Part shown: in pieces, positions 1 to 64,000 of the stretch
How the letters are laid out: every line of letters begins with the position of its first letter
Numbering within the stretch: the first letter of the stretch is position 1
Assembly: GCA_965203905.1 (NCBI GenBank)
Contig: CBDBDQ010000005.1
Coordinates: 5,952,001-6,016,000 of the forward strand
Length of the DNA stretch: 64,000 bases
Origin: Spirochaetia bacterium
Lineage (GTDB): Bacteria > Spirochaetota > Spirochaetia > SZUA-6 > Bin103
Direction: 5' to 3'
Position numbers and translations under genes: made by a program
Notes under the pieces: model-generated
The model's input: the letters and a program-made list of their open reading frames with translations, nothing else
What the model was told of the DNA's origin: nothing
The model's database searches: none

Positions 1-272
1 AACAGTGCGGCGCGGAACTCCTGCGCCGCGTCGGCCTCGCGTCCCGCGGCGGCCAGTTCGTTGCCGGCGGCGAAGCGCTGCTGCGCCTCGGTCAGCCAGG
101 CCACCGGCCCGACCGCGAGGCTCGACTGAGCCGCCGCCGGCCCCGCCGTCCAGATACCGCACAGCAGAAGGAGCATCAGGTGCGCCATGCGGCCGGCAGC
201 GGCGCCGCGCATGCCCGAGTCCAGCTTCGTGGCGTCGAGCGACGAACCGCGCCGCCGGCAGACGATCGGCAT
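1..272 (-). CDS. BatE-like TPR protein, N-terminal part (runs off window)
   Basis: Manual translation from ATG overlapping the BatD stop (TGATG): signal-like hydrophobic stretch, then QQRFAAGNELAAAGREADAAQEFRAAL (TPR-like); last position in the Bat operon. Confidence 0.6.
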   Translation of the reverse strand, partial: MPIVCRRRGSSLDATKLDSGMRGAAAGRMAHLMLLLLCGIWTAGPAAAQSSLAVGPVAWLTEAQQRFAAGNELAAAGREADAAQEFRAAL

Positions 273-2128
273 CACCGGCGGATCCTCCGTTCCATGTGCG
301 CGGCCCATGCCAGCAGACGTTCGGCAAGGCTGTCGGCCTCCAGGTCTGCTCCGCCGTAGCGGGCAGCCTCCAGCGATGCGAACAGGAGGCGCAACTCCTC
401 AAGGGCCGGGTCTGCCACTCCCCGCTCCCGTAGCATGCCCGCGACGTCGGCGAAGCCGTGCACGGCCTGCCCGGGGCGCAGGCTGTCCGTGAGGTACCTG
501 CGCAATGCCGCGAGCAGGACCGGCTCCGCGGCATCCCTGCCCGCCGCGGTCACGGTGCGGCGCAGGTTCGCCAGGGCAGCCGCCGGCCGCCGCGGTCGCT
601 GCCGGTAGCGGCACAGCGCGAGGGCTCCGTGAACGCCCGCCAGCGCCAGCGGGGCGGCGAACAGCGCCAGCAGCCCGCCAGGCGAAACCACGAAGGCAAG
701 CAGATCGAAGCGCTGGTCGACCAGCAGCATGGGGCCCGCGTAGTTGTGGGCGATTCCGTCACGGCTGCTCGCCACCGGACCGCTCGGCGTGCCGTGCGCT
801 GCGCCGCCCACGGCGCCGTGACCGGCACTACCCTCCACGTCGCGCAGCGTGACTTCGCGGGTCGGATGGACCGTGATCGGAATCGGCTCGCTCGCCAACT
901 CGGCATAGCCCCCGCTTTCGGAATCGAACACGCTGATGCGCACCGCGGGTATCGCCGCAACCTCGTGGTGCAGCGCGCGCAGGACAAGGCGGACGGTTGC
1001 CTGCCCGGATGTCCGGGTGGGCGGCGAATCCGCGCTCACGCGAAACTCGCGAAAGCCGCTCATGCGGGTCAGGTCGGGAGCCTGCAGACGGCGCAGGTCG
1101 CCGCTGCCGGTGATGGTCACCGCGAGCTCCATCGGGTCCCCTACCTTCACCTCCAGCGGCGCGGCCCGGGCGGCGATCTCGAAACGGCCAACCAGGCCGC
1201 TGAAGTCCGCCGGACGCCCCTGCTCGGGCAGCGCCTTGACCCTGAGGTGCAGCTCGTTGGACGGCACCACGAACCGCTGCCGCACCGGTTGCCGCACGTT
1301 GCGTCCGAAGAAGTCGCGCACCGTGCGATAGCCGGCAACCCCTTCGAACACCACGGTCGCGGAGCCTATGTTGAGCTCCCCCGGTTGCTCGGAAAGCAGC
1401 GTCGTAGCGAAGCTCAGCGACGCGAAACGCTCGCCGTCGATCCGCGTCTGGCCCCGCTGCCACAGCACGTCCCGGCCCGCCACCGGCAGCCGCACCGGGT
1501 CGTTGCGGTTGGCGGGGGGTGCCTGATGCTCGTAGCTGAGACCCCGTTTCGCGGCGTCGTCCAGCACCGGGTGGCTGAAGCCATGCACCCGTTCCGGCCC
1601 CAACTCGGCGTTCCACAGCCAGGTAGTGGTGAGCAGCACCGGCTCGCCGACCCACACCTGCTCCCGATCCAGCGCGAGCTGCAGGCGGTAGTCCTCGATC
1701 GGTTGCGGCGTGCGTGCCCGAATGCGGATCGGCCTGGTGGCCTGCGCCTGCCCCTCCACCTGCAGGGTGAGCGCCGGGATGGTGAGCTCACCGGCAGCGG
1801 CGGCGGTGAGCTCGTAGTTGAGCACGTAGCCCCGATTCACCTGGCGCGTGGTTTGGCCGTTGATGGTGCTGACGATCTCGCTGTTGTTCGGTCCGCCGCC
1901 CAGAGCACGCACCGAGAAGCCGGCGACCGGTTCCAGGTTCGGTGCGGCGACCTGGTCGCTTCCTGACACCGCGATCCGGAAGCGGAACGGCTCGCCCACG
2001 TAGACCTCGGCGCGCTCCACGGCAGCCTGCACGCTGACGTTCTGGGCCGCTACCGGCGTGGCGGCGGCGGCCAGGACCAGCGCCAGCAAAGTACGCGCCG
2101 AGGCGTCTGCGCGCCAGCGTGCAGCCAT
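272..2128 (-). CDS. batD: BatD family protein (oxygen tolerance-type repeats)
   Basis: Signal peptide, repeated VYVGEPF/VWVGEPV/VKVGDPM domains, GRPADFSGLVGRF motif, C-terminal TM; operon context. Confidence 0.8.
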   Translation of the reverse strand: MAARWRADASARTLLALVLAAAATPVAAQNVSVQAAVERAEVYVGEPFRFRIAVSGSDQVAAPNLEPVAGFSVRALGGGPNNSEIVSTINGQTTRQVNRGYVLNYELTAAAAGELTIPALTLQVEGQAQATRPIRIRARTPQPIEDYRLQLALDREQVWVGEPVLLTTTWLWNAELGPERVHGFSHPVLDDAAKRGLSYEHQAPPANRNDPVRLPVAGRDVLWQRGQTRIDGERFASLSFATTLLSEQPGELNIGSATVVFEGVAGYRTVRDFFGRNVRQPVRQRFVVPSNELHLRVKALPEQGRPADFSGLVGRFEIAARAAPLEVKVGDPMELAVTITGSGDLRRLQAPDLTRMSGFREFRVSADSPPTRTSGQATVRLVLRALHHEVAAIPAVRISVFDSESGGYAELASEPIPITVHPTREVTLRDVEGSAGHGAVGGAAHGTPSGPVASSRDGIAHNYAGPMLLVDQRFDLLAFVVSPGGLLALFAAPLALAGVHGALALCRYRQRPRRPAAALANLRRTVTAAGRDAAEPVLLAALRRYLTDSLRPGQAVHGFADVAGMLRERGVADPALEELRLLFASLEAARYGGADLEADSLAERLLAWAAHMERRIRR

Positions 2129-2132
2129 GTCC

Positions 2133-2950
<818 letters not shown>

Positions 2951-2954
<4 letters not shown>

Positions 2955-4066
2955 GGCGCGCCCTCCGCAACGCCGTTCGATGCCTTCGCGCCCATGCGCA
3001 GCAGGCGCGACAGGGGCATCCGCGGCAACGCCATCCGATCCGGCAGCACCAGGGCCAGTGCCAGGAGCAGCAGCGAAACCGCGATGAAGGTCTGGAACCG
3101 CTCCCGGACCAACTCTACCGACGCGGTCTCCAGCAGCCGGCCGGAAGCGGAGGCAATCAGTTCCTGGTAGAGCCGTCCCAGGTCGACGTTGCCGGTTGCA
3201 ACGTGGATGTAGCGGCCCCCGGGGGTGGCGCCGGCGATGGTGCGCAGCAGGTCGGCGTCGAGCTTGCTCAGCACCATCTGCCCTTCATGCTCCACGAACG
3301 CCGGCTCGCCACCTGCGGAGCTGCCGTCCCGGGGAATCGGCTGGCCGGCGCTGTCGTCGCCCAGACCGACGGCCAGCAGCCGCACGCCGCGCTGACCCAG
3401 CTCCTCCGCGGCGGCCGCGGGGAAGCTGTCGTGATCGCCGCCATCGGTGATCAGCAGCACGTCCCGGTGCTCGATCGCGCGGTCGTCGAACACCTGGTCG
3501 CGCACGGTGCGCAGGGCATCGCCGATAAGCGACCCGCCGCGGGCCACGCTGGTGACCGACAGTTGCTGCACCGCGAGCCGGAAGAACCCGTAGTCGAATG
3601 TCAGCGGACTCTTCACCACGGCACTGCCGGCGAACGCCACCAGTGCCACCCGATCTCCGGAGAGCTGCTCCAGGGTATCCAGAATCGCGAGCTTGGCGCG
3701 TTCCAGGCGATTGGGGGCCAGGTCCTCGGCCAGCATGCTGCGCGAGACGTCCACCACGAACACCACGTCGCGCCCGCGGCGCTCCAGGGTGGTGGCCTGC
3801 GACTCCCAGCCCGGCCGCGCGACGGCCACGACAAGCGCGGCGTAACCGACCAGCGTGAGGCAGGCGAGCAGCGGCCGCAGGTTGCGGGCGGCACCGGTCG
3901 CGGCTCCGGCAGCGCCCCGAAACCGCCGCCTGAAGCGCCGTGCGGACCGCCGCCGGGCACGCGCGGCCAGGAACCAGACCGCGAGCAGCGGCAGCAGCAA
4001 CCACAGCAGCAGAAACGCCTCGGGATGGACGAAGCGGAGCGTGGCTTCGTTGAGCGGCACCGGCAT
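2951..4066 (-). CDS. vWA domain protein (BatB-like)
   Basis: MIDAS DVSRSM, LAPNRLERAK, LLITDG; N-terminal BatA-type TM. Confidence 0.85.
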
Positions 4067-5115
4067 CAGGGACTCCGCCGCAACACGGTGGCGTTGAGCA
4101 GCGCGGCCGCGAGAATGCACAGCGCCGCCGCCAGGACCAGAGGCACGAATCGTTCGCGATAGCTCAGGTAGCGCACCGACTCGATCTCGCTGCGCTCCAG
4201 TTGATCGATCTCACGGTAGACGGCGCTCAGGGCGTCGGCGTCTCCCGCAACGCGGAACAGGCCGCCGGTGGTCTCGGCGATGGTGCGCAACTCGCGCTCG
4301 TCTATTTCCACGCGAGGCAGGCGCTGCATGCCTGCCGTCCCGCGCGGCGCGGGCGCTCCCGCCAGGCCGATGGCGTGCACGGTGATACCCCAGTCACGCG
4401 CCAGCTCGGCGGCCTCGCTTGGGGTGCGCACTCCCGTGTTGTTGAGCCCGTCGGTGAGCAGCACGATTACCTTGCTCTTGATCTCGTACCTGCCATCGCC
4501 GTCTTCGCCGTCTGCCGCGAGCTGCTCCTCGGCGCGCTGCAGCCGCGCCGCCGCCAGCGCCAGGGCGTCGCCGATGGCGGTGCCGTCCTCCGAGCGCTCG
4601 GTGGCCAGCTCGATGCCGTGCAGGAAACCGTCGGCCGCGTCGTGGGCGAGGGTCAGGGGCAGCACCGTCTCTGCGTAGCGGGCAAAGGTGACGAGGCCGA
4701 TCAGATCGTCGTCGCGGCCACCGAGTCCCGTGTCGTCGCCGTGGATGAACCGGGTCAGCACCTCCTTGGCCGCCTGCAGGCGGTTGCCGCTGTCCTGCTG
4801 CGGCGTCAGCGGCGCGCCCATGCTCCCCGAGCGATCCAGCACCAGCTCGATCGCCACTCCGCGACTGACGTCCACCACCCGCTCCTGCCCCTCGCGCGGC
4901 CGTGCCAGGGCCACCACCAGCAACAGCAGGGCAAGCACCTGCAACGCCGCCGGCAGCCACACGAGGCGGTGGCGCAGCGACGGCCGCAGCGCCGAAGCCA
5001 GCGTCGCCGAGGAGAATCCCAGCCCCACCCGGCGGCGGGCGATCCACTGGCGCAGCAGCGGCAGGGCGGCGACCGCCGGCAACAGCAGCAGCGCCCACGG
5101 GCTCTCAAACTGCAC
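4066..5115 (-). CDS. vWA domain protein (BatA-like)
   Basis: DRSGSM MIDAS, GTAIGDALA, VLLTDGLNN; GTG start (VQFESPW). Confidence 0.85.
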   Translation of the reverse strand: MQFESPWALLLLPAVAALPLLRQWIARRRVGLGFSSATLASALRPSLRHRLVWLPAALQVLALLLLVVALARPREGQERVVDVSRGVAIELVLDRSGSMGAPLTPQQDSGNRLQAAKEVLTRFIHGDDTGLGGRDDDLIGLVTFARYAETVLPLTLAHDAADGFLHGIELATERSEDGTAIGDALALAAARLQRAEEQLAADGEDGDGRYEIKSKVIVLLTDGLNNTGVRTPSEAAELARDWGITVHAIGLAGAPAPRGTAGMQRLPRVEIDERELRTIAETTGGLFRVAGDADALSAVYREIDQLERSEIESVRYLSYRERFVPLVLAAALCILAAALLNATVLRRSP

Positions 5116-6196
5116 GCGCCGCCTCCATGTCGGGCGCCGGCTCCTGCTCGGGCGCCGGCGGCCTGGTGGCCTGCACCAGGTCGGTGGCGGTCTCGAGCAG
5201 ATCCTGGCTTGCCACCTCGGTGGGGCGGGCACGGGCAAACTTCACCTGGTCGCACTGGGCCAGGAAGGCATGCAGCGCGCGCCGCTGGGGATCGTCCAGC
5301 CAGTTCCCTCCGGCGAGGATGAACATCAACTCCTCCGTGGTGCGTTCCGGCGCCCGCACGCCGAAACGCTGCTCCAGGTAGCGTCGCACGATCGCCGCCA
5401 CGGCGGTGTGGAACGCCAGCAGGTCGCGATGCAGCAGATCGTCGGCGGCCAGCTCCCGCAGGGCGCGCAGGGCGGCCACATGAGGCGGAACGATGGCGGC
5501 CCGGGCAGCGCTGCGCGCGGCCCGCCGGCGCAAGATCACCACGGCCGCAACGGCAACCCCGGCAGCGACAATGGCGAGCGCTGCAAACAGCAGCAGGCGG
5601 CCCACGCGCGGCGGCGCCGGCATCGGCTCCGCTACCTCCTGCAGTCGAGGCGTCTCCACCGCTCCGGCGAGCACCGAAGTCACGGTCAGGTCGACCGGCT
5701 CCGTGTGTATCGTAACGGCAGTCTCGCCGTCGTCGCCGGCAACGACCACCGCCAGCCCCGGCACCTGGTACTCTCCGGCCAGGAACGGCTGCATCTCGAA
5801 GCGACGCACCCAGCGTACCAGCGCGCCTTCCTGCAACGCCGGTGGCAGGGTGTGAGTCCGCGCCACCTCCAGCCCGCCGGCCACCGCCTGCTCCGCGGTG
5901 GGGAGCCGTACGGTCAGCCCCTCGGCCGCCAGCACGGCCACTTCCACCAGCACCCACTCCGCGGTGGTGATCTCGGTGCGGTCCAGGCGCAGCACCACTT
6001 CCACGCCGCCGTTTGCATAGGCGTGCTCCAGCCCCCATTCCTCGGCCGCCCGATCCGGCGCACCGCCCGCACCGCCACAGCCGAGCAGCACGGCCAGCAC
6101 CAGTCCCGCGCCGGCGCTCATAGCAGCCCGTGTCGAAGCACCGGCTGCATTCGAGCGGTGCGGCGCCGGGTCCCGCCACGGGCTGCTAATGGCCAC
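5105..6196 (-). CDS. Bat-operon membrane lipoprotein (BatD/DUF4381-like)
   Basis: LLGC lipobox, TM segment, C-terminal RRYLEQRFGVRAPERTTEEL...CDQVKFA motif; start uncertain (6121 or 6196). Confidence 0.7.
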   Translation of the reverse strand: MAISSPWRDPAPHRSNAAGASTRAAMSAGAGLVLAVLLGCGGAGGAPDRAAEEWGLEHAYANGGVEVVLRLDRTEITTAEWVLVEVAVLAAEGLTVRLPTAEQAVAGGLEVARTHTLPPALQEGALVRWVRRFEMQPFLAGEYQVPGLAVVVAGDDGETAVTIHTEPVDLTVTSVLAGAVETPRLQEVAEPMPAPPRVGRLLLFAALAIVAAGVAVAAVVILRRRAARSAARAAIVPPHVAALRALRELAADDLLHRDLLAFHTAVAAIVRRYLEQRFGVRAPERTTEELMFILAGGNWLDDPQRRALHAFLAQCDQVKFARARPTEVASQDLLETATDLVQATRPPAPEQEPAPDMEAARAV

Positions 6197-7073
6197 GTGC
6201 CGCCCGCCGCTCCCGCGCCTTGAAGAACCGCACCAGGTCGCGGGTCCAGCTCTGCTCGGTGTGAATCGGAATCTGGTCGATGCCGAGTCCGCGCAGCTGC
6301 GCCGCCAGCGCCTGCTGCCGCTCGTGACCGTGGCGCGCGTACTCCTCGCGCACCCGCCGGCTGGAGGTGTCCACCAGCACCCGCGAGCCGGTTTCCGCGT
6401 CCTGCAGCTCCAGCAGCCCGACCCGCGGCAGCGACAGCTCATGCGGATCGACGACCGAGGCGGCTATCAGGTCGTGACGCTTCACCGCGAGCCGCAGCTC
6501 GTTCTCGTATCCGGCGGCGAGAAAATCGGAGATCAGAAACACCGTGGCACGGCGGCGTTGCACGCGGCTGACGAAGCTGAGGGCGGCGCCGATGTCGGTG
6601 CCGCGGCGCCGCGGGGTGAAGAACAGCAGCTCGCGCACCAGGCGCAGGGCGTGGGTGGCGCCTTTCTTGGGCGGAATGAACAGCTCGATGACGTCGGTGA
6701 ACACCACCAGGCCGACCCGGTCGTGGTGGCGGATGGCGGAAAACGCGAGCAGAGCGGTGAGCTCGGCCGCCACCTCGGTCTTGCTCCTGGCCCCGGACCC
6801 GAACGCTCCCGAGGCGGACAGGTCCACCACGAACAGCACCGTCAGCTCGCGCTCCTCCACGTAGCGCTTCACGTAGGGGTGCCCCATGCGCGCGGTCACG
6901 TTCCAGTCGATGCTGCGAATCTCGTCGCCCGGCTGGTAGTCGCGCACCTCCTGAAACTCCATCCCCCGGCCACGGAACACGCTCGCGTACTCGCCGCCGA
7001 ACACCGTGTCCACGGCGCGCCGGGCGCGAATCTGGATGTAGCGTATCTGCCGCGCCAGCTCCGGGGAGATCAC
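6186..7073 (-). CDS. DUF58 family protein
   Basis: GRGMEFQEVRDYQPGDEIRSIDWNVTAR signature. Confidence 0.92.
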   Translation of the reverse strand: MISPELARQIRYIQIRARRAVDTVFGGEYASVFRGRGMEFQEVRDYQPGDEIRSIDWNVTARMGHPYVKRYVEERELTVLFVVDLSASGAFGSGARSKTEVAAELTALLAFSAIRHHDRVGLVVFTDVIELFIPPKKGATHALRLVRELLFFTPRRRGTDIGAALSFVSRVQRRRATVFLISDFLAAGYENELRLAVKRHDLIAASVVDPHELSLPRVGLLELQDAETGSRVLVDTSSRRVREEYARHGHERQQALAAQLRGLGIDQIPIHTEQSWTRDLVRFFKARERRAARGH

Positions 7074-8053
7074 GGCACCGGAACAGCGTCCAGAATCACG
7101 CCGACCAGGTCGTCGGCGGTGCGTTCCTCAGCCTCCGCTTCGTAGCTCACGATGACCCGGTGGCGGAGCACGTCCGGCGCCATCGTCTTGACGTCCTGCG
7201 GAGTCACGTAGCCGCGTCCGTGCAGCAGGGCGTAGGCCTTGGCGGCCAGGGTGAGGTAGATCGTGGCACGCGGCGAGGCGCCGTACTCGATCAGCCCATC
7301 CAGCTCCAGGCCGACGTGCGCCGGTTCCCGGGTGGCGTACACCACGTCCACGACGTACTCCTCCACCTTCTCATCCATGTAGATGCGTTCCACGAGGCCG
7401 CGCAGGCGCTCGAAGTCGGCGGGCTGCAGCACCGCCTCGACCTGCGCCTGGGTCGCGGTGCGCGCCATCTGGCGCAGGATGCGCAGCTCCTCGTCACGAC
7501 TGGGATAGGTAACCCGCAGCTTGAGCATGAAGCGGTCCACCTGCGCCTCGGGCAGAGGATAGGTCCCCTCCTGCTCGATGGGATTCTGGGTGGCCAGCAC
7601 CATGAACGGATCGTCGAGGGGGTGACTCTCGTCGCCGATGGTCACCTGCCGCTCCTGCATCGCCTCCAGCAGCGCACTCTGCACCTTGGCGGGGGCGCGG
7701 TTGATCTCGTCGGCGAGGATGATGTTGGCGAAGATCGGTCCGCGCCGGGTGGTGAACTCGCCGCTGCCCGGGTGGTACACCAGGGTACCGATCAGGTCCG
7801 CGGGAAGCAGGTCGGGGGTGAACTGGATGCGTCGGAAGCGGGCGTCGATCGCCTGCGCCAGGGTCGTGATCGACAGCGTCTTGGCCAGACCCGGCACCCC
7901 TTCCACCAACAGGTGCGCGTTGCACAGCAACCCGATCTGCAGCCGCTCGATCAGGTAACTCTGCCCGACGATCACCTGCTCCAGTTGCCGCCGCACCTCC
8001 TGCAACAAGCGGCTCTCGCGTTCCACCTCGGTGCCGATCTGCCTGACGTCCAC
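7070..8053 (-). CDS. moxR: MoxR family AAA+ ATPase
   Basis: EGVPGLAKT Walker A, RIQFTPDLLPADL, LADEINRAPAKVQSALLEAM, ATQNPIEQEGTYPLPEAQ. Confidence 0.95.
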   Translation of the reverse strand: MDVRQIGTEVERESRLLQEVRRQLEQVIVGQSYLIERLQIGLLCNAHLLVEGVPGLAKTLSITTLAQAIDARFRRIQFTPDLLPADLIGTLVYHPGSGEFTTRRGPIFANIILADEINRAPAKVQSALLEAMQERQVTIGDESHPLDDPFMVLATQNPIEQEGTYPLPEAQVDRFMLKLRVTYPSRDEELRILRQMARTATQAQVEAVLQPADFERLRGLVERIYMDEKVEEYVVDVVYATREPAHVGLELDGLIEYGASPRATIYLTLAAKAYALLHGRGYVTPQDVKTMAPDVLRHRVIVSYEAEAEERTADDLVGVILDAVPVP

Positions 8054-8231
8054 TGCTGTTCTTCCTGGCGTGGTCCGAGCCGGTGCGGCGGACGGTCACC
8101 GTCGCCGCCGCCAATCCCGGCCCTGCCTCTGTATTCGTATTGACGCAGGCCGGAGAGCACGTCGGCTCGGGCCCACATTTCGAATGTAGTGGACACCACA
8201 AACCGAAATCAACAGCGGCGGCCACCCGCGG

Positions 8232-10286
8232 CCGGACCATCCCACGCTGCGCGACAAGCCGGCTGCAGTTCGTTACTCCCGTTGCCCTCGGACCGCCACC
8301 CCGACGGCCCAACTCGCACCCTGGCAAGCGCCGATCACGTAGCCCCGTCTGGCGTCGGTCGGTACTCCCGATGCCGGAAGCGGTTATGCGCAGCGCAATA
8401 TACACGGAGATTCTCCGGCTCCGCGCTGCCGCCGAGCGCGAAGGGAACGATATGGTCGAGCTCCAGCAGGAAGCGGGACCCGCAACGCCGCCCGCTGTGC
8501 GGATCGACGTAACTGCAGCAGCCGCCGTCGCGGCGCCACACCTCGCGCCGCACTGGTGCCGGAATGTACCGGGATCGGGGCGCCCGGTGGGGCGGCTGCG
8601 CGCTGCCTGCGGACGGGCCGGCTGCCGCCGCCTGCGGCCGCGAACGGCCATCGAGCTGCGCCGCCCCTGCCCGCTTCGCTGGCGAAGGAGCGTGGCGGCC
8701 GCAATCCGCCGCTGCCGGCGCGGTCGGCATGCTTTGGTCCGCCGGCGGCGTCGGTACGGTGGCGTGGGCCCCACAACCAGCCACCAACTGCGCCGCCGAA
8801 GGAGCGGTGCCGGGCGCCGCCACCGCTGGCTTGCCACGCACCGGGGTGATGCTGCCGCCAGTCTCGCGCCCCGACGGCGGCGCGGACAGCACTGCCACCG
8901 CCGAGGTGCCGGCGTGGCCAATCCCGCGCGCGGGTTCCTCTGCGGACAGCGCTGCCGGCGCCGGGGTGTTGCCGCCGGCGCTCGTGCCTTCCGGCGGCGT
9001 CGGAACTCCGGGTTGCTCTTGCGCGCCCCGCTTCGCCGGCGAAGTCGCTCCGCCTGCCGGCCCTTGCTGCGGCTTCGGCTCCGGCGCCTGGCCCGCGCTT
9101 GCCTCCCGGCTCCCGCCTCTGCGACCGCGCGGCGGTCGCCCCGGGTCGTAGCGCTGCAGGCCGTCCTGCACCAGCCGCTCCACCAGTTGCCCCAGCGTCA
9201 GGTGCGGGTCGACGTGCGACAGCAGTGCCCGTAGCTGCTCGATCCCGCGCTGACAGGCAGAGTCGATCTCCACTTTCAGCTCCCAGCGGTCCTCGCCCAG
9301 CGCCCTTATGCGATCAGCAGGGCGCGCCAGCTCGGGAGCCACCCCGGCCAACAACTGCTTCACCTCGCGGGTGCTCTTGCCGCTCGCCTGCGCCACCAGC
9401 TCCTGCCGCTGCGCCGCGTCCAGCGCCGGCACCGGTCGCGCTGGCGTCGCTGCCCCGGCCCCCAAAGCCCCCGCCTCCGGCGCCGTCCCCGTGCCGCCCG
9501 GCAGCAGCTCCGGGGCCGCGGGTGCGGAGCCGGAGTCCACGGCGGTGGTGGCTGTGCGCTGCAGGAGATCGAAGGTGTTCTGCAACTGCGCCGCCGCGCT
9601 CAGGGAGAGCGAGCCGTCCTGCAGCCGCTCGCGTGTCCCGGCGGTCTCGGAGCACAGGTGCATAGCCTTTATGCGGCGCCACGCGGCGCCTTCGCTGTAG
9701 CCCAGCTCGCGGACGGCGTAGTCGAACAGGCTGGAGAACCCGAGGCGCAGGTGCAGGTGGCGGGCGTGGATCTCGCGCAGGTGGTCGAGGACGGCGAGCT
9801 GCAGCGCCTGCTCATGCAGGACGAGGGACCTGGTGTGCGCCAGCAGCACCTGGTCGGGGAGCCCGGAGAGCGAGGAGGAGAAGCCGGTAGGGATCGCGGC
9901 AGCCATGGCGTAAATATAATCATGGCTGATAAATGACCGGTTTCTGCAAGTCCCGGGACGGGCACCTGGAAGGGCTCAGGCCGGCGCTGGCGGGGTGCTG
10001 GCGGGCCTGGAGGGCGCGGGGGGATGCTCGAAGGGGCGGAGGGGCCGGAACGTGCGGCAGGGGGCCGTCATGAGCAGCGCCAAACCCGTCAAGTGCTCAG
10101 CGCATATTTTTCGCACAAATCCTGTAGCGCGTGCGCCGACGTGGCCGCAACGCATCGGCGGACCGGATGGCGGCAACCGCTTATTCCTGGACACACCGTA
10201 CAGCGAACGAAACCACGCACCTGAAAGCGGCGATCAGGCAGGTCGCCACACGGGATGCAGACATCGTTCAACAGAGGATGGTCCTG
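8232..10286 (-). mobile_element. Putative HNH-encoding mobile element, copy 1
   Basis: Homologous end to end with 35787-37889; imperfect terminal IRs (CCGGACCATCC / GGATGGTCCTG); flanking direct repeat CACCCGCGGC at 8223-8232 and 10287-10296. Confidence 0.75.
8335..9906 (-). CDS. HNH endonuclease with helical N-terminal domain (DUF222-like architecture)
   Basis: C-terminal RYIPAPVRREVWRRDGGCC..RCG..LELDHIVPFALGG..NLRVYCAAHN; N-terminal LGFSSLFDYAVRELGYSEGAAWRRI; long Pro/Ala linker. Confidence 0.88.
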   Translation of the reverse strand: MAAAIPTGFSSSLSGLPDQVLLAHTRSLVLHEQALQLAVLDHLREIHARHLHLRLGFSSLFDYAVRELGYSEGAAWRRIKAMHLCSETAGTRERLQDGSLSLSAAAQLQNTFDLLQRTATTAVDSGSAPAAPELLPGGTGTAPEAGALGAGAATPARPVPALDAAQRQELVAQASGKSTREVKQLLAGVAPELARPADRIRALGEDRWELKVEIDSACQRGIEQLRALLSHVDPHLTLGQLVERLVQDGLQRYDPGRPPRGRRGGSREASAGQAPEPKPQQGPAGGATSPAKRGAQEQPGVPTPPEGTSAGGNTPAPAALSAEEPARGIGHAGTSAVAVLSAPPSGRETGGSITPVRGKPAVAAPGTAPSAAQLVAGCGAHATVPTPPADQSMPTAPAAADCGRHAPSPAKRAGAAQLDGRSRPQAAAAGPSAGSAQPPHRAPRSRYIPAPVRREVWRRDGGCCSYVDPHSGRRCGSRFLLELDHIVPFALGGSAEPENLRVYCAAHNRFRHREYRPTPDGAT

Positions 10287-10354
10287 CACCCGCGGCGCGC
10301 CAGTCCCTGTGATGCCCGGTGGACGCCGTGCCCCCAGCCATGCTTGTGTGAGGC

Positions 10355-11374
10355 ATGGAAACTGCGACAGTAGGCCGTACCGGGGTTCAGGTCACGCCGC
10401 TGGGATTCGGTTGCGCACCGATCGGCGACCTGTTCGTCGCGGTGGGCGAAAGCGGCGCCCGCCAGGTGCTGCAGGCGGCGTGGGATGCCGGCATCCGCTA
10501 CTACGATACCTCTCCCTTCTACGGTCACGGGAAGAGCGAGCACCGGCTCGGGGAGTTCCTGCGCGGGCTGCCGCGCGACCGGTTCACGGTCTCCACCAAG
10601 GTGGGCCGGGTGCTGCGGCCGACCACCGACCGCAGCCGCCTGAGCCAGGAGTACTGGCACCAGCCGCTCCCGTTCACGCTGCACTTCGACTACACCTACG
10701 ACGGCATCATGCGCTCCTACGAGGACAGCCTGCAGCGTCTGGGCCTGGGTTCGGTCGAGCTGCTGGTGATCCACGACCTCGACCTGCTGTTCCATCCCCC
10801 CGAACGGATGGCGGCGCTGCAGATCGAGCTGGCCACCAGCGGCTGGCGCGCGCTGGAGGAACTGCGCAGCAGCGGCGCGGTACGCGGCGTCGGCGCCGGC
10901 ATCAACTCCGTCGGGCTGATTCCCCGCTTCCTCGACCTGCTGGACCTGGACTTCTTTCTCGTCGCCCAGGACTACAACCTGCTCGACCACGACGTCCTGG
11001 ACCAGGACTTCCCGCGCTGCGAGGCCGCCGGCGTGGCGATCATCGTCGGCGCCCTGTTCGCCTCCGGCATCCTGGCCACCGGCGGCCGTGGCGGTGCCAC
11101 CTACCGCTACGCCGAGCCCCCGCCCGAGGTGCTGCAGCGGGTGCAGGCCATGGAAGCGGTCTGCCGCCGCCACGGCGTCGACCTGGCCACCGCCGCGGTG
11201 CAGTTCCCCCTCGCCCATCCGCTGGTTGCCGCGGCGATCCCCGGCGCCACCCGCCCCGAGTACGTCACCGGCAACGTGCAGCGGCTGCAGACCCCGGTGC
11301 CCGCCGACCTGTGGGCCGAGCTGAAGAGCGAAGGCCTGCTGCGCCCCGACGCACCGGTGCCGGGAAGCAAGTGA
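10355..11374 (+). CDS. Aldo/keto reductase (D-threo-aldose 1-dehydrogenase-like)
   Basis: LGFGCAPIG, GIRYYDTSPFYGHGKSE, STKVGR, FDYTYDG, IHD motifs. Confidence 0.9.
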   Translation: METATVGRTGVQVTPLGFGCAPIGDLFVAVGESGARQVLQAAWDAGIRYYDTSPFYGHGKSEHRLGEFLRGLPRDRFTVSTKVGRVLRPTTDRSRLSQEYWHQPLPFTLHFDYTYDGIMRSYEDSLQRLGLGSVELLVIHDLDLLFHPPERMAALQIELATSGWRALEELRSSGAVRGVGAGINSVGLIPRFLDLLDLDFFLVAQDYNLLDHDVLDQDFPRCEAAGVAIIVGALFASGILATGGRGGATYRYAEPPPEVLQRVQAMEAVCRRHGVDLATAAVQFPLAHPLVAAAIPGATRPEYVTGNVQRLQTPVPADLWAELKSEGLLRPDAPVPGSK

Positions 11375-12594
11375 TGACGCGCGAGTTCCATGAATTGATC
11401 GAGCGCGCTAATGAGTTGCATAAGAGACACCGCGTCGGGGAACATGAAGACGGCTTTAACGTCTTTTCGGTACTTCTTAACGAAACCGACGAAGTGAATC
11501 TCCATTCTAAGTTCATTGCAGCATTGTTACAGCACAATCCTTATACAACAGCCGGGAACCTTGATGAATTCTTACGTCAAGTACTTGGAATCAACGGTTT
11601 TGACCGCACGCGCGCGACTATTCGGAGAGAGTACCTCGATATCGATATTCTAATAAGTAACGTAGCCAGCAGACAAGCAATCGTTATCGAAAACAAGATC
11701 CTCGCTGAAGATCAGCAAGAGCAATTGATTCGATACCACCAAGCATTAAAATCACAGGGATTCTCCGAAATATATCTTGTATATCTTACTCTCGACGGGC
11801 GAGCACCATCGAGCCAAAGTGTTGGTGACCTAACGTGTAAACGAATCTCCTACAAGGATGACATTTTGCCTTGGTTGAAGTACTGCCAACAACGCGCTCA
11901 GAATATACCATCGCTGCGTGAAACGATAGCTCAATATATACGAACCGTCAAGGTATTAGCCGGTACGAACAGAGAGGGAGTTTATATGCATGACTTGAGT
12001 GAATTGTGTCTTCAGGATGACAACCTTCTTCTCGTCCATGATTTGAACCAGGCGGCGAAGCAGGCACGAATTCGATTGCTTCGCTGTCTTTGGGTGGAAA
12101 TAGAGGATGCCCTGCACCGTGCGATACCTGGAATCTCTAAGGGATCATGGACGGTCGTAATGCAGGGAAACCCAGTTGCTACTGGGGAACCAACAGATGG
12201 CCCAGATCTTGTACGATTCCTAGACAAACAAGGAGCGGAGTTGGTCCTTAGGTTTCCGTTATCGGAAGTCTTTGGCGCAGGAATTGGTGCCGATAAGGCG
12301 GGGACGACGTACTTCGGAGTGTACTGCCATCAAAATCATCAAGAACAGCACGAACGCCTTCGGTTAACATTCGGTTCCGTCAACAATAAGGATTCTAGTT
12401 ATCGTTGGCCTTGGTATCAGTATAGCGAAGAAAATCTAAGTCAGAAATACCCAACAAGGGAACAACTCATGATGCTATTGAGGCGCGACGAACGGTCTCG
12501 CCATGCAAATGAGATAGCGACAATCTTCAAAGACCTCGTTTGGGACAGACTCCCGACTGCCGAACAAATAAATCCGTTAATCGAGGACTTATGA
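11374..12594 (+). CDS. PD-(D/E)XK nuclease family protein (PDDEXK_4-like)
   Basis: EVNLHSKFIAALL, REYLDIDILI, IVIENKI.A.DQ.EQL.RY, VYLTLDG; visibly AT-richer than flanks. Confidence 0.8.
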   Translation: MTREFHELIERANELHKRHRVGEHEDGFNVFSVLLNETDEVNLHSKFIAALLQHNPYTTAGNLDEFLRQVLGINGFDRTRATIRREYLDIDILISNVASRQAIVIENKILAEDQQEQLIRYHQALKSQGFSEIYLVYLTLDGRAPSSQSVGDLTCKRISYKDDILPWLKYCQQRAQNIPSLRETIAQYIRTVKVLAGTNREGVYMHDLSELCLQDDNLLLVHDLNQAAKQARIRLLRCLWVEIEDALHRAIPGISKGSWTVVMQGNPVATGEPTDGPDLVRFLDKQGAELVLRFPLSEVFGAGIGADKAGTTYFGVYCHQNHQEQHERLRLTFGSVNNKDSSYRWPWYQYSEENLSQKYPTREQLMMLLRRDERSRHANEIATIFKDLVWDRLPTAEQINPLIEDL

Positions 12595-12992
12595 AGTTCG
12601 TAGAACTCATTGTACGAGCACCTTGGCGGGAGGCGGTGACCTACCGTGACACTTGGCCTCATGAGTATGTCATGGTGAAGAAGGACCGGCAGCAGGAGCT
12701 GTTCGAGGCCGTACGCGCACGGATGGCTGCCGGTGAAGGCTTGCAGGGTTGGTTCTTCAACTTCACCACGACCTATCTGTTCGTGGGCGAGTACAAGTAC
12801 TGGTTCATGACTCCACACGATCAGATCGATCTCGATGCCACGGAAGATGACTTTGTGCTGAACCGGGCGCGACTCTATCGTGACCGCCGCGACTTTCGCA
12901 TTCAGCCGGGCGATACCGGGCGGCCCGAGGACTACCCCGGCCCTCCACATCGGACTACGCCTCGACGGATTATGGAGGGAAGCAGTGGCTGA
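12591..12992 (+). CDS. Hypothetical protein
   Basis: ATGA overlap with upstream gene; WREAVTYRDTWPHEYV...YLFVGEYKYWFM reads as real coding sequence. Confidence 0.6.
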   Translation: MKFVELIVRAPWREAVTYRDTWPHEYVMVKKDRQQELFEAVRARMAAGEGLQGWFFNFTTTYLFVGEYKYWFMTPHDQIDLDATEDDFVLNRARLYRDRRDFRIQPGDTGRPEDYPGPPHRTTPRRIMEGSSG

Positions 12993-14103
12993 CTCGGCAG
13001 AACGCAACATGATGGATTCACGTGATCGATGCCGCGGGACCATGGTTGGTCTTGCCGTAGGCAACCTCTTGGGTATACGCCAGGAAGGAGAACCTCGCGC
13101 ACTGCTCCGTCAGTGGTACCCCGAGGGAATCCGCGAGATCGAAGCGTCACCCGGTTACCCGGACGATGACGATCTTGCTCAGGCGATCATCCTTGCCGAG
13201 GCCAGCATCGCGGCTGAAGCGCTGGACGTGGAGGACCTCGCGCAGCGGTTCTGGGTCTGGGGCGAAGAAAACGGCCTCGGTATGGGCGGGCTTACGCACG
13301 AGGTGTTGGCTCGCTTCGGCGGAGCGCCGCCGGAACGGATGGCCAGAAACCGGGTGCTTTTTGGGGGAGCCGGTACGCGCGGCGCGAGACCAGTGCCACG
13401 TCAGCCGGCGGGTCGCCCTGCCCTTGACGCGGCTCGGGAGGTATGGGAGGAGTCAGGAGAAACGGCAGCGGGAAACGGTGCCGTCATGCGTTGTGCACCA
13501 GTCGCTATCCGCTGGATGTATGACGAGACCGAGTTGGTTCGGAATACCGTCGCGAGTGCAGTTGCTACGCACTACGACCCGCGCTGCGTGTGGTCCTCGG
13601 TGGTCGTGAACCTGTCCCTCGCAACGCTCTTGAAGGGAGCCGAGGTCGATGCGTCAGATCTCGTTCCTCGCGGTCGCAGCGCGATGGAAACGATCGGCGC
13701 GGCGCTGGCTCCGTTCGGGCACTCGGAAGACACCTTGGATGCTCCGGCAGAGGTACTGGACGCCATCCGTGGCACACCTGGGCCTGATCTCGGCGCGATG
13801 AAACTCGACGGTGGCGACATGGGCTACACCCTGAAAGCGATGCAGGTAGCTCTGTGGTGTGCTCGGGAAGCCAAGGACTTCGAGGAAGCCCTGATTGCCG
13901 TGGTCAGTGCCGGCGGCGACACCGATACCAACGGGGCGGTTGCGGGGGCAGTGCTGGGCGCCCGTTTTGGCAACGGCGCGATTCCGTCTCGCTGGAAGGA
14001 ACGTGTCGCAACGCTTCGCGCAGGCCGGGTACCGATGAAGGATTGGGCCGACCTCATCCTGGCGGCGGCAGCGAAGCATATCCCCGACGCTCCTGGGCGC
14101 TGA
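12985..14103 (+). CDS. ADP-ribosylglycohydrolase family protein
   Basis: GLAVGNLLG, PDDDDLAQA, AGNGAVMRCAP, GGDTDTNGAVAGAVLGA; GGAGG RBS before GTG. Confidence 0.88.
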   Translation: MADSAERNMMDSRDRCRGTMVGLAVGNLLGIRQEGEPRALLRQWYPEGIREIEASPGYPDDDDLAQAIILAEASIAAEALDVEDLAQRFWVWGEENGLGMGGLTHEVLARFGGAPPERMARNRVLFGGAGTRGARPVPRQPAGRPALDAAREVWEESGETAAGNGAVMRCAPVAIRWMYDETELVRNTVASAVATHYDPRCVWSSVVVNLSLATLLKGAEVDASDLVPRGRSAMETIGAALAPFGHSEDTLDAPAEVLDAIRGTPGPDLGAMKLDGGDMGYTLKAMQVALWCAREAKDFEEALIAVVSAGGDTDTNGAVAGAVLGARFGNGAIPSRWKERVATLRAGRVPMKDWADLILAAAAKHIPDAPGR

Positions 14104-14142
14104 CTATCGACCTCGGTCGCCGATGGATGCCCGCTGTGAGCC

Positions 14143-14922
14143 TCAGCCGGCCTCGTCGGGTGGGCGGATCCAGAAGTGTTCCAGATGGTAGGTGGGTTGC
14201 CAGCCGAGAATGCGGCCGGTCTTTTCACTGGAAAACTTGGTGTGGGGAGTGGGCGGGAACACGAAGAAGGTCTCGCAACGTGAGGGAAGCCGGACCAGTT
14301 CCACCTCCAACGCGGCCCGGATGGCGCTGCCGACATCGGGCCAGGCGACGAAGAAGGGTTGCTCCAGGTCCTGCCCCAACTGCAGCCTGGGTCCGGTGTT
14401 GTCCGGCCTCAGCCACCAGCTTCCCGGCACCCGCATCCCCATGAACAGCAGGGTCTGCACGAACAGGTCGTGGTTCTCGCTGAACACGCGCAGCACCTCC
14501 TGGCCGAGGGCCTTGGTCAGCGCATACAGCCGGGTCCCGGGCGCCGGGGGCATGTCCGGGCTGAGGGCGAAGTCCCACTCCTCGTACTGCGGCCCGGCGA
14601 CCTGAAAGTGGGGACCGGTGTTGACGATGCGGCGAATGCCGTGGCGCACCGCGGCCACGGCCAGGTTGTAGTTTCCGCGCAGGCTGACCGCGAACGCCTG
14701 CCGGTTCTCCTCGCGCAGCACCGACAGGTTGATGATGGCGTCCATCCCCTTGGCCGCGTCCACCACGCCGTCGAGGTCGGCCACGTCCAGATGCCGGTAC
14801 TCGTGCGAGAACCCGGCCGGCGGGTCGTTGATGTCGGTGACGCGCAGCGTGTGACGGCCTTCGAGCGCCGCCACCGCCCAGGGGCCCATTATGCCGTTGC
14901 CGCCCAGGATCAGCACCTTCAC
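14143..14922 (-). CDS. NAD-dependent epimerase/dehydratase (uronate dehydrogenase-like)
   Basis: GGNGIMG Rossmann motif, YALTK (YxxxK). Confidence 0.8.
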   Translation of the reverse strand: MKVLILGGNGIMGPWAVAALEGRHTLRVTDINDPPAGFSHEYRHLDVADLDGVVDAAKGMDAIINLSVLREENRQAFAVSLRGNYNLAVAAVRHGIRRIVNTGPHFQVAGPQYEEWDFALSPDMPPAPGTRLYALTKALGQEVLRVFSENHDLFVQTLLFMGMRVPGSWWLRPDNTGPRLQLGQDLEQPFFVAWPDVGSAIRAALEVELVRLPSRCETFFVFPPTPHTKFSSEKTGRILGWQPTYHLEHFWIRPPDEAG

Positions 14923-15593
14923 AGCTCACCTCCGGCTGCAGTCGTTGCGGGGAACCCCAGCACCTGCTCCGCCGCCCGCATCAGGTAGCGGGCTCCCGGC
15001 AGTGGCGACTGCACGTGTAGTTCCTGCCACTGTGCCAGCTCGGCCCGCAGCGCGGCGGCCACGGCGGTCACCGCATCCTCCGAGGCGATCGCCGCCGATC
15101 CGTGCTCGTCGTTGAGGGCGCTGCGGGGGCCGATCACTTCCGGGAAGCCCAGGCGCAGGGTTGCGACCTGCAGCAGGCGGTCGCGGGCCACCTCCTTGGC
15201 CACCACCTCGCCCAGGTGGCAGGCAAGCAGCGCGGGGTCGCCGCTCGGCGGCCGCGAGCGCCACTTTTCGGTGACCGCGAGGTGGGCCGGCAGCGCCGCC
15301 AGCAGGCGTAGCGTGCTCACGAAGACACAGCGCTCGACGCCGGCCTCCGCGGCCGCCAGCAGCAGGTTGTAGGTGCGGCGGGTGGCGTGGTCGAGCAGCT
15401 CGCTCGCATTGCCGTCGGAGCGCGGGTAGCCGAAGTGGACCACGGCGCGCACGTCCTGCACCAGGGCGGCGGTGGCCGAGCCGGGCTCCAGCGGCTCGTC
15501 CCGGCGCGTGCGCCGCACCTCGTGCTCCGCCTCCAGGCCGGTGGCGACGGCCCCGGCAAGGGGAGTGTCGCTATTGGTAACCAGAACTGTCAT
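14919..15593 (-). CDS. NAD-dependent epimerase/dehydratase-like protein (degenerate motifs)
   Basis: TYNLLLAAAEAGVERCVFVST; translationally coupled within the operon. Confidence 0.65.
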   Translation of the reverse strand: MTVLVTNSDTPLAGAVATGLEAEHEVRRTRRDEPLEPGSATAALVQDVRAVVHFGYPRSDGNASELLDHATRRTYNLLLAAAEAGVERCVFVSTLRLLAALPAHLAVTEKWRSRPPSGDPALLACHLGEVVAKEVARDRLLQVATLRLGFPEVIGPRSALNDEHGSAAIASEDAVTAVAAALRAELAQWQELHVQSPLPGARYLMRAAEQVLGFPATTAAGGEL

Positions 15594-16423
15594 CGGTCGA
15601 ACCTCGCAAGGGTACGCAGATATGCGGCCGATCGGGCCGCTGCTTCGCTGGCGCCGCGCAGTCCCGCGAACGCCTGATGGATGGTGACGTAGCCGGCGTA
15701 AGAGATCTCCTCGAGGGTCTCGAAGATCGCAGGGAAGTCGAGCCCGCGGGGATCCCACATCGGCACGTGGTGGAAGGTGAACGGCCCACGCGCCCAGGTG
15801 TCGGCCGTTTCCGGGCCGTCCGCGGCGGCGCGCTGGTTCTGCAGGTAGACATTGAACAGGTGGGGCGCAAGCCGGCGGATCGTGGCGGCGCCGTACTGCT
15901 CGCGGCAGGTCTCCAGGTTGGCCGGCTCATAGATGATGCCGAAGTTGCGGCGCCCGACCCGGCGCACCACCTCCAGCGCCAAGTCCACCTGCTCGAACAG
16001 GCTGCGGGTGTGGCACTGGTGGGCCAGCCGCATGCCTCGCTCGGCGGCCTCGTCGGCGGCGCGTTGCGCGTGCGGGATGTCGAGCGCGCTCTTCATCGAG
16101 ATGCGCAGCAGGTCGGCATCCAGCGCCGCAGCCAGGTCCAGGTAGGGGGTGATGTTGCGCAGCGCGGCGGGGGACTGGTCGCTGTTCTGGGGGATCGGGA
16201 AATCCCCGGTCACCATGGAGACCGCCAGCCCCCGGCCCCGGATCTGCTCCGCGGCCGCCCGCACCTCGTCCGGCGGAGTGTGTATCCCGACCTGGGAGGC
16301 GCGCATGCACAGTGCCGCGTAGCCGTGCTCCACGGCCAGGTCCGCCAGCCCCTCCAGCGCCATGGTGGCCCTGGTCTTGTCGCTGAAGGACTCGGCTACC
16401 CGTACTGAAAGCGACAGTTTCAT
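15590..16423 (-). CDS. Sugar phosphate isomerase/epimerase (xylose isomerase-like TIM barrel)
   Basis: LAHQCH, NFGIIYEPAN, NVYLQN, GLDFPAIFETL..Y.GYVTIH. Confidence 0.8.
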   Translation of the reverse strand: MKLSLSVRVAESFSDKTRATMALEGLADLAVEHGYAALCMRASQVGIHTPPDEVRAAAEQIRGRGLAVSMVTGDFPIPQNSDQSPAALRNITPYLDLAAALDADLLRISMKSALDIPHAQRAADEAAERGMRLAHQCHTRSLFEQVDLALEVVRRVGRRNFGIIYEPANLETCREQYGAATIRRLAPHLFNVYLQNQRAAADGPETADTWARGPFTFHHVPMWDPRGLDFPAIFETLEEISYAGYVTIHQAFAGLRGASEAAARSAAYLRTLARFDR

Positions 16424-16443
16424 CGGCATCACGGTACCCCGAC

Positions 16444-17589
16444 TCAGATGCTCAGGTTGCGCAGGTGGTAGTTCCTGACGATGGTCGCGCGCGCCGTCTC
16501 GTTCCAGCGGTTGGCCGCCCCCTCACCTTCCAGCGGCCGGTAGCGGTAGGGCTCCTCGTCGGGGAACCGCTGCCGGCGCGCGTCGATCGCCACCGCGATC
16601 ATGCGCGAGCGCTGGCGGATGTACTCCGCGTCGTACTCCACGTACTCCCCTTGCCGCTCGCGACGCACCCCGAGCACCGAGGAGCGGCGGTGAAACCCGA
16701 AGTTGAGCGTCACCCGCAGGTCCGGCGAGGTGTTGGCGAACGAAGCGTGCAGCGTCTGCCGATTGCACATCACCACGTCGCCGGCGGCCGCGATCAGCGG
16801 CACCGCCCCTGGCAGGCGCACGTCGCCGCCGTTGGCGGCCACCCGGGCCCGGATGTCGATCTTGCCTTCGCGGTGGGAGCCGGGGATCACCCACAGCCCG
16901 TTGCGCGGCGTGCTGCCGTAGAGCTGGGCCAGGAAGTTGAAGCCGTGGGTATCCTGGTCGAGGTCGGGGCTGTCCCAGTGCGTGGTTCCGTCCTGGTGCC
17001 AGGCGATGGAGGCTCCCAGCCCGGGCTGCTTGACGAAGATCGACTCCGAGAACGGGGTGAAGTCCTCCCCGTTGATCTGCTCGGCCACGCGCAGCAGCCG
17101 CGGGTGCCCGTACAACCGCAGAAACGAATCGCCGAGCTGCAACTGCGAGGCGATGTTGTACACCACGTACGCCGGGGCGCCGGCAGCCGGCTCCGGCTCC
17201 TCCATCTTCACCTCGTGGCGTCCGCTGTTGCGTGAGGTGCCGCCGAACGGATCGCTCAGCGGCCGCGTCAGCGCGAACATCGGCCCCACCAGGTCGGCGC
17301 CCGCGGCGGGCCGCCCGCGCGCATCCGTCTGCGCGTCCGGCGCCACCGGCGCGCGCTCCAGCAGCCGCTCCACGTCGGCGCGCAGCTCGGCGAGCTCCTC
17401 GGCGCCGATCACTCCTTCGAGGATGTAGAACCCACAGCTCCGATAGGCGTTGATGATCTCCTCGTGCACGCTGCCGTCGGCGTCGAACCGCAGCGGGCCG
17501 CGGTTGCCCAGCCCGTGCGCGCGGCGCTCTCCCGCGGCCAGGTAGTCCGTCTCCGAGGGACGGCCGGAACCATCTTCGCGCGTCATCAT
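16444..17589 (-). CDS. Phytanoyl-CoA dioxygenase family protein
   Basis: AWHQD, NGLWVIPGSH, GDV...LHASFAN. Confidence 0.88.
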   Translation of the reverse strand: MMTREDGSGRPSETDYLAAGERRAHGLGNRGPLRFDADGSVHEEIINAYRSCGFYILEGVIGAEELAELRADVERLLERAPVAPDAQTDARGRPAAGADLVGPMFALTRPLSDPFGGTSRNSGRHEVKMEEPEPAAGAPAYVVYNIASQLQLGDSFLRLYGHPRLLRVAEQINGEDFTPFSESIFVKQPGLGASIAWHQDGTTHWDSPDLDQDTHGFNFLAQLYGSTPRNGLWVIPGSHREGKIDIRARVAANGGDVRLPGAVPLIAAAGDVVMCNRQTLHASFANTSPDLRVTLNFGFHRRSSVLGVRRERQGEYVEYDAEYIRQRSRMIAVAIDARRQRFPDEEPYRYRPLEGEGAANRWNETARATIVRNYHLRNLSI

Positions 17590-17619
17590 CGGAAGCCTGC
17601 GATAGTGTTCACTCGCGGG

Positions 17620-19731
17620 TCAATCGGCTGACCGGCGGCGATACTCGATCGCCACGACCTCATCGGGCACGAATCGACGCCAGGAGCGCGCGTAGCGGGG
17701 CACCATCGGGTCAGCCCCGGGACCGGTGAGCTCGAACAACAGCCGGCAGAAATCGCCACGGGTGATACGCTCGGGAATCTCGATGGCGGAAACCGGCAAT
17801 TCCACGAGCATGTCCTCGTCCAGTTCCTGCCGCAAGTTCTCGACCATCGTTTCGGTCCCCGCGTATTTCGCAATGTGCCTCTCGCGGATGGTTTCCAGCG
17901 CTTCCCCCAGGAGTCGCCGCAGGTCGTCGGACTCGATGGGACCATCGTCGCCGGCCGTCAGCGCGTGCAGTTCACGCACCGTCTGCATCGGGTCGTAGTC
18001 TCCAGCCTGCACCCGCAGGGCGGCTTGCAGCCAGATCGCCGCGGTGCGGCGGCCCAGGGGATCCCGCGGGCGGGCGTCGTAGCCGGCGAAGAACCCCTGC
18101 GTGCCGAAATACTGCACCGCCGCGACCCAGGCCTCGCGGCTGGCGACCTCGACGTCGTTGCAGAAGCTCACCATCACCCCCGACTCCGCCAGGGTGCATA
18201 CCAGGTGCTGGCGGTCCACGTCCGCCGGCGCCGTTCCCGCGCGCCGCGCCAGGACCAGGGCCCAGCCGGCAGCCTCGCCGATGTTCATCCAGGTCGGTTC
18301 CAGCCGGATGGTGTTCCAGCCGATGTGGGTGGAGGAAACGCAGTTCACCACCAACAGGTTGTCCAGCTCCCGCGGCAGCAGCGCTTCGTACGGCACCATG
18401 CCGGGGAAGGTATCCATGTGCAGGGTCACCTTGCCCTCGTGACGGCTGTCGCCGTGGCGCTCGAACGAGCACGCGTGGGAGTCGATGTACCACTCGGTGG
18501 CCGCGATCGAGGTGGCGTGCACCGGTGCCCGCTCCAGGCCCGGGACCAGGAACGCGTCGTGGCCGGTGAAGCGGTAACGGCCGTCCAGGCGCCGGGTCTC
18601 GCGCGCGTAGATCTCGTAGGGCCGATGATCGTTGTCGGCGAACTCGTCCGCCGCCAGGCCCCACGACTGCCAGCGCCTGCGGGTCTCCTCCGCTACCGAC
18701 GGATCGGTGCGCAGGAAGTAGAGGCAGCCCTGCAGAGCCTCCCAGTGGGCCTCGATGATGCGCTCCCGCTGCGCCCAGTCCGCCTCCGGATACGCGGTCT
18801 GCTCCCCCACGAGCTGCGGCCGGTTGACGCGCAGCTTGCGGTTCGGCATGGCCGTCTCCATGATCGAGGGGTGCTCCAGAGCGGCGATCCGGTCGCGGTC
18901 GTAATCCGCGGGCCGCTCCACGGGAAGCTGGTTCTCCGGATCGTCGGTGATCATCATGCGCAGGTTGTAGCCCTGGACCAGGTCGTCTCCGGCGCCGGTG
19001 TCAGGCGCATCAAGCACCTCGAAGTAACCGGGAAAGCGGCGCAACCGCAGCCGGTCGTGCAGCTCTCCGGCACGCGCCGCCTCCGGGGTGGGCGGTTGCG
19101 CCGCCGGGCGCACGAAGATGCGCCCGGCGTAGGGCTCCCCGTGCTCCTCCTGCGACTCGCGCCCGGTCCGATAGGCGCAGCCGGCGAGGGCCATCAGGTC
19201 GCCCTCGTAGCTGGCGTCGACGAACGCGTCAGCCCGCACCGTCACCTGCTCGTCACCGGCGCCGCCGCGGGCCGCATCCGCATACGGGCGAAAGGTGACG
19301 CTGGAGATCCTGCGTCCCTCCCGCTGCACCGTGGCCGGCGCCATGCGCCGCAGCACCCGGATGCGCGCCTCGCGGGCCACCAGCCCCTCGAGCACCTCCC
19401 GCGCCACGCTGGCCTCGAAGTTGCCATTGGAGTGCCCGCGCGGGCCGGGCAACGCCGCGTGGTACTGGGCCGAGTGATGTCCGTAGCGCTCGCGGTAGTA
19501 GTCGAACAGCGCCTGGCGCAGTTCGTCGTAGATCGGCGCCCGGCTGCCCTCCCACTGCGTGTCCCACACGCACAGCCCCGACGTGAGCATCCCGCCCAGG
19601 TGCGGCGTATGGGTAACCACCACCACTTCCATCCCCTCGCGCGCCGCGCGAATGGCGCAGGCCAGCCCCGCGGGGGCGCCCGAGTACACGCACAGGTCGG
19701 TGCTCACCTGCCCCGCCAACTTCACCGCCAT
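17620..19731 (-). CDS. FAD-dependent oxidoreductase
   Basis: PAGLACAIRAAREG, HLGGMLTSGL, FVDASYEGDLMALAG, YARETRR, IRLEPTWMNIGEAAG. Confidence 0.85.
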   Translation of the reverse strand: MAVKLAGQVSTDLCVYSGAPAGLACAIRAAREGMEVVVVTHTPHLGGMLTSGLCVWDTQWEGSRAPIYDELRQALFDYYRERYGHHSAQYHAALPGPRGHSNGNFEASVAREVLEGLVAREARIRVLRRMAPATVQREGRRISSVTFRPYADAARGGAGDEQVTVRADAFVDASYEGDLMALAGCAYRTGRESQEEHGEPYAGRIFVRPAAQPPTPEAARAGELHDRLRLRRFPGYFEVLDAPDTGAGDDLVQGYNLRMMITDDPENQLPVERPADYDRDRIAALEHPSIMETAMPNRKLRVNRPQLVGEQTAYPEADWAQRERIIEAHWEALQGCLYFLRTDPSVAEETRRRWQSWGLAADEFADNDHRPYEIYARETRRLDGRYRFTGHDAFLVPGLERAPVHATSIAATEWYIDSHACSFERHGDSRHEGKVTLHMDTFPGMVPYEALLPRELDNLLVVNCVSSTHIGWNTIRLEPTWMNIGEAAGWALVLARRAGTAPADVDRQHLVCTLAESGVMVSFCNDVEVASREAWVAAVQYFGTQGFFAGYDARPRDPLGRRTAAIWLQAALRVQAGDYDPMQTVRELHALTAGDDGPIESDDLRRLLGEALETIRERHIAKYAGTETMVENLRQELDEDMLVELPVSAIEIPERITRGDFCRLLFELTGPGADPMVPRYARSWRRFVPDEVVAIEYRRRSAD

Positions 19732-19983
19732 GGATCGCAATGATGCACGCCCTCGGTACCGCTGCAACCCGCCGCGCCGCGGGTGCCGCGGGTTCGCGGA
19801 ATCTCAACGACCGGCGGCAGCTTCGGCAGCTCCCCTGCGTCTGAAGCGTTGTGCGCCGCGTGCGACCTGGGGTCACCGGTTGCCGGTCGCCGCGGGTTGA
19901 AGCGCCAGCGACCGCGGCCCGTTGTATCCTGACATGAACGACACGAGGAATCGTGATGTACAGCTCGCCGCCGAGAGGGTAGG

Positions 19984-20583
19984 ATGGCGGGCGTGACGGT
20001 AGCGTTCGACACCCTCAAGGCGGCGACCCGGTTGCAGGAAGAAGCGGGCTTCGACCAAACCAAGGCACGGGTGCTGGTGTCGACCTTTGCCGAGGGACTG
20101 GTCGAGAACCTCGCCACCAAGGACGACATCGCAGGCCTTCGTCATGAGTTCACGACCCTTCGTCGTGAGATCACGACCCTTGCCACCAAGGAAGATCTCG
20201 CAACCCTGCGCGGCGAGATGAAGCAGATGCATTCCGGTCTGCATGGCGAGATTACCGATTCGCGCGGCGAGATGAAACAGAGGTATACCGATCTGGATGC
20301 CAAGATGCATCAGATCGATGCCAACCTGCGCGGCGAGATGAAGCAGATGCATTCCGATCTGCATGGCGAGATTACCGATCTGCGCGGCGAGATGAAACAG
20401 AGGTATACCGATCTGGATGCCAAGATGCATCAGATCGATGCCAACCTGCGCGGCGAGATGAAGCAGGCGGATGCCAACCTGAGCAGCAAGATCAGCAAGG
20501 TCCAGGAGCGGCTGACGGTGCGCCTGGGAGGGGCTGTCGCTGCTGCGGTGGCGATACTGGTGGCCGTAGACAAGCTGTTGTAG
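19984..20583 (+). CDS. DUF1640/CCDC90-like coiled-coil membrane protein
   Basis: AFDTLKAATRL..AGF, LATK.D, coiled-coil repeats, C-terminal TM. Confidence 0.8.
   Translation: MAGVTVAFDTLKAATRLQEEAGFDQTKARVLVSTFAEGLVENLATKDDIAGLRHEFTTLRREITTLATKEDLATLRGEMKQMHSGLHGEITDSRGEMKQRYTDLDAKMHQIDANLRGEMKQMHSDLHGEITDLRGEMKQRYTDLDAKMHQIDANLRGEMKQADANLSSKISKVQERLTVRLGGAVAAAVAILVAVDKLL
20205..20466 (+). repeat. In-frame 120-bp tandem duplication (~2.2 units)
   Basis: Lines at 20221/20341 differ at 3 positions and 20281/20401 are identical. Confidence 0.9.
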
Positions 20584-20646
20584 GCCCGCGTATTTGCATC
20601 GGCACTGCTCGCGACAAGCAGACCACGGCGCGGTAGTATCGGCGGG

Positions 20647-21591
20647 ATGACAGAGTCATTGACCGTGCGGCCCCTGCCGGACGCGCCGTTCGGATCCGAG
20701 ATAACGGGCGCCGACCCCGGCAACTTTGCGGCACGCGAGCGGGAGTTGATCCGGGATGCGCACCGCGAGGGTCACGGACTGCTCTGCTTCTCGTTCGAGC
20801 GGTTGCTCGAAGCGGAGGAGCTGCATGCCCTCACCGCCGTGTTCGGCGAGAACGAATTCGCCCCGGGGAAGATCGACGGGATCGGCCGCGGCACCAGGTC
20901 CGGGCAGCCGCGGCGTACCGTCGAGGAGCAGGTGGCCGAGTTGCGCGCGCGCGGCGACGATCCCTACATGGCCTACATCGGCAACCTGGATCCTGCCACG
21001 CTGGAGGCGAAGCCGGTGGACGGAAAGTTCTACGGCGAGTGGGAGTGGCACACCGACATGTCCTACCTGGCGGTGCCTCCCACCTTCAGCCTGCTGCACG
21101 CCCGCGAGGTTCCCGAGGAGGGCGGCGACACCGGCTTCTGCAGCCAGGTGATGGCGGCGCGGCAGCTTCCGCCTGCGCTCCGGCAACGCGTGCTGGGCCG
21201 GGAGATCAAGCACGACTCCACGTACGGCAGCAGCGGCATCCTCAGGCCCGGCATGACGGTTCCCGCCTCACCCATCGAGGCCGAGGGGCACCCACATCCG
21301 ATAATCCGCCGGATACCGGGCACCGCGCAGGAGGCCCTGTTCCTCGGCCGTCGCACCAACGGCTACGTGCTCGGCATGCCGCTGGCGGAGAGCGAGCGGC
21401 TGCTCGACGAATTGTGGCGCCACGCTACGCAACCGCAATTCTGCTATCGGCACAAGTGGCGGGCGGGACAGGTGGTGGTTTGGGACAACCGGATGCTGCT
21501 GCACATGCGCTACCCGCTGGCCGGCGATGCCGTCCGCTTCATGTGGCGCACCCAGACCCGCGGCGAGGCGGTACTGCCCGCGGCAGGATAA
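20647..21591 (+). CDS. TauD/TfdA family dioxygenase
   Basis: WHTD, GGDTGF, WDNRMLLH.R. Confidence 0.9.
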   Translation: MTESLTVRPLPDAPFGSEITGADPGNFAARERELIRDAHREGHGLLCFSFERLLEAEELHALTAVFGENEFAPGKIDGIGRGTRSGQPRRTVEEQVAELRARGDDPYMAYIGNLDPATLEAKPVDGKFYGEWEWHTDMSYLAVPPTFSLLHAREVPEEGGDTGFCSQVMAARQLPPALRQRVLGREIKHDSTYGSSGILRPGMTVPASPIEAEGHPHPIIRRIPGTAQEALFLGRRTNGYVLGMPLAESERLLDELWRHATQPQFCYRHKWRAGQVVVWDNRMLLHMRYPLAGDAVRFMWRTQTRGEAVLPAAG

Positions 21592-21662
21592 CCCGGCGCA
21601 ACCCAGCCGTTACGCTGCGGCCCGCATCGGGCGGCAACTCGGCGGCGCAGAAGAGCTTGCAC

Positions 21663-23363
21663 TCAGCGGCGATGGAGCGCTATCCCCCAGGGATCCTCCA
21701 GTCCGCTGCCCACCACGTCCTCGACCTCGGAGCCGTCGAGGTTGGCGCGCTGGATCTTGTCCGTGCCCCAGTCGGTCCAGTACAGCTTGCCGCCAGCGGC
21801 ATCGAGCGCGATCGCCTGGGGATTCACCAGGCCCGCGGTCACCAGGTCCTCGACCGTGCTGCCGTCCAGCGCCGCCCGCTGGATCTTGTCGGTACGGCGA
21901 TCGGTCCAGTAGATCGCGCCGTCTCCGACCGCGATTCCCTGTGGATTGACCAGGCCGGCGTCCGCGGTCACCAGATCCTGCACGTCGCTGCCGTCCAGGG
22001 CGGCACGTTGAATCTTGGACGTTCCCTGGTCCGTCCAATACAGTCTCTGCCCGACACTGTCCACGGCGATGCCCTGAGGACTCACCAGCCCGTCCTCCCC
22101 GGTCAGCAGGTCTTCCACGCCGCTGCCGTCCAGGTTGGCGCGCTGAATCTTCGCCGTATGCGGATCGGTCCAATACAGCTTGCCGGCGGCCAGGTCCAGG
22201 GCGATCCCGAAGGCTCCGTACACATCGTCGAGCGCAAGCACCTCGCCGCCGGTGCCATCGAGGTTGAAGCGGCGGATCTCGTCGGGCTTGGCTTCCGATG
22301 CGTACACGTCGGTGGCGTAGATCTTGCCGCCGCTCGCATCCAGGGCGATATCGCGCGGATCGGAGATCCCCATGCTCACCAGGGACTCCACCTCGGAACC
22401 GTCCAGGTTGGCGCGCTGGATACCCTTGTCTACATCGGTCCAGTACAGCTTGCCGCCAGCGGTATCCAGGGCGACCTCGTAGGGAGCTCCCGGCCCGTCC
22501 GTGACGTCCTCGGTCTCCGAGCCGTCGAGATTGGCGCGCTGGACTCTGCCGAGTACGCGCTCGGTCCAGTACATCTTGCCGGCGGCGACATCCAGCGCCA
22601 AGCCGTCGCGCCGGGACTCCGCCAGCCCCGAGGTCTCGGGTGTTACCAGATCCTCGACCCCACTGCCATCCAGGTTGGCACGCTGAATCTTGTCCGAGGT
22701 GCGGTCGGTCCAGTACATCTTTCCGGCCGCGACGTCGAGCGCCAGGCCGCGCGGGCTCTGCAAACCCGCGATCACCAGGTCTTCGACCTGCGTGCCATCG
22801 AGATCGGAGCGCTGAATCTTCTCGGTGCCGGCGTCGGTCCAGTAGATCTTGCCGCCGGCAACGTCCAGGGCGATTCCATAGGGATTGTCGAGGGAAGTGA
22901 CCACCAGGTCTTCGACCTCGGAACCGTCGAGGTTGGCGCGCCGGATCTGGTTCGCGCCGTAGTCGGTCCAGTACAGCTTGCCGCCGCTGCCATCCACTGC
23001 CAGGCCGTTCGCGCGGGCGGTACGTACGAGGGTCTCGACTCCGCTGCCGTCGAGGTTGGCGCGCTGAATCCCCACGTCCCAGTCGGTCCAGTAGACCTTG
23101 CCGCCGGCCACCGCCAGTGCAATGCCGTACGGTTCGATCAACCCGTGCGGGAGCAGATTCTCGACCTGCGTGCCGTCCAGCCGCGCGCGCTGGATGGTGT
23201 TGCTCCCGGCGTCGGTCCAATAGATATGCCCCAAAGCAGGTCCCGGGTCCGGAGGCGTGGGCACCGAGGTCATGTCGCTGCAGCCGGCGGCCAGCAGTCC
23301 CAGCACGAGGAGAATGCCGAGGGACGATCCGTAGCGGCCAACGTTCGCGAACAACTTGTCCAT
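21663..23363 (-). CDS. Lipoprotein with 12 YWTD (LDL-receptor class B-like) repeats
   Basis: LAAGC lipobox; 12 repeats of GIALD..GK(I/L)YWTD....IQRANLDGS.VE. Confidence 0.88.
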   Translation of the reverse strand: MDKLFANVGRYGSSLGILLVLGLLAAGCSDMTSVPTPPDPGPALGHIYWTDAGSNTIQRARLDGTQVENLLPHGLIEPYGIALAVAGGKVYWTDWDVGIQRANLDGSGVETLVRTARANGLAVDGSGGKLYWTDYGANQIRRANLDGSEVEDLVVTSLDNPYGIALDVAGGKIYWTDAGTEKIQRSDLDGTQVEDLVIAGLQSPRGLALDVAAGKMYWTDRTSDKIQRANLDGSGVEDLVTPETSGLAESRRDGLALDVAAGKMYWTERVLGRVQRANLDGSETEDVTDGPGAPYEVALDTAGGKLYWTDVDKGIQRANLDGSEVESLVSMGISDPRDIALDASGGKIYATDVYASEAKPDEIRRFNLDGTGGEVLALDDVYGAFGIALDLAAGKLYWTDPHTAKIQRANLDGSGVEDLLTGEDGLVSPQGIAVDSVGQRLYWTDQGTSKIQRAALDGSDVQDLVTADAGLVNPQGIAVGDGAIYWTDRRTDKIQRAALDGSTVEDLVTAGLVNPQAIALDAAGGKLYWTDWGTDKIQRANLDGSEVEDVVGSGLEDPWGIALHRR

Positions 23364-23528
23364 AACCGTAGCATCGGCACCTGTTAGCGGCTTCGCGAGC
23401 CGTGCAGAATACGCCCCCGGCAGCCCCCGGCTTACGCTGCTGGCGAGACATTGCCCTGGTTGGCATGATGGTGCCGCGACGCCGGCGCGACCTGTTCGCG
23501 CCGGGTGTCCACTGAGAGGTATCCCCCC

Positions 23529-24965
23529 ATGTACGACGAGTTGCACCGCCCGCAGTTCCACTTCAGCCCGCGCCACTCGTGGATGAACGATCCCAATGGG
23601 CTGGTCTTCTACCGCGGCGAGTACCACCTGTTCTTTCAGCACACGCCGGGATTCATGAACCACGCGGCCAACTCCTGGGGGCACGCGGTAAGCACCGACC
23701 TGGTGCACTGGCGGGAACTCGATACCGCCATCGCCCCGGACGAGTACGGCTACATCTGGTCCGGCTCCGGGGTCGTCGATGCCGACGACAGCGCCGGGTT
23801 GGCCGAGGGCGATGAACACGCACTGGTGGCGATCTACACCACCGGAGGCTTCGGCGCGCCGCGGCCCAACCAGCCGGACGCCAATCCGTGCGTGCAGGCG
23901 ATCGCCTACAGCACCGACCGCGGGCGCAGTTTCCGGCGCTTCGCCGGCAACCCCGTGCTCGGCCACCTGCGGGCCAACAACCGCGACCCCAAGGTGATCC
24001 GGCACGCGCCCACCGGCCAGTGGATCATGGCGCTGTTCCTGGACGGCAACGACTTCGTCCTGTACGGCTCACCCGACCTGAAGCAGTGGCGCCACCTGTG
24101 CGAGCTGGAGGTAGCGGATACCGGCGAGTGCCCCGACCTGTTCGAGCTGCCGGTCGACGGCGACCCGGACGACACCCGCTGGGTGTTCTGGGGCGCCGCC
24201 GGCGTCTACCGCCTGGGCCGCTTCGACGGGACGACCTTCACTCCCGAGACCCCGGCGCTGCGCTGCGAGCTGGGCCGCAACGGCTACGCCGCCCAGACCT
24301 GGAGCGACGTGCCGCCCGAGGATGGCCGCCGCATCCAGATCTCCTGGATGCGCGACGGGCATTTTCCGGCCATGCCGTTCAACGGCCAGATGTCGTTTCC
24401 GGTCGAGCTGACTCTGTGCTCCACGCCGCTCGGCGTGCGGCTGTGCCGGCGGCCGGTAAAGGAACTGGAACTGCTGCACCGGCGCACGCTGCGCTGGGAG
24501 GAGCACCGCCTCAGGCCCGGCCTGAACCGCCACGACCTGTACCACGTCCACGGCCCGGGCTGGCAGAGCCGGCTCGCCGCCGAGTACCGCAACCTGGCGC
24601 CCGACACCACCTGGGACCTGTTTCACATCGAAGCGGTGATCGATCCCGATGCCGCAGCCGCGTTCGGGATCATCATCCGCGGCCACGACCTGCGCTACGA
24701 CGTCGCCGGGGGCAGTTTCACCTGGCTCGGCCAGACCATACCGGCGTCCCGCGACGGTGACGGGTACCTGCGGCTGCAACTCCTGGTGGACCGCACCTCG
24801 CTGGAGCTGTTCGCCGCCGGCGGCCTGGTGTCGGCATCGTTCTGCTTCCTGCCGGCCGCGTGCGACATGCCGCTGGAGCTGTACGCGGTGGGAGGGAGCG
24901 TGCGCCTGGTCTCGCTGGCGGTTCACGAGCTGAACTCCGCCTGGAACCGGGCGGTCAGGTCATGA
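23529..24965 (+). CDS. Glycoside hydrolase family 32 (levanase/fructan hydrolase-like)
   Basis: WMNDPNG, WGHAVS.DL, WSGSG, RDPKV, ECPDLF. Confidence 0.93.
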   Translation: MYDELHRPQFHFSPRHSWMNDPNGLVFYRGEYHLFFQHTPGFMNHAANSWGHAVSTDLVHWRELDTAIAPDEYGYIWSGSGVVDADDSAGLAEGDEHALVAIYTTGGFGAPRPNQPDANPCVQAIAYSTDRGRSFRRFAGNPVLGHLRANNRDPKVIRHAPTGQWIMALFLDGNDFVLYGSPDLKQWRHLCELEVADTGECPDLFELPVDGDPDDTRWVFWGAAGVYRLGRFDGTTFTPETPALRCELGRNGYAAQTWSDVPPEDGRRIQISWMRDGHFPAMPFNGQMSFPVELTLCSTPLGVRLCRRPVKELELLHRRTLRWEEHRLRPGLNRHDLYHVHGPGWQSRLAAEYRNLAPDTTWDLFHIEAVIDPDAAAAFGIIIRGHDLRYDVAGGSFTWLGQTIPASRDGDGYLRLQLLVDRTSLELFAAGGLVSASFCFLPAACDMPLELYAVGGSVRLVSLAVHELNSAWNRAVRS

Positions 24966-25746
24966 TGGCGCCGGCGGTGACGTTGAGCGCCTGGCCGGTC
25001 ATGGCCGAGGAATCGTCGCAGGCCAGGAACAGGGTGACCTGAGCGCACTCCTCAATGGTGGCGAAGCGTCCCATGGGCGACTCCGCCTCCCACTCGTGTT
25101 GCACCTCCGCACTGGTGATGCCACGCGCCGCGGCCATCTCCTCCATGGAACCGAGCAAGCGCTCGGTCAACACCGGCCCGGGACACACCGCGTTCACCCT
25201 GACCCCGCTACCGGCCAGCTCCAGGGCAAGGGTCTGAGTCAGACCGTGCAGCGCCCACTTGGCGCAGACGTAGGGAGCACGGTTGCGGAAGCCGCGCCGC
25301 CCCACGTTGGAGGAGATGTTGACGATGGTGCCGCCGCCCCGCTTGAGGTGGGGAATCGCCTCCCGGCAGCACAGCATCGCGCCGGTGAGGTTGACGGCAA
25401 GTGCGTGGTTCCAGCGCCCCAGGTCGAGATCCTCCACCGCGCCCACCTGGCCCACTATGCTGGCGTTGTTCACCAGCACGTCCAGACCGCCCAGCGCGGC
25501 GGCGGCGCCGGCTACCATGCGCCGCACGTCGGCCTCCACGCCGATGTCACCCGGCAGCACGCAGCAGCGGCCGCCTGCTGCTTCGATTACGGCGCACACG
25601 GCTGCCAAGGGCGCTCCGCGGCGGCCGCACAGCGCCAGCGCCGCCCCTTCGCGGGCGAAACGCAGGGCGATGCCGCGGCCGATGCCGCTACCGCCGCCGG
25701 TTATCAAGGCCGCCTTGCCGGCCAGCTTGCCATTGGTCTGCGCCAT
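24955..25746 (-). CDS. SDR family oxidoreductase
   Basis: TGGGSGIG, NNA, YVCAK, VNAVCPG. Confidence 0.92.
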   Translation of the reverse strand: MAQTNGKLAGKAALITGGGSGIGRGIALRFAREGAALALCGRRGAPLAAVCAVIEAAGGRCCVLPGDIGVEADVRRMVAGAAAALGGLDVLVNNASIVGQVGAVEDLDLGRWNHALAVNLTGAMLCCREAIPHLKRGGGTIVNISSNVGRRGFRNRAPYVCAKWALHGLTQTLALELAGSGVRVNAVCPGPVLTERLLGSMEEMAAARGITSAEVQHEWEAESPMGRFATIEECAQVTLFLACDDSSAMTGQALNVTAGAIMT

Positions 25747-25777
25747 TTTCCTCCTTCGCCACCGCTCGCGCGGTGAA

Positions 25778-27325
25778 TCAGCCGCCGCCGGCGCGCTCGC
25801 GCTCGGCCCGTCGCACCTGCTGCTCCTCGATCAGATCGCGGCGCAGCCGGCGGTAGCGCTCCAGCCGAGGCCGGTACTCCGAGTGCGCACTCGGATCTGG
25901 CACTACCGGCTCGCCGTGCGTACAGCATGCCGCCACCGCCTCGTCCAGGCTGCGCCACCAACCGGCCGCCATCCCGGCCAGCAGCGCCACCCCCAGGGCT
26001 CCCGGCTCGGCGCCGCCCGTTATCACAAACGAGCGTCCGGTGACGTCGGCCACGATCCGGGGCCATGCCGTGCTCTGCGCCCCGCCCCCCAGCAGGGTAA
26101 TCGGTTCCGCGAATGCCGGCAGCAACTCCAGGCAATCCGCCACCGCGAACGCCAGCCCCTCGTAGATGGCGCGCAGGATGTCCCAGCGCGTGTGCTCCAG
26201 GCCCAGTCCCGACAGCCGGCCGCGCGTGCGCGGCTCGTACACCGGCGCCAGCACCCCGGTACCGTTCAGGTAAGGGTGGAACAGCACGCCGCGGGCACCG
26301 CGCGGCACCTCGGCCACCGCCGCGTCCAGCGCTGCTGCGTCCAGCCCCGAAGCGGCGAACTCGCGCCGGAACCAGTCCAGGGCCAGGGTGCCGGTCTGGT
26401 TCGGCATGGTGCGCGTCCAGCGGTCCGGCGGAATCACGAAGCTCAACCCCACCCCCGCGGGTTCCCACACCGGTCGCTCGGTCACCACGCTATTGAGGCA
26501 CGACGAGCCAATGATGGTGCCGGCTTGTCCCGGCACCACCACGCCGCCGCCCACCAGCGCCGCCGACACGTCGGCCAACCCGGTGACTACCGGCGTACCG
26601 GCAGGAAGCCCGGTGTCCGTGGCCGCCGCCGCCGTCACGCGCCCGGCCACCGCGCCGGAGGGCAACACCGGCGGCAACCGGGCGTGCAACTCCCCCAGCC
26701 CCCATTCCTCCATCAACCGCGGCGAGAACGTGCGCTGCAGAGCATCCCCCGGCGCATGGCTGGCGTCGCTGCCGTCGGTGGCCGCCTCGCCGGTGAGGCG
26801 CAAGCGGAGCCAGTCCTTGGCGAACAGCAGGGTGCGCGTCCGCTCCAGCGCCGCCGGTTCATGGTCGCGCAGCCAGCGCAGCACCACCAGCGTGAACCCC
26901 GGCGTGAGCGCATTGCAGGAGACGGCGAAGCTGCGTTCGAGCAGGCCGGCCTCCCGCACCTCGTCCAGCACGGTCACGGCGCGCGCATCGTGCCACGCGA
27001 TGGCGTTGCGTACCGGGCGGCCGTCCCGATCCACAAGCCACGCCCCACCCATGAACGCGCTGATGCCGATGGCCCGAACCGAATCGCCGCCGCCGAGCCG
27101 GCCGGTGAGCTCGCGCAGGGCGGCCGCGACCTGCCGCCAAAGCCCCTCCATCTCCACCTCGACCCAGCCCGGCCGCGGGTTCTCACACACCGTCGCAGCC
27201 TCCGCCAGGGCCACTTCCCTGCCATGCGCATCGAATGCGGCCGCCTTGATCCGCGTGGTGCCGACATCCACGCCGACCACCACCTCCGCCGGCCGGCGGC
27301 GTGTGCCTGGCCTAATGGCGGCCAC
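25778..27325 (-). CDS. FGGY family carbohydrate kinase
   Basis: GVDVGTTRIKA, AIAWHDARA, KDWLRLRLTG, EGLAF, GGGAQS. Confidence 0.9.
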   Translation of the reverse strand: MAAIRPGTRRRPAEVVVGVDVGTTRIKAAAFDAHGREVALAEAATVCENPRPGWVEVEMEGLWRQVAAALRELTGRLGGGDSVRAIGISAFMGGAWLVDRDGRPVRNAIAWHDARAVTVLDEVREAGLLERSFAVSCNALTPGFTLVVLRWLRDHEPAALERTRTLLFAKDWLRLRLTGEAATDGSDASHAPGDALQRTFSPRLMEEWGLGELHARLPPVLPSGAVAGRVTAAAATDTGLPAGTPVVTGLADVSAALVGGGVVVPGQAGTIIGSSCLNSVVTERPVWEPAGVGLSFVIPPDRWTRTMPNQTGTLALDWFRREFAASGLDAAALDAAVAEVPRGARGVLFHPYLNGTGVLAPVYEPRTRGRLSGLGLEHTRWDILRAIYEGLAFAVADCLELLPAFAEPITLLGGGAQSTAWPRIVADVTGRSFVITGGAEPGALGVALLAGMAAGWWRSLDEAVAACCTHGEPVVPDPSAHSEYRPRLERYRRLRRDLIEEQQVRRAERERAGGG

Positions 27326-27863
27326 CCTGCACGGCCCCCTTCGCCGTTTCCATGGTCTTCCGTGTCCCGGAGAGCCGGCCCTCGTCGTCGATCAGGACTA
27401 CGCGAGAAGGTCGGCCGGCGCTCCAACGCCATAGCACAAGATTGAGGTCGTCGAGGGAGGCGCCGGCGGCATAGCTCCGGACTCTCATACCTGCGTAGCC
27501 CGCTGCGATCAGCCGGTCAGCGAGAGCCTGCGACGCTGGGACCGTACCGGCGAGCATTTCCGCTTCCCACGTGGGGCACGCGAGATCGGACTCCATCACC
27601 CGCAACGCCCGGCGCCGCTCCTGGTCCAGTGCATCGAACACCGGCTCGACATCGATCTCGCAGTCGCACAGCGTGAGCGGCTGCAGCGGGCGGCCGAACG
27701 GCTGCGCTTCGCGTATGGCGACGAGCGGAGCGAGCGAGGTATAGAGGGCGGGCACGCCGCGCCGGTTGAATCGTCCGCCGTGCCGACGAGCGCCTTCGCC
27801 GGATGTTGGCGTCCATGACCACTGTGGATTGTGAGCCCGGTACACCAGCGACCGGAACCGCAT
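27312..27863 (-). CDS. RES domain toxin (NAD+ phosphorylase-like)
   Basis: SGEGARRHGGRFN..G..ALYTS, E and S residues, NLVLW. Confidence 0.85.
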   Translation of the reverse strand: MRFRSLVYRAHNPQWSWTPTSGEGARRHGGRFNRRGVPALYTSLAPLVAIREAQPFGRPLQPLTLCDCEIDVEPVFDALDQERRRALRVMESDLACPTWEAEMLAGTVPASQALADRLIAAGYAGMRVRSYAAGASLDDLNLVLWRWSAGRPSRVVLIDDEGRLSGTRKTMETAKGAVQGGRH

Positions 27864-27878
27864 CAGGAGAACGCAGAA

Positions 27879-28241
27879 TCAGGCATAGCCGCCGGCCAGG
27901 ATGCGGTCCAGATAGGCATGCACCTGATCGGCCCTGCCCTCGCGTACCAGGAGATCAGGGGTAGCGCCGCCGAAGCCGGGCAGCGGCTCGGCGCGAAACC
28001 AGGCGTACGCCGCGAGCAGCGACCCGGTGGCCGCTTCCACGCGATTGAGAATCTCCAGCATCTGGCGCAGTCGAACCTGGGTCTTGCGCGCTCGGACCCG
28101 CGACGCGCGCGTGAACGCATCCTTGCCGAGGCCCAGCGTACCGGCAATCTCCGACTTGGTGGTACGCAGCCTGGCGGCGACCAGCGTGGGCGAGAACACC
28201 TGGTCCTCAACGTATTCTTGAAACCTCATCTTCTTTGACAT
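27879..28241 (-). CDS. Xre/MbcA/ParS-like antitoxin
   Basis: AYAWFRAEPLPGFGGATP..LV..G..V..YL; upstream of the RES gene. Confidence 0.85.
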   Translation of the reverse strand: MSKKMRFQEYVEDQVFSPTLVAARLRTTKSEIAGTLGLGKDAFTRASRVRARKTQVRLRQMLEILNRVEAATGSLLAAYAWFRAEPLPGFGGATPDLLVREGRADQVHAYLDRILAGGYA

Positions 28242-28304
28242 ACTATAGCGTGATTCTGATTGTTCCTCAAAGAGGCTGCTTCTGGGGTCTTGTAAAGGGT
28301 CTGT

Positions 28305-28604
28305 ATGAAAAACGAGGATGAAGCCGTGGAGCTCACGGAGAGCCAGTTCGCAACCGCGATTCCGGCAAGTGTTCGCAGACGCCTTATGGGGAGTCGGTTC
28401 GAATCCGGTGCGGACGTGGTGGCGCTACGGCGGTTTGTCGGACTTACGCAGGTTCAGTTCGCAGCCGCGCTCGGTATCAGTGTTCACACCCTGCGCAATT
28501 GGGAACAGGACCGCCGCCGTCCAGAGGGGCCGGCGCTGGCTCTACTGCGCATCGCTGCGCGGCACCCGCGAGTCATCCGCGAGAACACCGAATCGGTGGC
28601 ATGA
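28305..28604 (+). CDS. XRE-family HTH protein (HigA/NadS-like orphan antitoxin)
   Basis: LTQVQFAAALGISVHTLRNWEQ.RR.PEGPA.ALL. Confidence 0.85.
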   Translation: MKNEDEAVELTESQFATAIPASVRRRLMGSRFESGADVVALRRFVGLTQVQFAAALGISVHTLRNWEQDRRRPEGPALALLRIAARHPRVIRENTESVA

Positions 28605-28717
28605 GGGCGATGCAGCTCGTCCTCTACGGGGGAACGGTTGTGGGCGTTGATCCCGGTTCGGTGGCGCAGGCCTTGGCAGCAGCGGCACGGCAGGCGCGCG
28701 CTGAAGCCCAGTAGCGG

Positions 28718-29842
28718 TCAGCGGTAGGGGTCGGCGGCGTCGCGCAGGCCGTCGCCGACGAAGTTGAAGGCCAGCACGCTGACCACCACGAAGAGGCCGG
28801 GAATCAGCAGCCACGAGTGGTTGGCCAGCGACTGCAGATTCTGGGCGTCCTGCAGCAGCACTCCCCAGCTCACCACCGGCGGTTGCAGGCCCAGGCCGAG
28901 AAAGCTCAGGGCGGTCTCGCCGAGGATCATGTTGGGCACCGCCAGGGTAAGGCTGACGATCAGGTAGCTCATGAACGACGGCAGCAGGTGGCGGAAGATG
29001 ATGCTGGCCTTGGTGGCCCCGGCCACGGAGGCGGCCATCACGAAGTCCTCCTCGCGCAGGCTGATCAGCTTGCCGCGCACCACCCGCGCCAACTGCGACC
29101 AGCCGATGATGCCGAGGATGATGGTGATGGCGAAGTAGATGCGCAGCGACGGCCAGTCGTGCGGCAGCGCCGCCGCCAGCCCCATCCAGAACGGGATCAC
29201 CGGAATCGAGATCAGGAACTCGATGATGCGCTGGATGATCAGATCGGGCACGCCGCCGTAATAACCGGAGATGCCACCCAGCAGGCAGCCGAGCACGAAA
29301 CTGACCGCCACCCCGATCAGGCCGATGGAAAGCGAGATGCGGATGGCGTACAGGTTGCGCGAGAAGAGGTCGCGCCCGAGCTTGTCGGTGCCAAACGGGA
29401 AGAACACGCCCTCCTCCACTCCGAGCAGGTGCACGTCAGCGTCGAACAGTCCCCACATGCGGTACTCGTCGCCGCGCACGAACAGGCGCAGGGGGTGGAT
29501 CAGCGCGTGGTCCTCGGTGTAGATCCGCTCCAGCGTGTTCATGTCCAGCTCCCGCTGCAGGCCATACACGAACGGGCGCAGGTGCAGCCGGCCGGTGTGA
29601 TCGATCAGGCGCGCGCGCTGCGGCGGAGTGAAGATGTACTCCGTGAAGCGCGTGTCGGGACGGTAGGGGGCTATGAATTCCGCCAGAGTCGCGGCTAGGT
29701 AGAACAGCGCCAGCAGGACGGCAGCCGCCATGGCCAGCCGGTGGCGCTTGAACTTGCGCCACATGAGCTGGGTCTGCGAGGAGAGGTAGTACCGTTCCTG
29801 TGCGTCGGCCGTGATCGGAGCAGTCGGTGCCGCGTCTGCCAT
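28718..29842 (-). CDS. ABC transporter permease (OppC/DppC-like)
   Basis: GTDKLGRDLFSR, EAA-like loop, ETALSFLGLG. Confidence 0.93.
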   Translation of the reverse strand: MADAAPTAPITADAQERYYLSSQTQLMWRKFKRHRLAMAAAVLLALFYLAATLAEFIAPYRPDTRFTEYIFTPPQRARLIDHTGRLHLRPFVYGLQRELDMNTLERIYTEDHALIHPLRLFVRGDEYRMWGLFDADVHLLGVEEGVFFPFGTDKLGRDLFSRNLYAIRISLSIGLIGVAVSFVLGCLLGGISGYYGGVPDLIIQRIIEFLISIPVIPFWMGLAAALPHDWPSLRIYFAITIILGIIGWSQLARVVRGKLISLREEDFVMAASVAGATKASIIFRHLLPSFMSYLIVSLTLAVPNMILGETALSFLGLGLQPPVVSWGVLLQDAQNLQSLANHSWLLIPGLFVVVSVLAFNFVGDGLRDAADPYR

Positions 29843-29858
29843 ACGCGTTCCTGACTAC

Positions 29859-30854
29859 CTAGCGCTCGGCGCGCTCGAAGCGGATGCGCGGATCCACCCA
29901 CATCAGCATCAGGTCGGAGATGAACGCACCCAGCACCGCCAGGATGGTGATCATCACGATGATGGTGCCGGCCAGGAACATGTCCTGGGTCAGCAGCGCG
30001 CGCAGCAGCAGCGGGCCGAGGGTTGGCAGGTTGAGCACCACCGCAACGATGACCGCTCCCGACACGATCTGCGGCAACTGCCAGCTTACCGAGCTGATGA
30101 TCGGGTTGATTGCCAGGCGCACCGGGTAGCGGAACAGCAGCACGCGCTCGTGCAGCCCCTTGGAGCGCGCCGTGACCACGTACTGCTTGCGCAGCTCGTC
30201 CAGCAGCGACCCGCGCATCACGCGAATCAGGCCGGCCGTACCCGACAGCCCGATCACCAGCAGCGGCACGGGTAGGTGCTTGAGCATGTCGATGACGCGC
30301 GCCACCGACCACGGCTCGTTGATGAACTCGGACGAAAACAGCCCGACCACCGCGATGTCGAACACGACGAAGAACAGGTACAGCAGGATCAGGGCGAACA
30401 GGAAGTTGGGCAGCGCCAGCCCCACGAATCCGACCACGGTGAAGGCGTAGTCGGTAAACGAATACTGATGGACGGCCGAGTAGATGCCGATCGGGATCGC
30501 CAGCAGGTAGGAGATGAACAGGGTGAGCAGCGAGATGGTGACGGTGAGCGCCAGGCGCTCGCCGATCAGCTCGCTGACGGGGCGGTTCCAGCCAAAGGAG
30601 AGGCCGAAATCGCCCTGGACCAGGTTACCGAGCCAGCGTAGATACTGCGCAAACGGTGACAGGTCCAGGCCGTAGCGGCGCCGCAGGTTGTCCACGGTGG
30701 CCTCGTCCACTACCTCGCCCGATGCCTCCAGCTCCAGGATGTACAGCGTGAGGAAGTCGCCGGGCGGCAGTTGGATGATCATGAAGCCGACCACGGTTAC
30801 CGCGAGGACGGTGAACAGCATGAAGATGCCGCGGCGGGCGAAGGAAGCGAGCAT
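29859..30854 (-). CDS. ABC transporter permease (OppB/DppB-like)
   Basis: QLPPGD, YVVTARSKGL, VDPRIR. Confidence 0.93.
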   Translation of the reverse strand: MLASFARRGIFMLFTVLAVTVVGFMIIQLPPGDFLTLYILELEASGEVVDEATVDNLRRRYGLDLSPFAQYLRWLGNLVQGDFGLSFGWNRPVSELIGERLALTVTISLLTLFISYLLAIPIGIYSAVHQYSFTDYAFTVVGFVGLALPNFLFALILLYLFFVVFDIAVVGLFSSEFINEPWSVARVIDMLKHLPVPLLVIGLSGTAGLIRVMRGSLLDELRKQYVVTARSKGLHERVLLFRYPVRLAINPIISSVSWQLPQIVSGAVIVAVVLNLPTLGPLLLRALLTQDMFLAGTIIVMITILAVLGAFISDLMLMWVDPRIRFERAER

Positions 30855-30866
30855 GGGCAACCAAAG

Positions 30867-30895
30867 GTCGTACTGCGTCCGGTGCGGCCTGTCAA
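30867..30895 (-). promoter_or_regulatory. sigma70-like promoter for the permease operon
   Basis: TTGACA-N17-TACGAC on the minus strand just upstream of ATG 30854. Confidence 0.55.
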
Positions 30896-31000
30896 GAATC
30901 CGCGCCGTTCGGCCGTTCGGGGCCGTCGGACCGTTCGGGCCGCGGTCGCACCTCGGCGCGCACACGCACACGCGCCCGCGCCGCCCGCGCCGCGGCCAAC

Positions 31001-31029
31001 TGGACAGCGCGTTGGCGCCGGCACATAAT
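31001..31029 (+). promoter_or_regulatory. sigma70-like promoter for the SBP-sulfatase operon
   Basis: TGGACA-N17-CATAAT, followed by AGGAGG RBS. Confidence 0.5.
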
Positions 31030-31051
31030 GTCGGATTCCAGGAGGCCTGAC

Positions 31052-33097
31052 ATGGTTCAAAGTCGATCCCTGCTGATCGCTTTCGTGGCCTGTGCGCTGT
31101 GCGCAGGATCGGGACTGTTGTTTGCCGGCGGCGACGCTGATGCCGACGCCGGTGCCGCGGAGCCCGCCGCAGCGGCGGCCTCCAGCCAGCCGGGCGTGCC
31201 CAATCCGGGGGTGGTGGTGTTCTACGCCACCCTCGCGGAGTACGAGGCGCAGACCGGCAACCGCATCGAATCGTTCAACGAAGCGCCCGCTCTCGCGGCC
31301 CTGGTCGCTGCCGGCGACTTGCCGCCGGTCGCCGAACGGCTGCCCGACGAACCGATGGTCGTGGAACCGCGCGACAGCATCGGCAAGTACGGCGGGCGCG
31401 TGCGGCAGTCCGCCACCTCGCCGACCACCGGCGGCGCCGAGTCGTGGACCCTGCGCACGCAACCGCTGTTCCGCGTGGTGCCGAGTCCGAGCGGCGACTC
31501 GGTCATCCCCAACGTGGCCAAGGGATTCGACCTGTCCGACGACTTCTCCATCCTCACCGTGCACCTGCGCAGCGGCCTGAAGTGGAGTGACGGGGCGCCG
31601 TTCGACGCCGACGACTTTCTGTTCTGGTACCGCGACATCCTGCTCAACGAGGAGATCTCGCCCACCATACCGGGCATCTGGGCACCCGGCGGCGTCCCGG
31701 TCGAGGTCACCAAGGTCGACGACGGCACCGTGCAGCTTCAGTTCGCCAGTGCTTATCCCAGCATCGTGACCTTCCTCGGCTTCGAGGGGCGCTCCTACCA
31801 CCGCATCCCATTCGCGCCGCGGCACTACCTGGAGCAGTTTCACCCCGCGCACAACGAGGACGCGGGCAAGGTCGCCACCGAGGCCGGCTACGACAACTGG
31901 GGGGACCACTTCCAGTTCATCTACCCCAACGAGGTGCAACAGCGCTGGGACGTGAACGTGCCCACCGTCGATCCCTGGACCATGAGCGAGGTGGACAGCA
32001 TCGGCAACAAGTTCTTCGAACGCAACCCCTACTACTACCGCATCGACATCGCCGGCAATCAGCTTCCCTACATCGACCGCCAGGACCGGATCCTGTTCTC
32101 CAACAAGGAGGCGATCAACCTGGCGGCGATCTCGGGGGAGCTGGACTACGCGCAGCAGGACCTGGTGACGGAGAGCTACCAGCTCTACAAGGAGAACGAG
32201 GAGCGCGGGCAGTACCGGGTGAGCATGTGGTACGACGGGCGCGGTTCGGTGCTGGTGGATCACAAGATCAACATGAACCACGCCGACCCCGCCAAGCGCG
32301 AGCTGTTCGGCGATTTGCGGTTCCGCCAGGCCCTGTCGCTGGCGATCAACCGCGACGAGATCAACGAGGCGGTGTTCCAGGGGCTGGCCACGCCACGCGC
32401 CGCCACGGTGCGCTCCGACGTGAGCTTCTTCGACCCAGCCTGGGAGACTCACTTCACTGCGTACGACCCGGATCGGGCCCGGGCGCTGCTCGACGAGATG
32501 GGACTGCCGATGGGCGATCAGTACCGCAGCTATCCCGACGGCTCGGATCTGCAACTCGTGATCGAGTACGTGGAGATGGAGGGGCCGCGCGGCGACGTCG
32601 AGCAACTGGTGAAGGACTACTTCGAGGACGTCGGACTGCAGGTGCAGCTCAAGCAGATCGAGCAGAGCCTGTGGGGGCAGCGCTCGCGCGCCGGCGAGCT
32701 GGACATCGCCGTCTGGAACCTCGACGGCACCAATGAAAGCGGCTACCACTCCAACCCGTTCGCCATTCAGCCCTACGCGCGGGCGTGGATGGCCTGGCTG
32801 AACTCGGGTGGCGCAACCGGCGAGGAGCCGCCGGAGGCGCTCAAGGAGTGGTACGCGCTGTCGGCCGAGGTGCAGCAGTACCCGATGGGCTCCGAGGAGT
32901 ACCAGGAGGCCGCGCGGCGTGCCAACCAGATCCTGCTCGACAACCTGTGGCACGTCGGCATCATCGGCAACATGCCCAAGCCCACGATCCTCAAGACCGC
33001 CCTGAAGAACACCCCGACCGAGCCGGGGGTGCGCATCTACCAAGGCTATCGCTTCTGGATGATCTACAACGGCGACCAGTGGTACTGGGACGAGTAG
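31052..33097 (+). CDS. ABC transporter substrate-binding protein, family 5
   Basis: LPPVAERLP.EP, GKYGG, LR.GLKWSDG.PF.ADD, GNQLPYID, FRQALSLAINR. Confidence 0.93.
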   Translation: MVQSRSLLIAFVACALCAGSGLLFAGGDADADAGAAEPAAAAASSQPGVPNPGVVVFYATLAEYEAQTGNRIESFNEAPALAALVAAGDLPPVAERLPDEPMVVEPRDSIGKYGGRVRQSATSPTTGGAESWTLRTQPLFRVVPSPSGDSVIPNVAKGFDLSDDFSILTVHLRSGLKWSDGAPFDADDFLFWYRDILLNEEISPTIPGIWAPGGVPVEVTKVDDGTVQLQFASAYPSIVTFLGFEGRSYHRIPFAPRHYLEQFHPAHNEDAGKVATEAGYDNWGDHFQFIYPNEVQQRWDVNVPTVDPWTMSEVDSIGNKFFERNPYYYRIDIAGNQLPYIDRQDRILFSNKEAINLAAISGELDYAQQDLVTESYQLYKENEERGQYRVSMWYDGRGSVLVDHKINMNHADPAKRELFGDLRFRQALSLAINRDEINEAVFQGLATPRAATVRSDVSFFDPAWETHFTAYDPDRARALLDEMGLPMGDQYRSYPDGSDLQLVIEYVEMEGPRGDVEQLVKDYFEDVGLQVQLKQIEQSLWGQRSRAGELDIAVWNLDGTNESGYHSNPFAIQPYARAWMAWLNSGGATGEEPPEALKEWYALSAEVQQYPMGSEEYQEAARRANQILLDNLWHVGIIGNMPKPTILKTALKNTPTEPGVRIYQGYRFWMIYNGDQWYWDE

Positions 33098-33134
33098 GCT
33101 GAGCCACTGACCGCGCGCGAGCGAGTACCGGCCG

Positions 33135-34685
33135 ATGAAGCGCCCCGACATTGTGCTGTTCATGCTCGACCAGCTTGCCGCCAGGTGGCTGGAGTCGCCC
33201 GGCGATTCCGTGGTGCCGACTCCCCACCTGGACCGGCTGCGGGCGCGTGGCGTGACCTTCACCCGCTGCATCGCCGGCAACCCGATCTGCATGCCGGCGC
33301 GCGCCACCATCGCCACCGGGCTGTCGGCGCGCGGGCATGGCGTGCTGACCAACGGCTACCGGCTCGACCCCGAGCTGCCGACCTTCATGAGCCTGCTGCA
33401 GGGGTCCGGCTACCGGACGGGCGTGGCGGGCAAGGTGCATTTCCGGCCCCACTTCGCCGGCCTGTATCCGGACTACACCCGCTACGGGTTCGACGTCGCC
33501 CACGTCACCGAGGACGCGCGCGGCGGCGAGTGGCTGGACTGGGTCGCGGAGCGGCACCCGCAGCACTTCGAAGCGGTGTTGGCCACGATCTGGCCGAGCC
33601 ATATCCCGGAATACTCCGCCTACGGGCCGCGGCGCGAGAACCTGAAGCGGCGGATCGAGGCGATCCGCGAGTCGTTTCAGTGGGCCACGCCGGAGCACCC
33701 GCTCAACTCGCCGCGCGCCTACACGCTGCCGTTTCCGGCCGCGGTATCGCAGACCGAGTGGATCACCGGCCACGGCGTCGACTTCCTGCGCGACACCGCG
33801 CCCGATACGCCGCTGCTGCTGCAGGTCAGCTACGTGCAGCCGCACGGCCCGTTCTGTCCGCCGGCTGCCACCATGGACCGGGTGGCTGCGGACCGCATAC
33901 CGCCGCCGGCACCGGTGGAATGGGTGGACGATCCGCTGGCGCCGGAGTGCTTCGCCACCAGCGAGGGCGCGCACCGCTCCATCCCGGACGACTGGCGCCG
34001 CACCCGCCACTACTACTTCGCCGACCTGGGCCACCTCGACGACCAGCTCGGCCGCGTGATGGCCGCCCTGGAGCGGCGCGGCCGGCTCGATGACACCTGC
34101 TTCATCCTGATGGCCGACCACGGCGAGCTGCTGCTCGACCACGGCTTCACCGGCAAGGGCGAGCGCCACTACGACGCCGCGATACGGGTGCCGCTTACCA
34201 TCGCCGGCCCCGGCCTGCAGCGCGGCGCAACGGTGGACCGCTTCGTCCAGCACGAGGATCTGTTCCCCACCATCCTGGAGCTGGCCGGCGTGGTGCCACC
34301 GGAGCCGCGCACGATGGGCCCCTACCTGCGCGAGACGCCCGCCACCCTGACCGGACGCTCGCTGCTGCCGCTGTGCCGCGGCGCGCAGCCCGCCGCTTGG
34401 CGCGACGCCGCCTACATCGAAAGCTACAACAACATCTCCACCGCCACCCCGCGCAACTGGGCGCGCTCGGTACGCACCGCCGACTGGCGCTACACCCACT
34501 ACCCCAACGGCACCGGCGAGCAGCTCTTCCACCTCGCCGAGGACCCCGACGAGCAGCGCAACCTGGCGGCCGACCCGGCGCACGCCGCGACCCGCACCGA
34601 GCTGCGCGACCGGCTGCTCGACCTGGTCATCCTGCAGGACTACCCGCACACCCACCGCGACCTGTTCGCCCTCGGCGTGCACTGA
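33135..34685 (+). CDS. Sulfatase
   Basis: PDIVLFMLDQ, CMPAR (CxPxR), GKVH, ADHGE. Confidence 0.92.
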   Translation: MKRPDIVLFMLDQLAARWLESPGDSVVPTPHLDRLRARGVTFTRCIAGNPICMPARATIATGLSARGHGVLTNGYRLDPELPTFMSLLQGSGYRTGVAGKVHFRPHFAGLYPDYTRYGFDVAHVTEDARGGEWLDWVAERHPQHFEAVLATIWPSHIPEYSAYGPRRENLKRRIEAIRESFQWATPEHPLNSPRAYTLPFPAAVSQTEWITGHGVDFLRDTAPDTPLLLQVSYVQPHGPFCPPAATMDRVAADRIPPPAPVEWVDDPLAPECFATSEGAHRSIPDDWRRTRHYYFADLGHLDDQLGRVMAALERRGRLDDTCFILMADHGELLLDHGFTGKGERHYDAAIRVPLTIAGPGLQRGATVDRFVQHEDLFPTILELAGVVPPEPRTMGPYLRETPATLTGRSLLPLCRGAQPAAWRDAAYIESYNNISTATPRNWARSVRTADWRYTHYPNGTGEQLFHLAEDPDEQRNLAADPAHAATRTELRDRLLDLVILQDYPHTHRDLFALGVH

Positions 34686-34690
34686 TCCAG

Positions 34691-35698
34691 ATGCCACCCG
34701 AACCGCTTGCCGGCCAGGTCGCCGTGGTCGCCGGGGCCACCCGCGGCGCCGGCCGGGGTATCGCGCGCATGCTGGGGGCGGCGGGAGCAACCGTCTACTG
34801 CACCGGCCGCAGCGTGAAGGGCCATCCTGCCAGCGCGGGGCGACCCGAGACGATCGAGGAGACAGCGGCGATGGTCACGGCGGAGGGCGGCCGCGGCATC
34901 GCCGTGCGGACCGACCACACCGTGGAGTCGGAGGTGGAACGCCTGTTCCAGCGGGTCCGTGCCGAGCAGGGGCGGCTCGACGTACTGGTCAACGACATCT
35001 GGGGCGGCGACGCGCTCACCGAGTGGGGAGCGCCGTTCTGGGAGCTCGCCACGGCCAAGGGGCTGGAAATGCTGGAGCACGCCGTGCACAGCCACATTAT
35101 CACCAGCCGCCACGGCGCGCCGCTGATGGTCGAACGCAACGCCGGCCTCATCGTCGAGGTGACCGACGGCGACACCCTCGGGTACCGCGGTAACCTGTTC
35201 TACGACCTGGCGAAGAACGCGGTCATCCGGCTCGCCTACGCGATGGCGGCGGACCTGCACGCGCACCGCGTGACCGCGCTGGCGATCACACCCGGGTTTC
35301 TGCGTTCCGAGGCGGTGCTCGGCGGCTTCGGCGTCTCCGAGGCGAACTGGCGGGACGGCATCGCTGCGGACCCCTACTTCGCCGAGTCCGAGACGCCCTG
35401 CTACGTCGGCCGAGCCGTGGCGGCGCTCGCCGCCGACCCGCGCGTCGCGAACAAGAGCGGCGGCCTGTTCTCGAGCTGGGCGCTGGCGAAGGAGTACGGC
35501 TTCACCGACCTGGACGGCCGCCGGCCCGACTGGGCCACCTTCTACGCCCGCAAGGTGCAGGAGATCGTCAACCGGAGCACACCGCCGGACGAGATGGACC
35601 GGTTCGTGGTCCGCTCCCGGCTCCACCAGGCCGAACTCGACCCGTCAGCCGCCGCGGAGGCCACCCGCCTGCGCGCCTGGCTCGACCGGCAGTCCTGA
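34691..35698 (+). CDS. SDR family oxidoreductase
   Basis: AGATRGAGRGIA, LVNDIWGG, YDLAK, TPGFLRSE. Confidence 0.9.
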   Translation: MPPEPLAGQVAVVAGATRGAGRGIARMLGAAGATVYCTGRSVKGHPASAGRPETIEETAAMVTAEGGRGIAVRTDHTVESEVERLFQRVRAEQGRLDVLVNDIWGGDALTEWGAPFWELATAKGLEMLEHAVHSHIITSRHGAPLMVERNAGLIVEVTDGDTLGYRGNLFYDLAKNAVIRLAYAMAADLHAHRVTALAITPGFLRSEAVLGGFGVSEANWRDGIAADPYFAESETPCYVGRAVAALAADPRVANKSGGLFSSWALAKEYGFTDLDGRRPDWATFYARKVQEIVNRSTPPDEMDRFVVRSRLHQAELDPSAAAEATRLRAWLDRQS

Positions 35699-35786
35699 TC
35701 CGGAGTTGTGCGCGTTACTGCCCCGCCGGGCGTGGTACTGCTGCCAAGTCGGCCGCGACGAATGGCGGCGTGGCCCTCACCGGACT

Positions 35787-37889
35787 CAGCACTATCCCAC
35801 GCTACGCGACAAGCCGGCTGCAAGTCGTTGCTCCCGTTGCATTCGGACCGACACTCGACCGCCCAACTCGCGCCCCGGCGAGCGCCGATCACGTGGCCCC
35901 GTCTGGCGACGATCCGTCCTCCCGATGCCGGAAGCGGTGGTGAGCAGAACAACGAAGCCTGAGATTATCCGGCTCAGCACCGCCGCCGAGGGCGAAGGGA
36001 ACGATGTGGTCGAGCTCCAGCAGGAAGCGGGATCCGCAGCGCCGTCCGCTGTGCGGATCGACGTAACTGCAGCAGCCGCCGTCGCGGCGCCACACCTCGC
36101 GCCGCACCGGTGCCGGAATGTAGCGGGATCGGCGCGCCCGTTGGGGCGGCTGCGCGCTGCCTCCGGACGGGCCGGCTGCCGCCGGCTGCGGCCGCGAACG
36201 GCCCTCGCGCTGCGCCGCCCCTGCGCGCTTCGCTGGCGAAGGAGCGCTGCGACCACGATCCGCCGCTGCCCGCGCAGTCGGCAAGCTCCGGTCCGCCGGA
36301 GGCGTCGGTACGGAGGCGCGGGACCCGCAACCAGCCACCAACTTCGACGCCGAAGTAGTGGTGCCGGGCGCCGCCGCCGCTGGCTTGGCACGCACCGGGG
36401 TGCTGCCGTCGCAAGTCTCGCGCCCCGACGGCGGCGCGGGCAGCGCTGCCACCGCCGAGGTGCCGACGCCGCCAATCCCGCGCGCCGGTTCCGCTACGGA
36501 CAACGCTGCCGGCGTCGTGGTGCTGCCACCGGCGCTCGTGCCCTCCGGCGTCGGTGGCACTCCGGGTTGCTCTTGCGCGCCCCGCTTCGCCGGCGAAGTC
36601 GCCCCGCCCGCCGGCCCTTCCTGCGCCTGCGGCTCCGGCGCCTGGCCCGCGCTTGCCTCCCGGCGCCCACCCCCGCGCCCGCGCGGCGGTCGCCCCGGGT
36701 CGTAGCGCTGCAGGCCGTCCTGCACCAGCCGCTCCACCAGTTGCCCCAGCGTCAGGTGCGGGTCCACGTGCGACAGCAGTGCCCGTAGCTGCTCGATCCC
36801 GCACTGACACGCAGAGTCGATCACCACCTTCAGCTCCCAGTGGCCCTCGCCCAGCGCCCGCATGAGATCAGCAGGGCGCGCCAGCTCGGGAGCCACCCCG
36901 GCCAGCAACTGCTTCACCTCGCGGGTGCTCTTGCCGCTCGCCTGCGCCACCAGCTCCTGCCGCTGCGCCGCGTCCAGCGCCGGCACCGGTCGCGCCGGTG
37001 CCGCTGCCCCGGCCCCCGAAGCCCCAGGCCCCGGCGCCGTCCCCGTGCCGCCCGGCAGCAGCTCGGGTGCCGCGGGTGCCGCGCCGGGGTCCGCGGCGGT
37101 GGTCGCCGTGCGCTGCAGGAGATCGAAGGTGTTCTGCAACTGCGCCGCCGCGCTCAGGGAGAGCGAGCCGTCCTGCAGCCGCTCGCGTGTCCCGGCGGTC
37201 TCGGAGCACAGGCGCATGGCCTTTATCCGGCGCCAGGCGGCGCCTTCGCTGTAGCCCAGCTCGCGCACCGCGTAGTCGAACAGGCTGGAGAACCCGAGGC
37301 GCAGGTGAAGGTGGCGGGCGTAGATCTCGCGCAGGTGGTCGAGGACGGCGAGCTGCAGCGCCTGCTCGTGCAGGACGAGGGACCTGGTATGCACCAGCAG
37401 CACCTGGTCGGGGAGCCCGGAGAGCGAGGAGCAGAAGCCGGTAGCGGTCGCGGAAGCCATGGCGTAAATATAATCATGGCTGAGAAATGACCGGTTTCGG
37501 CGAGTCCCGGACCGGCCCCGGGACGGGCTCAGGCCGGCGCTTGTGGGGTGCTGACGGGCCTGGAGGGCGTGGCGGGATGTTCGAAGGGTCGGAGGGGCCG
37601 GAACGTGCGGCAGGAGGCCGTTATGAGCAGCGCCAAACCCGTCAAGTGCTCAGCGCACTTTTTTGGCATTTTTCTGCAGAATGGCGGCGCCGACCTGCAC
37701 CTGCCCCGCAACGCAGCGGCGGAGACCTGCGCGTTGCGGGTGGCGGCTCCCCTTCTTATTCTGGACACGTTGTACAGCGAACGAACCACACAACCAGAAG
37801 GCGGCGATCTGGCAGGCGCCGCGCCGGGGCCATCACCGCAGCTCGCCCACACACGGGATGCAGACGTCGTTCAGCATGGGATGGCCCTG
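35787..37889 (-). mobile_element. Putative HNH-encoding mobile element, copy 2
   Basis: Ends CAGCACTATCCCA / TGGGATGGCCCTG (imperfect IR); flanking direct repeat CACCGGACTC (35778-35787) / CACAGGACTC (37890-37899). Confidence 0.75.
35889..37460 (-). CDS. HNH endonuclease with helical N-terminal domain (paralog of 8335-9906)
   Basis: Same 523-aa length; near-identical N-terminal and HNH domains, diverged linker. Confidence 0.88.
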   Translation of the reverse strand: MASATATGFCSSLSGLPDQVLLVHTRSLVLHEQALQLAVLDHLREIYARHLHLRLGFSSLFDYAVRELGYSEGAAWRRIKAMRLCSETAGTRERLQDGSLSLSAAAQLQNTFDLLQRTATTAADPGAAPAAPELLPGGTGTAPGPGASGAGAAAPARPVPALDAAQRQELVAQASGKSTREVKQLLAGVAPELARPADLMRALGEGHWELKVVIDSACQCGIEQLRALLSHVDPHLTLGQLVERLVQDGLQRYDPGRPPRGRGGGRREASAGQAPEPQAQEGPAGGATSPAKRGAQEQPGVPPTPEGTSAGGSTTTPAALSVAEPARGIGGVGTSAVAALPAPPSGRETCDGSTPVRAKPAAAAPGTTTSASKLVAGCGSRASVPTPPADRSLPTARAAADRGRSAPSPAKRAGAAQREGRSRPQPAAAGPSGGSAQPPQRARRSRYIPAPVRREVWRRDGGCCSYVDPHSGRRCGSRFLLELDHIVPFALGGGAEPDNLRLRCSAHHRFRHREDGSSPDGAT

Positions 37890-37987
37890 CACAGGACTCC
37901 TGACTGCTTGATCACCGCGGCCAAGTCAGGGGACTCTTACGCTTGCCCTGCACAAGGGCGGCAGTTGAAGAGCAGAGCCAATGATCG

Positions 37988-38209
37988 ATGGCTGATACCG
38001 TCTACCTTGAATACCAAGAGATGATAGCAGAGGTTCGGGAGAGCCGCGTACGGATGTCCGAGAAGTGCGGCCATGACGTGGAGAGATTGCTTGACTATCT
38101 CCAAGCCTTCGAACTGAAGCATGCAAAGCAAGTCGAGCAATTCGCCAGCAGTGCAGCTCCCGTACGGCCGTCGTCGTCGCCGTCCGGCATCCAACGAGGG
38201 CGCCATTGA
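37988..38209 (+). CDS. Small hypothetical protein (possible TA-associated)
   Basis: 73-aa ORF with MIAEVRESR..MSEKCGHDVERLLDYL helical pattern. Confidence 0.45.
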   Translation: MADTVYLEYQEMIAEVRESRVRMSEKCGHDVERLLDYLQAFELKHAKQVEQFASSAAPVRPSSSPSGIQRGRH

Positions 38210-38408
38210 CGCGTATCAAGGCTCCTGTCAGCGCCTACGGCGCGGGCGCGCGGAGCGGCTCTTCCGGTACCGAATTCGAGTGGCACAATCGCATAATCGC
38301 ATAGTCGCCGGTGCTGACACTTCCACTGCGGAGAGGGCAAGTGCGTTGGTCAGACTGTACCCGGTGCCCGCTCCGAGTCCAGGCGATCCGGCCTCTCGTC
38401 GTCGTAGC

Positions 38409-38520
38409 ACGCGTGACGGCGCCGGCGATCACGCCTGGGGTTCTGCGCTCCGAAGCGGTGCTCGATGCCTTCGGCGGCAGCGCAGCGAACTGGCGGGACG
38501 GTATCGTGGCGGCCCCCTGC
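38409..38520 (+). pseudogene. Degenerate fragment of an SDR gene homologous to 34691-35698
   Basis: RVTAPAITPGVLRSEAVLDAFGGSAANWRDGIVAAP vs RVTALAITPGFLRSEAVLGGFGVSEANWRDGIAADP. Confidence 0.75.
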
Positions 38521-38697
38521 CAAGTGCGATGCCCCGGGCCGCACACAGGCGCGCCAAGCGGGGCTCGCTGGGGCTGGCCGACTGGCGAGCGAAAGCGCAA
38601 CGCAACGGTGGGGCGTTGGTATCGCGTGAAACGGTGCAACGGCGTCCCGCGAGTGCGGGCTACGTGCTGCTCCCGGGGCCGTCCCGCCTCCGTGCTC

Positions 38698-39279
38698 TCA
38701 GCTCAGCCAGGTGGTGCGTTCGGCGGCCGGCGTTCGCTTCGAGACGGGCACGCGCTCGGCGAAGCCGGCGTACAGCAGGCCGACGACCCGTTCCCGCTCC
38801 GGATCGACGCCCAGCACCGACAGCGCCTCGGCATCCTCGATCAAGCCGCTGGTGCTCCACTGCATGCCGATACCATCTTCCCAAGCAGCGAGCATGATGT
38901 TCTGGATGGCGCAGCAGGTGGCGGCGTAATCCTCTCGATCGAGAAAGGCATCGCCTGACACGGCGCAGGTCACCGCCATGATCGACGGTTTGCTCATCAG
39001 CTTCCTGACCGTCTTGCGGCCGATCTCGCGGAGCGCCTCCGGACCGATGTCGCCTTTCACGCCTTGCTGCTTGATGCGCGCGTAGACACGGCTGAGCCGG
39101 TCCTTGGCCTCCGGTCCCACCACGATGAAGCGCCACGGCTCGGTGAGCTTGTGGTTGGGGGCCCAGACGGCCGCCTGCAGCGCGCGCTCGAGCCGTTCGC
39201 GCGGCACGGCCGTAGGCTGGAAGTCGAATATCGAACGCCGTGCGGCGATGGTTTCCAGTACTGACATGTGAGTCGCCAT
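38698..39279 (-). CDS. Nitroreductase family protein
   Basis: IAARRSI, WAPNHKLTEPWRF, AIQNIMLAA...GIG. Confidence 0.9.
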   Translation of the reverse strand: MATHMSVLETIAARRSIFDFQPTAVPRERLERALQAAVWAPNHKLTEPWRFIVVGPEAKDRLSRVYARIKQQGVKGDIGPEALREIGRKTVRKLMSKPSIMAVTCAVSGDAFLDREDYAATCCAIQNIMLAAWEDGIGMQWSTSGLIEDAEALSVLGVDPERERVVGLLYAGFAERVPVSKRTPAAERTTWLS

Positions 39280-39423
39280 CCTAAATCGTTGCCGATACCC
39301 GTCGCCGACGACCGAACGCCGGCCTCACGACGGGCAAGCGTGCATTGGCAACGATCTTAATACACGTTAAGCAAGTGGTCCATAGGAACCAATAGCACGA
39401 TCGGCATATGGTGATGTTGCGCC

Positions 39424-39687
39424 ATGAAGACTACCATCGATCTGCCGGATGCTCTCTACCGGAGAGCGAAGATCCGCGCGGCCGAACGCGGCACTACGCT
39501 GCGTGCATTGCTCACCGAGTCGCTGGAGGCTCACCTGCTCGAACCAACGCCGGACCCGGAACCCCCGCAACGCGACCGGTTCCGCACCGATGAGCGCGGC
39601 TGGCCGATACTGCAACGGTAAGCAGACGACAGCCGAGTGATCACCGATGACTTCATCAACAAGCTTCGGGAAGAGGAAGGCGTGTAA
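39424..39687 (+). pseudogene. VapB-like RHH antitoxin with premature TAA (39619-39621)
   Basis: MKTTIDLPDALYRRAKIRAAERG; frame continues after TAA as ADDSRVITDDFINKLREEEGV*, followed by the VapC-like start VAFLLDVN. Confidence 0.7.
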
Positions 39688-39749
39688 CCCGCCGTGGCGT
39701 TTCTGCTCGATGTGAATAGGCGGGTGTTCTCGTTGCTTGCCGGCAATAC

Positions 39750-39818
39750 GCATCGCTTCCGTATTTCGCCGCCTCGCGCTGGCGAAAACGACACCCACCA
39801 CACCTCACCACGGTTCAT
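39750..39818 (-). pseudogene. MazF/PemK toxin 5' remnant
   Basis: MNRGEVWWVSFSPARGGEIRKR, then similarity is lost. Confidence 0.75.
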
Positions 39819-40054
39819 CTCCGCTCGTTGACGTCGGGCGTCACCTCGTCCAGCGTCGCGTCCGACCACTCCTTGGCGTCCCGCTCCCGCATCTCGTCGC
39901 GGGCCATTTCTTCGTACTCCGAGTCGAGGTTGGCGTCGAGCACGTGCGGGCGCACGATCTCTTCGATGAACCGGGCAATCTTCCCCGGCCCGATCTCGTG
40001 GTACAGGCCCTCGTAGACAGCTTCGTCGATCGTTATGGTGAGCTTGCGCTGCAT
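39815..40054 (-). CDS. Antitoxin of a PemK/MazF-type module
   Basis: MQRKLTITIDEAVYEGL...YEEMARDEMRERDAKEWSD; ATGA overlap with the toxin remnant. Confidence 0.75.
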   Translation of the reverse strand: MQRKLTITIDEAVYEGLYHEIGPGKIARFIEEIVRPHVLDANLDSEYEEMARDEMRERDAKEWSDATLDEVTPDVNERR

Positions 40055-40138
40055 GGCGTACACGTATGTGGCACGTGCGGTGTCCGTTGTCCACCCGGTC
40101 ACGCCCGTGGTTCACCGAGACGCGCCCGTCCGCGACGG

Positions 40139-41245
40139 CTACTTGTAGGGGTCGGCGGCATCGCGCAGCCCGTCGCCGACGAAGTTGAAGGCGATCACCA
40201 CCGCCACCACGTACATGCCGGGGATCAGCAGCCACGGGTTGACCGCCACCGTGCGCACGTTCTGCGCCTCCTTGAGCAGCACGCCCCAGCTCAGCACCGG
40301 CGGCCGCAGGCCCAGCCCGAGGAAGCTCAGCGCGGTCTCGCCCAGGATCATGTTGGGGATGGAGATGGTCAGGCTGACGATCAGGTAGCTCACGAACGAA
40401 GGCAGCAGGTGGCGCACGATGATGGTCCCATTACGCACCCCCGCCAGTCGCGCCGCGGTGACGAAGTCCTCGCTGCGGGTGCTGATCACCTTGCCCCGCA
40501 CTACCCGCGCCAGGCCCGACCAGGCGACGATCGACAGGATCAGCGTGATGAAGAAGTAGACGCGCAGCGGGGTCCAGTGATGCGGCAACGAGGCGCTCAG
40601 CGCCATCCACAGCGGAATGGTCGGGATGGAGATCAGGAATTCGATCAGGCGTTGGATCAGCAGGTCGGCGGTGCCACCGAAGTACCCCGACACGCCTCCC
40701 AGGATGCAGCCCAGCACGAAGCTCATGGCGACGCCGATCAGCCCCACCGAGAGGGAGATGCGGCTAGCGTAGAGCAACCGCGAAAACAGGTCGCGCCCCA
40801 GCTTGTCGGTGCCGAACAGGAAAATCACCCCCGGCTGGTCCACCCCGAACAGGTGCCGGTCGGTCTCGAACAGGCCCCAGAAGCGGTAGCTGTGGCGGCG
40901 CGGGAACAGGCGCACCGGGTAACGGACGCTGCGGTCCTCGCTGTACAGCCGCCGCAGGCTGGTCATGTCGACGGTGCGGGTGATGCCGTAGACGAACGGC
41001 CGCAGATGCAGGCGGCCGTCGGCGTCGATGAAGTGCAGCCGCTGCGGTTGCGCGTAGAGGTACTCGGTGAAGCGCTCGTAGGGGTCGTGCGGCGAGAGAA
41101 ACTCGCAGAACAGGCCCATGCCGTAGAACAGCGCCAGCACCACCGAGCCGCCGATGGCCAGCCGGTGGCGCTTGAACTTGAGCCACATCAGCCGCCATTG
41201 GGTCGCCGACTCGTACTCGGGAGTAGCCCGCGACAGGATCCGCAT
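40139..41245 (-). CDS. ABC transporter permease (OppC/DppC-like)
   Basis: GTDKLGRDLFSR, ETALSFLGLG; paralog of 28718-29842. Confidence 0.93.
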   Translation of the reverse strand: MRILSRATPEYESATQWRLMWLKFKRHRLAIGGSVVLALFYGMGLFCEFLSPHDPYERFTEYLYAQPQRLHFIDADGRLHLRPFVYGITRTVDMTSLRRLYSEDRSVRYPVRLFPRRHSYRFWGLFETDRHLFGVDQPGVIFLFGTDKLGRDLFSRLLYASRISLSVGLIGVAMSFVLGCILGGVSGYFGGTADLLIQRLIEFLISIPTIPLWMALSASLPHHWTPLRVYFFITLILSIVAWSGLARVVRGKVISTRSEDFVTAARLAGVRNGTIIVRHLLPSFVSYLIVSLTISIPNMILGETALSFLGLGLRPPVLSWGVLLKEAQNVRTVAVNPWLLIPGMYVVAVVIAFNFVGDGLRDAADPYK

Positions 41246-42243
41246 CACTGCTCGTAGCCCTGCTCGTAGCGGATGCGCGGGTCCACCTTCACCAGCAGCA
41301 GGTCGGACAGGAAGGTGCCGACCACCACCAGCATGCCGAGCACCATCACCAGGCTGCCGGCCAGGAACATGTCCTGCCACAGCAGCGCTTCGTAGAGCAG
41401 CGGGCCGACCGTGGGCAGGCTCAGCACGATCGCCGTGATGGTCTCACCGGAGACTATGGTGGGCAGCAGCCAGCCGACGGTGCTGACGATCGGGTTGATC
41501 GCCATGCGCACCGGGTACTTGAACAGCACGGTGCGTTCCGCCAGCCCCTTGGTGCGCGCGGTGATCACGTACTGTTTCTGCAGCTCGTCCAGCAGGGTGG
41601 CGCGCATCACCCGGATCAGCGCCGCGGTGCCCGCCACGCCGTTGATCACGATGGGTATCGGCAGGTGTTTCAGCAGATCGACGAACTTGGCCCAGCTCCA
41701 GGGCGCATCCATGTACTCGGGCGAGAACAGGCCCACCGTGCTCATGTCGAACGCCTTGAAGAACAGGAACATCAGGATCAGGGCGAGCAGAAACGGCGGG
41801 ATGGCCAGGCCCACGAAGCCCACCACGGTGAACGTGTAGTCGGCGAAGGAGTACTGATGGGTGGCGGAGTAGATGCCGATCGGGATCGCCATCAGGTAGG
41901 TGAACAGCAGCGCCGCGGCGGAGATCACCAGGGTCAGCGGCAGGCGTTCGGCCACCAGCCCGGAAACCGGCCGGTTCCACTGGAAGGAGCGGCCCAGGTC
42001 GCCGCGCAGCAGGTTGCCCGCCCACTTGAGGTACTGGCGGTGCAGGGGAAGTCCGAGTCCGTACATCTGCTGCAGGGCGTCCCGCTCCGCCTGGGTCATC
42101 TCGCCCCCGGCGAGCTGCCGGCGCGCCACCAGCGTCGTCAGGTAGTCGCCGGGGGGAAGCTGGATCAGAATGAACGATACGACCGAGAGCAGCACCAGGA
42201 GGACCAGCATGAACCCCAGCCGGCGGCCGATGTAGGCTAGCAT
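41245..42243 (-). CDS. ABC transporter permease (OppB/DppB-like)
   Basis: QLPPGDY, YVITARTKGL, VDPRIR. Confidence 0.93.
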   Translation of the reverse strand: MLAYIGRRLGFMLVLLVLLSVVSFILIQLPPGDYLTTLVARRQLAGGEMTQAERDALQQMYGLGLPLHRQYLKWAGNLLRGDLGRSFQWNRPVSGLVAERLPLTLVISAAALLFTYLMAIPIGIYSATHQYSFADYTFTVVGFVGLAIPPFLLALILMFLFFKAFDMSTVGLFSPEYMDAPWSWAKFVDLLKHLPIPIVINGVAGTAALIRVMRATLLDELQKQYVITARTKGLAERTVLFKYPVRMAINPIVSTVGWLLPTIVSGETITAIVLSLPTVGPLLYEALLWQDMFLAGSLVMVLGMLVVVGTFLSDLLLVKVDPRIRYEQGYEQ

Positions 42244-42299
42244 TGGTCGCTCCCGGTGCGGTTACGGAACGGCAGTGGTGCGCTCGCGGCCGCTGCGCA

Positions 42300-44363
42300 C
42301 TACTCCTTCCAGAACATCACTTCGGGACGATGGCTCTTGGTGCCGTCGGAAGCGTGCGAGAACCCGTACACCGTGAGTGCGTCCACGTTGCCGAGCTTGT
42401 TCTTCACCACCGTCGGATAGCGCATGTACGCGATGGTGCCGATGGTAGACAGGTCCTCCGCCTGGAAATCCATCATCACGTTGGCGATGTCGCGGGTGAA
42501 CTCCTCGTCGTCCACGAACGGCTTGCGCTCGGCCAGGGCGAACAGCTCCTGGATCTCGGCGGGAGGCTCCAGGCCTTCCTCGCCCTTGGTGCGCCACCAG
42601 CTCCACCACAGCGGCATGGTCCATCCCGGCCGCAGGGGGTCGATCGGGTTGGGATCGATGCGCGACGACAGGGCGTCGACGCCGTCGATCGGCCAGGTGA
42701 TGATCATGAATTCGCCGGTGCCGATGCGTTGCGACATGGCGCTCCACTGCGGCGACTTCACCAGGGTGCGGATGCCGACGTTGTCCCAGTATTCCTTCAG
42801 CAGCTCTCCGGTCTAGGTCAGCACCGCGACCTGGACCGGGAACTCGGCTACCAGGGTGAACGGCTCGCCGTTCGGCAGGAGCCGGAAACCCTCTCCGTCG
42901 CGTTCGTCCATGCCCATCTCGTCGAGCAGTTGGTTGGCTCGCTCGGGATCGTACTCGACGTACGACTGGGCCCACTTTTCCTGGTAGAAACTGTTCTTGG
43001 GATAGGTCGTGGCCTGCACCGGATCGGCGAGCCCGAAGGCCACCACCTCGTTGATCTCGGCGCGGTTCATGGCCAGCGACAGCGCCTGCTTGAAGTTGCG
43101 GTTGCGCAGCACCTCGGCGATCGCGGGATCCTGCTGGTCATAGGTCTGGTTGATGAATATGCCGCACTCGGCCGCGTATACCCCCGGCGTCATGATGATC
43201 CGGAAATCGCTCTGCTCGGCACTCTCGGTGAGCACCGGCACGTCGCTGGTGGACATGCCCCACGGCACGTAGTCGAAGTCTCCGGCCAGCGCGCGGATCT
43301 TCAGGGTCTCCACGTCGGTGACCCAGATGCTGCGCAGCTCGTCGATATAGGGAAGCTGGCTGCCCTCTACGTCCACCTTGAAGTAGTAGGGATTGCGCTG
43401 CCAGGAGACCCCGTCCATGCGCACGTTCTTGAGAATCCAGGGCCCCATGTAGGGAACCTCGGGGAACGTGGGAGAGTCGCGCGTATAGCGGGCGCGGTTG
43501 TAGAACAGTTGTGACCAGGAGTCGAAACCTTCGTCCTTGGCGAGCTGGTTGGCGTCCTCGTTGTACTTGATGTGGAACCTGGTGAGGGCGTGTCGGGGCA
43601 GAAAGCTGAAGCTCTGCATCCCCTTGTTGGCCCACTGACTGAAATAGAACTGCACCGTGGTGTAGGGCACCGCGAACTGGAACTGGACGGTGACGTCGTC
43701 GACCTTGATCACCTCCATCACCTGCCCCTGCGGCTCCCAGTACTTGGGGATGGTCGGGGTGACCTCCTCGTTGAGGATGTAATCCTCCCACCAGAACAGC
43801 ACGTCGTCGCTGCTGAACGGTTCGCCGTCGGACCATTTGAGGCCCTTGCGGAAGGTCAGGGTGAAGGTCTTGCCGTCCTCAGACATGCCCCACGCCTCCG
43901 CCAGGCCCGGAAGCAGGGTGTTGGGCCAGCGCATGTCGCGGGTCATCGGATACTCGGGCGTAGCCTGGGAGGCCGGCCACCAGCTCGCAGCCGACATCGA
44001 CGGGATCGTCAGCGAGCCGCCGTAGCGGCCTACCTCGGCGAACGGCACCACCACCACCGGCTCTTCGGGAAGCCGTTCGTCAACGGGCGGCAACTCGCCG
44101 GCCTGCACCCTGGCGGCCAGGATCGGCGCTTCCTTGAAGGTGAGCGTGCGCCCGGTCAGGGCCTCGTAGTCGGACAGGTTGTAGTGCGCCTGGCCCGCTC
44201 GTGGTAGCTCGACGGAGGCCGCCATCGCGGTGGCCGCGGGCGCGGCGTCGCTGTCGGCGGCGGCACTGTCCTCCTGGCCACCGGCCCAGATGCCCGGTCC
44301 CGCCAGCAGCAGAAGTGCGGCCGCAAACATACCGGTCGCGAAAAGTGAACGATTCCCTCTCAT
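42300..44363 (-). pseudogene. ABC substrate-binding protein (family 5) interrupted by a single in-frame TAG at 42813-42815
   Basis: VAVLT*TGELLKEYWDNVGI continues in frame into the 42300-42761 ORF, restoring a full-length SBP. Confidence 0.8.
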
Positions 44364-44406
44364 CTGTCTCCTCCTCGATAGAGACGCTGCGCTCGGCCGG
44401 GTCGTA

Positions 44407-45303
44407 CTAGCCGGCCTCCGTCGCTTTCAGGTACGTGCCGGGGGTCCGGTTCCAGACTGCGGGCTCGGTCCCGCCTGCGTAGTCGGGCAGCAGGTGGCTG
44501 ATGCGGTCCAACTCCTCCACCGGCAGGTCCGCCGGTGGGGGCGCGTAGAGCCGGGTCTGAAACGCCGCCCGCATCGGTTCGCTCAACTCGTCATAGCGCG
44601 GCAGGTACCACATGGTGATCACGGTGCGGCGCCGGTCGCTGCTGTTGCCGTGGGCGGCGTGCAGCAGGCGGGCGTCGCCGATCACCAGGTCGCCGGCCCA
44701 TACCGGCACGTCCACCTCGTCCGGATGGCGCTGGTAGGCGGGCGAGGTAGCCGGATCCTGGTGCCGCACCGTGTCGTCATGTCCGGTGCCGATGGCGTCG
44801 TGCACGTCGCAGCGCAGGCGATGGGAGCGCGGCAGCAGCCGCAGGCAGCCGTTCTCGGGCCGGGTGTCGACCAGGTACCACATCAGGAACAGTTGGTGCG
44901 GGAGCGGGTCGGCGCTGACGGCATCATCCCAGAACGGCCAGTCCTGGTGCCAGTAGAGCGGGCCCGAGTGCGGCTCCTTGGCGATCACGTAACCGCTCCA
45001 GTAGCGCGGCCGGGCAAAGCCGAGCCCGTGCAGCGCCCGCCATGCCTCCGGCAGGGCGATCAACTCCGAGAACACCGGATCCTGGTGCTCCATGGCGAAG
45101 ATGCTCCCCTGCCCTCCCGAGCGCTGCTTCTGTTCGTCGGTGTAGGCGTCGAGCAGGCGGTCGGTGACCACCCGCAGCCGTGCCAGCAGCTCCGCGGGCA
45201 GCAGCCCCGGCAGCACGCAGAACCCCCGGTCAACCAGTCGGCTCCGCTCCGCGGCCAGCACTACCGGTGCATCGGACCGGGTCTCGGTCGCTGTCCCCAC
45301 CAT
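44407..45303 (-). CDS. Phytanoyl-CoA dioxygenase family protein
   Basis: YWHQD, ENGCLRLLPRSH, GDLVIGDARLLHAAHGN. Confidence 0.9.
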   Translation of the reverse strand: MVGTATETRSDAPVVLAAERSRLVDRGFCVLPGLLPAELLARLRVVTDRLLDAYTDEQKQRSGGQGSIFAMEHQDPVFSELIALPEAWRALHGLGFARPRYWSGYVIAKEPHSGPLYWHQDWPFWDDAVSADPLPHQLFLMWYLVDTRPENGCLRLLPRSHRLRCDVHDAIGTGHDDTVRHQDPATSPAYQRHPDEVDVPVWAGDLVIGDARLLHAAHGNSSDRRRTVITMWYLPRYDELSEPMRAAFQTRLYAPPPADLPVEELDRISHLLPDYAGGTEPAVWNRTPGTYLKATEAG

Positions 45304-45410
45304 CTCCTCTCCCGCGGGCGGACCGCTGACGCGCCGGTCCCGCTCGAGCATGCTCCCATGATGACGCAACCGAGCCGGCGCTGCAAACAGCGCTGTCTCG
45401 TCTCCGGGTC

Positions 45411-45611
45411 TCAGAGGACGTTGCGGAGCTGGTTCGCACTCAGTTCTGTGTCGCGCAGGATCTTGGCCATCAGCCCGCGGCCTACAACGGTTGCGCGACC
45501 GTCCGCGTGGCGCAGAAACGAGTGGCTGCCCTTGGTGCGAACGACCTCAAAGGCGAGGTGCTTCAGCGCAGCAATGAGCTGTCGGCCGCTCGTGGCAGGC
45601 AGTCGGCTCAC
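45411..45611 (-). CDS. hicA: HicA family toxin, apparently with an internal deletion
   Basis: FEVVRTKGSHSFLRH.DGR.TVV joined directly to GRGLMAKIL; the usual PVH-containing segment is missing. Confidence 0.7.
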   Translation of the reverse strand: MSRLPATSGRQLIAALKHLAFEVVRTKGSHSFLRHADGRATVVGRGLMAKILRDTELSANQLRNVL

Positions 45612-45826
45612 TCGTGGACTGTGACTCGCTGGACGCCGACGAACTCCAGGTCCGGCTCTTCCGCGGTCCCCTCTACCTCAAGACAGAGCTCAATCGACTC
45701 TCGTATCCGCTCCATGAGGTCATCGAGCGATGTGGCCTGAGTGTGACATCCACGCAGAGCGGGCACCGATGCGACATAGAGCCCGTCCCGGTCGCGCTCC
45801 ACGACCACGTCGAAGCATCGACTCAT
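45608..45826 (-). CDS. hicB: HicB family antitoxin
   Basis: VVVERD.DG.YVASVPAL.GCHTQA.SLDDL..RIRESIELCLE. Confidence 0.88.
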   Translation of the reverse strand: MSRCFDVVVERDRDGLYVASVPALRGCHTQATSLDDLMERIRESIELCLEVEGTAEEPDLEFVGVQRVTVHE

Positions 45827-46017
45827 ATCGACATCGTATCGCACCCACTGCCTCGAACCAGCCGTCGAATGCAAGCGTCAGGAGAGTGAGCGGGTCCTGC
45901 AGCCCGCACCGCCGCGAGTCCGGCGTCGGCACTGCAAACCGGCGGAGCTCCAGTGGTTCGGGCAGATCGCCCGGCCGGTTGGTCGGGCTCGGCGGGCTGG
46001 GCTGGGCTCTGCCCGAT

Positions 46018-46046
46018 TTGACAGCTCGTTGCGCGTGGATTACGAT
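46018..46046 (+). promoter_or_regulatory. sigma70-like promoter of SBP cassette 1
   Basis: TTGACA-N17-TACGAT; the same ~47-bp block recurs at 58090-58136. Confidence 0.7.
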
Positions 46047-46200
46047 GCCCCTTTGTCGCAATCCCGAATTCGGGATTATTGCGACAACCGACACATCTGT
46101 GCCCGACCAGAGTTGTCGACGACAGATGCGCGCTAGCCGCGGCACCGGCTGGTCCGATGGCCGAGCCACCGTCCTATCAGAGCACCCAATAGCTCAAAGA

Positions 46201-46369
46201 GGAGGTGCAAAATGATACTCAAAGAGCCGTTGGCGCGCGCGGCGTGAGCCGGGGTGAACCCGGTGAGTCACACGCCGCGCGCTTTTCGTGTATTGGACTC
46301 AGACTGGCAGAGCCCGCGTTGCGGGCGCGAGAGTAGCCCGGGAGCGGCAGGCCGCTACGCAATACTCTC
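46201..46369 (+). promoter_or_regulatory. Conserved structured leader with uORF (MILKEPLARAA*, 46212-46247)
   Basis: GGAGG + ATG; GCGCGCGGCGTG/CACGCCGCGCGC stem; GAGAGTA/TACTCTC stem; homolog at 51491-51678. Confidence 0.65.
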
Positions 46370-46393
46370 AAGATCAAAATGATGGACAAAACA

Positions 46394-48238
46394 ATGAAAA
46401 TCTTTTTTGGAAGGACCTTCGCGATTGCGTTGGTCCTGATTCAGAGCGCGACCGGCCTCTGGGCCACTGGCGCAGATGAAGAGGGGGCGGCAGCGGCCGC
46501 CGCCGCTGACAAGAAGTATGTCACCGACCCCTCCACCGGCATGGTGGTCGAGGCTCCGCGCTACGGCGGGTCAATCACCTTCGCCACAAAAGTCGCCGAT
46601 GACAACCTGCTCGTTGACGCCTGGGTCTCCGGAGGTGCCGGCTGGATTATCGGCATCGTCAACGAGAAACTCGGGATCATTGACTGGGCCATCGACCGGA
46701 ACAAACACCCGTATTTTACTGGCTACGTGGCGCCGGCGTTCGCACTGCGTGGAGCGCTGGCTGAAAGCTGGGAGATTTCCGGGGACGGCCTCACCTATAC
46801 CTTCAACATCCGCAAGGGCGTGCGCTGGCATAACAAGGCACCGATGAACGGTCGGGAGCTCACTGCCAAGGATATCGAATACAACTTTCACCGCAATATG
46901 GGGATGGGCAAGTTCACCGAGCCCTCGACTTCCCGAGGCGCCCTCGCCGATCTGGGAATTGCATCGATCGAGGCCACCGACGACATGACGGTTGTGTTCA
47001 AGCTCAGCCGGCCACACTACCAAGCCTTTCAGTTTATCATGGACTGGTACAATACGTGGATCCTGCCGCCCGAGGTCATCGATGAACACGGCTCGATCGA
47101 CAACTGGCAGGACCTGGTAGGCACCGGACCCTACATGCTGGTCGACTGGGTCAGAGGCACCTCGACTTCCTACGAGAAGAACCCGGACTATTGGGGGTTC
47201 GACGAGAAGTTCCCGCAGAACCGACTGCCCTATATCGACACCATCACGAGGCTGGTGATCCTGGACGACGCAACCCGGATGGCCGCTCTGCGTTCGGGCC
47301 AGGTCGACTACATTGGGGGGCCAGCCGGCGGGTCGCAGCTGCGATCGGTCGACCAGGCCGACGGTGTGCGTCGAACCAACCCCGAGCTGGTCATCCACAC
47401 CTTTTCGGAACGCTCGAACACCGTTGTTCGACTGGACACAACCAAGCCGCCGTTTAACGACATCCGGGTGCGTCAGGCGATGCAGAACGCGCTCGATCTC
47501 GAGACCATGAACCTCACCTACTACAAGGGGCAGGGCGAATGGACCCCGCGCGGTGCGGTGGCGCCCGAGTACGCGGCCCAGGGCATGACGGTCCTCTACG
47601 AGGAGTGGAGCCCAGAGCTCAAGGCCAAGTATGCCTATGACCCGGAGCTGGCCGAGCGGTTGCTGGATGAGGCCGGATTACCTCGCGGCGCGGACGGCGT
47701 CAGATTCCGGGTCAAGTATACCGTCCACCAAAACGCTGATCTGAGCTTTGCGGAGCTACAAGCCGCATACTGGGCTGAAATCGGCGTCCAGGTCGACGTC
47801 GTCAACACCCCTGCTGCCCAAGTGTCCGCGCTACTGGCCAACGGCCCTGACGGCACGGCTAAGTATGACATGGTCATGTGGCTTGGCGGCGTCAAGGCCG
47901 ATCCGATGATCGCGATCATGGGCTGGCCGGCTGGCTGGTGCTACGGCCCCGACTGTGAAGGGAACCCCGCCATTGCGAGCGCCGAGTATGACGCCCTGTA
48001 CGAGAGGGCCCGGCTCGGCGCGACTTTGGACGAGGTGGCCCCATTGGTCAAACAGATGGACATGATGATCATCGAGAACGTGTGGGCACTATGGGGACCG
48101 ATCGATCCGCTGTTCAACGTCCAATGGCCGTGGGTCAAGGGCTACACCAATGAAGGCGACCTCGGCGGCGCGCAGCGCGGCCAGCAGTTCGTGCGCATGT
48201 GGATCGACCAGGAGCTCAAGGCGGCGATGGGCTTCTAG
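46394..48238 (+). CDS. ABC substrate-binding protein, family 5
   Basis: LAESWE, FNIRKGVRWH..P.NGRELTA.D, GTGPY, LPYID, PFNDIRVRQA. Confidence 0.92.
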   Translation: MKIFFGRTFAIALVLIQSATGLWATGADEEGAAAAAAADKKYVTDPSTGMVVEAPRYGGSITFATKVADDNLLVDAWVSGGAGWIIGIVNEKLGIIDWAIDRNKHPYFTGYVAPAFALRGALAESWEISGDGLTYTFNIRKGVRWHNKAPMNGRELTAKDIEYNFHRNMGMGKFTEPSTSRGALADLGIASIEATDDMTVVFKLSRPHYQAFQFIMDWYNTWILPPEVIDEHGSIDNWQDLVGTGPYMLVDWVRGTSTSYEKNPDYWGFDEKFPQNRLPYIDTITRLVILDDATRMAALRSGQVDYIGGPAGGSQLRSVDQADGVRRTNPELVIHTFSERSNTVVRLDTTKPPFNDIRVRQAMQNALDLETMNLTYYKGQGEWTPRGAVAPEYAAQGMTVLYEEWSPELKAKYAYDPELAERLLDEAGLPRGADGVRFRVKYTVHQNADLSFAELQAAYWAEIGVQVDVVNTPAAQVSALLANGPDGTAKYDMVMWLGGVKADPMIAIMGWPAGWCYGPDCEGNPAIASAEYDALYERARLGATLDEVAPLVKQMDMMIIENVWALWGPIDPLFNVQWPWVKGYTNEGDLGGAQRGQQFVRMWIDQELKAAMGF

Positions 48239-48352
48239 CCGGGCAACGCCAGGGTAGAGCATCCGTCGACCGTTCGGTATCCGATTGGTCTGTGGGGCGG
48301 CAGTGCCACTGTCGTCCCACAGATCTCGTCTTCCTGCCTTTAGAGGTCCCAC

Positions 48353-49318
48353 ATGAGAGCTTACGTCATCAGGAGACTGCTGCTCGTAATCCCCACGCTG
48401 CTCATCCTGAGCATGCTGGTCTTCCTGCTGGTCCGCTTCATTCCGGGCGACGTCATCGACAAGATGGAGGACCAGATAGACGTGGCCGGTGGCGGGTCGT
48501 TCGTGATCGACCGCGAGGAGATGGAACGTCGGCTGGGATTGGACGTGCCGGTCCCCGTGCAGTATGGACGCTGGGTAGGTGACATTCTCCTGCGTGGCTC
48601 TCTCGGCAAATCGCTGTACACCCGTGAAGCGGTGGAGCAGCAGATCCTGGCCAGACTGCCGGTGACCGTCGAGCTTGGCGTCATGGCAATCGTTATCGGG
48701 CTCTTGATAGCCCTGCCGGTCGGTGTGTACTCGGCGATTCGCCAGGACACGCTGGCCGACTACGCCGGGCGCTCGGCTGCCATCATCGGTCTGTCGACGC
48801 CGAATTTCTGGTTGGGCACCCTGGTCATGATCTTCCCTGCGATCTGGTGGAGCTGGGCGCCGCCCATGCGTCTGATTACTTTCACCGAAGACCCGCTCGG
48901 ACATCTCGGGATGTTCCTGATTCCCAGCGTGATTCTGGGGACGGCCTTGGCTGCAGGCACGATGCGGATGACGCGCACCATGATGCTGGAGGTGCTCAGG
49001 CAAGACTATATCAGGACCGCCTGGGCCAAGGGTCTCAAGGAGAGGGTAGTTATTATGAGACACGCCCTCAAGAATGCCTTCATCCCGGTAGTTACCCTGA
49101 TCGGCATGCAGTTGCCACTGCTGGTAGGCGGCGCCGTTATCATGGAGAACATATTTAACCTGCCGGGGATAGGTCGCCTCATGGTGAATGCCCTCAATAA
49201 CAGAGAGTACCCGGTGGTCTCCGGAATCAACCTGGTTTTCGCCACCATGGTTGTAGGCGTCAATCTAATGATAGACCTGATTTATCCGTACTTAGACCCC
49301 AGGGTCCGTTATAGCTAA
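48353..49318 (+). CDS. ABC permease (OppB/DppB-like)
   Basis: QDYIRTAWAKGL, ENIFNLPGIG, LDPRVR. Confidence 0.93.
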   Translation: MRAYVIRRLLLVIPTLLILSMLVFLLVRFIPGDVIDKMEDQIDVAGGGSFVIDREEMERRLGLDVPVPVQYGRWVGDILLRGSLGKSLYTREAVEQQILARLPVTVELGVMAIVIGLLIALPVGVYSAIRQDTLADYAGRSAAIIGLSTPNFWLGTLVMIFPAIWWSWAPPMRLITFTEDPLGHLGMFLIPSVILGTALAAGTMRMTRTMMLEVLRQDYIRTAWAKGLKERVVIMRHALKNAFIPVVTLIGMQLPLLVGGAVIMENIFNLPGIGRLMVNALNNREYPVVSGINLVFATMVVGVNLMIDLIYPYLDPRVRYS

Positions 49319-49336
49319 AGGGGAGAAATCGGGGAT

Positions 49337-50266
49337 ATGAGCGACGCCACAGGGATACGATCAGTAGAAATTGCGCCAAAGAGACGTTCACGGCTGGCTG
49401 ATTTCTTTAACAGGCTGGTCAGGGAGAAGCCGCTGGGTACTATCAGCGGCATTATCATATTGATATTGATTCTTGTCAGTATCTTTGCCGATGCTCTGGC
49501 CCCTTATCCATATTCTGAAGTTCACATGCTAGACAGGATGCAGGCCCCATCGGCCCAGTATCTGCTGGGTACCGACCAGTTGGGGCGAGACTTCTTGAGT
49601 CGCCTCATCTTCGGGGCTCGTCTCTCGTTGGGTGTCGGTCTGGCCGCGACCGCTCTTAATGTTGTCGTCGCTGTGCTGATAGGCGGAACCTCAGGATTCC
49701 TTGGTGGTAAATTGGACTTGGCGGTGCAGAGATTTGTCGATGCCTGGATGGCTCTCCCCGGCTTGCTGATACTGCTGGCCGTGATGTCGCTTACCGGACC
49801 GGGTGTGTTGCAGATAATCGTGGTGCTGGGCGTGACCGGGGGGATTACCGGCTCGCGGGTGGTCAGGGGCGCGGTCATCGGCATCAAGGAAAGCGACTAC
49901 TTCACCGCGGCGCAGGCGGTCGGCACGCCGACCCGGGTGACGCTGGTGCGGCACCTGCTGCCCAACATCATGGCGCCGATCATCATCATCTTCAGCATCA
50001 ACGTCGGCGGCGTCATCATCGCCGAGGCCAGCTTGAGCTTCCTCGGTTTCGGTCTGCCGGCGGGTGTGCCGAGCTGGGGCGGCATGCTCAGCAGGGAAGG
50101 CCGCAGCTACATGGAGATCGCGCCGTGGCTGGCGATCTGGCCCGGCGTATTCCTTACCATCACCGTCTACAGCCTCAACATGTTCGGTGACGCGCTCAGG
50201 GACCTGCTGGACCCGCGGCTCCGGGGCGCCAGCCGCGTCGGTGCCGCTGCCGCCAAGTCGGTCTAA
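49337..50266 (+). CDS. ABC permease (OppC/DppC-like)
   Basis: LGTDQLGRD, EASLSFLGFG, GDALRDLLDPR. Confidence 0.93.
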   Translation: MSDATGIRSVEIAPKRRSRLADFFNRLVREKPLGTISGIIILILILVSIFADALAPYPYSEVHMLDRMQAPSAQYLLGTDQLGRDFLSRLIFGARLSLGVGLAATALNVVVAVLIGGTSGFLGGKLDLAVQRFVDAWMALPGLLILLAVMSLTGPGVLQIIVVLGVTGGITGSRVVRGAVIGIKESDYFTAAQAVGTPTRVTLVRHLLPNIMAPIIIIFSINVGGVIIAEASLSFLGFGLPAGVPSWGGMLSREGRSYMEIAPWLAIWPGVFLTITVYSLNMFGDALRDLLDPRLRGASRVGAAAAKSV

Positions 50267-50275
50267 GAAAGCGCG

Positions 50276-50866
50276 GTGCGTTCCTCGGCCAACGCGGAAG
50301 ACCTGCCGGATCTGTCGTTCGCCGGGCAGCAGGACACCTATCTCAACATACGCGGCCTCGCTGAGGTGTTTGAGGCGGTGCGCAACTGCTGGGCGTCTTT
50401 GTGGACGCCCCGGGCCCTCAGTTATCGGCATGAACATGCCATCGCCCAGGGGGCGGTTGCCATGGCGGTGGTGGTGCAGAAATTGGTGCCCTCGGAAGTC
50501 TCCGGCATCCTCTTTACCGCCAACCCGGCGACCGGGGAGCGCTCCGAGATGATCGTCAGTGCCAGTTTCGGGTTGGGAGAAGCGATTGTCGGCGGCGAGA
50601 TCACCCCCGATACCTACATCATCGACCGGGACACGTTGGCAGTCAGGGAGACCATCATCGGCAGCAAGGAGCACATGCTGGTGCCCGCTGCCGGGCAGGG
50701 CACCGAGAACCGGGAGTTGAGCGCGGCGGAGCGCGAACAGTCGTCGCTGGCGGAGCCGGTGTTGCGGGAACTGGCGCAACTCGCCATCGCCGTGGAGCGG
50801 CACTTCGGCCAGCCCCAGGATATCGAGTGGGCAGTCGTCAATGGGACTCGGACGGATCGGAGATGA
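50276..50866 (+). pseudogene. Internal fragment of a PEP/pyruvate-binding (PEP synthase/Rph-like) domain
   Basis: Begins at VRSSA.AEDL...SFAGQQDTYLN and ends at PQDIEWA; lacks the N-terminal GGKG region and downstream domains. Confidence 0.8.
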
Positions 50867-51160
50867 AGCGCCATGACGACAGTCAGCGCAGTGGCCGGTG
50901 GCCGGTCATGTTCGGTGACCTGACCTCCGAGTGGTTGACAGGGTGGTCGCGCCCACGCTATCATGCTTGGCTTGGGCCGACGGATGCCGATGAAGCGCCA
51001 TGATGACAGGCAGCGCAGTGACGGGTTGCCGGTGACCTTCGCTCACCCCGGTGACCCCCACGAGTCGTTGACGGCGCGCCGCGCCTATGCTAGCGTGCCT
51101 CACTTGGGGTTCGACGGATGGTCATGAAGCGTCACGATGACAGGCAGCGCAGTGACCGGT
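50851..51160 (+). repeat. Three ~130-bp tandem units (promoter-like motif + MKRHDD micro-ORF start)
   Basis: GACGGAT..ATGAAGCGyCAyGAyGACAGkCAGCGCAGTG at 50851, 50979 and 51113. Confidence 0.8.
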
Positions 51161-51490
51161 TCGCTGTGACGCGACCAGTGCATCATACCCCCCACTTTTT
51201 CAAACCGAGAAACAACTAACCGCTCGGGCTGATCGCCCCCTACGCGACCCCGCGCACACCGTCGCCTTCACCACCGCCGTAACTATCGGTGGCGCCCGCT
51301 CGGTCCATCGCCGAACCGGCATGCTGGCCGCCCGCGTCCTTCCAGGCGACCGCAACCGTCCCGGATCCCCGCCCGCGACTAACTGCGCGCAAAACCCTCC
51401 GCCTGCGTTGGCGGCCATTCAGACTCACTGCTGCTCAGACCACCGCCACGCGTGGCGTTGTAACGCAGATCCCGACGTAGATCTAGAAAA

Positions 51491-51678
51491 AGGAGGTTCA
51501 CATGGCACTCAAAGAACCGCACGCGCGCGCGGCGTGAGCCGGGGTGAACTACGGGCCTGGTTCCCGCTCACCCGGTGAGTCACACGCCGCGCGCTTCAGC
51601 CATTTGACTCAGACTGGCCGTCCGCGTTGCGGGCCCGAGAGTAGCTAGGGAGCGCCAATCCGCTACGCAATACTCTCG
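51491..51678 (+). promoter_or_regulatory. Conserved structured leader with uORF (MALKEPHARAA*, 51502-51537)
   Basis: AGGAGG + ATG; same two stems as 46201-46369. Confidence 0.65.
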
Positions 51679-51701
51679 AAATAACACTCAAGGAAGAAAC
51701 G

Positions 51702-53513
51702 ATGATGAAAATCTTATTTCGAATGACCTTCGCGATTGCGTTGGTCCTCGTAATGACCGCGACCGGCGTCTGGGCCACCGGCAGCAGCGACAGCGATGGG
51801 TCAGCCGCGGCCGAAAAGGAAAAGGTGCGCGACCCCTCCACCGGCAAGATGGTGACCGCGCCCGAGTATGGCGGAACAATAACCTATCCCTACAATGTAA
51901 TTCTTGAGACTACTGACCCCCATGCTAGCGGCCACTTTGCGAGTGACATCGACAGCGTTAATCAGAAGCTTGCCGTCCCGGACTGGGGAATAGATAGGGA
52001 CAAACTTGACTATAAAAGCGGTTACGTCAGTATGGAGTTCTATGTAGGGCAGTTGGCTGAAAGCTGGGAACAGCCTGACCCACTGACTTACATCTTCCAC
52101 ATCCGCCAGGGCGTTCACTACGCCCTTGATCCAGACAGTGAGGCCAGCCGCTTAGTAAACGGACGGGAGCTCACAGCCGATGATGTCGTATATTCCATTC
52201 AGCGTCATACCGCTCAGGGCGACTTCACCGAACGTCCCGTCCGGACTTACGAGATGATCAACCTGCCATGGGAATCGATAGAGGCCACCGACAAATTTAC
52301 GGTTGTTATCAAGATGAAGGAGTTCTCCCTCATTGCGCTAAGGGCCATCATCACCGAAGACACAGGTTGGATATTACCCCCCGAGGTAATCGAGAAATAC
52401 GGGAACTATGAGGATTGGAAGAACGTGGTCGGCACCGGGCCCCTTATGCTGACTGACTGGACCGAAGGGGTCTCCAAAACCTGGACCAAGAATCCTGACT
52501 ACTGGGGCTACGACCCCAAATACCCGCAGAACCTCGTGCCCTATGTTGACGAGATAAGGGCCCTGTATATGCCAGAAAGAGCAACAGCTCTGTCGGCACT
52601 ACGTACGGGTAAGATTGATTTTAGCGGCAACGTTCCCCTTCTCAAAACTCTCGACGACGTAATGAGCCTCCAGCGGACCAACCCCGAAATCACGGTGACC
52701 ACTACTTTCGGGACTGCTACGACTGTTTTTACTATGAACACGCACAAGCCTCCCTTTGACGACATCAGGGTACGCCGCGCAATGCAGATGGCACTGGACC
52801 TTGAGGAGATTAGCGATACCTACTATGGCGGTTTGGCAAGGTGGGAACCTCAGGGGGGGGTAGGGAAAGCCGTCGTGGGGTATAACACCTCATTTGATGA
52901 GTATCCCGAAGAGGTCAAGCAATACTATATCTATGACCCGGAGGGTGCCGAGAAGCTGCTTGATGAGGCTGGATATGCGCGCGGCGCGGACGGCGTTCGA
53001 CTCAAGGTTCACCTGCACCACCGCGACGTTTCGGATCTCGGCTATACAGAAATAGCTGTCAGCTACTGGCGTGAGATTGGCATTGATGTAGATGTTGGTA
53101 TATACGACACGCCTTCTTGGGTAGCAGCCAGAGCAGACACTACTTTGTATGAGCTAGCCACTAGCTACCAGGCCTTTACTTTTAACCCTGAAACCTGGGT
53201 AACCTATTATCGCACGGATTACAAACATCGGAGCGAATACATAGGCGGATACCAGAGCCCTGAGATGACCGCCCTGTATGACGCCTTTTTCGCCGCTAAA
53301 ACCGTTGAGGAGCAGCAGAGGATATTTAAAGAGTTTGATATGGAGGTCGGCATAAGGCGGCACAATCAAGTATGGGGTCCTATAGCCCCAGGGTTTGTGC
53401 AGGCCCAGCCGTGGGTTATAGGCTATAACGGTGAAGTCACTGGAAATCGTCCTCGTCTCGCCCTCGTCCACCTTTGGATTGACCAGGAGATGAAGGAAGC
53501 AATGGGTCGTTAG
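51702..53513 (+). CDS. ABC substrate-binding protein, family 5
   Basis: DPSTGKMVTAPEYGG, LAESWE, NGRELTADD, PFDDIRVRRAMQMA. Confidence 0.92.
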   Translation: MMKILFRMTFAIALVLVMTATGVWATGSSDSDGSAAAEKEKVRDPSTGKMVTAPEYGGTITYPYNVILETTDPHASGHFASDIDSVNQKLAVPDWGIDRDKLDYKSGYVSMEFYVGQLAESWEQPDPLTYIFHIRQGVHYALDPDSEASRLVNGRELTADDVVYSIQRHTAQGDFTERPVRTYEMINLPWESIEATDKFTVVIKMKEFSLIALRAIITEDTGWILPPEVIEKYGNYEDWKNVVGTGPLMLTDWTEGVSKTWTKNPDYWGYDPKYPQNLVPYVDEIRALYMPERATALSALRTGKIDFSGNVPLLKTLDDVMSLQRTNPEITVTTTFGTATTVFTMNTHKPPFDDIRVRRAMQMALDLEEISDTYYGGLARWEPQGGVGKAVVGYNTSFDEYPEEVKQYYIYDPEGAEKLLDEAGYARGADGVRLKVHLHHRDVSDLGYTEIAVSYWREIGIDVDVGIYDTPSWVAARADTTLYELATSYQAFTFNPETWVTYYRTDYKHRSEYIGGYQSPEMTALYDAFFAAKTVEEQQRIFKEFDMEVGIRRHNQVWGPIAPGFVQAQPWVIGYNGEVTGNRPRLALVHLWIDQEMKEAMGR

Positions 53514-53574
53514 GGGTTTTGAGCAGCCGACAAGACTGCATTTTAGTCGGGGAAGGACCGGCCGTACCAATTGC

Positions 53575-53705
53575 CCGTCCGGGATGAGAGGGGGGCTTCG
53601 CGGAACGTGGACTATGGTGGAACTAGGATCCTGCCTCGCAATCGAAAGAGCGAGGTGGTTATGAATCTCTGCCTAAGGCTTGCGCGCGCCGCGATTCTAC
53701 CCGGC
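53575..53705 (+). mobile_element. Group II intron 3' remnant (part of domain V + domain VI)
   Basis: CCGTCCGGGATGAGAGGGGGGCTT..GGAACGTG..ATGGTGGAACTAGG..GCAATCGAAAGAGCG..GCGCGCGCCGCGATTCTACCCGGC resembles bacterial group II intron 3' ends (recognised from memory, not searched). Confidence 0.6.
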
Positions 53706-53732
53706 CACCCCTTGTGGCTGACTTAGGGAAAA

Positions 53733-53763
53733 GGGAGCTGGGGGGGCAAACCTCCCGGCTCCC
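53733..53763. terminator. GC-rich stem-loop downstream of SBP2
   Basis: GGGAGCTGGG(G-run)-CAAA-CCTCCCGGCTCCC. Confidence 0.45.
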
Positions 53764-53785
53764 ATACTCCTAGTGAGGGCAATTT

Positions 53786-53917
53786 GTCATTTCTGGCGAA
53801 GACTCGGAATCCAGAAAACGCAACCATTTGAAATTACTCTGGATTCCCGCTTTCAGGGGGATGACGTGGAAGGTGGATTGCGGGTTTCACCGCAATGACG
53901 GGGGAAATGGGAATGAC
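53786..53917. repeat. Degenerate GTCATT..GGAATCCAG / CTGGATTCCC..ATGAC REP-like palindromic repeats
   Basis: Inverted pair at 53786-53814 and 53839-53865, plus two further ...AATGAC half copies. Confidence 0.55.
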
Positions 53918-53953
53918 GAGAGAGGGGTTGCAAATCACAAGGAGTAGTGTGAC

Positions 53954-54916
53954 ATGAGAGCCTATATCATCAGGCGGTTGTTGCTCATCATCCCCACCCT
54001 GTTTATCCTCAGCATCCTCGTCTTTCTCTCGGTCCGCTTCATCCCCGGCGATGTAATAGACGTAATGGTGGGTAGGATGGAAGCCGAGGGGGGTGGCGGC
54101 GAGCTTGACCGTGAAGCTATGGAGCATATGCTGGGATTAGACCTGCCTGTGCACGTGCAGTATGGACGCTGGATCGGCGGCATCCTCCTGCACGGCACCC
54201 TTGGAGAATCACTGTTTCGCGGTTGGCGCATCGAGGAGCGCATGCTGGGACGACTGCCGGTCACCGCCGAGCTCGGGCTGCTGGCCATCCTCATCGGCCT
54301 GGTCATCGCCCTGCCGGTGGGCATCTACTCGGCGGTGCGCCAGTACACGGCCGCCGACTACGTGGGACGGTCGGTCGCCATCATGGGGCTGGCGACGCCC
54401 AATTTCTGGCTGGGAACGATGGTGATGATCTACCCGGCCATCTGGTGGGCATGGTCGCCGCCGATGGAGCTGATCCCGTTCGCCCAGGACCCGCTGGGCA
54501 ACCTCGGCATGTTCCTCATCCCCAGCCTGATCCTGGGCACCTACCTGGCGGCCAGCACCATGCGCATGACGCGCACCATGATGTTAGAGGTGCTGCGTCA
54601 GGACTATATTCGCACCGCCTGGGCCAAGGGTCTGCTGGAGCGGTCGGTGATCCTGCGCCACGCGCTCAAGAACGCCATCATCCCGGTGGTGACGCTGGTG
54701 GGTATGCAGCTGCCGATTCTGGTGGGCGGCTCGGTCATCATCGAGAACATCTTCAACCTGCCGGGGCTTGGGCGGCTGATGCTGGCTGCGCTCAACAACC
54801 GCGACTACCCGGTGGTATCGGGGGTGAATCTGTTCTTCGCCACGGTCGTCGTCTTCGTCAATCTCTTGACTGATCTGCTGTACGCGTCGCTGGACCCGCG
54901 GATTCGCTACGAATGA
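53954..54916 (+). CDS. ABC permease (OppB/DppB-like)
   Basis: Same motifs as 48353; near-identical 3' part to 60482-61438. Confidence 0.93.
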   Translation: MRAYIIRRLLLIIPTLFILSILVFLSVRFIPGDVIDVMVGRMEAEGGGGELDREAMEHMLGLDLPVHVQYGRWIGGILLHGTLGESLFRGWRIEERMLGRLPVTAELGLLAILIGLVIALPVGIYSAVRQYTAADYVGRSVAIMGLATPNFWLGTMVMIYPAIWWAWSPPMELIPFAQDPLGNLGMFLIPSLILGTYLAASTMRMTRTMMLEVLRQDYIRTAWAKGLLERSVILRHALKNAIIPVVTLVGMQLPILVGGSVIIENIFNLPGLGRLMLAALNNRDYPVVSGVNLFFATVVVFVNLLTDLLYASLDPRIRYE

Positions 54917-54949
54917 GCCAATGAGGCAGTGAGGCAATGGCGGAAGCCC

Positions 54950-55927
54950 ATGGGTGACGTATCACCGCTGACGCCGGCCGTCGCCGAGCCGGCTGCGGGC
55001 GCGGCTGGCGCTGCGGCCGGCCAGGCCGGGCTGAGGAAGTTCTTCGGGCGACTGGTCCGCGAGCAGCCGTTGGGGACCGCCGGCGGCATCGTCATCCTGA
55101 TCCTGGTGCTGGTGAGCATCTTCGCCGATGGGCTGGCGCCCTATCGCTTCGAGGAGATCCACCTGCGCGACCGCCTGCAGGCTCCCTCGGCCCAGTACCT
55201 GCTGGGCACCGACCATGTGGGGCGCGACCTGCTGAGCCGCCTCATCCACGGGGCGCGGCTGTCGCTGACGGTGGGGCTGGCCGCCACCGCGCTCACCGTC
55301 GTGGTGGCGGTGCTGATCGGCGGCACCACCGGCTTCATCGGCGGCCGGCTGGACCTGGTGACGCAGCGCTTCGTCGACGCCTGGATGGCGTTCCCGGGGC
55401 TGCTGTTGCTGCTCACCATCATGTCGATAGCCGGCCGCGGCATGCTGCAGATCATCATCGTGCTGGGGGTGTCGGGCGGCATCCCGGCCTCGCGGGTGGT
55501 GCGAGGTGCGGTGCTGGGAGTCAAGGAGAACGTCTACTTCCAGGCGGCGCAGGCGATCGGCAGCTCGCGCCGGCGCTCGCTGCTGCGCCATGTGCTGCCC
55601 AACATCGCGGCGCCGATCATCATCATCTTCAGCATCAACGTGGGCGGGGTGATCATGTCGGAGGCGGCGCTGAGCTTTCTCGGCTTCGGCCTGCCACCGG
55701 ACATCCCGAGCTGGGGCGGGATGCTGAGCCGCGAGGGACGGCAGTACATGGAGATCGCGCCGCACCTGGCGCTGTGGCCGGGCGTGTGCCTGACCGTGGT
55801 GGTGTACAGCCTCAACATGTTCGGTGACGCGGTGCGCGACCTGCTGGACCCCCGCCTGCGCGGCCGCCTCGGGCGCTACGGCGCCGGCCGGGACCGGCGT
55901 GGTGAACGCCCACAGCAACGGGGTTGA
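54950..55927 (+). CDS. ABC permease (OppC/DppC-like)
   Basis: LGTDHVGRD, EAALSFLGFG; near-identical to 61456-62403. Confidence 0.93.
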   Translation: MGDVSPLTPAVAEPAAGAAGAAAGQAGLRKFFGRLVREQPLGTAGGIVILILVLVSIFADGLAPYRFEEIHLRDRLQAPSAQYLLGTDHVGRDLLSRLIHGARLSLTVGLAATALTVVVAVLIGGTTGFIGGRLDLVTQRFVDAWMAFPGLLLLLTIMSIAGRGMLQIIIVLGVSGGIPASRVVRGAVLGVKENVYFQAAQAIGSSRRRSLLRHVLPNIAAPIIIIFSINVGGVIMSEAALSFLGFGLPPDIPSWGGMLSREGRQYMEIAPHLALWPGVCLTVVVYSLNMFGDAVRDLLDPRLRGRLGRYGAGRDRRGERPQQRG

Positions 55928-56135
55928 CCTCGGCCTGATGGCCCAGGCCATGAGTCACTCATGAATCACTTGGATGGGCTCGAATTGCGGGATTCTGAAA
56001 GGCGCTGATACCCGCCCCCATGCGGGGGCAGCTCCGGGGGGTGCGTGGTCTGACATCCGCATGTTTGGGTCGCACGCGCAGCATGATTGTGTTTGACAGC
56101 GCTTCGTGGCGCCACTACGGTGGCGGCCTCCTGGC

Positions 56136-57128
56136 ATGGCGCGCGAGTTGTATCAGCCGCACGACAACCTGTTTCGCAAGGTGTTCTCCGAAGAGGGCGA
56201 GGCGGCCGGCTTGCTGCGCCCGAATCTCCCGGAGTGGCTGAGCAGCACGCTGGACTGGTCGACGTTGACCCTGCAGGATCGCAGCTACGTGGACGAAGAG
56301 CTGGAGGCCAGCCAGTCCGACCTGCTGTTCGAGGTGCAGTGGCAAGCAGGCGCCGGCCAGGCGGGCGCCGGTGAGGCGGGAGGCGCGCCGCAGCGGCTGT
56401 TGCTGTACGTGCTGTTCGAGCATCAATCGACGCCGAACCGCTGGATGAGGTTCCGGTTGTTGGAGTACTGTTGCCGTATCTGGGCGGATGCCCTGCGGGC
56501 CGACGACAAGCGACCGGAGTTGCCGCCGATCGTGCCGGTGGTGTTCTACCAGGGGAAGCGGCGCTGGCGGCACGCGCGTGAGTTCGGGGAGTTGTTTGTG
56601 GAGGTGGTGCGGGAGTGGCCGTGGACGCCGCGCTTTGAGCACCTGCTGGTGGACCAGTCGCAGGCGCCGGTGGGAGAGGTGCGCGGGGGAGCGCTGGGGC
56701 GTGTCGCGCAGCTTGCGCTGATGGCGGCGGCGCGACGGCGGGTGAGTCAGGCGCGTGCGGCGCTGCTGATGGCGGCGCAGTACATGGGCGAGTTGGCAAA
56801 GGGCGGACGGACGGAACGGTTCAGAGCCATCGTGAGGTATGTCATCACGACGCAGGACAAGCAAACCGTGAGGGCGTTCGGCGAGGCGTTGCGACGGCAC
56901 GTGCCAGGACCGGGAGGAGACATGAAGACCTATGCAGAAGAATTGCTCCAGGAGGGACTCCGGAAGGGTCGCCAGGAGGGTCGCCAAGAGGGTCAGCTTG
57001 GCACGATCGAGAGCTTCCTACGGGCCGGAATCGAGTGGTCGATCATCGAGGAAGCTACCGGTATAGATCAGGAAGCCTTCCAGGCACTTCGCCAGCGGCT
57101 CGGAGAGTCGGATCGGACGACCAAGTAA
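56136..57128 (+). CDS. Rpn/YhgA-like recombination-promoting nuclease (putative transposase)
   Basis: PHDNLFRKVFS, SDLLF, YVLFEHQS.P, PIVPVVFYQG, C-terminal EGRQEG repeats. Confidence 0.9.
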   Translation: MARELYQPHDNLFRKVFSEEGEAAGLLRPNLPEWLSSTLDWSTLTLQDRSYVDEELEASQSDLLFEVQWQAGAGQAGAGEAGGAPQRLLLYVLFEHQSTPNRWMRFRLLEYCCRIWADALRADDKRPELPPIVPVVFYQGKRRWRHAREFGELFVEVVREWPWTPRFEHLLVDQSQAPVGEVRGGALGRVAQLALMAAARRRVSQARAALLMAAQYMGELAKGGRTERFRAIVRYVITTQDKQTVRAFGEALRRHVPGPGGDMKTYAEELLQEGLRKGRQEGRQEGQLGTIESFLRAGIEWSIIEEATGIDQEAFQALRQRLGESDRTTK

Positions 57129-57277
57129 CCCCCCTTCTCGACGAGCCGTACCACTGGAAACTCCCCCCGTATTACACTCCGTTTGACACCACCGGCTGCC
57201 ACACGCCTGGCGCACCTCCGGCCCCGCGCCCCGAGCACCTGTCGGAACGCGAACTGGGCCGCCGGCGGCAGTCCGCC

Positions 57278-57400
57278 ATGCCGCCGGAGATCGTGGATAT
57301 CTTCACGCCGTTTTTCAACACCACGCCGGCCGGCAAGGGCACCGGCCTCGGCTTGACGATGTCCGCCGAGGACAGCCGCCGGCGCGCCGGCCGGGAGTAG
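57278..57400 (+). pseudogene. Histidine kinase HATPase fragment
   Basis: MPPEIV-DIFTPFFNTTPAGKGTGLGL (F and G2 boxes only). Confidence 0.6.
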
Positions 57401-57450
57401 CGGGATCAACACCCGATTGATCGCTCTACATCTGCACGTGCTATGGTAAC

Positions 57451-57789
57451 GTGGCTGGTGGCAGCCACGCAGATAATGAAGACGGGTGTCGACAAGGTCA
57501 GATTGAACACGCAGCGCTGGTTCGCGCAAAGCTCGGCGATCATGTCAAACAAATCGTGTTGTTCGGTTCGCAGGAGCGCGGCGATGGCACGGAGCATTCC
57601 GACTACGACTTTCTGGTCGTAGTTGACACCCGCACGCGAACTGTTCGCGACGCCATTCTGGACGTCGGATTTCAGATGCTGAACGACGACCAACTGTTTG
57701 CGGCACTGGTGTACAGCGAGGACGAGTGGCGCGAGCTTCGCCGATTTCCGCTCGGCTGGAACATTCAGCACGAAGGCACACGGGTATGA
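57451..57789 (+). CDS. Minimal nucleotidyltransferase (MNT) domain protein
   Basis: IVLFGSQERGD....SDYDFLVVV. Confidence 0.8.
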   Translation: MAGGSHADNEDGCRQGQIEHAALVRAKLGDHVKQIVLFGSQERGDGTEHSDYDFLVVVDTRTRTVRDAILDVGFQMLNDDQLFAALVYSEDEWRELRRFPLGWNIQHEGTRV

Positions 57790-57950
57790 GCGCATTCGAG
57801 CCAACCGGGCAGGTGCTCGACGCCATGCATCACATCGAAGAAGCTGACGCTGGAGTGGCTGTCAGCGACGCTGAGAGCATCGTGTCCCAGTGCAGGCAAC
57901 AGGTCGCCAACTGGCAGCGGGAGCACCGGCGCGAGGATAGCCGCTCGTGA
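57786..57950 (+). pseudogene. Possible internally deleted HEPN partner
   Basis: ATGA overlap with MNT; only 54 aa, with a helix (DAGVAVSDAESIV) like a HEPN C-terminus and no RxxxxH/Y motif. Confidence 0.4.
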
Positions 57951-58095
57951 TGAACACACGGCACCTGCCATGGCTTGCTCCAATCGTCGGTCTCGGCATG
58001 GTCGATCACCTCCACGGCGGCGAGCAGCCGGAGCTGAATCAACCGCCGGCCGTCGCGGCTGTACCGGTCGGGATGGGCTCCGGCTCCAGCCCGAT

Positions 58096-58124
58096 TTGAC
58101 AGCTCGTTGCGCGTGGATTACGAT
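58096..58124 (+). promoter_or_regulatory. sigma70-like promoter of SBP cassette 3
   Basis: TTGACA-N17-TACGAT, identical to 46018-46046. Confidence 0.7.
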
Positions 58125-58551
58125 GCCCCTTTGTCGGAGAACAGGCTTATGTGGACGACGCAATACCATAGGCACTTGAGGACGCCACCGGTTCACGGGA
58201 TTGATGTGTCCTATCTCCCCCCCCCCCCAAGTATTTACACGAGATACACTAGCTCCTCGCGCTGAGCGCGCGGGACGCCCCGCGCGCCGCTTCGCCCGCC
58301 TCACGGCTCCTCCGACCGCCTGCATACCGCACCGCCGGCGTTGCCGGTCACTCACTTTCGCTGCGCCACAGAACACCGCCCCAACCGGTGCTCCAGGCTC
58401 AGGTCCGCGCCCGCGTCAAGGGAGGTCCCGTATGTAGACTCGGGGCTGTGGCCATCGCTTGCCGGGCACCAGCGACTGACTGTGGGTGTACCTCGAGAGT
58501 GGGCGAAGGATGCACAGGGAAACCAGCACTCTCGATTGCAAGGAGCCAAAG

Positions 58552-60366
58552 ATGCATTATGCATTCTTGAGAACGTTCCTCGCGGTACTGTTCGGATTCG
58601 TCCTGACGGCGACCGGCGTGTGGGCGAGTCCGGCCGGGGAAGAGGAGCCGGCAGCCGCCATGGAGAAGGAAATGGTGACCGACCCCACCACCGGCAAGAT
58701 GGTGACAGCGCCGGAGTACGGCGGGACATTAACCTATCCCCATAATAGAGTAAGCACTAATGTAGACCCCTTTACTGTTGGGTTTGAAGCGGGCTGGCTC
58801 ATAGACGGTGTCAATGAGAGACTCGCCTACGGGAACTGGGGACTAGATAGGGAAGAATTTGACTTTAAGGCTATGTACGTCCCCTTGTCTGCGTACACGG
58901 GGAACCTGGCGGAAAGCTGGGAAACGCCTGACGACACAACCTATGTCTTCAACATCCGCAAGGGCGTTCACTACGCCCTTGATCTAGACAGTGAGGCCAG
59001 CCGCTTGGTAAACGGTCGGGAGCTAACTGCCAAGGATGTAGAATATTCCTTTCACCGTTTGTTGGGTCTGGGCAGCGGCTTCACCGAACCTAGCCCCCGT
59101 CCCGCCACACTCATCTCCATACCATTCGAATCGATAGAGGCCACCGACAAATGGACAGTTGTTGTGAAGCTGACGGAGCCAAGCGTCGGTGCATTAAGGA
59201 CTATCATCGCCGCAGCTGAGTTGTGGATATTACCCGCCGAGGTAATCGAGAAATACGGCGACTATAGTGATTGGAAGAACGTGGTCGGCACCGGGCCCTT
59301 CATGCTGACCGACTACGTCGAAGGCGTCTCCAAGACCTTCGCCAAGAATCCTGAGTATTGGGGCTACGACGAAAAATACCCCGACAACCGCCTGCCCTAT
59401 ATTGACCAGCTAAGGGCTTTGTTGATGGCAGACGAAGCAACACGTATATCGGCACTACGAACGGGTAAGGTTGATATCATACAACACGCCGGAGTCGTTG
59501 ATATTAGATCAGTCGACGTGGGAATTAGCCTCATGAAGACCGACCCGGAAATCGAGGTGCACAGTCATTTCGAGCGGTCGTTTCAGAGCATTACTATGAA
59601 CATTCGCAAGCCGCCGTTCGACGACATCAGGGTGCGCCACGCACTGCAGATGGCGCTCGACCTCGAGACGATCAACGATGCGTACTACGGTGGTTTAGCT
59701 AAGTGGGAACCTATTGGGTTGCTCGGCGTAAAGGGGTATTACACCCCATTTGAAGAGTGGCCCGAAGAGCTCAAGCAATACTACAGGTATGACCCGCAGG
59801 GTGCCGAGCAGCTGCTTGATGAGGCAGGATATCCACGCGGCGAGGACGGCGTTAGATTCCAGACGAACTTGGAGCTCCGCCCCGGTGATTTGGGCTATTT
59901 TGAAATAGCTGCCGGCTACTTTGCTGATATTGGCGTTGATGTATCGATAAGTAATGTTGACGCGGCTACTTGGATCGCTAGTAGAGGAGAACATGATTAT
60001 GAGATGAGCCTTGGCGACATGGCCTTTCCTGGGAACCCGGTCTGGGCGGTAGGCATTTATCGCGAGCCCAACGTGTGGTTTCGCGAATGGGTGGGCGGAG
60101 TCGAGACCCCTGAGCTTACCGCCGCCTATGATGCCTTTCACGCCGCTACCACCGCTGAGGAGCAGAGGAAGGCGATTAGAGAGTACGATATGGAGGTGGT
60201 GAAGCAGCACAATCAGATATGGGGTCCCATGGCTCCAGGGTTTCAGGCGAACCAGCCGTGGGTCGAGGGTTATACGGGTGAATTCACGATGGGAGACATG
60301 CTGCATCATCCCATCCTCGCCCGCATCTGGATTGACCAAGATCTGAAGCGAGAAATGGGGTTCTGA
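58552..60366 (+). CDS. ABC substrate-binding protein, family 5
   Basis: AGGAG RBS; DPTTGKMVTAPEYGG, LAESWE, PFDDIRVRHALQMA. Confidence 0.92.
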   Translation: MHYAFLRTFLAVLFGFVLTATGVWASPAGEEEPAAAMEKEMVTDPTTGKMVTAPEYGGTLTYPHNRVSTNVDPFTVGFEAGWLIDGVNERLAYGNWGLDREEFDFKAMYVPLSAYTGNLAESWETPDDTTYVFNIRKGVHYALDLDSEASRLVNGRELTAKDVEYSFHRLLGLGSGFTEPSPRPATLISIPFESIEATDKWTVVVKLTEPSVGALRTIIAAAELWILPAEVIEKYGDYSDWKNVVGTGPFMLTDYVEGVSKTFAKNPEYWGYDEKYPDNRLPYIDQLRALLMADEATRISALRTGKVDIIQHAGVVDIRSVDVGISLMKTDPEIEVHSHFERSFQSITMNIRKPPFDDIRVRHALQMALDLETINDAYYGGLAKWEPIGLLGVKGYYTPFEEWPEELKQYYRYDPQGAEQLLDEAGYPRGEDGVRFQTNLELRPGDLGYFEIAAGYFADIGVDVSISNVDAATWIASRGEHDYEMSLGDMAFPGNPVWAVGIYREPNVWFREWVGGVETPELTAAYDAFHAATTAEEQRKAIREYDMEVVKQHNQIWGPMAPGFQANQPWVEGYTGEFTMGDMLHHPILARIWIDQDLKREMGF

Positions 60367-60430
60367 GCCGGGCCGCACGCCTAGCGGCGGGGTCCCCGAG
60401 CGTTTTTTCGCGCTCGTTCCGCTTGCAGAG

Positions 60431-60468
60431 AATGGGCGCCGGGAGCATCAAGCTTCCCGGCGCCCATT
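60431..60468. terminator. Strong intergenic stem-loop between SBP3 and its permease
   Basis: AATGGGCGCCGGGAGC-ATCAA-GCTTCCCGGCGCCCATT. Confidence 0.55.
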
Positions 60469-60481
60469 TACCGCAAAGAGT

Positions 60482-61438
60482 ATGAGAGCCTACATCATCC
60501 GGCGTCTGCTGCTGGTCATCCCCACCCTGTTCATCCTGAGCGTGTTGGTATTCCTGTCGGTCCGCTTCATTCCCGGCGACGTCATCGACATCATGGCCAG
60601 TCGCACGGAATACACGGCCGCCCCGCTCGACCGCGCGGCCATCGAACAGCGGCTCGGTCTGGACCTGCCGATGCACGTGCAGTACGGCCGCTGGATCAGT
60701 GGCATCCTCCTGCGCGGCACCTTCGGCGAGTCGCTGCTGGGAGGTTGGCGCATCGAGAAGCGCATGCTGGGACGACTGCCGGTCACCGTCGAACTCGGGC
60801 TGCTGGCCATCCTCATCGGCCTGGTCATCGCGCTGCCGGTGGGCATCTACTCGGCGGTGCGCCAGTACACCGCCGCCGACTACCTGGGACGGTCGGTCGC
60901 CATCATGGGGCTGGCCACGCCCAACTTCTGGCTGGGAACGATGGTGATGATCTACCCCGCCATCTGGTGGACGTGGTCGCCACCGATGGAGTTTTTCTCT
61001 CTCTCCGAAGACCCACTGGGGAACCTCGGCATGTTCCTGATCCCGAGCCTGATCCTGGGCACCTACCTGGCGGCCAGCACCATGCGCATGACGCGTACCA
61101 TGATGCTGGAGGTGCTGCGCCAGGACTACATCAGGACCGCCTGGTCCAAGGGGCTGCTGGAGCGGTCGGTGATCCTGCGCCACGCGCTCAAGAACGCGAT
61201 CATCCCGGTGGTGACGCTGGTGGGCATGCAGCTCCCGATTCTGGTAGGCGGGTCGGTGATCATCGAGAACATCTTCAACCTGCCGGGGCTGGGGCGGCTG
61301 ATGCTGGACGCGCTCAACGACCGCGACTACCCGGTGGTGTCGGCGGTGAACCTGTTCTTCGCCACGGTGGTGGTGTTCGTCAACCTGCTGACCGATCTGC
61401 TGTACGCGTCGCTGGACCCGCGGATCCGCTACGACTGA
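60482..61438 (+). CDS. ABC permease (OppB/DppB-like)
   Basis: QDYIRTAWSKGL, LDPRIR. Confidence 0.93.
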   Translation: MRAYIIRRLLLVIPTLFILSVLVFLSVRFIPGDVIDIMASRTEYTAAPLDRAAIEQRLGLDLPMHVQYGRWISGILLRGTFGESLLGGWRIEKRMLGRLPVTVELGLLAILIGLVIALPVGIYSAVRQYTAADYLGRSVAIMGLATPNFWLGTMVMIYPAIWWTWSPPMEFFSLSEDPLGNLGMFLIPSLILGTYLAASTMRMTRTMMLEVLRQDYIRTAWSKGLLERSVILRHALKNAIIPVVTLVGMQLPILVGGSVIIENIFNLPGLGRLMLDALNDRDYPVVSAVNLFFATVVVFVNLLTDLLYASLDPRIRYD

Positions 61439-61455
61439 GGCACTGAGGGAAGCCC

Positions 61456-62403
61456 GTGCGTGACGTATCCCGGTTGACACCGCCCGGCGCCGAGCCGGCC
61501 GCGGGCGCGGCTGCGGCCGGGCAGGCCGGGCTGAGGAAGTTCTGTGCGCGGCTGGTGCGCGAGCAGCCGCTGGGGACCGCCGGCGGCATCGTCATCCTGC
61601 TCCTGGTGCTGGTGAGCATCTTCGCCGACTCGCTGGCGCCCTACCGCTACCAGGAGATCCACCTGCGCGACCGCCTGCAGGCTCCCTCGGCCCAGTACCT
61701 GCTGGGCACCGACCACGTCGGGCGCGACCTGTTGAGCCGCCTCATCCACGGGGCGCGGCTGTCGCTGACGGTGGGGCTGGCCGCCACCGCCCTCAACGTC
61801 GTGGTGGCGGTGCTGATCGGCGCCACCACCGGCTTCATCGGCGGCCGGCTGGACCTGGTGACGCAGCGCTTCGTCGACGCCTGGATGGCGTTCCCGGGGC
61901 TGCTGTTGCTGCTCACCATCATGTCGATTGCCGGCCGCGGCATGCTGCAGATCATCATCGTGCTGGGGGTTTCGGGCGGCATCCCGGCCTCGCGGGTAGT
62001 GCGCGGTGCGGTGCTGGGCGTGAAGGAGAACGTCTACTTCCAGGCGGCGCAGGCGATCGGCAGCTCGCGGCGGCGCTCGCTGCTGCGCCACGTGCTGCCC
62101 AACATCGCGGCGCCGATCATCATCATCTTCAGCATCAACGTGGGCGGGGTGATCATGGCGGAGGCGGCGCTGAGCTTTCTCGGCTTCGGCCTGCCGCCGG
62201 ACATCCCGAGCTGGGGCGGGATGCTGAGCCGCGAGGGGCGGCAGTACATGGAGATCGCGCCGCACCTGGCGCTGTGGCCGGGCGTGTGCCTGACCGTGGT
62301 GGTGTACAGCCTCAACATGTTCGGAGACGCCGTGCGCGATCTCCTGGATCCGCGGCTGCGTGGCCGGCTCGGCCGCTACGGCGCCGGCCGGGGCAAATCG
62401 TAG
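61456..62403 (+). CDS. ABC permease (OppC/DppC-like)
   Basis: LGTDHVGRD, GDAVRDLLDPR. Confidence 0.93.
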   Translation: MRDVSRLTPPGAEPAAGAAAAGQAGLRKFCARLVREQPLGTAGGIVILLLVLVSIFADSLAPYRYQEIHLRDRLQAPSAQYLLGTDHVGRDLLSRLIHGARLSLTVGLAATALNVVVAVLIGATTGFIGGRLDLVTQRFVDAWMAFPGLLLLLTIMSIAGRGMLQIIIVLGVSGGIPASRVVRGAVLGVKENVYFQAAQAIGSSRRRSLLRHVLPNIAAPIIIIFSINVGGVIMAEAALSFLGFGLPPDIPSWGGMLSREGRQYMEIAPHLALWPGVCLTVVVYSLNMFGDAVRDLLDPRLRGRLGRYGAGRGKS

Positions 62404-62497
62404 CCGAACCGGAGCGCGACCGCGCGCACCACGACGCGATCATGAGCTTTGCCGGAACGCGCCGGCGGGCGCTATAATCGGATGAGCGAGCGTACCC

Positions 62498-63115
62498 ATG
62501 AGCGACGGCAACGGACACCGCGACCCGGCGACCCCGCAGGAGATCTGGGAGATTCTCCGCGAGGTCTCCGCAGCGCAGCAGGAGACCGAGCGGCGGTTGC
62601 AGGCGACCGGGGAGCTGATCACGCGACAGGCACGTGCAGCCGAGCGGCGCATGGACAAGCTGGACGAGCTGTTCAACGGGCAGTGGGGCAAGCTGATCGA
62701 GTCCCTGGTGGAAGGCGACCTCGCAGGGCTCCTCCAGCGGCGCGGCATCGCGGTACAGCACACGGTTACCAACCCGCGGCAGAACTACGGTGAACGGCGC
62801 TGGGAGTTCGACATCGTGGCGATCAACGGCGCAGAGGTCGTGGTCGTGGAAGTCAAGACCACCCTGAGGGTGCCGGATATAGATCGTTTCGTCCGGCGGT
62901 TGAACGAGTTTCCGGAACTGATGCCCGAGTACGCCGGGCGGCGGATCTACGGGGCGGTTGCCTATCTGAAGGCACATCAGCAGTCGGACGTGCGTGCCGA
63001 GCGGCTGGGCCTGTTCGTGATTCGTGCCACCGGCAGTAGTGCCAGCATCACCAACCGGGAGGGGTTTACGCCGCGCACTTTCGGCCACCCGAGCAGGGCA
63101 CCCAGCCGCCACTAG
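62498..63115 (+). CDS. Coiled-coil + PD-(D/E)XK nuclease-like protein (DUF3782-like)
   Basis: QEIWEILREV..QQET, WGKLIESLV, EFDIVAING..VVVVEVKTTL, IYGAVA; upstream TTGCCG-N18-TATAAT (62449-62478). Confidence 0.7.
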   Translation: MSDGNGHRDPATPQEIWEILREVSAAQQETERRLQATGELITRQARAAERRMDKLDELFNGQWGKLIESLVEGDLAGLLQRRGIAVQHTVTNPRQNYGERRWEFDIVAINGAEVVVVEVKTTLRVPDIDRFVRRLNEFPELMPEYAGRRIYGAVAYLKAHQQSDVRAERLGLFVIRATGSSASITNREGFTPRTFGHPSRAPSRH

Positions 63116-63129
63116 CGCGGTCGTACCGG

Positions 63130-63777
63130 GGGCGCGACCTGTTGAGCCGCCTCATCCACGGGGCGCGGCTGTCGCTGACGGTGGGGCTGGCCGCCACCGC
63201 CCTCAACGTCGTGGCGGCGGTGCTGATCGGCGGCACCGCCGGCTTCATCGGCGGCCGGCTGGACCTGGTGACGCAGCGCTTCGTCGACGCCTGGATGGCG
63301 TTCCCGGGGCTGCTGTTGCTGCTCACCATCATGTCGATTGCCGGCCGCGGCATGCTGCAGATCATCATCGTGCTGGGGGTGTCGGGCGGCATCCCGGCCT
63401 CGCGGGTAGTGCGGGGCGCGGTGCTGGGGGTGAAGGAGAACGTCTACTTCCAGGCCGCGCAGGCAATCGGCAGCTCACGCCGGCGCTCGCTGCTGCGCCA
63501 CGTGCTGCCCAACATCGCGGCGCCCATCATCATCATCTTCAGCATCAACGTGGGCGGGGTGATCATGTCGGAGGCGGCGCTGAGCTTTCTCGGCTTCGGA
63601 CTGCCACCGGACATTCCGAGTTGGGGCGGGATGCTGAGCCGCGAGGGGCGGCAGTACATGGAGATCGCGCCGCACCTGGCGCTGTGGCCGGGCGTGTGCC
63701 TGACCGTGGTGGTGTACAGCCTCAACATGTTCGGCGATGCGGTGCGCGACCTGCTGGACCCGCGGCTGCGTGGCCGG
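63130..63777 (+). pseudogene. 5'-truncated duplicate of the OppC-like permease
   Basis: Near-identical to 61720-62367 at an offset of 1410 bp; lacks the N-terminus. Confidence 0.85.
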
Positions 63778-63905
63778 TGCAGGATCACGACCGCGGCACC
63801 CGTGCCTAGCGTGAGCAATGCGGCAAATGCGCGCCCTTGCGAGCACGCCCGCGGTAGTGGTAGTGCATGCTGCGGACACCAGTTGAGCGCCAAGGAGAAC
63901 TGATC

Positions 63906-64000
63906 GTGGAACTTGCCTTGCACGAAGCGGAAACATGCCTCTCCGACCTCGTCATCGCCGTTCAGAACGGCGAACGGGTCGTCATAACGAGGAACGGAGA
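63906..64000 (+). CDS. Phd/YefM family antitoxin (runs off window)
   Basis: AAGGAG RBS, GTG start, MELALHEAETCLSDLVIAVQNGERVVITRNG. Confidence 0.75.
   Translation, partial: MELALHEAETCLSDLVIAVQNGERVVITRNG

Follow-up and report, generated by a model that had tools for sequence, protein, structure and literature searches.

A probable non-autonomous ISAs1-family insertion sequence with an HNH nuclease cargo gene in a Spirochaetia genome

Structure of the element

The window is a 64,000-nucleotide stretch of the genome of a Spirochaetia bacterium, a genome very rich in repeats. It contains two copies of one element (copy 1, 8232-10286; copy 2, 35787-37889), already noticed in a reading of the sequence only. 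Both alignment and blastn reproduce them as homologous copies with shared breakpoints: they align from end to end (2107 bp at 88.3% identity, blastn), and similarity breaks off at identical bases on both sides. Terminal inverted repeats delimit each copy, short direct repeats flank it, and the interior holds no gene besides an open reading frame (ORF) of 523 codons. The features are as follows (minus, plus: strand).

8223-8231: left 9-bp target-site duplication of copy 1, CACCCGCGG
8232-8255, plus: left terminal inverted repeat of copy 1, family consensus CAGGACTATCCCACGCTrCGCGAC
8335-9906, minus: cargo ORF of copy 1, 523 aa, with two helical domains, disordered linkers and an HNH domain
8362-8541, minus: HNH (beta-beta-alpha-Me) nuclease domain, aa 456-515 (Pfam PF01844; PDB HNH matches)
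9142-9429, minus: middle folded domain, about aa 160-255 (pLDDT mostly 84-97)
9532-9876, minus: N-terminal helical domain, about aa 11-125 (pLDDT 88-98)
9907-10095, minus: ~188 bp preceding the ORF, a stretch also conserved in the sister subfamily fam2
10263-10286, minus: right terminal inverted repeat of copy 1, family consensus, read inward, CAGGGCCATCCCATGCTGAACGAC
10287-10295: right 9-bp duplication of copy 1, CACCCGCGG, identical to the left one at 9/9 positions
35778-35786: left duplication of copy 2, CACCGGACT
35787-37889, plus: element copy 2, 2103 bp long; its inverted repeats lie at 35787-35810 and 37866-37889
35889-37460, minus: HNH cargo ORF of copy 2, 523 aa
37890-37898: right duplication of copy 2, CACAGGACT, 8/9 against the left one

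Read inward, the ends are CCGGACCATCCCACGCTGCGCGAC and CAGGACCATCCTCTGTTGAACGAT in copy 1, and CAGCACTATCCCACGCTACGCGAC and CAGGGCCATCCCATGCTGAACGAC in copy 2. The duplication had first been given as 9 or 10 bp long; the shorter value stands and the longer is discarded, the tenth base being the first base of the element, since the 9-bp duplication usually lies directly against CAGG...CCTG.

Genome-wide family and evidence of insertion

The 8-Mb genome harbors 33 near-full-length elements of about 2.05 kb, the window pair included. All exceed 1850 bp, with 83-90% identity to copy 1, and are accompanied by 27 pieces of 200-1850 bp. Conservation falls steeply at the same two alignment columns in all copies, and the family ends form 24-bp imperfect inverted repeats. 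Comparison of the flanking 9-mers gives a 9/9 match in 8 of the 33 copies, 8/9 in 5, and 7/9 in 3, against 0.2%, 0.7%, and 4.3%, respectively, among 1056 mismatched left/right pairings used as a control. Duplications matching at 8/9 or better are, therefore, present in 13/33 copies versus 0.9% of the control pairings, and the copy-specific direct repeats anticipated from the window pair are confirmed elsewhere in the family. The CAC-N6-C target consensus proposed along with them is not confirmed: a CAC start occurs in only two of these 13 copies, both of them the window copies.

The locus of copy 1 has an empty counterpart in a genome of the same genus (G003), where AACCCACGG occurs once, as had been predicted for an unoccupied site. 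The same comparison for copy 2 yielded no clean empty site, as three congeners keep the left flank while the right flank is rearranged.

The repeats could also be segmental duplications or assembly artefacts rather than mobile DNA, a reading for which nothing speaks besides the repeat-rich nature of the genome. The 33 dispersed copies with sharp common ends, the copy-specific 9-bp duplications far above control, the empty site in G003, and the nesting of other elements within copies make it extremely improbable. A homing endonuclease gene resident at one recognition site was also considered and rejected, given 33 copies at different sites, with different duplications and shared inverted repeats.

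At one composite locus (C5:5072023-5075160), a copy shortened to 247 bp by internal deletion is followed by 776 bp of other DNA and then by a full copy, the whole being flanked by a 9/9 duplication, TTGATGTGA. Any left end combined with any right end can, thus, be mobilised, as expected of an enzyme that recognises ends.

Between copies, identity reaches 96.9% at most, with a median of 89%, whereas active elements of the same genome show 99-100% between copies. Judged by this divergence, the HNH element family is old, which fits the loss of a helper. Other elements are nested inside some of the family copies. In the genome G011, the HNH copies have ends that are not sharp, and 5 out of 8 adjoin hsdS-like sequence.

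Terminal repeats and autonomous relatives

The ISAs1 family is described as having inverted repeats of 14-22 bp that start with CAGGG and a direct repeat of about 10 bp (PMC11946415; PMC6305408, row ISArsp11), the length given for ISArsp11 being 1306 bp (PMC6305408). The ends of the window family, CAGGnCnATCCCAYGCT, together with its 9-bp duplication, constitute an ISAs1-family signature. The right end, CAGGGCCATCCCATGCTGAACGAC, and the left end, CAGGACTATCCCACGCT..., agree with the ISAs1 inverted repeats (start CAGGG/CAGGA), and 9 bp falls within the 8-10 bp expected for the duplication. What differs is the transposase: the HNH protein is the sole ORF, and the ISAs1 transposase gene (NF033564; PF13808 and PF01609) is absent. 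Being without a transposase gene, the element counts as a non-autonomous derivative of the ISAs1 family rather than an autonomous member.

Autonomous DDE elements with matching terminal repeats, which the sequence-only reading had suggested looking for, were found in close relatives. Genes matching the NCBIfam ISAs1 model (NF033564) occur in 18 of the 92 genomes of the order, and forms of 600-606 aa flanked by the window end motif were found in G010, G001, and G004 (same genus) and in G033 and G035 (same family), against 0-1 matches per genome for a reversed-pattern control. These relatives, which share the 17-nt end motif, are unusual for ISAs1 elements, with a length of about 2.1 kb and a transposase of 603-606 aa with an N-terminal DruA-like domain. 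The G010 element (L045:1149-3278; 2130 bp) has CAGGAAAATCCCATGCT and CAAGGCGATCCCATGCT as its ends, and its 9-bp duplication, GCGTGCCAT, is perfect; its 603-aa ORF matches both DDE_Tnp_1_assoc and DDE_Tnp_1 and scores 150.7 bits against NF033564, where the cut-off is 70. In G035, the left end of the element is identical to the right-end consensus of the window family over the first 19 nt of that consensus. In G004, an autonomous element (L049) and a transposase-less one of 2230 bp (L047), the latter with a perfect 9-bp duplication, AGGGGTAGC, have about 38 nt in common at one end. The autonomous elements retrieved have only the first ~19-24 nt in common with the window element.

No intact ISAs1-like transposase gene was found in the window's own genome, only gene fragments. 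Likewise, scans of this genome for a DDE partner with the same ends (allowing up to 3/19 and up to 2/15 mismatches, so that a helper with more diverged ends would be missed) returned only the HNH family, the 247-bp derivative, Rpn-type elements, and chance-like matches. A tblastx comparison of the non-coding ends with the genome gave E-values that were inflated by linked matches and uninformative.

The HNH protein and its gene module

The architecture described from the sequence only, a single 523-aa ORF with a helical N-terminal part, a linker, and a C-terminal HNH domain, agrees with the domain analysis. PF01844 scores of 21.5 and 22.7 bits (cut-off 21.4) place the protein among HNH proteins; the HNH domain is predicted with pLDDT above 90, and C464, C475, H485, N499, and C504 are nearly invariant among 60 relatives. 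The protein family is large (15,586 clusters at 50% identity, E<=0.001). The middle domain has no Pfam or PDB match, and for the N-terminal domains neither sequence searches of the PDB nor Foldseek found a relative, Foldseek giving only ParB/SopB-like matches of low probability.

In 31/33 copies, the 1.6-kb ORF has no interruption between the N-terminal and HNH motifs. The dN/dS values, 0.17 for the HNH domain, 0.19 for the N-terminal domain, and 0.23 for the middle domain (aa 166-262), show purifying selection on the ORF; they derive from 23 of the 33 copies, the 10 omitted being those in which the longest open frame is an alternative frame in G+C-rich DNA. By its conservation, the ~188-bp upstream stretch belongs to the HNH gene module. 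Upstream of the ORF, no structured RNA was found with a meaningful Rfam match (one at E 0.39), and RNAalifold on 42 sequences of the window family and fam2 detected no conserved fold (z of -0.55 sense and -1.16 antisense, against column shuffles).

Other nuclease cargoes and a second frame

The sister HNH subfamily fam2, located outside the window, has different ends (GGGTGCATTC...) and 9-bp duplications, and carries a remnant of the C-terminus of an ISKra4-family transposase beside the HNH module. Both of its end motifs are identical to those of an autonomous 1534-bp ISKra4-family element present in 10 copies in G004 (transposase NF033572, 230 bits versus a cut-off of 205), and a single full-length ISKra4-family gene lies in the window's genome at C5:2122510-2123913. 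Fam2, thus, sits in the frame of an ISKra4-family element. The only part common to the two different IS frames is the HNH module, that is, the ORF plus 188 bp upstream. In a congener, the ISAs1-type frame also holds a true DUF222-HNH gene (in G004) or Rpn-like nuclease genes, which brings to three the unrelated nuclease genes found in this type of frame within the genus.

These observations bear on the proposal, made from the sequence only, of a new element class mobilised by the HNH protein itself. In such an element, the N-terminal domains would bind the inverted repeats, and the HNH domain would cut the donor ends and make the 9-bp staggered cut in the target. The HNH gene is indeed the element's sole gene, purifying selection is seen in almost all copies, and this genome yielded no DDE partner with matching ends. 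However, in close relatives these terminal repeats and this length of duplication are those of DDE elements from a described family, the homologous HNH gene of fam2 lies between quite different, ISKra4-family ends, and identical ISAs1-type ends carry the unrelated Rpn-like and DUF222-HNH genes. The fold search recognises the HNH domain alone and no known transposase fold, and the literature searched contains neither a description of an HNH-driven transposon nor the phrase 'HNH transposase'. Such a class is, therefore, very improbable here and falls to the refuting condition named with the proposal itself, the occurrence of its terminal repeats in a known IS with a DDE transposase. The other reading offered at the outset, a non-autonomous IS carrying a nuclease, is the one that the ISAs1-type ends and the autonomous DDE relatives favor.

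Comparison with known systems

Transposase-less copies of ISC and IS200/IS605 elements that retain only TnpB or IscB resemble the window family, with many copies and a single conserved nuclease gene, and their mobility depends on a transposase encoded elsewhere (PMC4810608; 10.1101/2023.03.14.532601). Nevertheless, the IS200/IS605 type moves by HUH 'peel-and-paste', whereas the window family has a DDE-type carrier, bounded by inverted repeats and flanked by duplications. Unlike IscB of the OMEGA systems, the window protein has no RuvC (NF040563, 17.8 bits versus a cut-off of 175, over the HNH part only), and no structured RNA that could correspond to a guide was found beside its gene.

DUF222-HNH genes (the mycobacterial REP13E12 / 13E12 repeats) are likewise multicopy and encode helical N-terminal domains followed by a C-terminal HNH domain. 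The link to them drawn from the sequence only holds for this architecture but not for family membership, which was rejected: PF02720 (DUF222) has no match in the window protein at E<0.01, and in an hhalign comparison with a true DUF222-HNH protein the alignment is confined to the HNH domain. A relative of the window protein, P0225, reaches 17.6 bits against DUF222, under the cut-off of 24.4, and language-model features alone suggested DUF222-like clusters (0.94). Where REP13E12 appears in PMC10589994, it is named as a repeat category only.

Miniature inverted-repeat elements (MITEs) and non-autonomous IS with passengers share with the window family the ends of a known IS, target duplications, and the absence of a transposase, and the 247-bp deleted derivative fits the same picture. 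The difference lies in the passenger, which is open in nearly all copies here and under purifying selection; passengers of decaying non-autonomous copies are ordinarily not expected to stay intact. In KolobokP, a homing endonuclease of the His-Me/HNH type also rides in a DDE transposon with inverted repeats (PMC9587614), although that element is eukaryotic and encodes its DDD/E transposase itself, while the window nuclease stands alone.

Origin and persistence of the cargo

The window element is most probably a non-autonomous ISAs1-family IS, in which the HNH gene, as cargo, replaces the DDE transposase gene. It would have kept the ISAs1 inverted repeats, with the HNH gene and its own ~188 bp of upstream sequence taking the place of the transposase gene. 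An ISAs1-family DDE transposase supplied in trans would bind the CAGGnCnATCCCAYGCT ends and insert the copies, and repair of the 9-bp staggered target cut would produce the duplication. The intact transposase gene would later have been lost from this genome, so that the family is probably immobile in it today. The HNH protein is a passenger, a predicted DNA-binding nuclease, and not the transposase.

Several points weigh against this explanation. In a non-autonomous element that is dead, a cargo gene would be expected to decay, yet the ORF is open in 31/33 copies, with dN/dS of 0.17-0.23 in the folded domains, and, as this genome has no intact ISAs1-like transposase, trans-mobilisation is not visible at work in it. 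The similarity to the autonomous relatives is limited to the terminal ~19-24 nt, and the end scans tolerated no more than 2-3 mismatches, so that a more divergent helper would have escaped them. Hitch-hiking alone is not a sufficient explanation for the selection on the window-type HNH gene. Possibly, though with less than even confidence, the protein aids the persistence or copying of its carrier, through nicks or breaks that provoke recombinational repair.

On a different account, the HNH module would not have travelled with the ends; it would have invaded resident ISAs1-type and ISKra4-type elements where they lay, through gene conversion triggered by the nuclease. The transposase gene would have been replaced and the autonomous element finally extinguished, the duplications dating from the original DDE insertions. 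This would suit an HNH module that is all the two IS frames have in common, the ISKra4-family transposase remnant adjoining it in fam2, the 33 HNH copies versus mere fragments of the ISAs1-like gene in this genome, and the three unrelated nuclease genes in one frame within the genus. Still, the ~19-24 nt (up to ~38 nt in G004) common with autonomous elements offer very little homology for conversion, the composite with its 9/9 duplication shows that an HNH-bearing copy moved as a unit, and none of the loci read has transposase and HNH genes together in one copy. Gene conversion is, thus, an improbable origin when set beside the insertion of a cargo-bearing, non-autonomous ISAs1-family IS.

Significance

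A tempting false lead is removed by this analysis: an HNH gene between inverted repeats and duplications is not a new transposase class here, since its ends are those of a DDE element of the ISAs1 family. In this genus, a nuclease is the only gene of transposase-less frames from two IS families.

On a broader and rather unlikely reading, DDE insertion sequences would repeatedly have had their transposase replaced, under selection, by nuclease genes acting as hyperparasites or retention modules; the window-type HNH, DUF222-HNH, and Rpn-like PD-(D/E)XK genes would be the instances seen here. If true, the nuclease would cut element-related or emptied DNA and bias repair toward copying its own carrier, as a possible protein-only counterpart, by analogy, to the role of TnpB/IscB for IS200/IS605. 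No biological role has been settled for the related multicopy families, DUF222-HNH and Rpn-like, and this reading, if correct, would account for the multicopy DUF222-HNH (REP13E12) and Rpn/'Transposase_31' genes in many bacteria. Should the same arrangement hold elsewhere, it would provide a testable reason for the copy numbers of the DUF222-HNH and Rpn-like genes.

The element and its ends

The repeated element of the window is a non-autonomous insertion sequence (IS) of the ISAs1 type, whose sole, well-kept gene encodes an HNH nuclease; the HNH protein is not its transposase. The window spans C5:5952001-6016000 in a genome of 7.99 Mb (66% G+C, 5 contigs). In this genome, blastn with copy 1 (8232-10286) returned 33 copies longer than 1850 bp, with 83-90% identity to copy 1 and including the window pair, 27 further pieces of 200-1850 bp, and a second, more distant group, fam2, which matches part of the ORF at about 71% identity. 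As the sequence-only reading had it, copies 1 and 2 (35787-37889) are homologous from end to end, with similarity breaking off at the same point on either side. Each carries a single long ORF.

HNH ORFs of the window copies
8335-9906, minus strand: copy 1, 523 aa
35889-37460, minus strand: copy 2, 523 aa

When the 33 copies and their flanks are aligned with MAFFT, column conservation rises from ~0.4-0.6 to ~0.85-0.99 at two sharp columns. The consensus ends, read inward, are CAGGACTATCCCACGCTrCGCGAC and CAGGGCCATCCCATGCTGAACGAC, and form a 24-bp imperfect inverted repeat, so that the imperfect terminal repeats proposed for the window pair hold for the family consensus. Over the 528 pairs that the 33 copies form, identity is 0.892 at the median and reaches 0.969 at most; for active elements of this genome, copies agree at 99-100%.

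Scanning this genome for the end motif recovered the HNH family, two other elements on contig C5, and chance-like matches, with no DDE gene between such ends.

Other elements from the end-motif scan
C5:5072023-5072269: 247-bp internally deleted derivative
C5:5515052-5516341 (L020:1053-2342): 1.29-kb element with related ends

In one composite of this genome, bounded by a 9/9 duplication (TTGATGTGA), the 247-bp derivative is followed by 776 bp of other DNA and then a full copy; any two ends are therefore substrates for the machinery.

Several other repeats were observed. Near the ORF start, two HNH-element copies are interrupted by an IS66-like element of 2591 bp (C5:7577416-7580006 and C5:4668269-4670860), which has ends GTAAGTATTCGGTCTAC, an 8-bp duplication and six copies at 100% identity. 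Several HNH-element copies, some whole and some broken, cluster with ISKra4-type ends and an Rpn-like gene in 18 kb at C5:1232000-1250000 (L025), which looks like a mobile-element graveyard. Two more repeat families are dispersed in the genome, one of ~1.85 kb (72-94% identity; C5:6669900-6671800 and about 25 other places) and one of ~170 bp (82-95%; C5:6027454-6027625 and about 15 other places). Within the window, 11380-12594 (plus strand), after the aldo-keto reductase gene, has a visibly different composition, its ORF beginning MTREFHELIERANELHK.

Target duplications and an empty site

For each of the 33 copies, the 12 nt outside each end were compared, with 1056 mismatched left/right pairs as the control.

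Matches between flanking 9-mers
9/9: 8/33 copies; control 0.2%
8/9: 5/33 copies; control 0.7%
7/9: 3/33 copies; control 4.3%

Several copies without matching 9-mers have a truncated or misaligned end. Typically, a 9-bp repeat directly abuts CAGG...CCTG; the proposed duplication is thus real, its length in the usual geometry being 9 bp rather than 10 bp. Copy 1 has CACCCGCGG on both sides, and copy 2 has CACCGGACT on one side and CACAGGACT on the other. The suggested CAC-N6-C target consensus does not extend to the family, as only two of 13 good duplications, both those of the window copies, start with CAC. An empty site exists for copy 1 in a same-genus genome (G003), where its flanks (89% and 92% identical) adjoin each other, with a single AACCCACGG at the junction versus two CACCCGCGG in the window. 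No clean empty site was found for copy 2.

ISAs1-family transposases in relatives

The ends and the 9-bp duplication resemble those of the ISAs1 family, and two papers bear out this signature: one gives the family inverted repeats of 14-22 bp, a CAGGG start and a 10-bp direct repeat (PMC11946415), and the other tabulates ISArsp11, whose IRL is CAGGGCTGATGCAAAGTCG and whose repeat is 10 bp (PMC6305408). ISAs1-type genes occur in 18 of the 92 genomes of the order. The window's genome has none above the cut-off, only fragments at C5:4758228-4758625 and 4213322-4213405. In three same-genus genomes (G010, G001, G004) and two of the same family (G033, G035), the window's end motif brackets ISAs1 forms of 600-606 aa, which are the autonomous DDE elements with the same terminal repeats that had been sought. 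The G010 element (2130 bp, perfect 9-bp duplication) encodes a DDE transposase of the ISAs1 family that is extended at the N-terminus by a DruA-like domain (L045:1405-3216); in G035, the element's left end is identical to the initial 19 nt of the right end in the window family, and the autonomous G004 element, L049, has an 8-9-bp duplication.

Of the two mechanisms first envisaged, mobilisation by the HNH protein itself is rejected, since the ends and the 9-bp duplication belong to ISAs1-family DDE elements of relatives; a non-autonomous IS carrying a nuclease is the reading that stands, the same end motif bracketing DDE elements there. Neither a transposon driven by an HNH protein nor the present arrangement was found described in the literature searched.

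The DruA-like N-terminal domain (PF14236, E 6e-21) is found on ISAs1-like transposases of the genus. The window's genome also has separate DruA-like ORFs (C5:5620438-5620995 and C5:28915-29484), located within an ISKra4-like element with 5 copies and an IS66-like one with 6.

The HNH protein

Between the N-terminal and HNH motifs the frame runs uninterrupted in 31 of the 33 copies and is broken in two; the ORF is kept by selection in 31/33 old copies.

dN/dS (23 usable copies of 33)
aa 1-125: 0.19
aa 166-262: 0.23
aa 456-515 (HNH): 0.17
two linkers: 1.0-1.1

An AlphaFold2 model (60 sequences) has pLDDT >90 at about aa 11-120, 160-255 and 445-515, and low-confidence linkers. HNH is the sole Pfam match (21.5 and 22.7 bits, cut-off 21.4), and a weak NCBIfam IscB match (17.8 vs 175) covers the HNH part only; PDB sequence and fold matches are likewise confined to this domain. 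A language-model search gave a high-scoring DUF222-like lead. Pfam did not place the window protein in DUF222, and hhalign against a true DUF222-HNH protein aligned the HNH domain alone. The protein family has 1054 matches among 8000 scored candidates; clustered at 50% identity, it numbers 15,586 clusters at E<=0.001 and 768 at E<=1e-30, many members being 300-350 aa without long linkers. No structured RNA was found beside the HNH gene.

In another genus of the family (G011, L026-L033), the unit with the HNH gene spans just ~1.3 kb and lacks sharp inverted repeats; 5 of 8 copies adjoin the same sequence, GCGATCTTGATCACCGGT, which in L026 belongs to an hsdS-like reading frame.

A second frame and other nuclease cargo

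The sister subfamily fam2 (~2.2 kb, about 10 copies or part-copies seen) has nothing in common with the window family but the ORF and some 188 bp upstream of it. Its ends differ (GGGTGCATTC...CTGTGG), and its duplications are likewise 9 bp; at its start lies a 225-bp miniature element, and at its end the remains of a transposase C-terminus. Its autonomous match, 1534 bp long and present in 10 copies in G004, has identical end motifs and a perfect 9-bp duplication, and encodes an ISKra4-family transposase (230 bits, cut-off 205). One full-length ISKra4-family gene lies between fam2-type ends in the window's genome (C5:2122510-2123913). With the window family in an ISAs1 frame and fam2 in an ISKra4 frame, one HNH module therefore rides two DDE IS families.

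Three kinds of nuclease gene recur in such frames. In G004, L047 (2230 bp, no transposase, perfect 9-bp duplication) carries a true DUF222+HNH gene (PF02720, E 7e-18) and has about 38 nt at one end in common with L049; other frames with the same ends, L048 and L050, hold Rpn-like genes. The 1.29-kb element has an Rpn/YhgA-like gene (PF04754, E 1e-15), ends matching the two HNH-element ends at 19/24 and 20/24 (manual count), and flanking 9-mers matching at 6/9.

Such Rpn/YhgA-like 'Transposase_31' genes are the sole gene between ISAs1-type inverted repeats in L020, C5:3261700-3262970, L048 and L050, a setting that may explain the family's putative-transposase label.
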